From the UHGV virus genome UHGV-1735045: 15,250 nucleotides of DNA, one strand, 5' to 3'. Both the position numbers and the translations under genes were made by a program. Shown piece by piece: positions 1 through 15,250 of the stretch. The first letter of the stretch is position 1. Each line of letters opens with the position of its first letter. The notes beneath the pieces are model-generated. The model was not told the origin of the DNA. It was given only the letters and a program-made list of their open reading frames with translations, and ran no database searches. The stretch comes from a virus.

Positions 1-918
1 AGATAATGCAGCCGCTGTTTTTGAACCTGCCGCAGCTGAGGCGCTCTGTCCCGCTGCTGTTTCAGAAGACCTGGCGTTCGTCTCGGACGTTTTTGCCGCC
101 TTCGCGGAATTTCCTGCCGCCGTTGCCGAGGAAGCTGCACTACTGGCACTTGATGATGCATTCGTTTCTGAAGATTTCGCTGCCTCTTTTGAGGCCGCCG
201 CACCCCGTGCCGAGGTGGCAGCTTCTGACGCCTTCGTGGTCGCTGTGGATGCAGAAGTGGCTGCCGATTTTTGTGATGCTGCGGCATTCGTTTCTGACGT
301 TTTCGCGGCACTGGCGCTGGTAGCTGCCGCGCTTTTTGATGACTCTGCAGCAGCAGCACTTTTTGCTGCTTCACGGGCCTTTGTCGATGCCGTTCCTGCG
401 CTGGAAGACGCTGACTGAGCCGACGACGCGGCCTGTCCGGCTGACGTGCTGGCGGCACGTGCTGAGGCTGCAGCATCGGTTGCATGAGTTGCCGCCTCGC
501 TGGCTGATGCACTGGCATCGCTGGCTGATTTTTTCGCGGCTGCCGTATTCTGTGCAACCGCGGAGGCGTTACGTGACACCTCTTCCACCATCTGCTCAAA
601 GCGGCGCAGTGCCTCCGGCATGACATCATCTTCCGTCATGGCACCGAGAAAATCATTCAGCGTACCTGGTCTGGAACCTTCATAGACGGTAATGGTCCCG
701 GCATGTGAAGGCGGAAAACCTTCAACCAGCAGGGTGACGCTGTACTGACCATGCTCAACATCCATGCTGTAACGTCCGGCTTCATCCGGATTTTCAGAAG
801 CCACCGTGTTCACCAGTACCGTGGTGCTGTTACGCTTTGCCTTCAGTTGAATAGTGCAGTTCTGTATTGGTTTTCCCGCACCATCTTTCAGCACACCTGA
901 GATTTTTACTGCTGCCAT
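1..918 (-). CDS. stf: Side tail fibre protein Stf, N-terminal 306 codons (partial; gene continues beyond window start)
   Basis: Minus-strand frame is open from ATG at 918-916 to position 1. Translation begins MAAVKISGVLKDGAGKPIQNCTIQLKAKRNSTTV..., which I recognise as the lambda Stf (orf-401) N-terminus, followed by an Ala/Ser-rich low-complexity region. It is absent from the ORF track because it runs off the window edge. Confidence 0.85.
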   Translation of the reverse strand, partial: MAAVKISGVLKDGAGKPIQNCTIQLKAKRNSTTVLVNTVASENPDEAGRYSMDVEHGQYSVTLLVEGFPPSHAGTITVYEGSRPGTLNDFLGAMTEDDVMPEALRRFEQMVEEVSRNASAVAQNTAAAKKSASDASASASEAATHATDAAASARAASTSAGQAASSAQSASSSAGTASTKAREAAKSAAAAESSKSAAATSASAAKTSETNAAASQKSAATSASTATTKASEAATSARGAAASKEAAKSSETNASSSASSAASSATAAGNSAKAAKTSETNARSSETAAGQSASAAAGSKTAAALS

Positions 919-929
919 ATCCACTCCAC

Positions 930-956
930 AAAAAAGCCCGCCTGAACCGGCGGGCT
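930..956 (-). terminator. Rho-independent terminator-like hairpin between lom and stf
   Basis: On the minus strand: AGCCCGCC-GGTTCA-GGCGGGCT (8-bp GC-rich stem, 6-nt loop) followed by a U5 run (plus-strand A-tract 930-934). It lies 27 nt downstream of the lom stop. Confidence 0.6.
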
Positions 957-982
957 GTCATAACACTGTGTTACCTGGCTAA

Positions 983-1582
983 TCAGAATTTATAACCGAC
1001 ACCCACGATGAAACCGTCAGTGCGCCAGTCACCACTGCCGGAACCTTCATAAGCAAGGTCAATGGCCACGGATTCGGTCGGGTTAAACTGCACGCCAGCC
1101 CCCCACGCCAGAGACGTGTTGCTGTGGCGACCGTCATCACTTCCGGTCAGCACATCGTGCGTTTTCCCCTTGTTGTCAGTTACGCGGAGATAATCCCCGG
1201 AGAAAGTCGACACACGGCTGTAAGCCACACCCACCATCGCATACGCGCTGAACCATTCATTCACGCGTACAGACGGCCCCGCCATCACGCTGAACCAGCG
1301 GTTACGCACGGAATCTTCATGCCAGCGGGTATCGCTGTAGTGCGTTTTTTGCTCATCCTCAGCATTGGCATAACTGAAGGACGTAATCAGCCCCAGCGCG
1401 TCCGTAAACTCATAACGGTATTTCACGTTAATCCCGTTCAGATTATCGCTGCCGGGAGCGTTCGTACGGGCATGAAGATACCCCGCGCTCAGTGTGGACT
1501 GATGTTCAGACGCCCATGCAGGCGCACCGGATACGGACAGACAGATGGCTGCGGACAAAATGGCTGCACAAACTTTACGCAT
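983..1582 (-). CDS. lom: Lom-family outer membrane beta-barrel protein (Ail/Lom/OmpX/PagC family), 199 aa
   Basis: ORF 983..1582. N-terminal signal peptide MRKVCAAILSAAICLSVSGAPAWA. The C-terminal strand ...DLAYEGSGSGDWRTDGFIVGVGYKF matches the lambda Lom C-terminus as I recall it, ending in the terminal aromatic residue typical of OMP barrels. SD-like GAGAGG lies upstream of the ATG. Position immediately downstream of J is as in lambda. Confidence 0.9.
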   Translation of the reverse strand: MRKVCAAILSAAICLSVSGAPAWASEHQSTLSAGYLHARTNAPGSDNLNGINVKYRYEFTDALGLITSFSYANAEDEQKTHYSDTRWHEDSVRNRWFSVMAGPSVRVNEWFSAYAMVGVAYSRVSTFSGDYLRVTDNKGKTHDVLTGSDDGRHSNTSLAWGAGVQFNPTESVAIDLAYEGSGSGDWRTDGFIVGVGYKF

Positions 1583-1603
1583 AATTACCTCTCGCTTTTC
1601 TGC

Positions 1604-1630
1604 AATAAAAAAGGCGCCATTTCTGGCGCC
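1604..1630 (-). terminator. Rho-independent terminator-like hairpin between J and lom
   Basis: On the minus strand: GGCGCC-AGAAAT-GGCGCC (6-bp all-GC stem) followed by TTTTTTATT (plus-strand A6 at 1607-1612). It starts 20 nt after the J stop and ends 22 nt before the lom ATG. Confidence 0.6.
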
Positions 1631-1649
1631 CGTATTGGGGTTATAAAAT

Positions 1650-4600
1650 TCAGCTAATCGTGATGCCTGCAGTGGCTTTCTTCATCACAACAACCAGCAA
1701 ATCGCTGATACTTGCTGTGGGATACCAGCCATTTACCCACCATGCTGATACAGAAAACTCCAGCGTCATGTGGCCGCGACCAGCAGGCATATCAATAACA
1801 CCACTGTAAATCAGCGTATTATCCAGCGCGGTACGGTTATAAATTTCAGCACCGTTTTTCCGTACTATCAGGCGGCATGACGAATAAGTATCGCTGTTCT
1901 CCCGCTCATGTCTGGCACCGCTGAAAGCCACCGCCGGAATAACAATCTGCCGGTTAAACGGCTGATCGTCATAAACCCTGACGGTAATGGTTCCTGATGG
2001 CCAACGCTCCGGTGCACGGGAGTCACGGGGGAAAGCCTTACCCACTGTTTTAACGAGATCGCCTTCAATCTGGTTTGCAGACAGTTTCCCTCTGATGACA
2101 CAGTTCTCGTTAATGGTGACATTATTGAGCGTGCCGGTATTCGCCGTGATGGCTCCACTGATATCCGCATTGCGGGCTGTCAGCCTGCCATCCGGCGTCA
2201 GGGAAAACGTCGGAGGATTGCCGGATGACGTGATGCTCACCGCAAACAGTCGCTTCAGGAACACGTCGTTCATGAACAGCTGATTCCCCTGCGCCACAAA
2301 CAGCGGCGTGGTGTTGCCGTTCTCCGGGGTAATCATCGCAATGCGATCGGCCTGCAGCAGAATGTTACTCAGGGTCTGACCATCAACATCCTCAATCCCC
2401 GCGCCAATCCCGGCCACATAGGGAATACCGTTTTTTGTTTTCTGCACCTTCAGCATATACATGGCATTCAGCTCATTGCGCGTGTCTGACTGAACCCGCT
2501 GGATTTGCTGTATGGTCACGGCCTGGTCACCCAGCTTTTTATCCGTGGTCGAGGTAATTTCACTCCCTTTTTTATCCACGTACTGGCGGACCTGTGCTAT
2601 CTGTCGGGCGTTTTCTGACTGCCCCTGGCTGACAGTCTGTGAGATTTCACTGCTCACCCGGTCCACTTTCTGGCTCACCTGCGCGATGGCCAGTGTCTGG
2701 TCCTCATTCTTTTTCGCAACCAGCTGCGTGAGGCTGTTTTCCGCCTTCCCGATTTTCCGGGTCACTTCTGCGATATCCGTGTCCATCCGCTGACGGATAT
2801 CTTCTTCCAGTTGCGTGACCTCCGTACGCAGCGCTGAAGCATCAATGCGCTCTTTCAGTGCCTGCCCCAGAAGCGTCTCATCTATCAGCCCCCGGAAAAT
2901 TTCCAGATACCCTTCACCATCATTGCTGGGCTGCCCGCTGGCTTCCACAAAAGCAGATTTTCCCACCAGGTTGACGCTTCGCACGTAAAACCAGAAATCC
3001 GTCCCCGGCTTAATCCGGCTCCCCTGGACAGTCCACTGACTGCCGGTCCCCAGATAACGGGCAGATTTTTCCACCTGTGCTGTGTTCGTGATGCGTTTTT
3101 CCGAAAACCAGAACTCAAACTGCACCGTCGGGTCATACACCGCAAGACGCGGGACCGCCGTTATCTGAAAATACCCCGGCGTCAGCTCAATGGTGGCGGG
3201 TTTTGCAGGTGCGTTAATCCGGAACGATACCGACGCCGGATCGCCCTGCTGTCCCCGGGCATTTACCGCCCGGACCGTCAGCGTGTAACGCCCCAGCGCC
3301 AGCTGCCTGAAGCGGTAAGTGGTTTCCGCCGTCCGGGCCGTGCTGACCAGCCGCTCACTGCCGTCATCCGCTGTTACGGTCAGACGGAGCAGGAAGCTCA
3401 CGCCCTTCACCACCTTCGGCGTGTCCCAGCGCGCCAGCACCTGATATTCCCCGCTGTCTGCGGTGACTTCGGCGGTCAGGTGCTGCACCGCTGGCGGCGT
3501 GACACCATTCACCGTGCCACTCTGTTCGCCGTCAAAGTGCGCCCCGTTATCCACGATGGCCTCTTTTTCCGGTACATGCTGCACGGCGGTGATGGCATAC
3601 GTGCCGTCGTCATTCTCACGGATACTCACGCAGCGGAACAGGCGCTGGCGCAGCGTCGGCAGCTTAAGCCCCCACACGCTGTATTCAGCAACACCGTCAG
3701 GAACACGGCTCACTTTTACCTTCACGCCGTCGGTGACGGACTGAACCTCCACGCTGACCGGACTCCCCTGCCCGTCAACCAGGCTTATCAGCGTGGTGCC
3801 GGAGGATGGCAGCGTGATTTCACGGTCGAGCGTCAGCGTCCGGGTCTGGCTGTTCACCGCCAGCACGCGCCCGCCGGTGCTGATACCCGCATAGTCATCA
3901 TCGCAGATTTCAATGACATCCCCCGGTACATGGCGAAGCCCTTCCGCACCCACGCTGAAGTCCACGGTCTGCGTTTCCAGCAGTTCCGTTTTAATCAGCC
4001 ACAGCCCGGCGCGGTGCGCCTGCCCCCGGCTGGTACAGCCAAAGGCATCCATCTTCGTGACGTTACGACCGTAACGGGCAATGGCCTGCGTATCTTCAAC
4101 AAGCTCTGTCGCCGTCTCCCAGCCGTTGTTCGGGTCAATCCAGTTCACCTCAACGGCATTATGGCGGTCCTTCAGGGCGCTGAAGCTGTAGCGGAACGGC
4201 GCGCCATCATCCGGCATCACCACATTACTGCGGTTATAGGTCCACACCTTATCTGATGGTCGGTCCTGCACGAACGTCAGCGTCTGCCCGTTCCATACCG
4301 GCATACAGCGCATCGCCGAGCAGAAATCACTGAGAACATCCCACGCCTTACGCTGTGTGGTCAGCCAGGCATTACAGGTGATGCGCGGCTCCGTGCCGCC
4401 AAAGCCGTCCGGCACTGACTGGTCGCAGTACTGGCCGATGACATACAGCGCCCATTTATCCACATCCGCCGCACCAAGACGTTTCCCCATGCCGTAGCGC
4501 GGATGGGTCAGCATATCCCACAGACACCAGGCCATGTTGTTGCTGTATGCTGGCTTAAACGTTCCGTCCCAGATACCGCTGTATTGCCGCGTCTGCGGGT

Positions 4601-5348
4601 TATAGTTCGACGGCACCTGCAGAATGCGCCCGCGAAGATGATAATTACGGCTCACCTGCTGGCTGCCGAACTGCTCCGAGTCCACCTGTACGCCGACCAG
4701 TGCCGTGTTCGGGTAGCACTGTTTCACATCGATGATTTCTGTGTATGACGACCAGAGCGTTTTGTTCTGCAGCTGGTCTGTGGTGCTGTCCGGCGTCATC
4801 CTGCGCATCCGGATATTAAACGGGCGCGGCGGCAGGTTATCCACCACCACCGAGGCCAGATACTGCGACGTGGTTTTGCCCTTAATGGTGATGTCTTTTT
4901 CCGTCACCCAGCCACCGTTACGCTGTATCTGAACCAGCAGACGGACTTCCGACGGATTCCTGTCACCCTTTGAGGTGGTTTCCACCAGTGCCTGCACACC
5001 GAAGGTAAAGCGCAGACGGTCGATGTTTGCCGACGTGATGGTCCGGGTAATCGGCGTGTCGTACTTCACTTCCGTACCCAGCACCGTCTCGGAGCCGGAG
5101 GATTCAAACCCCTCCGGCGGTGTCTGCTCCTGCTCACCGGCACGGAACACCACCGTGACACCGGAGATGTTGGTATTCCCCTCAGTGTCCAGCACCGGCG
5201 TATTGTTCAGCAGCACGCTTTTTAATCCATCCACCGGACCTTCAACCGGCCCTTCGCTGATGGCATCGATCACACTCAGCAGCTGCGTGGACTTCAGGTT
5301 GTCCTTCGCTTCGCGCGGGGTATGCCCCTTACTGCTTCCTTTACCCAT
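1650..5348 (-). CDS. J: Central tail fibre / tail tip host-specificity protein J, 1232 aa, with extended coiled-coil segment and divergent C-terminal receptor-binding region
   Basis: ORF 1650..5348. The first ~800 residues ([34 protein letters not shown]...) are near-identical to lambda J as I recall it. The conserved motifs YVAGIG and [18 protein letters not shown] are present. The C-terminal ~170 aa differ from lambda. SD GAGGA lies upstream of the ATG. Confidence 0.95.
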
Positions 5349-5370
5349 TCCTCACGCTCCATAAATGACA

Positions 5371-5390
5371 AAACCGCCCGCAGGCGGTTT
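5371..5390 (-). other. Intergenic RNA hairpin between I and J (weak terminator-like)
   Basis: On the minus strand: AAACCGCC-TGCG-GGCGGTTT, then TGTCATTTATGG, leading into the J SD and ATG. Sits in the 60-nt I-J gap. Confidence 0.35.
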
Positions 5391-5408
5391 CACATAAAAC
5401 ATTTTGCA

Positions 5409-6080
5409 TCAGCGACCAATCACCACAACCTGACCACCGTCCCCTTCGTCTGCCGTGCTGATCTCCTGAGAAACCACGCGTGACCCCACGCGCATTTCCC
5501 CGTACAGAACGGGCAGAACATTGCCCTGGGCAACCATGTTATCCAGTGAAGAAAAATAGGTGTTCTGTTTGCCGTTATCCGTTGTCTGTGTGCGGGGGAT
5601 TTTGGGTTTAGGGGCCAGCATCTGCGCCACACCACCGAGCACCATACTGGCACCAAGAGAAAACAGGATGCCGGTCATACCACCGGCCCCAATGGCTGCC
5701 CCCCATGCTGCAAGGGTGGCTCCGGCAGTAAAGAATGATCCGGCAATGGCGGCAGCTCCCAGGACAATCTGGAATACGCCACCTGACTTGGCCCCGGCGA
5801 CTCTGGGAACAATATGAATCACAGCGCCATCAGGCAGAGTCTCATGTAACTGCGCCGTTAATCCGGACGTGCTGACATCCCGCCCGGCAATCCGTACCTG
5901 ATACCAGCCGTCGCTCAGCTTCTGACGAAACGCCGGGAGCTGTGTGGCCAGCGCCCGGATGGCTTCGGCCCCCGTTTTCACACGAAGGTCGATGCGGCGG
6001 CCAAATCGTTGTAAATCCCCGTAAAGGCAGATGCGTGCCATGCCCGGTGACGCCAGAGGGAGTGTGTGCGTCGCTGCCAT
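5409..6080 (-). CDS. I: Tail tip assembly protein I, 223 aa
   Basis: ORF 5409..6080. Sequence MAATHTLPLASPGMARICLYGDLQRFGRR... matches lambda gpI. The 672-nt length and 103-nt overlap with the K 3' end are exactly as in lambda. Confidence 0.93.
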   Translation of the reverse strand: MAATHTLPLASPGMARICLYGDLQRFGRRIDLRVKTGAEAIRALATQLPAFRQKLSDGWYQVRIAGRDVSTSGLTAQLHETLPDGAVIHIVPRVAGAKSGGVFQIVLGAAAIAGSFFTAGATLAAWGAAIGAGGMTGILFSLGASMVLGGVAQMLAPKPKIPRTQTTDNGKQNTYFSSLDNMVAQGNVLPVLYGEMRVGSRVVSQEISTADEGDGGQVVVIGR

Positions 6081-6721
6081 TTGTCGGTATACCTCTCTCG
6101 TTTGCTCAGTTGTTCAGGAATATGGTGCAGCAGCTCGCCATCACCACAGTAAATGGCGGCATGATTCGGCACCGATGAACCAAAACAGCACAGCAGCACA
6201 TCGCCCGGTTGTGCTGATGACAACGGCACCTGATACAGCCCTGTGGCCTCCAGATTATCCAGATAGAGATTCTGACCGTGACGCCACCAGTCATCCTCGC
6301 GATGAAAATCCGGCATCTCAATCCCCGCCAGATGATAAGCATCCCGGAACAGCGTGTAACAGTCCGTCACCCCGTGCTCAAAGCGCCGCCCGGTGAGATG
6401 CGGCACACAGAGGAACTTATGAATCGTCCCCCGGCAGACCAGCCACCACGGCAAATCACTCTGCACCTGCAGCCGCCGGTCGGCTTCACTCAGCCAGGGC
6501 AGACCACCGGGATGGCTGTGGACCAGCGCGACAATCTCACCCTGCATCTCTGCCTGCAGCCAGTCCTCCGGCGACATACGGAAATACGCCTCCGGCTCAC
6601 CGGAGATATTCACGCAGGGAAAATATCTTTCCCCCTCCGGCGTTCTCACCACGAAGCCGCACGACTCCGCTGGCGCACATCGCCGGGCGTGCGCCAGAAT
6701 CGCTGATTCTGTCTCTGTCAT
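5978..6721 (-). CDS. K: Tail tip assembly protein K (JAB/MPN + NlpC/P60 two-domain protein); long form 247 aa, with the lambda-annotated 199-aa form starting at 6577
   Basis: ORF 5978..6721. Contains the JAMM-like motif HSHPGGLPWLSEAD (H-x-H-x7-S-x2-D) and a downstream Cys/His-containing region (GVTDCYTLF ... NHAAIY ... HH) consistent with NlpC/P60. The frame is open upstream to an ATG at 6721, 5 nt after the L stop. The internal ATG at 6577 (MSPEDW...) corresponds to the conventional lambda K start. Confidence 0.85.
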   Translation of the reverse strand: MTETESAILAHARRCAPAESCGFVVRTPEGERYFPCVNISGEPEAYFRMSPEDWLQAEMQGEIVALVHSHPGGLPWLSEADRRLQVQSDLPWWLVCRGTIHKFLCVPHLTGRRFEHGVTDCYTLFRDAYHLAGIEMPDFHREDDWWRHGQNLYLDNLEATGLYQVPLSSAQPGDVLLCCFGSSVPNHAAIYCGDGELLHHIPEQLSKRERYTDKWQRRTHSLWRHRAWHASAFTGIYNDLAAASTFV

Positions 6722-6726
6722 GGGAT

Positions 6727-7425
6727 TTACTGCGAAAGTTTGTTAATGGAAAGGAAGCCGCCAAAGTTGCCGACGTTATTGCGAAACTTACAGCCACTCA
6801 GGCATTTGCTGCATTTATCCTTCGTGATATCGGACGTCGGCTGGTCATATTCATCAGCGACAGCCGGACCGTGATAACCGCACTCATCACCGCGATAGGT
6901 CCAGGTGCAGGTGTTGGCCAGCATGATGCGCCCCGGAAAAACGGCACCATCCGTTTCCGTCGGCGTGGACAGTACAAAAGAGGCACTGACCGCGCTCAGT
7001 TCGCTGCACTGCTCGATGCGCCAGCGGCTGATCACCTCCTGCTCCGGATCGGCGTCGCTGTTTCCGTTGACGAAGTTCACCGCATCCAGAAAACGGGCAT
7101 AAACCTTACGCCTGACCACCGTTCCGCCGACCAGACTCTGCAGGTCTTCCGCCATCCCGGTGACCATACCGTACAGGTTAGAAACCGTCAGCGTGGGGCG
7201 CGTACTGGTGCCTTTGCCATTCAGTTCAAAACCACTCCCCTGAATGGGATACGGCTGATACTGTCGCCCCTGCCAGGTGACCGGCTCACCTTTTTCGTTC
7301 TGCTCATTACAGAAAAAATAACGTTCTCCACCGACCTCTGTCAGGTCGATTTCCCAGAGCACCACGCTGGCCGACTGCTCCGCACGGGTGCATTCATTCA
7401 GTGTTTCCTGCCGGATATCCTGCAT
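6727..7425 (-). CDS. L: Tail tip assembly protein L, 232 aa, with C-terminal cysteine cluster
   Basis: ORF 6727..7425. Sequence MQDIRQETLNECTRAEQSASVVLWEIDL... matches lambda gpL. Length 699 nt as in lambda. Cys residues at 173, 182, 205, 208 and 212. The L ATG overlaps the M stop (TGATG). Confidence 0.93.
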   Translation of the reverse strand: MQDIRQETLNECTRAEQSASVVLWEIDLTEVGGERYFFCNEQNEKGEPVTWQGRQYQPYPIQGSGFELNGKGTSTRPTLTVSNLYGMVTGMAEDLQSLVGGTVVRRKVYARFLDAVNFVNGNSDADPEQEVISRWRIEQCSELSAVSASFVLSTPTETDGAVFPGRIMLANTCTWTYRGDECGYHGPAVADEYDQPTSDITKDKCSKCLSGCKFRNNVGNFGGFLSINKLSQ

Positions 7426-7754
7426 CAGTTCACCACCTGTTCAAACTCTGCGCTGAACTCAACACGCAGCATACTGACCCGCGACGACCATTTTGCGCAG
7501 GTCACCTTTATCTGCCGCCACTCATAAGGCGGCGTCCACAGAAAGGCTTTCCAGCCCCCGTGCTCTTCCAGAAACGACTCCAGCGCCGCGGCCTCCCAAC
7601 GGGGAACAGAAAGCGTCACGCTGTACGTTTTCAGGTTGGCATTCAGCCCGGCAGGCGCTCGCTGGGAATAGCCATCACCAAAGCGCACCTTTCTTACAGA
7701 AGGGGCCGAAGCCACATCCATACCGGGTTTCACTTTCCAGCGGAAGGTTTTCAT
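7425..7754 (-). CDS. M: Tail tip assembly protein M, 109 aa
   Basis: ORF 7425..7754. Sequence MKTFRWKVKPGMDVASAPSVRKVRFGDGYSQRAPAGLNANL... matches lambda gpM. Length 330 nt as in lambda. The start overlaps the H stop. Confidence 0.93.
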   Translation of the reverse strand: MKTFRWKVKPGMDVASAPSVRKVRFGDGYSQRAPAGLNANLKTYSVTLSVPRWEAAALESFLEEHGGWKAFLWTPPYEWRQIKVTCAKWSSRVSMLRVEFSAEFEQVVN

Positions 7755-10312
7755 CGTCCACCTCCGGAGAACAGGCCACCATCACGCATCTGTGTCTGAA
7801 TTTCATCACGGGCACCCTTGCGGGCCATGTCATACACTGCCTTCATCATCTGTGGACCTGGCAGACCATTCGTACCGTCGTTCTGAATCACCACGTGATT
7901 GTTCTGATTAAAATTAATGCCTTCAGCCCGCCGCATCTGCGCCGGACTTCCGGCACCGCCCACATAACCACCTTCCGCATAGCCCCGCATCAGGCGGTAC
8001 AGGTTGCCGACACCAATCCGGCTGGTTGCCTCCTTCGTGAAGACAAATTCACCACGGTGAACAATCCCCGCTGGCTCATATTTGCCGCCGGTTCCCGTAA
8101 ATCCCCCGGTCGCAAAATGGAATTTCGCCGCAGCGGCCTGAATGGCTGTACCGCCTGACGCGGATGCTCCACCACTGGCAGCACCGCCAATGGCGCTGCC
8201 GATACTCCCGACAATCCCCACCATTGCCTGCTTAAGCAGAATTTCTGTCATCATGGACAGCACGGAACGGGTGAAGCTGCGCCAGTTCTGCTCACTGCCG
8301 GTCAGCATCGCCGCCATATTCTGTGCAATACCATCAAAGGTCTGCGTGGCTGCACTTTTAACCTGCGACATACTGTCCGTGGCGCTCTCTTCCCACTCAC
8401 TCCAGCCGGACTTCAGGCCTGCCATCCAGCTCCCGCGAAGCTGGTCTTCAGCCGCCCAGGTCTTTTTCTGCTCTGACATGACGTTATTCAGCGCCAGCGG
8501 ATTATCGCCATACTGTTCCTTCAGGCGCTGTTCCGTGGCTTCCCGTTCTGCCTGCCGGTCAGTCAGCCCCCGGCTTTTCGCATCAATGGCGGCCCGTTTT
8601 GCCCGTTGCTGCTGTGCGAATTTATCCGCCTGCTGCGCCAGCGCGTTCAGGTGCTCCTGATACGTGACCTTATCGCCAAGTGCAGCCAGCTGGCGTTTGT
8701 ACTCCAGCGTCTCATCTTTATGCGCCAGCAGGGATTTCTCCTGTGCGGACAGCTGGCGACGTTGCGCCGCCTCCTCCAGTACCGCGAACTGACTTTCCGC
8801 CTTCCACAAATCCCGGCGCTGCTGGCTGATTTTCTCATTCGCTCCGGCATGCTTCTCCAGTGTCCGGAGTTCTGCCTGAAGCGTCAGCAGGGCAGCATGA
8901 GCACTGTCTTCCTGACGATCGCCCGCAGACACCTTCACGCCGGACTGTTTCGGCTTTTTCAGCGTCGCTTCATAATCCTTTTTCGCCGCCGCCATCAGCG
9001 TGTTGTAATCCGCCTGCAGGATTTTCCCGTCTTTCAGTGCCTTGTTCAGTTCTTCCTGACGGGCGGTATATTTCTCCAGCGGCGTCTGCAGCCGTTCGTA
9101 AGCCTTCTGCGCCTCTTCGGTATATTTCAGCCGTGACGCTTCGGTATCGCTCTGCTGCTGCGCATTTTTGTCCTGTTGACTCTGCTGTTCAGCCTTCTTT
9201 CGGGCGGCTTCAAGCGCAAGACGGGCCTTTTCACGATCATCCCAGTAACGCGCCCGCGCTTCATCGTTAACAAAATAATCATCCTTGCGCAGATTCCAGA
9301 TGTCGTCCGCTTTCTTAAACGCAGCCTCTGCCTTAATCAGCATCTCCTGAGCGGTATCAGGACGACCAATATCCAGCACCGCATCCCACATGGATTTGAA
9401 TGCCCGTGCTGTCCTGTCTGCCCAGGTTTCCAGCGTGCCCATGTTCTCTTTCAGGCGTCGGGTCTGGTCATCAAACCCTTTCGTTGCGGCCTCGTTCGCC
9501 GCCTGCAATGCCCCGGCTTCATCGCCGGAACGCTGCAACTGAGCAACATACGCAATCTGCTCCGCCGTCACGTTATGGAACTGGCGCGCCATCGCTGTCA
9601 GCCCCGACGTCGGGTCAGTGGTCAGCTTCCCGAAGGCTTCAGCGACCTTGTCCACCTCCACGCCGGATGCAGAGGAGAAACGCGCCACACTCTGGCTGAT
9701 GGACGCAATCTGAGCCTCACCGCTTACCCCCGCCTTAACCAGCGCACTGAGTGACTCGCTGGTCTGGTTAAACGTCAGCCCTGCCGCCTGCCCGGCTCTG
9801 GACAGGACCAGCATACGATCTGCCGTCAGACCCGACTGATTACCGGAAAGGACCAGCGTTTTGTTGAAATCGGACAGGGTTGAGTTACCCTGATACCAGG
9901 CATACGCCAGCGCACCGGTCGCCACCGCCAGCGAGGTGGCCCCGACCATCGGCAGGGTGATCGCACCGGCAAGCCCCCGGAACATGGGGATCATCCCGCC
10001 GAAGGAGTCCTTCACCTGACCGCCCTGTTGCAGCAGGATCAGCCAGGGATTCTGACCACCGGCAAGCTGCGTGGCGATATCCGTAAACTGTGCGGGCAGG
10101 GTTCGCATGGCGGCTTTATACTGCCCGACGGAAATCCCCGCTTTCTGTGCAGCCAGCGCCTGTCGGCTCAGCGACTGTTCAACGACTGCCGCTGTTTTTT
10201 TCGCATCACTTTCCGTACCGGAAAAATGACGCCTGACTCTGGCCATCTGCTCGTCAAATCTGGCCGCATCCAGACTTAAATCAACGACCAGATCGCCTAC
10301 CGGTTCAGCCAT
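7751..10312 (-). CDS. H: Tail tape measure protein H, 853 aa
   Basis: ORF 7751..10312. Sequence MAEPVGDLVVDLSLDAARFDEQMARVRRHF... matches lambda gpH, with the same 2562-nt length. Long central coiled-coil-rich region and a C-terminal Gly/Ala-rich hydrophobic segment (MVGIVGSIGSAIGGAASGGASASGG). The start overlaps the T stop by 8 nt. Confidence 0.95.
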   Translation of the reverse strand: MAEPVGDLVVDLSLDAARFDEQMARVRRHFSGTESDAKKTAAVVEQSLSRQALAAQKAGISVGQYKAAMRTLPAQFTDIATQLAGGQNPWLILLQQGGQVKDSFGGMIPMFRGLAGAITLPMVGATSLAVATGALAYAWYQGNSTLSDFNKTLVLSGNQSGLTADRMLVLSRAGQAAGLTFNQTSESLSALVKAGVSGEAQIASISQSVARFSSASGVEVDKVAEAFGKLTTDPTSGLTAMARQFHNVTAEQIAYVAQLQRSGDEAGALQAANEAATKGFDDQTRRLKENMGTLETWADRTARAFKSMWDAVLDIGRPDTAQEMLIKAEAAFKKADDIWNLRKDDYFVNDEARARYWDDREKARLALEAARKKAEQQSQQDKNAQQQSDTEASRLKYTEEAQKAYERLQTPLEKYTARQEELNKALKDGKILQADYNTLMAAAKKDYEATLKKPKQSGVKVSAGDRQEDSAHAALLTLQAELRTLEKHAGANEKISQQRRDLWKAESQFAVLEEAAQRRQLSAQEKSLLAHKDETLEYKRQLAALGDKVTYQEHLNALAQQADKFAQQQRAKRAAIDAKSRGLTDRQAEREATEQRLKEQYGDNPLALNNVMSEQKKTWAAEDQLRGSWMAGLKSGWSEWEESATDSMSQVKSAATQTFDGIAQNMAAMLTGSEQNWRSFTRSVLSMMTEILLKQAMVGIVGSIGSAIGGAASGGASASGGTAIQAAAAKFHFATGGFTGTGGKYEPAGIVHRGEFVFTKEATSRIGVGNLYRLMRGYAEGGYVGGAGSPAQMRRAEGINFNQNNHVVIQNDGTNGLPGPQMMKAVYDMARKGARDEIQTQMRDGGLFSGGGR

Positions 10313-10739
10313 ACCGGACTCCTCCTGCGATCCCTTCTGATACTGTCATCAGCATTACGTCATCCTCCGTCATGCCCGCCATATCCGGGGAAGTAGGGAT
10401 AACTTCATTTCCGTCCGGGTCAAAACGAACGCCTCCGGCAAGCCCTGCCGCTTTCTGCATCAGCACATCATCTTCAGGCTCTTCGTCATCCTCACGCCGG
10501 TTCAGCAAACTGAAATCCAGCGGATGCATATCCGGATCGCTGAAAAACAGGCTGAGCACGGTGTACGTCAGCCCGGAAAAGTGCATATCCAGCAGAACAT
10601 CATGAAAATAATGGGTACTGTAAAAGCGGTGCCAGTCGGCATACTCCGTGGATGACATCCCGGCAAGCATGGCACGCCAGTCGGGTCGCCCCATCTCACG
10701 CGCCAGTTTCAGGGCAAAACTCAACTCACCGTCGAACGC
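10305..10739 (-). CDS. T: T portion of the tail assembly chaperone G-T fusion, expressed by -1 programmed frameshift from G (lambda-style annotation)
   Basis: The -1 frame relative to G is open from the slippery site to the stop at 10307-10305 and encodes ...FDGELSFALKLAREMGRPDWRAMLAGMSSTEYADWHRFYSTHYFHDV..., matching lambda gpT. There is no ATG start; the only in-frame start-like codon is a TTG overlapping the G stop. The 435-nt length equals the lambda T annotation. Confidence 0.85.
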   Translation of the reverse strand, partial: AFDGELSFALKLAREMGRPDWRAMLAGMSSTEYADWHRFYSTHYFHDVLLDMHFSGLTYTVLSLFFSDPDMHPLDFSLLNRREDDEEPEDDVLMQKAAGLAGGVRFDPDGNEVIPTSPDMAGMTEDDVMLMTVSEGIAGGVRYG

Positions 10740-11143
10740 TTTCCCGCAGAAACAGGCTCTGCAGGCCCGGCGTCCTCTGCCTGTTCAGGAGCATCATTCA
10801 CCACAAACTCATACATACCGGACAGCCGGTACACCACGTTTTCAGCATGAGAAATTGCCTCCGTGGGCCAGGTGGTAAGCACTTCCTGCTCAATCTGTTT
10901 AACGGCTTCATTCATGGAAGGCAGCTTTGTCTTCTGCGGATGGTTATGCCACAGGGACATCGCCACCACAAAAGCGCCGGTTCTGATGGCGTCTTCCACA
11001 GTAAACTTCCGGTTGCTGTCTGACTCCGCCTGTTCTGCCTGTCGTTTCATCAGGGCGAGATGCTCAATACGCTGCAGGGCTGACAGTTCAGAAAGCGTGA
11101 CGGTCACACCGTTATGTTCAAATGATTCGGTTTTCAGGAACAT
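10721..11143 (-). CDS. G: Tail assembly chaperone G, 140 aa
   Basis: ORF 10721..11143. Sequence MFLKTESFEHNGVTVTLSELSALQRIEHLALMKRQAEQ... matches lambda gpG. Length 423 nt as in lambda. SD GGAGAG lies upstream. Confidence 0.93.
   Translation of the reverse strand: MFLKTESFEHNGVTVTLSELSALQRIEHLALMKRQAEQAESDSNRKFTVEDAIRTGAFVVAMSLWHNHPQKTKLPSMNEAVKQIEQEVLTTWPTEAISHAENVVYRLSGMYEFVVNDAPEQAEDAGPAEPVSAGKRSTVS
10739..10745 (-). other. Programmed -1 ribosomal frameshift slippery heptamer G GGA AAG (G to G-T recoding site)
   Basis: Plus-strand CTTTCCC at 10739-10745 is GGGAAAG on the minus strand. In the G frame the codons are GGA (10744-10742) and AAG (10741-10739), 5 codons before the G stop. The -1 frame continues open into T. 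Confidence 0.8.
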
Positions 11144-11158
11144 CGCTGACTCTCCGGA

Positions 11159-11899
11159 TTAACTGCCGGTGACGGTGATTTCTGCAACCGCAGCAAGTTC
11201 ACCATTACCGGATACAACCGGAATGTTGACCTTGCCTGCAGCAACACCTTTCACGGTGATGGTCATACCACTGACCGACACGGTGGCTTTTGTTTTATCC
11301 GCAGACACCGCACGGAAGCTCTTGTCGGTTGCGCCCTCCGGCTGGAATGCCACGGTCAGCGTGATGCTCCGCCCTTTCACCACCGAAGTGCTGGCAGGCG
11401 TCACGGTCATGCCGGTTGCCGCTGTTACCGTGCTGCGATCTTCTGCCATCGACGGACGTCCCACGTTGGTGACTTTCACCGTGCGGGTGATCACTTCCTT
11501 CGCCGTCACCGCCTTACCGATACTGCTGACCCAGCCGCGGAACACATCGACCGTGCCGTTCGGGAAGCGGATTTTATAGGCACGGGTATCCCCTTTATTA
11601 AACCACGCCAGCAGCGCCTGCTGCCCCTGCTCTCCGGGCATCCACGCCAGCGTGAAGATGGTATCTCCGGCAGATTTCTGCCCCTGCCCGGTCGCAGTCC
11701 AGTCCGCATTTTCATCATCGAGATAGCTGTCGTCATAGGACTCAGCGGTCAGTTCGCCGGGCGTCAGGTCTTTAACCTTTGCCAGACGCGACCAGTCATT
11801 GTCTGAAAGCGGGTTTGCATAAGGGTCGCCGCTCCCGTTATAAACCCACAGTGTGGTCCCGGCCCCTTTCACCGGTGCCAGAGGATTTGGTGTTGGCAT
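11159..11899 (-). CDS. V: Major tail tube protein V, 246 aa, with C-terminal Ig-like (Big_2-type) domain
   Basis: The ORF-track frame is 11159..11929, but the lambda-equivalent start is the ATG at 11899 ([20 protein letters not shown]...), 8 nt after the U stop as in lambda. That gives 741 nt, the lambda V length. The C-terminal ~80 aa ([25 protein letters not shown]...) look like the Ig-like decoration domain. Confidence 0.9.
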
Positions 11900-11906
11900 A
11901 TCGTCC

Positions 11907-12302
11907 TCACATTTCATAGGTAATGACATAAGTCAGATCGGCTGAACTCCACAGGCCCGCATCATCGTCGCGCCGGTAGTCATAGCCGCTGGCCACCATA
12001 CTGGTGATCAAATCTGACAGTGCCGGGATATCACTCATCACCGGATAAATCCGGGACTCCATCCACGCATCCAGCTCTGAATCCGGCACCTGAGCAGGCA
12101 GGAAAACTTCAATATGCAGCTCTGCCTGCCAGGTATCGCTGTCCAGCTCTTCGCCCGTGTATTCAGCGCCAGTGAGATAAACGGCAATTGCCGGAAAATC
12201 CGCCTCATCAAAAACAGCGGGGCGACCATCAAAAAGCGTCGCCCCGGTGTCATGCTTCTCCAGTGCATCCAGTACGGCTGCACGGAGTTCAGTATGTTTC
12301 AT
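11907..12302 (-). CDS. U: Tail terminator protein U, 131 aa
   Basis: ORF 11907..12302. Sequence [43 protein letters not shown]... matches lambda gpU. Length 396 nt as in lambda. ATGA overlap with the Z stop. Confidence 0.93.
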
Positions 12303-12874
12303 CGCTTTATCACAATCCTCAGTTGTTGTTTCAGCGCATAGCTCAGTTCTTTTGGCAGACGTTCTCGCCGGATACGGTTAACGTTCTCATCAAAAGCCTG
12401 TTTCAGTGGGACCGCCATCGGAATTTTCACCACCTGAATGGGAAGACGATTACGCTTTTTCCTTCCCTTATCGTCAGTGCCCTTCGCATACCGTGCTTCT
12501 GGCAGACGTTGCATAACATGCCAGCGTCCATTATTTAATCGCTGGATGAATGCCCGCTGATAACGATGCTGACCGGCTTTGAGTATGCTGTTCGGGCGAT
12601 GACCAAGCATCCTGATCCCCAGCTTAATAGCAGGGAGATCACCTCGGTTAACGATAATTTTTGCATTCGGATTTCTGACCGTAGCTCGTTTCAGTCTGGA
12701 TCGCTCTTTAACCAGTTTTCTCGGCACCCGGGTTTCACGGGCGACCTGAGACGAAGACTGATTAATCGCCGTTGCGGCCACGCGGTTAATGGCCATTGCT
12801 GACGCACTAGGCACCGCCGTTTTGCTGATACGGCTGAGGTTTTCAACGGCCTGCTCAAGACCTTTTATGGCCAT
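12299..12874 (-). CDS. Z: Tail completion protein Z, 191 aa
   Basis: ORF 12299..12874. Sequence MAIKGLEQAVENLSRISKTAVPSASAMAINRVA... matches lambda gpZ. It is one codon shorter than the lambda length I recall. Confidence 0.92.
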   Translation of the reverse strand: MAIKGLEQAVENLSRISKTAVPSASAMAINRVAATAINQSSSQVARETRVPRKLVKERSRLKRATVRNPNAKIIVNRGDLPAIKLGIRMLGHRPNSILKAGQHRYQRAFIQRLNNGRWHVMQRLPEARYAKGTDDKGRKKRNRLPIQVVKIPMAVPLKQAFDENVNRIRRERLPKELSYALKQQLRIVIKR

Positions 12875-12885
12875 ACACCCCCCTT

Positions 12886-13239
12886 TCAGCGACGACGGTT
12901 AACGGCAGGCGGTACGCCCCGTCCAAGCCAGAGATGACAGCTTCCGCCATCATCCGGCGTAACCCGATCTACCCAGAAGTTTTCCTCACCGATGGTCAGC
13001 GTGTCTCCGCGCCGCAGCTGCCGCACATCATCAGTCCGGACAAACAGGGACGGGCTGGAGCCTTCAACGCGCACGCCCTGTCCGGCATAGCTGATATTTT
13101 CAGGGTCATCAAAAACACCACGTATCACAGCACCGGACTGCTCACCGGATGTCATGGTGGCTGACGTTCCCATGTACCCGCGTATCGTTTCATCGGCGCG
13201 GGCAATAGCAGCATCGAACAGGTTATCGAAATCAGCCAC
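12886..13239 (-). CDS. FII: Head-tail joining protein FII, 117 aa
   Basis: ORF 12886..13239. Sequence MADFDNLFDAAIARADETIRGYMGTSATMTSGEQ... matches lambda gpFII. Length 354 nt as in lambda. 11-nt gap from the FI stop, as in lambda. Confidence 0.93.
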   Translation of the reverse strand: MADFDNLFDAAIARADETIRGYMGTSATMTSGEQSGAVIRGVFDDPENISYAGQGVRVEGSSPSLFVRTDDVRQLRRGDTLTIGEENFWVDRVTPDDGGSCHLWLGRGVPPAVNRRR

Positions 13240-13250
13240 AGCGCCTCCCG

Positions 13251-13637
13251 TTATTGCATTCTGGCCAGGCCACGCTCTGTCATTTCAGCTGCCACACCGG
13301 CAGAGACACGAAACGCCGTTCCCGGCAGCACAAATGCCACAGGTTCATCCCGCGTGGCGTGAAGTGCATCAGTATGCAGCGTCACCAGTGCCACAACCGT
13401 GACCAGATCAGCCGTATCAGTCACGGTATCCGGCTGCGCTGATACCACCTCATTTTCATGTCCGGTCAGCGCATTTTCCGGGCTGATAGGGGTATCCTGA
13501 TCGGCAGTGTCATCAAGCTCCTCTTCCAGCTCTGCCACACGGAGCGCCAGTTCTTCTTTCGTTCCCGTCAAACTGACATCGCGGTTCAGTTGCTCACCCA
13601 GCTCCTGAAGACGGGCAATCAGTTCATCTTTCGTCAT
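13251..13637 (-). CDS. FI: DNA packaging accessory protein FI, 128 aa
   Basis: The ORF track gives 13251..13676, but the start consistent with lambda is the ATG at 13637 (MTKDELIARLQELGEQLNRDVSLTGTKEELALRVAELEEEL...), preceded by a strong SD GGAGGAG. The 41-nt gap from the E stop equals the lambda spacing. The central acidic linker appears a few residues shorter than in lambda. Confidence 0.88.
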   Translation of the reverse strand: MTKDELIARLQELGEQLNRDVSLTGTKEELALRVAELEEELDDTADQDTPISPENALTGHENEVVSAQPDTVTDTADLVTVVALVTLHTDALHATRDEPVAFVLPGTAFRVSAGVAAEMTERGLARMQ

Positions 13638-13658
13638 GGACTCCTCCACAGAGAAACA

Positions 13659-13676
13659 ATGGCCCCGAAGGGCCAT
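13659..13676 (-). other. Stable RNA hairpin with UUCG tetraloop immediately after the E stop codon
   Basis: On the minus strand: ATGGCCC-TTCG-GGGCCAT (7-bp stem, UUCG loop). It starts 2 nt after the E TAA and is followed by UUGUUUCUCUGU and then the FI SD. Confidence 0.5.
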
Positions 13677-13678
13677 GA

Positions 13679-14704
13679 TTACGCCAGTTGTACAGACACG
13701 AACTCATCAGGGTCAGCCAGCAGCATCAGCGGTGCTGACTGAATCATGGTGAACTCACGCGCCGGATCGCCGGATGTCTTCCAGTTTTTCGGATAACGGG
13801 GAGACGCATTAATACCCTCACTCAATGCATCCGCATCCTGAATGCAGCCATAGGTGCGCAGACCGCGTGCATGAGTGTTACCCAGCACCATCGTGTTGTC
13901 CGGCAGGAAGTTCTTTTTGACGCCGTTTTCCACGTACTGTCCGGAATACACGACGATGGCCACATCGCCATACATTCCCTTATAAGACACCGCTTTGCCC
14001 AGGTCTTTCACCGCTGTCTCCAGCTCGGAATGAGAGCCGCGACGGGTATCCAGCTTATCCTTGACGGCCTTGAAGGAACGGAACAGCGCCCAGCCTTTCG
14101 GATCAAACACGATGATATTCACCACACCGCTGGCGTTCAGCGCGTAGGCTTCGATATCGTCGGTCGGGTCATACGTGGACTTGTCACGCTTGCTCCACGC
14201 CGTGCCGCCGGACTGCGTGATGTTGTTGGCCGCACTGCGGCCCATATCCACCTCAACCGGATCGAAGGCTTCACCGGTCATGGTGTATTTGCCCTTGAGC
14301 ACGGCAGAAACTGCCTGCATCTCTTCCACCTGGGCAATGGCCAGCTCTTCGTCACGCATGTTCTGCATGATGATGCGACGGCGACGGTAAGCCGGGTCCG
14401 CCAGATTCTGCGGATCTTCATCCGGCAGGCGACGCAGGGTCATCTGCGGATTCACTTCATGCTTGGGTTTGACATATCCCGGCGTAAATTCAGAGGTGGA
14501 GCCGCCACGGGAACGGATAACCTCACCGGAAACAATCGGCGAAACGTACAGCGCCATGTTTACCAGTCCAGGAATTTGTGAGAGATAGACTTTCTCTGTA
14601 GTGAAGGGATAGCTCTCACGGAAAAAGAGACGCAGAAACAGCGGATCAAACTTAAATTTCTGCTCATTTGCCGCCAGCAGCTGGGCGGTTGTGTACATCG
14701 ACAT
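13679..14704 (-). CDS. E: Major capsid protein E, 341 aa
   Basis: The ORF track gives 13679..14731, but the lambda-equivalent start is the ATG at 14704 (MSMYTTAQLLAANEQKFKFDPLFLRLFFRESYPFTTEKVYL...). That gives 1026 nt, the lambda E length, and a 55-nt D-E gap as in lambda. Confidence 0.95.
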   Translation of the reverse strand: MSMYTTAQLLAANEQKFKFDPLFLRLFFRESYPFTTEKVYLSQIPGLVNMALYVSPIVSGEVIRSRGGSTSEFTPGYVKPKHEVNPQMTLRRLPDEDPQNLADPAYRRRRIIMQNMRDEELAIAQVEEMQAVSAVLKGKYTMTGEAFDPVEVDMGRSAANNITQSGGTAWSKRDKSTYDPTDDIEAYALNASGVVNIIVFDPKGWALFRSFKAVKDKLDTRRGSHSELETAVKDLGKAVSYKGMYGDVAIVVYSGQYVENGVKKNFLPDNTMVLGNTHARGLRTYGCIQDADALSEGINASPRYPKNWKTSGDPAREFTMIQSAPLMLLADPDEFVSVQLA

Positions 14705-14717
14705 AAAAAAATCCCGT

Positions 14718-14738
14718 AAAAAAAGCCGCACAGGCGGC
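14718..14738 (-). terminator. Terminator-like hairpin plus U7 in the D-E intergenic region
   Basis: On the minus strand: GCCGC-CTGT-GCGGC followed by TTTTTTT (plus-strand A7 at 14718-14724), then ACGGGA and a second T7 run directly abutting the E ATG. Confidence 0.45.
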
Positions 14739-14759
14739 CTTTAGTGATGAAGGGTAAGC

Positions 14760-15092
14760 TTAAACGATGCTGATTGCCGTTCCGGCAAACGCGGTCCGTT
14801 TTTTCGTCTCGTCGCTGGCAGCCTCCGGCCAGAGCACATCCTCATAACGGAACGTGCCGGACTTGTAGAACGTCAGCGTGGTGCTGGTCTGGTCAGCATC
14901 AACCGCCAGAATGCCAACGGCAGTACCGTCGGTGGTGCCATCCCACGCAACCAGCTTACGGGTGGAGGTGTCCAGCATCAGCGGGGTCATTGCAGGCGCT
15001 TTCGCACTCAATCCGCCGGGCGCGGTTGCGGTATGAGCCGGGTCACTGTTGCCCTGCGGCTGGTAATGGGTAAAGGTTTCTTTGCTCGTCAT
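14760..15092 (-). CDS. D: Head decoration protein D, 110 aa
   Basis: The ORF track gives 14760..15098 (MFMTSKE...). The lambda-equivalent start is the second ATG at 15092 ([41 protein letters not shown]...), giving 333 nt as in lambda. A 9-nt gap from the upstream C/Nu3 stop also matches lambda. Confidence 0.95.
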
Positions 15093-15101
15093 AAACATCC
15101 C

Positions 15102-15250
15102 TTACACTGGTGTGTTCAGCAAATCGTTAACGGCATCAGATGCCGGGTTACCTGCAGCCAGCGGTGCCGGTGCCCCCTGCATCAGACGATCCAGCGCAGT
15201 GTCACTGCGCGCCTGTGCACTCTGTGGTGCAACTGCCAGAATGCGGCGGG
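15102..15250 (-). CDS. C: C-terminal fragment of the head protease/scaffold frame (C and nested Nu3), partial; gene enters from beyond the window end
   Basis: Minus-strand frame is open from the window end to TAA at 15104-15102 and encodes ...RRILAVAPQSAQARSDTALDRLMQGAPAPLAAGNPASDAVNDLLNTPV. Position 9 nt upstream of D matches the lambda C/Nu3-D arrangement. Identified mainly by synteny; I cannot verify this C-terminal sequence from memory. Confidence 0.7.
   Translation of the reverse strand, partial: RRILAVAPQSAQARSDTALDRLMQGAPAPLAAGNPASDAVNDLLNTPV

Follow-up and report, generated by a model that had tools for sequence, protein, structure and literature searches.

Llp of phage T5 acts on FhuA, and Cor of phages phi80 and N15 is a phage-encoded receptor-blocking protein. 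Both are small lipoproteins, whereas the Lom protein of phage lambda is an integral beta-barrel; the logic proposed to be common to all three is that a phage envelope protein would inactivate the phage's own receptor. Lambda lom is a textbook example of a moron (PMC3594210), and it is expressed in lysogens (PMC7067206; PMC12366544) and strongly late in infection (PMC12366544). For a phi24B orthologue, expression has been seen both in lysogens and after induction (PMC3342100). When lambda Lom is over-expressed, it gives protection from lambda-vir, not from T7, and the Lom levels found in lysogens do not block lambda-vir (PMC12366544). Lambda Lom (NP_040601, 206 aa) is chain C of PDB entry 9wso, which also contains the maltoporin LamB; lambda J was considered as the Lom partner in that entry, and is not in it. 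The morons of HK97 and HK022 (Juhala et al. 2000; reviewed in PMC3594210) provide a second point of reference, in that they too are accessory non-structural genes in a late or tail operon and carry their own terminator.

The window, i.e., the whole 15,250-nucleotide stretch of virus genome UHGV-1735045 that was analysed, belongs to a lambda-like prophage and contains a lom gene flanked by J, which encodes the tail tip, and stf, the gene for the side tail fibre (Table 1). A preliminary description had already recognized the feature, which is confirmed here, with its strand set right to minus. The whole is very probably explained as the ordinary and most widespread lom allele (the 199-aa type) at the canonical J-lom-stf site of a lambda-like E. 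coli prophage.

Table 1. Coordinates of the features of the lom locus, in the direction of transcription.
Feature	Position	Strand	Details
J, tail tip gene	1650..5348	minus	1232 aa; Pfam J domains
J-lom terminator	1606..1631	minus	8-bp stem GGGCGCCA/UGGCGCCU, GAAA loop, U6
Leader, U-tract to ATG	1583..1605	minus	23 nt; Shine-Dalgarno GAGAGG at 1593-1588
lom CDS	983..1582	minus	199 aa + stop (open reading frame and translation); predicted precursor of an 8-stranded outer-membrane beta-barrel of the Ail/Lom/OmpX family
Predicted signal peptide	1511..1582	minus	MRKVCAAILSAAICLSVSGAPAWA; codons 1-24; model helix 2-19
Conserved DNA island	1409..1435	minus	GINVKYRYE (strand beta2); 26/27 nt identical to lambda
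Mosaic junction	916..1060	minus	~90-100% DNA identity to lambda (sliding identity, alignment)
Ultra-conserved 3' UTR block	957..982	minus	26 nt, TTAGCCAGGTAACACAGTGTTATGAC; contains palindrome TAACAC-A-GTGTTA
Post-lom terminator	930..956	minus	8-bp stem AGCCCGCC/GGCGGGCU, 6-nt loop, U-tract
stf, 5' part	1..918	minus	prophage tail fibre N-terminal domain; continues past window edge

In 4082 of the 5426 complete E. coli genomes (~75%), a match spanned 80% or more of the query; the median was two copies per genome, the complete genomes together hold ~15,600 copies, and the best match, 99.9% identical, carries the annotation "Ail/Lom family outer membrane beta-barrel protein". The gene also matched 222 phage records, many of them annotated lom; 163 phage records have a protein identity of 80% or more, and there are protein clusters with thousands of members. 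It is therefore the commonest E. coli prophage version of lom, already known and annotated in thousands of genomes, which makes the finding an ordinary one; since most E. coli genomes already have the gene annotated, it adds little by itself. The earlier label of "lom variant" is misleading, because the 199-aa type predominates and lambda's own Lom is the rarer type. The Lom proteins of VT1-Sakai (BAB19561), JLK-2012, cdtI, CP-1639 and mEp460 belong to the same allele family, with 87-98% protein identity. Loci of this kind in E. coli prophages and Stx phages have the same spacers, terminators and gene order as the window, and their Lom proteins differ allelically only, i.e., in the signal peptide, loop L1 and the first half of L2, each of which occurs in a few interchangeable versions.

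Assignment to the Lom/Ail family, as originally proposed, is borne out by agreement between the Pfam profile, sequence matches in the PDB and Foldseek. The protein scored 419.9 bits against Pfam PF06316 (Ail_Lom; cut-off 23) and covered positions 1-199 of the 199-position profile, while its sequence matches in the PDB included lambda Lom (9wso_C, 3e-49), OmpX (4e-20) and Ail (2e-19). The AlphaFold2 model has eight main strands, and its best Foldseek matches were Ail (3qrc) and OmpX (1qj9); as confidence in the model was moderate (mean pLDDT 71.7, with L1 below 50), the strand and loop borders used below are approximate. The full-length profile match is thus accompanied by an 8-strand barrel that resembles the solved Ail, OmpX and Lom structures. 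Signals for export and for insertion by BAM appear to be present, namely a hydrophobic N-terminus ending in AWA, after which cleavage would be expected from the A-x-A rule, and a C-terminus (GVGYKF) with a final Phe. By sequence and model, lom encodes a predicted secreted, 8-stranded outer-membrane beta-barrel with long extracellular hairpins.

Ail of Yersinia, OmpX of E. coli and PagC and Rck of Salmonella are likewise 8-stranded barrels with protruding hairpins. Lom is related to them at E-values of ~1e-19 to 1e-20 and target-normalized TM-scores of 0.73-0.80, with ~30-35% identity; it differs from them in being phage-borne, in its much longer L2 and L3 hairpins, and in an invariant L4 motif, EGSGSGDWRTD, that is Lom-specific. 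Orthology to the Rck/PagC-like proteins or to OmpX was considered and rejected, because the protein falls below the cut-offs of both NCBIfam equivalogs (113 vs 258 bits and 103 vs 176 bits, respectively).

Lambda Lom shares the J-lom-stf position, the family and the 8-strand barrel with the protein encoded here, which is shorter, as had been noted, at 199 aa against 206; loop L1 is eight residues shorter than in lambda. The two proteins are 43% identical (89/207, with nine gap positions), far from the near-identity that would have spoken against a divergent allele. Substitutions were enriched extracellularly rather than evenly spread: identity was 28% in the extracellular parts but 60% over the strands and turns (Fisher p = 3e-5). 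Several details of the preliminary description needed adjustment. The divergence it placed at residues ~25-140 is real and extends to about residue 172; the signal peptide it took to be kept is present, but matches lambda at only 11 of 24 residues; and the C-terminal block it called identical is near-identical, at 24/25 rather than 25/25 residues, with DLAYEG here where lambda has DIAYEG.

The nature of this C-terminal match became apparent at the DNA level. The mosaic junction takes in lom codons ~175-199 with the stop, continues across the 3' UTR and the terminator to the start of stf, and includes an exact run of 54 nt with lambda (1000-947). The near-identical C-terminus is thus more than a conserved beta-strand: it is a DNA-level junction shared with lambda. 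Upstream, the first 830 residues of J are ~97% identical to those of lambda J; ~100 additional residues follow, and the C-terminal end of J is only ~45% identical, so that the neighbouring receptor-binding end of J also differs between the two loci. Compared with lambda, the receptor-binding end of J (roughly 1650-2100) together with lom codons 1-175 is one exchanged mosaic block, which ends at the DNA junction described above. Within the block, the conserved DNA island is surrounded by highly diverged sequence and is the crossover point in the chimeric Lom proteins P0098, P0100 and P0106. The J stop codon is followed by an in-frame TAA.

The locus had been described as bracketed by two intrinsic terminators, and both proved canonical and stable in a consensus scan and in the suggested free-energy calculation. 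The J-lom terminator (stem 1631-1612, T-run 1611-1606) had a minimum free energy of -16.5 kcal/mol in a 41-nt window (z = -3.3), with one of 200 shuffles as stable. Its stem also covaries: among 22 distinct versions of the intergenic sequence, pairing holds in 98.3% of cells and three of the eight pairs have changed on both sides, a covariation score reached by none of 500 shuffles, while slid registers were only 36-61% paired. The exchanges (G-C/A-U, C-G/U-A and A-U/U-A) pass through G-U intermediates that fit RNA of the lom strand. The post-lom terminator (stem 956-935, with seven G-C pairs of eight; T-run 934-930) had a minimum free energy of -18.6 kcal/mol (z = -3.1) and ends 11 nt before the stf ATG; it is too invariant for covariation analysis. 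In lambda, too, a hairpin with T-run separates J from lom, and the terminator after lom is the same apart from a changed loop and a G-U pair. The 8-bp J-lom hairpin of the window is stronger than that of lambda and different in sequence, the most stable hairpin in the lambda spacer having only 5 bp (centroid -8.1 kcal/mol). Their form and stability, with covariation in the case of the upstream one, make a convincing case that both hairpins are genuine Rho-independent terminators on the lom strand, each directly before the ribosome-binding site of the next gene.

The gap between the upstream terminator and the lom ATG, first given as ~21 nt, is 23 nt (1605-1583), nearly invariant among loci of the 199-aa type. 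As previously argued, this leaves no space for a dedicated promoter; the gap also includes the Shine-Dalgarno sequence. No sigma-70 consensus promoter was found on the lom strand in window positions 1-6000; under relaxed criteria, the 700 nt before lom gave two weak 8/12 matches only, 300-540 nt upstream, and a literature search for a lom promoter or transcription start returned none. With no room for a promoter and none found, the best inference is that lom would be expressed by read-through of a late, antiterminated transcript. Polymerase modified by Q is expected to ignore intrinsic terminators. During lytic growth, lom would then be made from the long late transcript, with the modified polymerase passing both hairpins. 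In a lysogen the terminators would insulate lom, such that stray transcription of the tail genes would be halted before lom, and lom transcripts before stf; any expression in the prophage state would consequently have to come from a weak start that lies before the first hairpin or overlaps it. Such expression is assumed for this allele from the behaviour of lambda and phi24B. The moron-like architecture ascribed to the locus holds for the downstream terminator, but not for an own promoter or a deviant base composition. GC content was 55.3% in lom, 57.4% in J, 56.6% in the stf part and 56.7% in the window, and a GC-island test for horizontal insertion of lom was negative. Unlike the HK97 and HK022 morons, this lom thus has a terminator where a promoter would be expected and no GC deviation, so the term "moron" is only partly earned. 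The comparison loci had all been chosen for carrying lom.

Two other readings of the spacers were weighed against insulation and read-through. It is highly unlikely that lom is an autonomous moron whose promoter lies in or overlaps the 67-nt J-lom spacer, with the hairpin serving as a 5' leader or attenuator. The expression of lambda lom in lysogens (PMC7067206; PMC12366544) would suit such a promoter, the spacer from J stop to lom ATG is preserved as a whole after at least five distinct J ends, and TATAAC at 1645-1640 is a candidate -10 element. However, this hexamer has neither the conserved final T nor a -35 partner, no -35/-10 pair in the spacer passed even the lax 8/12 criterion, the lambda spacer is not alignable at its position, and a transcript starting from it would run directly into the terminator. 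It is also improbable that the hairpins serve mainly to stabilize RNA 3' or 5' ends, to govern by processing how much J, lom and stf message the long late transcript yields relative to one another, or to mark conserved boundaries of recombination modules, rather than to insulate a prophage-expressed gene. The upstream stem has been kept by compensatory changes even though Q-modified polymerase would be expected to ignore it, each hairpin sits at a gene boundary beside invariant blocks in which mosaic junctions fall, and the 26 nt ahead of the second hairpin are ~20-fold less diverse than synonymous sites. Against this, both hairpins have the full canonical terminator form, a G+C-rich stem with a U-run directly behind it, and only on the lom strand, a form that neither a stabilizer nor a recombination linker needs; moreover, insulation and these other roles are not mutually exclusive.

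The concentration of differences in extracellular loops had been taken to suggest diversifying selection, which the substitution rates do not support. Among seven 199-type genes, dS reached 0.85 for L1 and 0.46 for L2 but was 0.06-0.10 elsewhere. The dN/dS ratio, estimated from these seven sequences with recombination ignored, was 0.22-0.26 in every loop and 0.15 in the strands, and exceeded 1 in no segment. That dS is so high where the gene varies, at a dN/dS of 0.2-0.25, points to old pieces of alleles that recombination has exchanged. What separates this protein from lambda Lom therefore probably reflects old lineages reshuffled at conserved islands, rather than recent loop-directed positive selection.

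By analogy with lambda Lom, the protein would most likely act at the cell surface and may mask a phage receptor; masking would limit adsorption of sibling or superinfecting phage, and adhesion or serum resistance would be a side or alternative role. Receptor masking is documented, by over-expression, for lambda Lom only, and at 43% identity it is suggested for the present allele by analogy. No PADLOC defence model matched the lom protein. An alternative is that Lom is a host-interaction factor (an adhesin or serum-resistance protein) expressed from the prophage, whose loops have been diversified by the animal host or by predators for which Lom is a receptor. Membership of the Ail/PagC/OmpX family suits this reading, as does the tie between lambda Lom and adhesion attributed to Vica Pacheco 1997 where that work is cited (PMC12366544; PMC3594210). 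Extracellular conservation is indeed lower, both against lambda and within the family (mean column entropy 0.51 in extracellular parts vs 0.29 in strands and turns, p = 0.014), and the persistence of several deeply diverged L1 and L2 alleles would fit balancing selection. Reduced loop conservation is, however, the default of any beta-barrel protein, and the loop dN/dS values argue against diversifying selection. So does the distribution of variation, as L3, the longest loop, hardly varies within the type (dS 0.056, dN 0.015) and L4 is invariant, while the unexposed signal peptide is the most variable segment after L1 (mean entropy within the family 0.86). This host-factor reading with diversified loops is therefore unlikely.

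A further reading, possible though somewhat doubtful, is that Lom alleles are matched to the adjacent J receptor-binding end, each masking the receptor of its own phage as lambda Lom would mask LamB. Tentatively, the exposed L2 (and L3) hairpins might then co-evolve with the adjacent J end, with the 199-aa allele covering a receptor other than LamB; the divergent hairpins, L2 (residues 73-82) in particular, could perhaps be adapted to the receptor of the J-end type found in the window. The presence of LamB with lambda Lom in 9wso and the lambda-specific protection (PMC12366544) are consistent with matching, as is the fact that the block replaced relative to lambda takes in both this end of J and lom codons 1-175. 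Among 235 loci, all ten of the 206-aa type had the lambda-type J end (R3), and all 20 of the 207-aa type had J-end type R2; the ten lambda-type loci count as a single observation, however, because all are 99-100% identical to lambda Lom. Across 161 unique 199-type haplotypes, J-end type was strongly associated with L2 allele (Cramer's V 0.66; null 0.15), and weakly with the types of signal peptide (V 0.24) and L1 (V 0.37), both of which lie between J and L2. Against matching, the same L1 and L2 alleles were found with four or five J-end types (the GDKNRQ-type L2 with R0, the type of the window, R1, the type of cdtI, and R2, R4 and R5), L2 was also associated with the downstream start of stf (V 0.46), and the IMG/VR loci are phylogenetically non-independent. 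Neutral, small gene-conversion patches among lom copies could yield the same non-monotonic pattern of association, because the signal-peptide/L1 cassette lies between two invariant blocks and genomes carry several lom copies. Strict one-to-one pairing of 199-type Lom with a single J end was rejected, as five J-end types carry this Lom. Were Lom alleles nevertheless tuned to J receptor specificity, the J-lom pair would constitute a two-gene module for host range and self-exclusion, Lom sequence could help to predict phage receptors, and the long-unclear role of a 45-year-old lambda gene would extend to thousands of prophages.

One further element of the ordinary 199-aa-type locus is the 3' UTR between the lom stop codon and the second terminator. 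An Rfam scan of positions 800-1800 on both strands, with E-values up to 10, returned sub-threshold chance matches only. The phi24B sRNA 24B_1, which is encoded "between lom and vb_24B_43" and stated to be absent from lambda (PMC4426718), was rejected as a counterpart, as it lies on the opposite strand and in a short-tailed Stx phage. Among 92 unique haplotypes, nucleotide diversity in the 26-nt block was 0.007, against 0.144-0.174 at adjacent third codon positions, and the same sequence is found in lambda. The block could be an unrecognized regulatory RNA or protein-binding site common to most lambdoid E. coli prophages.

The 199-aa protein encoded by lom matched the Pfam family Ail_Lom (PF06316) over its whole length (1-199 of the 199-position profile, 420 bits), and its sequence matches in the PDB were lambda Lom (9wso, 3e-49), OmpX (4e-20) and Ail (2e-19). 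An AlphaFold model, for which 26 homologues served as input, contained eight long strands and a signal-peptide helix and had Ail and OmpX as its best structural matches; confidence was moderate (pLDDT 71.7) and extracellular loop L1 was poorly defined.

The preliminary description had treated the gene as a lom variant. Near-full-length copies of the 801-nt lom region were found in 4082 of 5426 complete E. coli genomes (median 2 copies per genome, maximum 14), and the top match, 99.9% identical, is labelled "Ail/Lom family outer membrane beta-barrel protein" and has gpJ on one side and a tail fibre gene on the other. DNA-level matches occurred in 222 phage records, including VT1-Sakai, JLK-2012, cdtI and CP-1639, where the gene is labelled lom. 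Protein-level matches in phages formed discrete classes: 163 records were at least 80% identical to the 199-aa Lom, lambda-type proteins (43-44%) and those of short-tailed Stx phages (38-45%) made up the next populated classes, and the range between was almost empty. In a large protein database, clusters of the 199-aa type reach 24,859 member sequences. Because this type dominates phage records, genomes and protein clusters, lambda Lom is the minority form and better deserves the name of variant; the lom of the window is the standard, heavily annotated E. coli prophage allele at its standard site.

Features of the lom locus and its flanks
Feature	Position	Strand	Description
Tail tip gene J	1650..5348	minus	1232 aa; upstream of lom
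Upstream hairpin	stem 1631-1612	lom strand	followed by six T
lom ORF	983..1582	minus	199 aa
Conserved lom 3' UTR block	982-957	minus	26 nt, TTAGCCAGGTAACACAGTGTTATGAC; between lom stop and second hairpin
Downstream hairpin	stem 956-935	lom strand	followed by five T
Side tail fibre gene stf, start	ATG at 918		downstream of lom; prophage tail fibre N-terminal domain

Aligned with the 206-aa lambda Lom, the protein was 43% identical; of the 9 gap positions, eight fall within L1. A conserved signal peptide and an identical C-terminal beta-strand block had been proposed; both are present, but only 11 of 24 signal-peptide residues and 24 of the last 25 residues are shared, and the divergence, placed at residues ~25-140, extends to about residue 172. 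In the nucleotide comparison with lambda, identity was ~40-60% over most of lom and ~90-100% from ~1060 onwards. Lom codons ~175-199 lie in this high-identity stretch, which continues past the stop through the 3' UTR and the terminator into the first stf codons and includes a 54-nt exact run at 1000-947. As this identity runs on into stf, the C-terminal block is one side of a recombination junction. On the other flank, J was ~97% identical to lambda J across its first ~830 residues; beyond them (window 1650-2900, codons ~830-1232) it carries ~100 extra residues, and its receptor-binding end is only ~45% identical to the LamB-binding end of lambda. This end of J and lom codons 1-175 form a single block replaced relative to lambda. 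A second lambda-like island, at 1435-1409, encodes GINVKYRYE (26 of 27 nt identical). Three chimeric 207-aa Loms (P0098, P0100 and P0106), in which the N-terminus and long L1 of the 207-aa type are joined to a 199-type body, switch at exactly this block.

With strand and loop borders set from the AlphaFold model and an OmpX alignment, strands and periplasmic turns were 60% identical to lambda Lom and extracellular parts 28% (Fisher p = 3e-5), or 53% and 19% without the last 25 residues, so that the expected loop bias was borne out. Diversifying selection, which had been offered as its cause, was not. Among proteins of the 199-aa type, variation fell in the signal peptide, in L1 and in the first half of L2; L3 was nearly uniform and L4 (GSGDWRTD) invariant. 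In seven aligned genes of this type, analysed with recombination ignored, the loops had a dN/dS of 0.22-0.26 and the strands one of 0.15, and dS was very high in the variable segments (L1 0.85, L2 0.46, signal peptide 0.44) compared with L3 (0.06) and the C-terminal half (0.10). The variable segments thus look like old, diverged allelic segments swapped by recombination, with the loops being simply less constrained. Weak positive selection could still act at single codons, the sample being small and recombination ignored. Many database Loms, P0037, P0038, P0051 and P0056 among them, are shortened to 183 aa (16 clusters within the top 120 matches) or 185 aa (11 clusters) by in-frame loss of the segment between short direct repeats (WFS...WFS, MAG...MAG). 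These deletions map to window ~1235-1297 (lom codons ~96-116) and remove most of the beta4-turn-beta5 hairpin; such proteins are probably broken barrels of decaying prophages.

The two intrinsic terminators said to bracket lom were both found. Their folding energies were -16.5 kcal/mol upstream and -18.6 kcal/mol downstream, each roughly three standard deviations more stable than shuffled sequence. From the end of the first U-run to the lom ATG there are 23 nt, and from the end of the second hairpin to the stf ATG 11 nt; since each hairpin ends just before the next ATG, the two junctions are built alike. IMG/VR and phage records supplied 235 usable related loci, in which the J-lom spacer occurred in 35 versions; a covariation test used 22 distinct, alignable versions. 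Both sides had changed in three of eight pairs of the upstream stem (G-C/A-U, C-G/U-A, A-U/U-A), 98.3% of cells paired, and the covariation score was reached by none of 500 shuffles; pairing was lost when the register was shifted. The one-step intermediates between these pairs are G-U when read on the lom strand, as expected if the hairpin forms in RNA of that strand. At the corresponding site, lambda and the 207-aa Lom type carry another hairpin, likewise with a T-run behind it. The downstream terminator gave no covariation signal because it is almost invariant; it is kept in lambda, where the loop differs and one pair is G-U. These observations indicate that the terminators are real and maintained in evolution. 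A different lom-stf spacer of 151 nt (TGACAACAGACGCC...) is present in L012, L013, L016 and some 20 further loci; it contains another hairpin and leads to an stf beginning MTVKISG, and thus forms a second type of junction exactly at the lom stop codon.

Morons are recognized by their own promoter, their own terminator, deviant composition and prophage expression (PMC3594210). Only the terminator was found for lom, leaving one defining feature of the suggested moron-like architecture: a promoter scan of window 1-6000 detected no promoter-like site on the lom strand, relaxed criteria applied to the 700 nt upstream yielded just two weak 8/12 matches, at a distance of 300-540 nt, and GC content was 55.3% against 56.7% for the window. 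The proposal of read-through expression fared better, as there is no space for a promoter after the first terminator; the 23 nt that follow it carry the ribosome-binding site, and the scans gave no credible site. Expression would most plausibly come from the Q-antiterminated late transcript, in agreement with the strong late rise of lambda lom reported in PMC12366544 (citing Liu et al. 2013) and PMC9836094. Low expression in the prophage state is reported for lambda lom (PMC7067206) and for a phi24B orthologue (PMC3342100); for the lom of the window it would require a weak start that lies before the first hairpin or overlaps it.

The 3' UTR block, which contains the palindrome TAACAC-A-GTGTTA, is identical in lambda. 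Among 92 unique haplotypes its nucleotide diversity was 0.007, against 0.144-0.174 at neighbouring third codon positions and 0.038 in the hairpin, i.e., ~20-fold below neighbouring synonymous sites. Some constraint beyond termination acts on it. An Rfam scan of the block matched no family, and the 24B_1 RNA of phi24B was ruled out as its identity.

LamB is the lambda receptor. PDB entry 9wso holds lambda Lom together with this maltoporin, J is absent from it, and a literature search found no paper describing the entry; the complex presumably means that lambda Lom adjoins and covers LamB. Classically, Lom has been viewed as an adhesion factor on the model of Ail and PagC (cited in PMC12366544 and PMC3594210). 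The PDB entry points in another direction, and so does a newer experiment: over-expressed lambda Lom gave strong protection from lambda-vir and none from T7, and the authors proposed that non-productive adsorption is prevented (PMC12366544). If Lom masks the receptor of its own phage, Lom type should track J receptor-binding type. When the last 130 residues of J from the 235 loci were clustered into types R0-R5 (R0, window; R3, lambda), the 206-aa Lom was paired solely with R3 (10/10 loci, which count as one observation because they are essentially lambda itself) and the 207-aa Lom solely with R2 (20/20); the 199-aa Lom occurred with R0, R1, R2, R4 and R5.

Among 161 unique 199-type haplotypes, which are not independent samples, Cramer's V with J type was 0.66 for the L2 allele (residues 73-82, NAxDEQ vs GDKNRQ; permutation null 0.15), 0.37 for L1 and 0.24 for signal-peptide type. 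Although closer to J, the signal-peptide and L1 segments, which separate it from L2, thus follow J type less than L2 does; signal-peptide type shows no dependence on L2 (V 0.05). Such a non-monotonic pattern is what co-adaptation of J and Lom would give. Short gene-conversion tracts among lom copies could, however, swap the signal-peptide/L1 cassette neutrally; two invariant blocks flank this cassette and several copies per genome are available as partners. Moreover, L2 is associated with the stf start (V 0.46). That Lom type fits the receptor used by its own J would be a rather unlikely reading. This lead and the 3' UTR block are the sole parts that deserve experiment.

Past its N-terminal domain (window 1-560), stf contains a long repetitive Ala/Ser/Thr-rich stretch, whose composition gives rise to long spurious opposite-strand ORFs (6..323, 215..418 and 336..623). 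One IMG/VR locus, L023 (UViG_2671180353_000009), carries two lom copies 1.5 kb apart (3001-3600 and 4497-5096). A J 3' end and the spacer hairpin stand ahead of each copy; the arrangement reflects either a local duplication or the junction of two prophage remnants.

Follow-up and report, generated by a model that had tools for sequence, protein, structure and literature searches.

A lambda-type J gene with an exchanged distal module, a predicted long helical shaft and an O157-type tip

The closest well-described relative of the gene studied here is gpJ of phage lambda (UniProt P03749; PDB 8IYK, 8XCG, 8XCJ). This protein is built from a hub, two FNIII domains, a helical shaft, a beta-prism and an Ig-like tip (PMC11101478), and it binds LamB. 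When lambda binds LamB, the shaft flips and residues 841-861 become beta strands; the distance between the FNIII domains and the tip of the fibre is 29.7 nm (PMC11101478).

Brödel et al. (Nature 2024; PMC11338833) studied natural tips of other prophages as fusions to lambda J, made at residue 964. The screening host was lamB-deleted and carried plasmid-borne OmpC alleles (PMC11338833). The A8 tip works with both K-12 and EDL933 OmpC, whereas the 1A2 tip works with EDL933 OmpC, but not with K-12 OmpC; between them, these tips cover 21 of 23 OmpC variants (PMC11338833). A later preprint employed 1A2 to target O157 (bioRxiv 10.1101/2025.02.28.640725). A receptor-prediction preprint covers the J proteins of Drexlerviridae, not those of the lambda type.

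We analysed a stretch of 15,250 nucleotides (hereafter, the window), in which a lambda-like phage or prophage encodes its late, head-tail genes. Their order begins with the head genes D and E, continues with the tail genes and ends with J, lom and the 5′ part of stf; all lie on the minus strand, as do all features described below unless stated otherwise. By blastn, the window is ~95% identical to lambda over positions 2895-15250, with a short break in the match at 12442-12618, and just two short matches to lambda lie in 1110-2895. Many lambda-like phages cover 86-91% of the window at 94-95% identity. We propose, with a probability of roughly three in four, that its J gene is a functional recombinant in which a lambda-type body carries a long helical shaft and an OmpC-binding tip of the 1A2/O157 type.

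Gene structure and the recombination joint

Gene J (positions 1650..5348) encodes the tip attachment protein, or central tail fibre, in 1232 codons plus a stop codon, according to the ORF list and the translation. Based on ORF order and the annotations of related phages, its position is of the lambda type: it follows H-M-L-K-I and precedes lom and stf, so that it is flanked by I and lom within a lambda-type tail cluster. Six domains (FNIII-A_GpJ, Phage-tail_3, Ig_J, Ig_J_second, Phage_Tail_Tip and Ig_GpJ_C) all score above the Pfam cut-offs and occur in the lambda order. Domain set, domain order and gene position thus all fit the lambda-family tip attachment proteins, and J is an intact, functional allele of this family's central tail fibre protein. 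Antisense ORFs on the plus strand (1987-2283 and 2512-2793) lie entirely within J.

The protein has 1232 amino acids, compared to 1132 (3399 nt) in lambda. Ig_J_second occupies residues 716-818 in both proteins, but Phage_Tail_Tip begins at residue 946 in the window and 845 in lambda, and Ig_GpJ_C at 1102 and 1001, respectively. All Pfam domains downstream of Ig_J_second are therefore shifted by +101 relative to lambda. Residues 819-945 are covered by no Pfam model.

Similarity to lambda J is distributed very unevenly along the protein. The body, comprising the hub domains and FNIII-1 (residues 1-709, positions 3222..5348), is 98.0% identical in amino acids, but residues 710-818 are only 68.8% identical. 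The latter include FNIII-2 (Ig_J_second; 2895..3203), which lies within the exchanged module. Identity is then 33% for residues 819-839, 29% for 941-975, 69% for 976-1062 and 45% (77/170) for the last 170 residues. The 69% stretch belongs to the beta-prism, or 'central straight fibre' (Phage_Tail_Tip, residues 946-1073; positions 2130..2513), which matches PDB entries 8IYK, 8XCJ and 9WCA. Along the gene, sliding nucleotide identity to lambda stays at or above 95% until codon ~670, where it begins to fall. It is 83-87% for codons 670-709 and 80-87% to codon ~750, and then 50-70% up to the insertion described below.

A first-pass annotation, made from the letters of the window, had reported the lengths of 1232 and 1132 codons, and both are confirmed by the ORF and the lambda record; lambda J does differ here in length and sequence, as the annotation stated. 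The annotation had also considered the first ~800 residues to be essentially those of lambda. This description is accurate for residues 1-709, but not for 710-818. Its further statements, that the YVAGIG and [18 protein letters not shown] blocks are conserved and that the last ~170 residues are homologous to the lambda tip but heavily substituted, agree with our alignment.

The origin of the distal part became apparent in a comparison with a prophage of E. coli S1-ISR-02-A (NZ_CP145636). The window is ~100% identical to this prophage from position 1 to ~3220, but the rest of J beyond ~3220 is only 61-79% identical, and the pattern against lambda is the opposite. Base-by-base mismatch maps place the joint at positions 3216..3221 (~codon 710). 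Mismatches to NZ_CP145636 number four in 2900-3220 (at 3102-3123) and are dense from 3221 on. Against lambda, positions from 3096 downwards are densely mismatched, those in 3105-3329 moderately and those from 3366 on sparsely. The joint corresponds to the boundary between FNIII-1 and FNIII-2, since Pfam places Ig_J at residues 610-714 and the start of Ig_J_second at 716.

Read at the nucleotide level, these maps directly indicate that distal J was acquired by a recombinational swap with a clean joint near codon 710. Such a swap had been predicted in the first-pass annotation; the boundary that we observe is ~90 codons upstream of the one proposed there. We also considered divergence without recombination, but rejected it, because the change in identity is abrupt and runs in opposite directions for the two references. 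Lambda itself was not the lambda-like parent: within 3221-3340, it has 12 mismatches to the window, which is identical there to the isolated phage PhiR49_2 (PV340570).

The exchanged piece extends beyond J. Directly 3′ of the J stop codon, a consensus scan found a terminator-like hairpin (1612..1631), and a terminator is annotated at the corresponding place after J in phage 434. Next is lom (983..1582), which encodes an Ail/Lom outer-membrane protein of 199 amino acids (Pfam Ail_Lom, E = 1.9e-126). Positions 1110-1650 have hardly any blastn match to lambda, just a 58-nt hit at 1386-1443, but are 97-100% identical to NZ_CP145636. The 5′ part of stf, the side tail fibre gene (1..918, from translation; truncated by the window edge), has 84% nucleotide identity to lambda stf and ~100% to NZ_CP145636. 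Judging by these identities, lom and the start of stf belong to the same exchanged piece as distal J. FNIII-2 is ~100% identical in nucleotides to both NZ_CP145636 and PhiR49_2. The NZ_CP145636 prophage has a J protein of 1230 amino acids with a different body, and a tape measure of 1024 amino acids. Given these differences, the distal module sits on unrelated tail backgrounds.

The same 1232-aa J is present, with 99-100% nucleotide identity over positions 1586-3500, in two isolated phages, PhiR49_2 and PhiR40_1 (PV340560). Among 5426 complete E. coli genomes, 638 cover at least 80% of positions 1600-3000, and the best match to this interval has at least 99% identity in 416 records. The joint region (2700-3900) is found full-length at ~98% identity in many E. 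coli genomes. The allele is thus common in E. coli prophages and already present in public databases, where it is annotated as J, so the finding is real but ordinary. The distal module is shared by E. coli lambdoid prophages whose J bodies and tails differ considerably, and circulates among them.

These data also bear on whether the long J might not be a working protein, either because a prophage gene is decaying or because of an artefact of assembly. Some database relatives do look damaged: two perfect 29-aa duplications are present in P0082, and P0091 is a fusion of tape measure and J. The reading frame in the window, however, is open for all 1232 codons, and two isolated phages as well as hundreds of complete genomes (≥99% identity) carry the same J, which makes decay or artefact extremely improbable. 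The database records of the two phages name a host, and the presence of this J in both indicates that it works in an infectious virion. In the literature searched, we found no published characterisation of the PhiR phages and no experiment on this J allele.

The helical shaft

The additional length of J is concentrated in one block. A MAFFT alignment of the C-terminal 532 residues leaves 101 amino acids (residues 840-940, positions 2529..2831) without a lambda counterpart, between the second FNIII domain and the beta-prism. This pairwise placement agrees with the +101 Pfam shift; the pairwise alignment from BLASTP put the insertion in the wrong place. AlphaFold2 predicts one unbroken helix of 139 residues (J 826-964, positions 2457..2873; residues 27-165 of the modelled segment J 800-990), mostly with pLDDT >90. 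A short helix at 811-824 precedes the main helix, and strands follow it. The model is of a monomer, from an alignment of 17 sequences and with a pTM of 0.38, and is silent on trimerisation and on the straightness of the helix. The aligned shaft stretch in lambda (about residues 826-863) has ~38 residues.

The shaft is internally repetitive. Autocorrelation reveals self-similarity at an offset of 29 residues (z = 6.4), as well as at 58 (z = 4.2) and 11 (z = 3.7). Starting from residue 826, the shaft can be divided into five in-register units of 29 residues, in which I, V, L or A recur at positions 5, 8, 12 and 19. The hydrophobic moment has its maximum, a power of 102.6, at 3.62 residues per turn (29/8), compared to 7.9 at 3.5; 3 of 1000 shuffles reached the observed power. 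There is no proline in the 139 residues, and five glycines occur within the helix.

A canonical heptad coiled coil was rejected, given the peak at 3.62 and almost no power at 3.5. The first-pass annotation had located the extra length in a heptad-rich stretch at about residues 820-970. The location stands, as a single block at 840-940, but the heptad pattern does not, since the period is 3.62 and the repeat is 29 residues long. The pattern suggests a repeat of the 7+11+11 type and is consistent with a nearly straight bundle with eight core positions per unit. By analogy with lambda, the shaft may form a three-helix bundle.

In terms of these units, the lambda shaft has ~1.5 and the insertion adds ~3.5. 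The units share at most 11/29 amino acids and 48% of nucleotides with each other, and Tandem Repeats Finder found no DNA tandem repeats in the shaft. Therefore, the extension is old rather than a recent duplication. On one side of the insertion is the conserved start of the shaft, which adjoins FNIII-2, and on the other is the last shaft unit, in which residues 942-962 align with lambda 841-861.

If the extra residues continue the helix, as predicted, they would add ~15 nm (101 residues at 0.15 nm per residue), and we infer a fibre of roughly 45 nm instead of 30 nm. The longer tip fibre anticipated in the first-pass annotation is thus supported by prediction, namely by an AlphaFold2 helix of 139 residues versus ~38 residues in lambda. 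The 101 residues might instead fold back, as a compact helical bundle or as a decoration beside the shaft, and leave the fibre no longer than that of lambda. The glycines within the helix would permit such an arrangement, as would the monomeric nature and low pTM of the model. However, the predicted helix is unbroken at pLDDT >90 with no predicted turn, it has zero proline, and its hydrophobic stripe stays in one phase (3.62) along the whole length. The five repeats are also in register, as expected for a continuous bundle. We consequently regard folding back as quite unlikely, and an extended shaft as the better explanation of the prediction.

We determined how shaft length varies among relatives by measuring the spacing from the end of FNIII-2 to the YVAGIG motif, which was possible in 65 sequences, including the window's own J. 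The relatives come from an exhaustive representative search and many are fragments. A word-indexed protein search returned only fragments of up to 335 amino acids and was useful just for spotting other shaft alleles. The spacings fall into discrete classes of 74, 102 and 175 residues, with larger values in distant J-like proteins, the longest of which (330-590) rest on weak anchor matches. Class 74 includes lambda and an A8-type J (P0091), as well as A8 gpJ and phage 434 J; class 102 is the type of O157 Stx phages; and class 175 consists of the window allele and two close relatives. Shafts with a spacing of 175 are joined to at least three unrelated distal ends (those of the window, P0081 and P0014), which implies that shaft and tip are exchanged separately. 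Among 50,697 phage records, the long shaft occurs only in PhiR49_2 and PhiR40_1, where it is 100% identical, and other J proteins match it at <40% over a shorter span.

We found no description of J shaft-length variation in the literature searched. As far as that literature goes, stepwise variation with independent exchange is new, and we consider it a modest lead. One speculative explanation, which we consider less likely than not, is that the shaft is a modular, length-adjustable spacer, a near-straight three-helix bundle of 29-residue units, whose discrete classes are shuffled independently of body and tip, and which sets the reach of the tip through the O-antigen or capsule of wild hosts. 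If so, a shaft of 21 nm through which the receptor signal is still relayed would offer a natural test of the 'shaft flip' model of triggering in lambda. Variation in shaft length is in any case relevant to tests of signal transmission from the receptor along the fibre. Stepwise lengths that are exchanged apart from the tip are also relevant to the engineering of lambda-based delivery, which has so far involved tip swaps only.

The receptor-binding tip

The C-terminal Ig-like receptor-binding domain (Pfam Ig_GpJ_C, E = 3.4e-37; residues 1102-1232, positions 1653..2045) is of the 1A2/O157 type. It is identical to lambda at 53/131 residues (40%), and the tip aligns with the lambda tip end to end with one gap of a single residue. 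Over the last ~220 amino acids, identity is 92% to the J protein of the phage Stx2a_WGPS2, 54% to that of phage 434 and 53% to that of lambda. Over 177-178 aligned C-terminal amino acids, the window is ~90% identical to gpJ 1A2 and 65% to A8. The former value is approximate, because we rebuilt the 1A2 protein by combining frames from error-rich, OCR-derived DNA in a supplement. The rebuilt protein is nearly identical to the database O157 J, and the 92% obtained with that database sequence backs the estimate. The best PDB match to the C-terminal 532 amino acids of the window's J is A8 (E = 2.7e-158).

Given the ~90% identity to a tip that was shown to use OmpC, OmpC is the likely receptor. We infer that the tip probably binds OmpC, allele-selectively, and not LamB. 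The recorded host of PhiR49_2 and PhiR40_1, which share this J, is ECOR13 and not K-12, which agrees, if only weakly, with a tip for which K-12 OmpC is not a receptor. The different receptor predicted in the first-pass annotation is thus indirectly supported by the relationship to 1A2 (~90%) and the O157 J (92%).

Continued use of LamB, or of a maltoporin-like receptor, would require that the substitutions reflect drift or escape from host resistance. The tip does belong to the same Pfam family as that of lambda and aligns with it throughout. Yet the OmpC-binding tips of 434 and A8 are in this family as well, so membership says nothing of the receptor. Moreover, close identity to the LamB-binding domain, which could have undermined the predicted change of receptor had it exceeded 90%, was 45% in the last 170 residues and 40% in Ig_GpJ_C. 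The much closer 1A2 tip is OmpC-dependent and was selected on a lamB deletion. A LamB-binding tip is accordingly very unlikely on these identities.

The differences from 1A2 and WGPS2 are mainly located in three segments that are among the most variable between J types, where the window has [10 protein letters not shown] versus AKHEREHTDI, GRGH versus GHGH, and WWVNGW versus WLVNNW. These segments are presumed to be the receptor-contact loops. The window's tip could therefore prefer another OmpC allele than 1A2, or even use another receptor. Lambda J is known to switch porins through a few mutations in its tip, as in the OmpF host-range mutants. A third receptor, such as OmpF or another porin, would follow if the differences from 1A2 had switched specificity. 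By contrast, overall identity to OmpC-type tips is 90-92%, and 1A2 and A8 are only ~65% identical to each other in this alignment while both use OmpC, such that OmpC use tolerates much more divergence than is seen here. We view a switch to a third receptor as unlikely, if somewhat less so than retention of LamB, and prefer OmpC.

Proposed model and known relatives

In the model that we favour, homologous recombination near codon 710 joined a lambda-type body (residues 1-709) to a distal module of FNIII-2, shaft, beta-prism and receptor-binding domain, which also brought lom and the 5′ end of stf. The shaft would be one long helix of five 29-residue units in a near-straight bundle. Its 101 additional residues would be inserted after the FNIII-2-clamping part and before the last unit, which is the one aligned with the refolding lambda residues 841-861. 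The Ig-like tip of the 1A2/O157 type would bind the trimeric porin OmpC in an allele-selective manner. After binding, a signal would presumably pass up the prism and shaft, the FNIII domains would be released and the tube opened, as in lambda.

Mosaic tail-fibre genes are an expected route to host-range change in lambdoid phages, and the main finding adds one well-mapped example. The receptor of this tip class is already known from close relatives. By linking a common prophage J allele to an OmpC-binding tip class, the analysis yields a receptor prediction that can be tested in hundreds of E. coli prophages, as well as in PhiR49_2 and PhiR40_1.

Compared with lambda gpJ, the window's J has the same gene position, domains and domain order, and the same overall plan. 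The lambda shaft is 101 residues shorter, identity is 69% in FNIII-2 and 40-45% in the tip, and LamB, which lambda binds, is an unlikely receptor for the window's J. The J proteins of PhiR49_2 and PhiR40_1 have the same 1232 amino acids in length, with a shaft that is 100% identical in protein sequence to that of the window. The two phages differ from the window in other parts of the tail cluster, for example in gene I (window positions 5586-5886, 48-63% identity) and in part of lom.

The gpJ 1A2 chimera has a tip downstream of lambda position 964 that is ~90% identical to the window's. However, it is an engineered fusion on a shaft of lambda length, whereas the window's J has the long shaft. 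The O157:H7 Stx2a-converting phage Stx2a_WGPS2 (NC_049941) has 88% nucleotide identity over positions 581-2540, which include the start of stf, lom, the tip and the prism. Its J protein has 1157 amino acids and a shaft that is 73-75 residues shorter, and its J body is only ~77% identical to the window's in nucleotides. Finally, the OmpC-binding types A8 gpJ (PDB 9WCA/9WCB) and phage 434 J belong to the same family and have the same domain order as the window's J, but, unlike it, they have a shaft of lambda length (spacing class 74).

Long shafts joined to other distal ends

Three J relatives from the protein searches (P0081, P0014 and P0082) have the same long shaft, the predicted long helix built of 29-residue units, as the window's tail-tip fibre protein J. 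Their spacing class, i.e., the number of residues from the end of FNIII-2 to the YVAGIG motif, is 175 or longer. Attached to this shaft are distal ends of at least two kinds that are unrelated to that of the window: P0081 lacks the Ig_GpJ_C tip domain, and P0014 and P0082 have C-terminal ends of the form '...DFARVTGDIRSDNF...GRL'. Since the long shaft is shared and these distal ends are not, the shaft and tip of J appear from these sequence comparisons to assort independently.

P0082 (538 aa) additionally contains two perfect tandem duplications of 29 residues, one in the shaft (EVTKKITASENSITELVAKKSGEQSLAIA present twice) and one in the prism, the beta-prism beyond the shaft. These are either recent gains of units or an assembly artefact. 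Another relative, P0091 (1246 aa), corresponds to J from approximately residue 310 onward, is fused in frame to a tape-measure-like N-terminus and carries a tip of the OmpC-binding A8 type. It is probably the deletion remnant of a prophage.

Further mosaic patches and ORF lengths

Inside gene Z, about 175 nt (12442-12618, minus strand) have no blastn match to lambda, and the flanks are ~95% identical to lambda. Judging by this alignment pattern, the segment seems to be a second small mosaic patch. The region where genes I and K overlap (5586-5886) is lambda-like in the window, but PhiR49_2, a phage with the same J, is only 48-63% identical to the window there, compared with 94-100% otherwise. 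This region likely marks another exchange point between these close relatives.

The mechanically called ORFs for V (11159-11929, 256 aa), FI (13251-13676, 141 aa) and E (13679-14731, 350 aa), all on the minus strand, exceed the corresponding lambda proteins (246, 132 and 341 aa) by 9-10 codons. The excess probably arises because our ORF listing begins each ORF at the earliest possible start codon.

Downstream of J

The window edge cuts stf, whose N-terminal region (1-918, minus strand) contains a long low-complexity stretch rich in Ala, Ser and Thr. In the related E. coli prophage NZ_CP145636, stf is complete at 3030 nt (1009 aa), and the next gene downstream is one for tail fibre assembly. 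Terminator-like GC-rich hairpins with a T run occur on the minus strand directly after J (1612-1631) and directly after lom (935-956), and phage 434 has annotated terminators at the same positions.

What the first reader, a model, noticed from the sequence alone, without database searches (positions are those of the whole stretch)
6577..6721. K reading frame extends 48 codons upstream of the conventional start, to an ATG 5 nt after the L stop
The K frame is open for 247 codons, starting at an ATG at 6721-6719 (MTETESAILAHARRCAPAESCGFVV...), whereas the conventional lambda K start corresponds to the internal Met at 6577 (MSPEDW..., 199 aa). In the short form the JAMM motif H-S-H-P-x7-S-x2-D begins only 18 residues from the N-terminus. 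That leaves too little sequence for the N-terminal half of a JAB/MPN fold, which normally places a conserved acidic residue several tens of residues upstream of the HxH. The extension supplies candidate residues (AESCG). Arguing the other way, the internal start has a GGAGG about 12 nt upstream, while the upstream ATG has no obvious SD and would rely on translational coupling to L. Both isoforms could exist.
Basis: partly seen in the sequence, partly recalled or inferred. Interest (0 to 1): 0.45.

Follow-up and report, generated by a model that had tools for sequence, protein, structure and literature searches.

The report
Lambda tail gene K: true start
The tail-assembly gene K of this lambda-like prophage really does encode a 247-residue two-domain peptidase, and the textbook 199-residue version comes from one missing base in the 1982 lambda reference sequence; genome pipelines already use the long form, so this corrects a record rather than revealing new biology.

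Summary
An ATG at 6721-6719 lies 5 nt after the L stop and opens a 247-codon frame. The conventional lambda start is the internal ATG at 6577-6575.

The extra 48 codons are coding. They carry the catalytic Glu (E19), the first helix and two core strands of a JAB/JAMM domain. They are conserved in more than 100 distant homologues and show a pN/pS of 0.22. Only the long form passes the Pfam Prok-JAB threshold, and only the long model matches solved JAMM structures significantly.

The reference record (J02459/NC_001416) lacks one G after position 14266, which breaks the frame 10 nt before the internal ATG. Five other lambda-derived records carry the G, and no match in 5,426 complete E. coli genomes lacks it.

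The long start has no Shine-Dalgarno sequence and abuts the L stop, as in distant homologues. Translational coupling is therefore the likely, but inferred, route of initiation. The internal ATG has a strong Shine-Dalgarno sequence, so a minor 199-residue isoform is not excluded. Its Met is not conserved, however.

PGAP already annotates 247 residues, and the JAB + NlpC/P60 architecture was published in 2006. This is known biology and a useful curation point for RefSeq lambda and Swiss-Prot TIPK_LAMBD.

The parts
6727..7425 (-). Gene L (minor tail / tail tip protein, 232 aa). Its TAA stop is at 6729-6727.
   Evidence: ORF list. PGAP annotation of the near-identical E. coli locus and the lambda annotation.
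6722..6726 (-). Five-base L-K spacer (ATCCC) with no Shine-Dalgarno. Proposed site of termination-reinitiation coupling.
   Evidence: Sequence. Anti-SD duplex of +0.7 kcal/mol for the 22 nt upstream of the ATG, against -5.9 to -11.7 for the accepted starts of the other genes tested (Z, U, V, G, H, M, L, J).
5978..6721 (-). Gene K, full length: 247 codons plus the TGA stop at 5980-5978. It encodes a two-domain peptidase, JAB/JAMM plus NlpC/P60.
   Evidence: ORF. Pfam PF14464 at 52.1 bits and PF00877 at 49.2 bits. PGAP annotates the same 744-nt CDS. AF2 model with pLDDT 97.2 and pTM 0.91.
6578..6721 (-). The 48 codons missing from the conventional lambda K. They encode helix 3-15 and strands 21-27 and 30-36 of the JAB fold.
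   Evidence: Secondary structure of the AF2 model. Conservation of H11, A12, P17, E19, C21, G22, Y33, N38 and F47. pN/pS of 0.22, with segregating sites at codon positions 1/2/3 numbering 9/2/22.
6665..6667 (-). Codon 19 (GAG), the catalytic Glu of the JAMM motif E-x(n)-H-S-H-x7-S-x2-D.
   Evidence: Glu in 97% of divergent homologues. It aligns with the Glu of 2kks and 2kcq. The motif definition comes from PMC300881.
6479..6520 (-). H68-S69-H70 ... S78-x-x-D81, the zinc-binding part of the JAMM motif.
   Evidence: H68, H70 and D81 are invariant, and S69 and S78 are at least 90% conserved, in alignment A2.
6587..6587 (-). The G (in GGAGGCGTATTTCC) that is absent from the lambda reference after position 14266. 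Its absence breaks the K frame in that record.
   Evidence: Alignments and translations. Whole-genome comparison of LC730321 with NC_001416.
6589..6593 (-). GGAGG inside codons 43-45 (Pro-Glu-Ala). It is Shine-Dalgarno-like for the internal ATG, with a spacing of 11 nt.
   Evidence: Duplex of -9.5 kcal/mol. Only 10 of 326 minus-strand ATGs in the window have a duplex of -9 or stronger.
6575..6577 (-). Internal ATG (Met49). It is the conventional lambda K start and a possible secondary initiation site.
   Evidence: ATG in 75 of 77 close alleles, with CTG and ATA in the other two. Ile in most distant homologues.
6050..6391 (-). NlpC/P60 (C40) cysteine-peptidase domain, residues 111-224, with conserved D120-C121, H187 and H199-H200.
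   Evidence: Pfam PF00877 over residues 111-224. Conserved columns in A2. Foldseek hits to MepS/Spr and 4hpe.
5978..6080 (-). K/I overlap of 103 nt. The long form of gene I starts at ATG 6080 in another frame.
   Evidence: ORF list and lambda annotation. In the overlap, pN/pS is 0.036 in the I frame and 7.4 in the K frame.

Best explanation
Gene K encodes one 247-residue cytoplasmic assembly enzyme that starts at ATG 6721. Residues 1 to about 108 form a complete JAB/JAMM zinc-metallopeptidase domain (E19, H68, H70, S78, D81). Residues 111-224 form an NlpC/P60 cysteine-peptidase domain.

The start codon has no Shine-Dalgarno and sits 5 nt after the L stop. Ribosomes finishing L most likely reinitiate on K by translational coupling. 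This step is inferred, not shown.

The 199-residue K of the lambda literature is an annotation artefact. The 1982 reference sequence lacks one G after position 14266, which puts the first 45 codons out of frame. That left the SD-preceded internal ATG as the only usable start in that record.

Functionally, K acts during tail-tip assembly and is not kept in the virion. Its most likely substrate, following a published and untested proposal, is the ubiquitin-like N-terminal domain of gpI.
For: Shown here:

1. Frame and start. The ORF spans 5978-6721 and its ATG is the first possible start.
2. Homology of the extension. Pfam Prok-JAB scores 52.1 bits over model positions 4-102 of 114 for the long form and 22.4 bits (below the 25-bit cut-off) for the short form. 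The 48 residues alone give E = 3.5e-5. A profile of 108 homologues matches the solved JAMM proteins 2kks, 2kcq and 5lda/5ld9 from profile position 3 or 16.
3. Family-wide conservation. In 102 homologues below 65% identity, E19 is 97% conserved, G22 98%, N38 97%, F47 94%, C21 91% and P17 90%. Their N-termini align within a few residues of position 1, and Met49 is Met in only 12%.
4. Coding constraint. Across 77 close alleles, pN/pS for codons 2-48 is 0.22, and variation is concentrated at third codon positions.
5. Fold. The AF2 model has pLDDT 97.2, and residues 3-36 form a helix and two strands of the domain. The long model matches P. furiosus JAMM1 (5ld9) at E = 8.8e-5 over 109 columns. The short model matches at E = 0.17 over 62 columns, and all 24 of its hits at E <= 0.001 are NlpC/P60 proteins.
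6. The reference error. J02459/NC_001416 lack one G relative to the window, phage 21 and E. coli prophages. LC730321, PV340536, OM418625, EU078592 (DE3) and KT232076 all carry it and read through. LC730321 is 48,503 bp with +G after 14266. In 5,426 complete E. coli genomes the top-ranked matches to the reference stretch (the 12 rows listed) are 99.4% identical and one base longer, so none is an exact copy. Feiss et al. 2022 report 9 differences from the published sequence shared by many laboratory lambdas (PMC9119081).
7. Operon layout. The 199-aa start leaves a 148-nt gap after L, the largest from nu1 to J. The long start leaves 5 nt.
8. Coupling. In 76 distinct distant homologues, the first in-frame start lies -20 to +12 nt from the end of the upstream ORF in 70 cases, most often as an ATGA overlap. 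The SD there is weak, with a median duplex of -3.0 kcal/mol.
9. Annotation. PGAP annotates the 744-nt CDS. The exact long lambda protein occurs on at least 1,000 contigs.

From the literature:

- gpK is absent from virions by mass spectrometry and is unresolved in cryo-EM (PMC10721106, PMC12617516).
- The JAB + NlpC/P60 architecture and gpI processing were proposed by Iyer et al. 2006 (PMC1779556).
- The N-terminal domain of gpI is not seen in virions (PMC11101478).
Against: - The long start has no Shine-Dalgarno at all (+0.7 kcal/mol), whereas the internal ATG has a strong one (-9.5) of a kind seen at only 10 of 326 ATGs in the window.
- I found no protein-level evidence for either N-terminus: no N-terminal sequence, no mass spectrometry from lysates and no start-site ribosome profiling.
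- Two further records (OR974322 and the unverified OR474059) share the reference's missing G. OR974322 is essentially the reference plus Sam7 and looks reference-guided, but I cannot prove that.
- AF2 confidence does not discriminate between the forms, at pLDDT 97.2 and 96.9.
- The enzymatic activities and the gpI substrate are inferred and untested.
Confidence: 0.85

Rival explanations
1. Two nested products are made. The 247-residue enzyme arises by coupling to L. A 199-residue protein arises from the SD-preceded internal ATG; it has an intact NlpC/P60 domain and a crippled JAB remnant. This would be analogous to other nested lambda gene pairs such as C/Nu3 or S107/S105.
For: - GGAGG lies 11 nt upstream of ATG 6577 and forms a -9.5 kcal/mol duplex.
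- The ATG is kept in 75 of 77 close alleles.
- The short model keeps a well-predicted NlpC/P60 domain.
- Gene callers often choose this start, producing 199-aa clusters with thousands of members.
Against: - The residue is Ile, Leu or Val in most distant homologues and is never Met in 76 viral-contig homologues. Any short isoform would therefore be specific to the lambda clade.
- Two intact close alleles have CTG or ATA at this codon, and others weaken the GGAGG.
- The GGAGG is built from Pro43-Glu44 codons, and Pro43 is itself 67% conserved, so the motif may be incidental.
- A spacing of 11 nt is longer than the usual optimum; this rests on established knowledge and was not tested here.
- There is no protein evidence.
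Confidence: 0.2
2. The conventional view holds: only the 199-residue protein is made, and the upstream 144 nt is an untranslated L-K spacer.
For: - The RefSeq and Swiss-Prot annotations of lambda (NC_001416; TIPK_LAMBD) give 199 aa.
- Expert annotation of lambda imm21 gives a 199-aa K with a ribosome-binding site.
- The SD sits at the internal ATG and there is none at the upstream ATG.
Against: - The upstream 48 codons show purifying selection.
- They contain the most conserved residues of the family's JAB domain.
- They are needed for a significant match to the JAB family and fold.
- The annotation traces to a one-base discrepancy found only in the reference and two derivative-looking records.
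- The same authors annotate 247 aa in phage 21.
Confidence: 0.03
3. The single-base deletion is real in some laboratory lambda stocks, as the stf frameshift of lambda PaPa is. Those phages would live with a 199-residue K, showing that the JAB domain is dispensable in the laboratory.
For: The reference and OR974322, which carries Sam7 and so derives from real lambda DNA or reads, both lack the G. Laboratory lambda is known to carry at least one tolerated frameshift, in stf (PMC12617516).
Against: - Five lambda-derived records from different laboratories carry the G: DE3, the imm21 and imm434 hybrids, Lambda_AGU, PV340536 and KT232076.
- No complete E. coli genome lacks it.
- OR974322 otherwise copies the reference apart from Sam7, a small cluster of substitutions at 45037-45041 and one homopolymer deletion. 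That pattern suggests reference-guided consensus calling.
- From memory and unverified here: a commercial supplier lists '+G at 14266' for lambda cI857 Sam7, the strain that Sanger et al. sequenced.
Confidence: 0.05

Closest known systems
Lambda tail tip assembly protein K (gpK; Swiss-Prot TIPK_LAMBD, NP_040598, 199 aa as annotated)
   Same: It is the same gene in the same H-M-L-K-I-J order. The window protein differs from lambda's long K at 7 of 247 residues. K is needed for tail assembly and is not found in virions (PMC10721106, PMC12617516).
   Different: The deposited lambda protein lacks residues 1-48 because the reference DNA lacks one G. The window, resequenced lambdas and all prophages examined encode 247 aa.
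[quoted passage not shown]
   Same: The two-domain architecture, the neighbourhood with the ubiquitin-like TAPI (gpI) and TAPJ, and the length all match.
   Different: Nothing material differs. The window gene is an ordinary member of this family.
Prokaryotic JAMM/MPN+ peptidases with solved structures: P. furiosus JAMM1 (5ld9/5lda, in complex with the ubiquitin-like SAMP2), AfJAMM (1oi0/1r5x), DSY2949 (2kks)
   Same: The complete E...HSH...S..D motif and the fold are shared. Foldseek gives E = 8.8e-5, rmsd 2.6 A over 109 columns and target TM-score 0.66. The domain starts at the very N-terminus, as it does in those proteins.
   Different: Here the domain is fused to a C-terminal NlpC/P60 domain and sits in a phage tail operon. 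Zinc binding, activity and substrate are untested.
Translationally coupled genes of phage late operons (stop-start overlaps such as ATGA, or gaps of a few nucleotides)
   Same: The stop-to-start distance is 5 nt and there is no SD. Distant K homologues show the same abutting arrangement with weak SDs.
   Different: Reinitiation itself has not been demonstrated for L-K.

Membership tests
JAB/MPN+ (JAMM) metallopeptidases, Pfam PF14464 Prok-JAB | Score above the family's curated threshold over most of the model | tested here: met
   The 247-aa form scores 52.1 bits against a 25-bit cut-off, over model positions 4-102 of 114. The 199-aa form scores 22.4 bits over model positions 63-102 and fails.
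JAB/MPN+ (JAMM) metallopeptidases | Complete motif E-x(n)-H-S/T-H-x7-S-x2-D (Ambroggio et al., PMC300881) | tested here: met
   E19, H68, S69, H70, S78 and D81 are present. The Glu aligns with that of 2kks and 2kcq. The 199-aa form lacks the Glu.
JAB/MPN+ (JAMM) metallopeptidases | MPN fold | tested here: met
   The AF2 model has pLDDT 97.2. Foldseek finds JAMM1, 2kks, AMSH, Rpn11 and CSN5 at E < 1e-3. The truncated model loses significance, at E = 0.17 over 62 columns.
JAB/MPN+ (JAMM) metallopeptidases | Zinc binding and (iso)peptidase activity | not testable with these tools
   This needs purified 247-aa protein, metal analysis and a cleavage assay.
NlpC/P60 (C40) peptidases, Pfam PF00877 | Score above the curated threshold, with conserved catalytic Cys and His residues | tested here: met
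   49.2 bits against a 23-bit cut-off over residues 111-224. C121, H187 and H199/H200 are at least 90% conserved and D120 is invariant. Foldseek hits MepS/Spr, 4hpe and LytE. Activity was not tested.
Lambda-type tail tip assembly protein K (TAPK) | Position between the L and I/J homologues in a siphophage tail operon, with near-identity to lambda K | tested here: met
   The gene order H-M-L-K-I-J is seen in the window and in annotated relatives. 240 of 247 residues are identical to lambda's long K.
Translationally coupled gene pair (L-K) | Start codon within a few nucleotides of the upstream stop and no independent ribosome-binding site | tested here: met
   The gap is 5 nt and the SD duplex is +0.7 kcal/mol. 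The same layout occurs in 70 of 76 distant homologues.
Translationally coupled gene pair (L-K) | K translation depends on L translation reaching its stop codon | not testable with these tools
   This needs a premature stop in L, or a reporter fusion, with K output measured.
Nested dual-start genes (the lambda C/Nu3 and S107/S105 kind) | An internal in-frame start with its own ribosome-binding site, conserved across relatives, and a detectable second product | tested here: inconclusive
   The SD and ATG are present and are kept in 75 of 77 close alleles. The Met is absent from distant homologues. No data on a second product were available.

The most novel reading that the evidence does not exclude
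In the lambda clade only, the internal SD-ATG at 6577 is a real second initiation site. Infected cells would then make both the full JAB + NlpC/P60 enzyme and a 199-residue NlpC/P60 protein without JAMM activity. The ratio would be set by L-K coupling and would tune processing of the ubiquitin-like gpI during tail-tip assembly.
Probability: 0.15. Interest if true: 0.45.

Novelty: already known. Interest (0 to 1): 0.27.

Why it matters
gpK is one of the last lambda morphogenetic proteins without a known role. The form in RefSeq (NC_001416), in Swiss-Prot (TIPK_LAMBD) and in recent analyses lacks the catalytic Glu and three of the eight secondary-structure elements of its JAB domain. One 2020 analysis, working on '199 in total', reported only the peptidase domain at residues 52-182 (PMC7291167).

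Anyone who clones, models or searches mass spectra with the 199-residue sequence is working with a truncated enzyme. Using the 247-residue ORF makes the 2006 proposal directly testable: a phage JAMM peptidase cleaving a ubiquitin-like tail protein. Correcting the start is a curation gain, not a new kind of biology.

Tried and rejected
- **AF2 confidence as a discriminator.** The 247-aa and 199-aa models scored pLDDT 97.2 and 96.9, so confidence says nothing. The fold search on each model was informative instead.
- **Literature on the discrepancy at position 14266 or on the K N-terminus.** Searches found no explicit statement. The nearest is Feiss et al. 2022, which mentions '9 differences' without listing them.
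- **Papers not held.** The Casjens and Hendrix 2015 review and the Liu et al. 2013 lambda ribosome-profiling paper were unavailable. I could not check start-site footprints or any published correction.
- **Papers read without result.** PMC2966988, PMC10695390, PMC3045373 and PMC3224144 had nothing on K.
- **Locus searches.** The search for related loci with P0127 returned nothing. The first viral scan returned only relatives at 97-99% identity. Distant loci came from queries with P0131 and P0174.
- **First coupling analysis.** The version that picked the start nearest the upstream stop is biased towards small gaps. I replaced it with the first in-frame start.
- **Promoter and terminator scan of 5300-7900.** It found nothing above shuffle expectation, so there is no sign of an independent K transcript.
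- **A separate small gene in the upstream codons.** This was rejected. The 76-aa ORF seen in the reference exists only because of the missing G.
- **gpK size on gels.** I recall an apparent size in the older literature but could not verify it, so I did not use it. The calculated masses are 28.3 and 23.0 kDa.
Full report
**What is in the sequence**

The window is the tail-gene block of a lambda-like prophage, read on the minus strand. The gene order is H (7751-10312), M (7425-7754), L (6727-7425), K, I and J (1650-5348). It is 99.4% identical over K to an E. coli chromosome and 96-98% identical to many lambdoid phages.

L ends with TAA at 6729-6727. After five bases (ATCCC) an ATG at 6721-6719 opens a frame that runs to TGA at 5980-5978, giving 247 codons. 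An in-frame stop lies eight codons upstream with no other start codon in between, so this ATG is the first possible start. The internal ATG at 6577-6575 begins MSPEDW... and gives 199 residues. That is exactly the K annotated in the lambda reference, NC_001416 14276..14875.

**Why lambda K is annotated short**

In the lambda reference the upstream frame is not open. The ORF from the post-L ATG stops after 76 codons, and the mechanical ORF list gives K as 199 aa. Alignment shows the cause. The reference reads GGAGGC-TATTTCC where the window, phage 21 and an E. coli prophage read GGAGGCGTATTTCC. The missing base corresponds to window position 6587.

- Among 153 phage records matching this stretch, only J02459, NC_001416, OR474059 (marked UNVERIFIED) and OR974322 are identical to the reference. 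All the other 56 records listed align with one extra base or with substitutions.
- Five lambda-derived records from different laboratories carry the G and read through. They are LC730321 Lambda_AGU, PV340536, OM418625 lambda imm21, EU078592 DE3 and KT232076.
- A whole-genome comparison places the insertion in LC730321 after reference position 14266.
- OR974322 is the reference plus the Sam7 change, a small cluster of substitutions at 45037-45041 and one homopolymer deletion. It comes from chicken cloacal swabs, so it looks like a reference-guided consensus of control DNA.
- In 5,426 complete E. coli genomes the top-ranked matches to the reference stretch (the 12 rows listed) are 99.4% identical and one base longer, so none is an exact copy.
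- Feiss et al. [quoted passage not shown] They give no list.
- From memory, and not verified here, a commercial supplier lists '+G at 14266' for lambda cI857 Sam7.

The simplest reading is a one-base error in the 1982 sequence. That error left the internal ATG, with its Shine-Dalgarno, as the only usable start.

**Are the 48 codons coding?**

Four independent lines of evidence say yes.

- *Family match.* Pfam Prok-JAB (PF14464) matches residues 4-97 of the long form over model positions 4-102 of 114, at 52.1 bits against a 25-bit cut-off. The short form matches only model positions 63-102 at 22.4 bits, below the cut-off. The 48 residues alone give E = 3.5e-5.
- *Conservation.* An exhaustive search of 1.84 billion cluster representatives found 2,799 relatives. 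In 102 full-length homologues below 65% identity, the extension holds some of the family's best-conserved residues: E19 97%, G22 98%, N38 97%, F47 94%, C21 91%, P17 90% and H11 83%. Their N-termini align within a few residues of position 1. Met49 is Met in 12% and Ile in 65%. Alignment A2 gives G22, N38, H68, H70, D81 and D120 as invariant.
- *Selection.* Across 77 distinct close alleles, codons 2-48 have pN/pS = 0.22, with segregating sites at codon positions 1/2/3 numbering 9/2/22. For comparison, codons 49-110 give 0.115 and codons 111-213 give 0.054.
- *Structure.* With the 108-sequence alignment, AlphaFold2 gives pLDDT 97.2 and pTM 0.91. Residues 3-15 form a helix and residues 21-27 and 30-36 form strands of the N-terminal domain.
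  - Foldseek matches the long model to P. furiosus JAMM1 (5ld9; E = 8.8e-5, 109 columns, rmsd 2.6 A), and to 2kks, AMSH, Rpn11 and CSN5. It also matches NlpC/P60 enzymes.
  - A model of the 199-aa form is equally confident (pLDDT 96.9), so confidence does not discriminate.
  - The short model's JAMM1 match, however, falls to E = 0.17 over 62 columns, and all 24 of its hits at E <= 0.001 are NlpC/P60 proteins.
  - Sequence and profile searches of solved structures align 'AILAHARRCAPAESCGF' with the 'P-x-E-x-C-G' segment of 2kks and 2kcq.

The JAMM motif is E-x(n)-H-S/T-H-x7-S-x2-D. The His and Asp residues bind zinc and the Glu holds the catalytic water (PMC300881). Here these are E19, H68, S69, H70, S78 and D81. 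The 199-aa form lacks the Glu.

**How translation probably starts**

The 22 nt before ATG 6721 have no anti-SD complementarity (+0.7 kcal/mol). The accepted starts of the other genes tested in the operon score -5.9 to -11.7. The start sits 5 nt after the L stop.

In 76 distinct distant homologues on viral contigs, the first in-frame start (ATG in 66) lies -20 to +12 nt from the end of the upstream ORF in 70 cases. The commonest arrangement is the ATGA overlap, seen in 25. The SD there is weak, with a median duplex of -3.0 kcal/mol. The Glu lies 15-22 residues downstream of that start in 74 cases.

In lambda itself the 199-aa start leaves a 148-nt gap after L. That is the largest gap between nu1 and J, an operon otherwise packed with overlaps or gaps of at most 60 nt. 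Termination-reinitiation coupling to L is therefore the best-supported mechanism. It is inferred from layout, not demonstrated.

**The internal start**

GGAGG at 6593-6589 lies 11 nt before ATG 6577 and pairs at -9.5 kcal/mol. Only 10 of 326 minus-strand ATGs in the window do as well, and at least four of those are accepted gene starts (Z, H, M and I). The ATG is kept in 75 of 77 close alleles; the other two have CTG and ATA, and a few alleles weaken the GGAGG. The equivalent residue is never Met in the 76 distant viral homologues, and is Ile in 67 of them.

A minor 199-residue product in the lambda clade is therefore possible. It is not a conserved feature of the family, and no protein data bear on it. 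I put it at about 0.2.

**What K does**

Both catalytic sites look intact. The JAMM residues are listed above. For the NlpC/P60 domain, Pfam gives 49.2 bits over residues 111-224, with conserved D120-C121, H187 and H199-H200.

gpK is required for tail assembly but is not detected in virions by mass spectrometry and is not resolved by cryo-EM (PMC10721106, PMC12617516). Iyer, Burroughs and Aravind (2006) described TAPK as JAB + NlpC/P60 encoded next to the ubiquitin-like TAPI (gpI). They proposed that the JAB domain releases the ubiquitin-like domain at its C-terminal glycine (PMC1779556).

In virion structures gpI is resolved only from residue 101 or 137 onward, and the N-terminal domain is unseen (PMC11101478, PMC10721106). 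That is compatible with the proposal but does not prove it. The mechanism I commit to has two parts:

- one L-coupled 247-residue enzyme that acts catalytically on gpI during tip assembly and then leaves;
- architecture, catalytic residues and fold are shown here, whereas coupling, activity and substrate are inferred.

**Comparison with what is known, and novelty**

NCBI's PGAP annotates the 744-nt CDS as 'C40 family peptidase' in E. coli genomes and RefSeq phages. The exact long lambda protein occurs on at least 1,000 contigs under names including 'Predicted metal-dependent protease of the PAD1/JAB1 superfamily'. The domain architecture has been in print since 2006. The gene is an ordinary member of a known family.

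What remains uncorrected is the canonical lambda record.

- NC_001416 and Swiss-Prot TIPK_LAMBD still give 199 aa.
- The 2022 expert annotation of lambda imm21 keeps 199 aa although the G is present. The same authors annotate 247 aa in phage 21.
- A 2020 HHpred analysis worked on '199 in total' and reported only the peptidase domain (PMC7291167).

I found no paper that states the cause explicitly, though two likely sources were not available.

**Verdict**

The novelty rating is 'already known', with a practical curation consequence. Interest is about 0.27. Confidence is 0.85 that the 247-residue form is the functional product.

Noticed in passing
window 5978-6080 (minus strand); candidate I starts at 6080, 6041 and 5981: Gene I has its own start-codon problem, in the opposite direction. 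Lambda annotates 223 aa from ATG 6080 (SD duplex -9.3). PGAP aa from GTG 5981 (no SD, -1.5), and a 2020 paper also uses '190 residues'. Inside the K/I overlap, I-frame codons 14-34 have pN/pS = 0.014, while the K frame there has 7.4. I is therefore translated from at least Met14 (MARICLYGDL..., the likely first strand of its ubiquitin-like domain). The PGAP start looks too short.
   Followed up: partly
window 5978-6080: The last 33 codons of K evolve as if constrained by the overlapping I frame. In the K frame pS is 0.003 and pN is 0.024. The C-terminal helix of K appears to tolerate change while the I N-terminus does not.
   Followed up: partly
L006 (OM418625 lambda imm21) 399-762 versus L002 (OL657228 phage 21) 1579-2322: The same expert annotation project calls K 199 aa with a ribosome-binding site in lambda imm21, although the extra G is present and the frame is open. 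It calls K 247 aa, without a ribosome-binding site, in phage 21.
   Followed up: yes
L223 (LC730321 Lambda_AGU), whole genome versus L222 (NC_001416): There are 15 differences from the reference. They include loss of G at 138, +G after 14266, and +C at 20833, the site of the known stf frameshift of laboratory lambda. This stock may therefore encode intact side tail fibres.
   Followed up: no
L224 (OR974322, 'isolate P6/2022/SA' from chicken cloacal swabs): This record is the lambda reference plus the Sam7 change (45352 G>A), a small cluster of substitutions at 45037-45041 and one homopolymer deletion. It is probably laboratory control DNA assembled against the reference rather than an environmental isolate.
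   Followed up: partly
Proteins P0021, P0031, P0045 (L+K domains) and P0014, P0030, P0088 (K+I domains): The public collection holds fused L-K and K-I proteins, with Pfam PF05100 or PF06805 alongside PF14464 and PF00877. Whether these are sequencing frameshifts or real fusions was not examined. Iyer et al. 2006 mention TAPI fusions.
   Followed up: no
window 10848, 10355 and 10349 (minus strand): Three further ATGs with strong Shine-Dalgarno pairing (-9.5 kcal/mol) lie inside the G/T tail-chaperone region and are not annotated starts.
   Followed up: no
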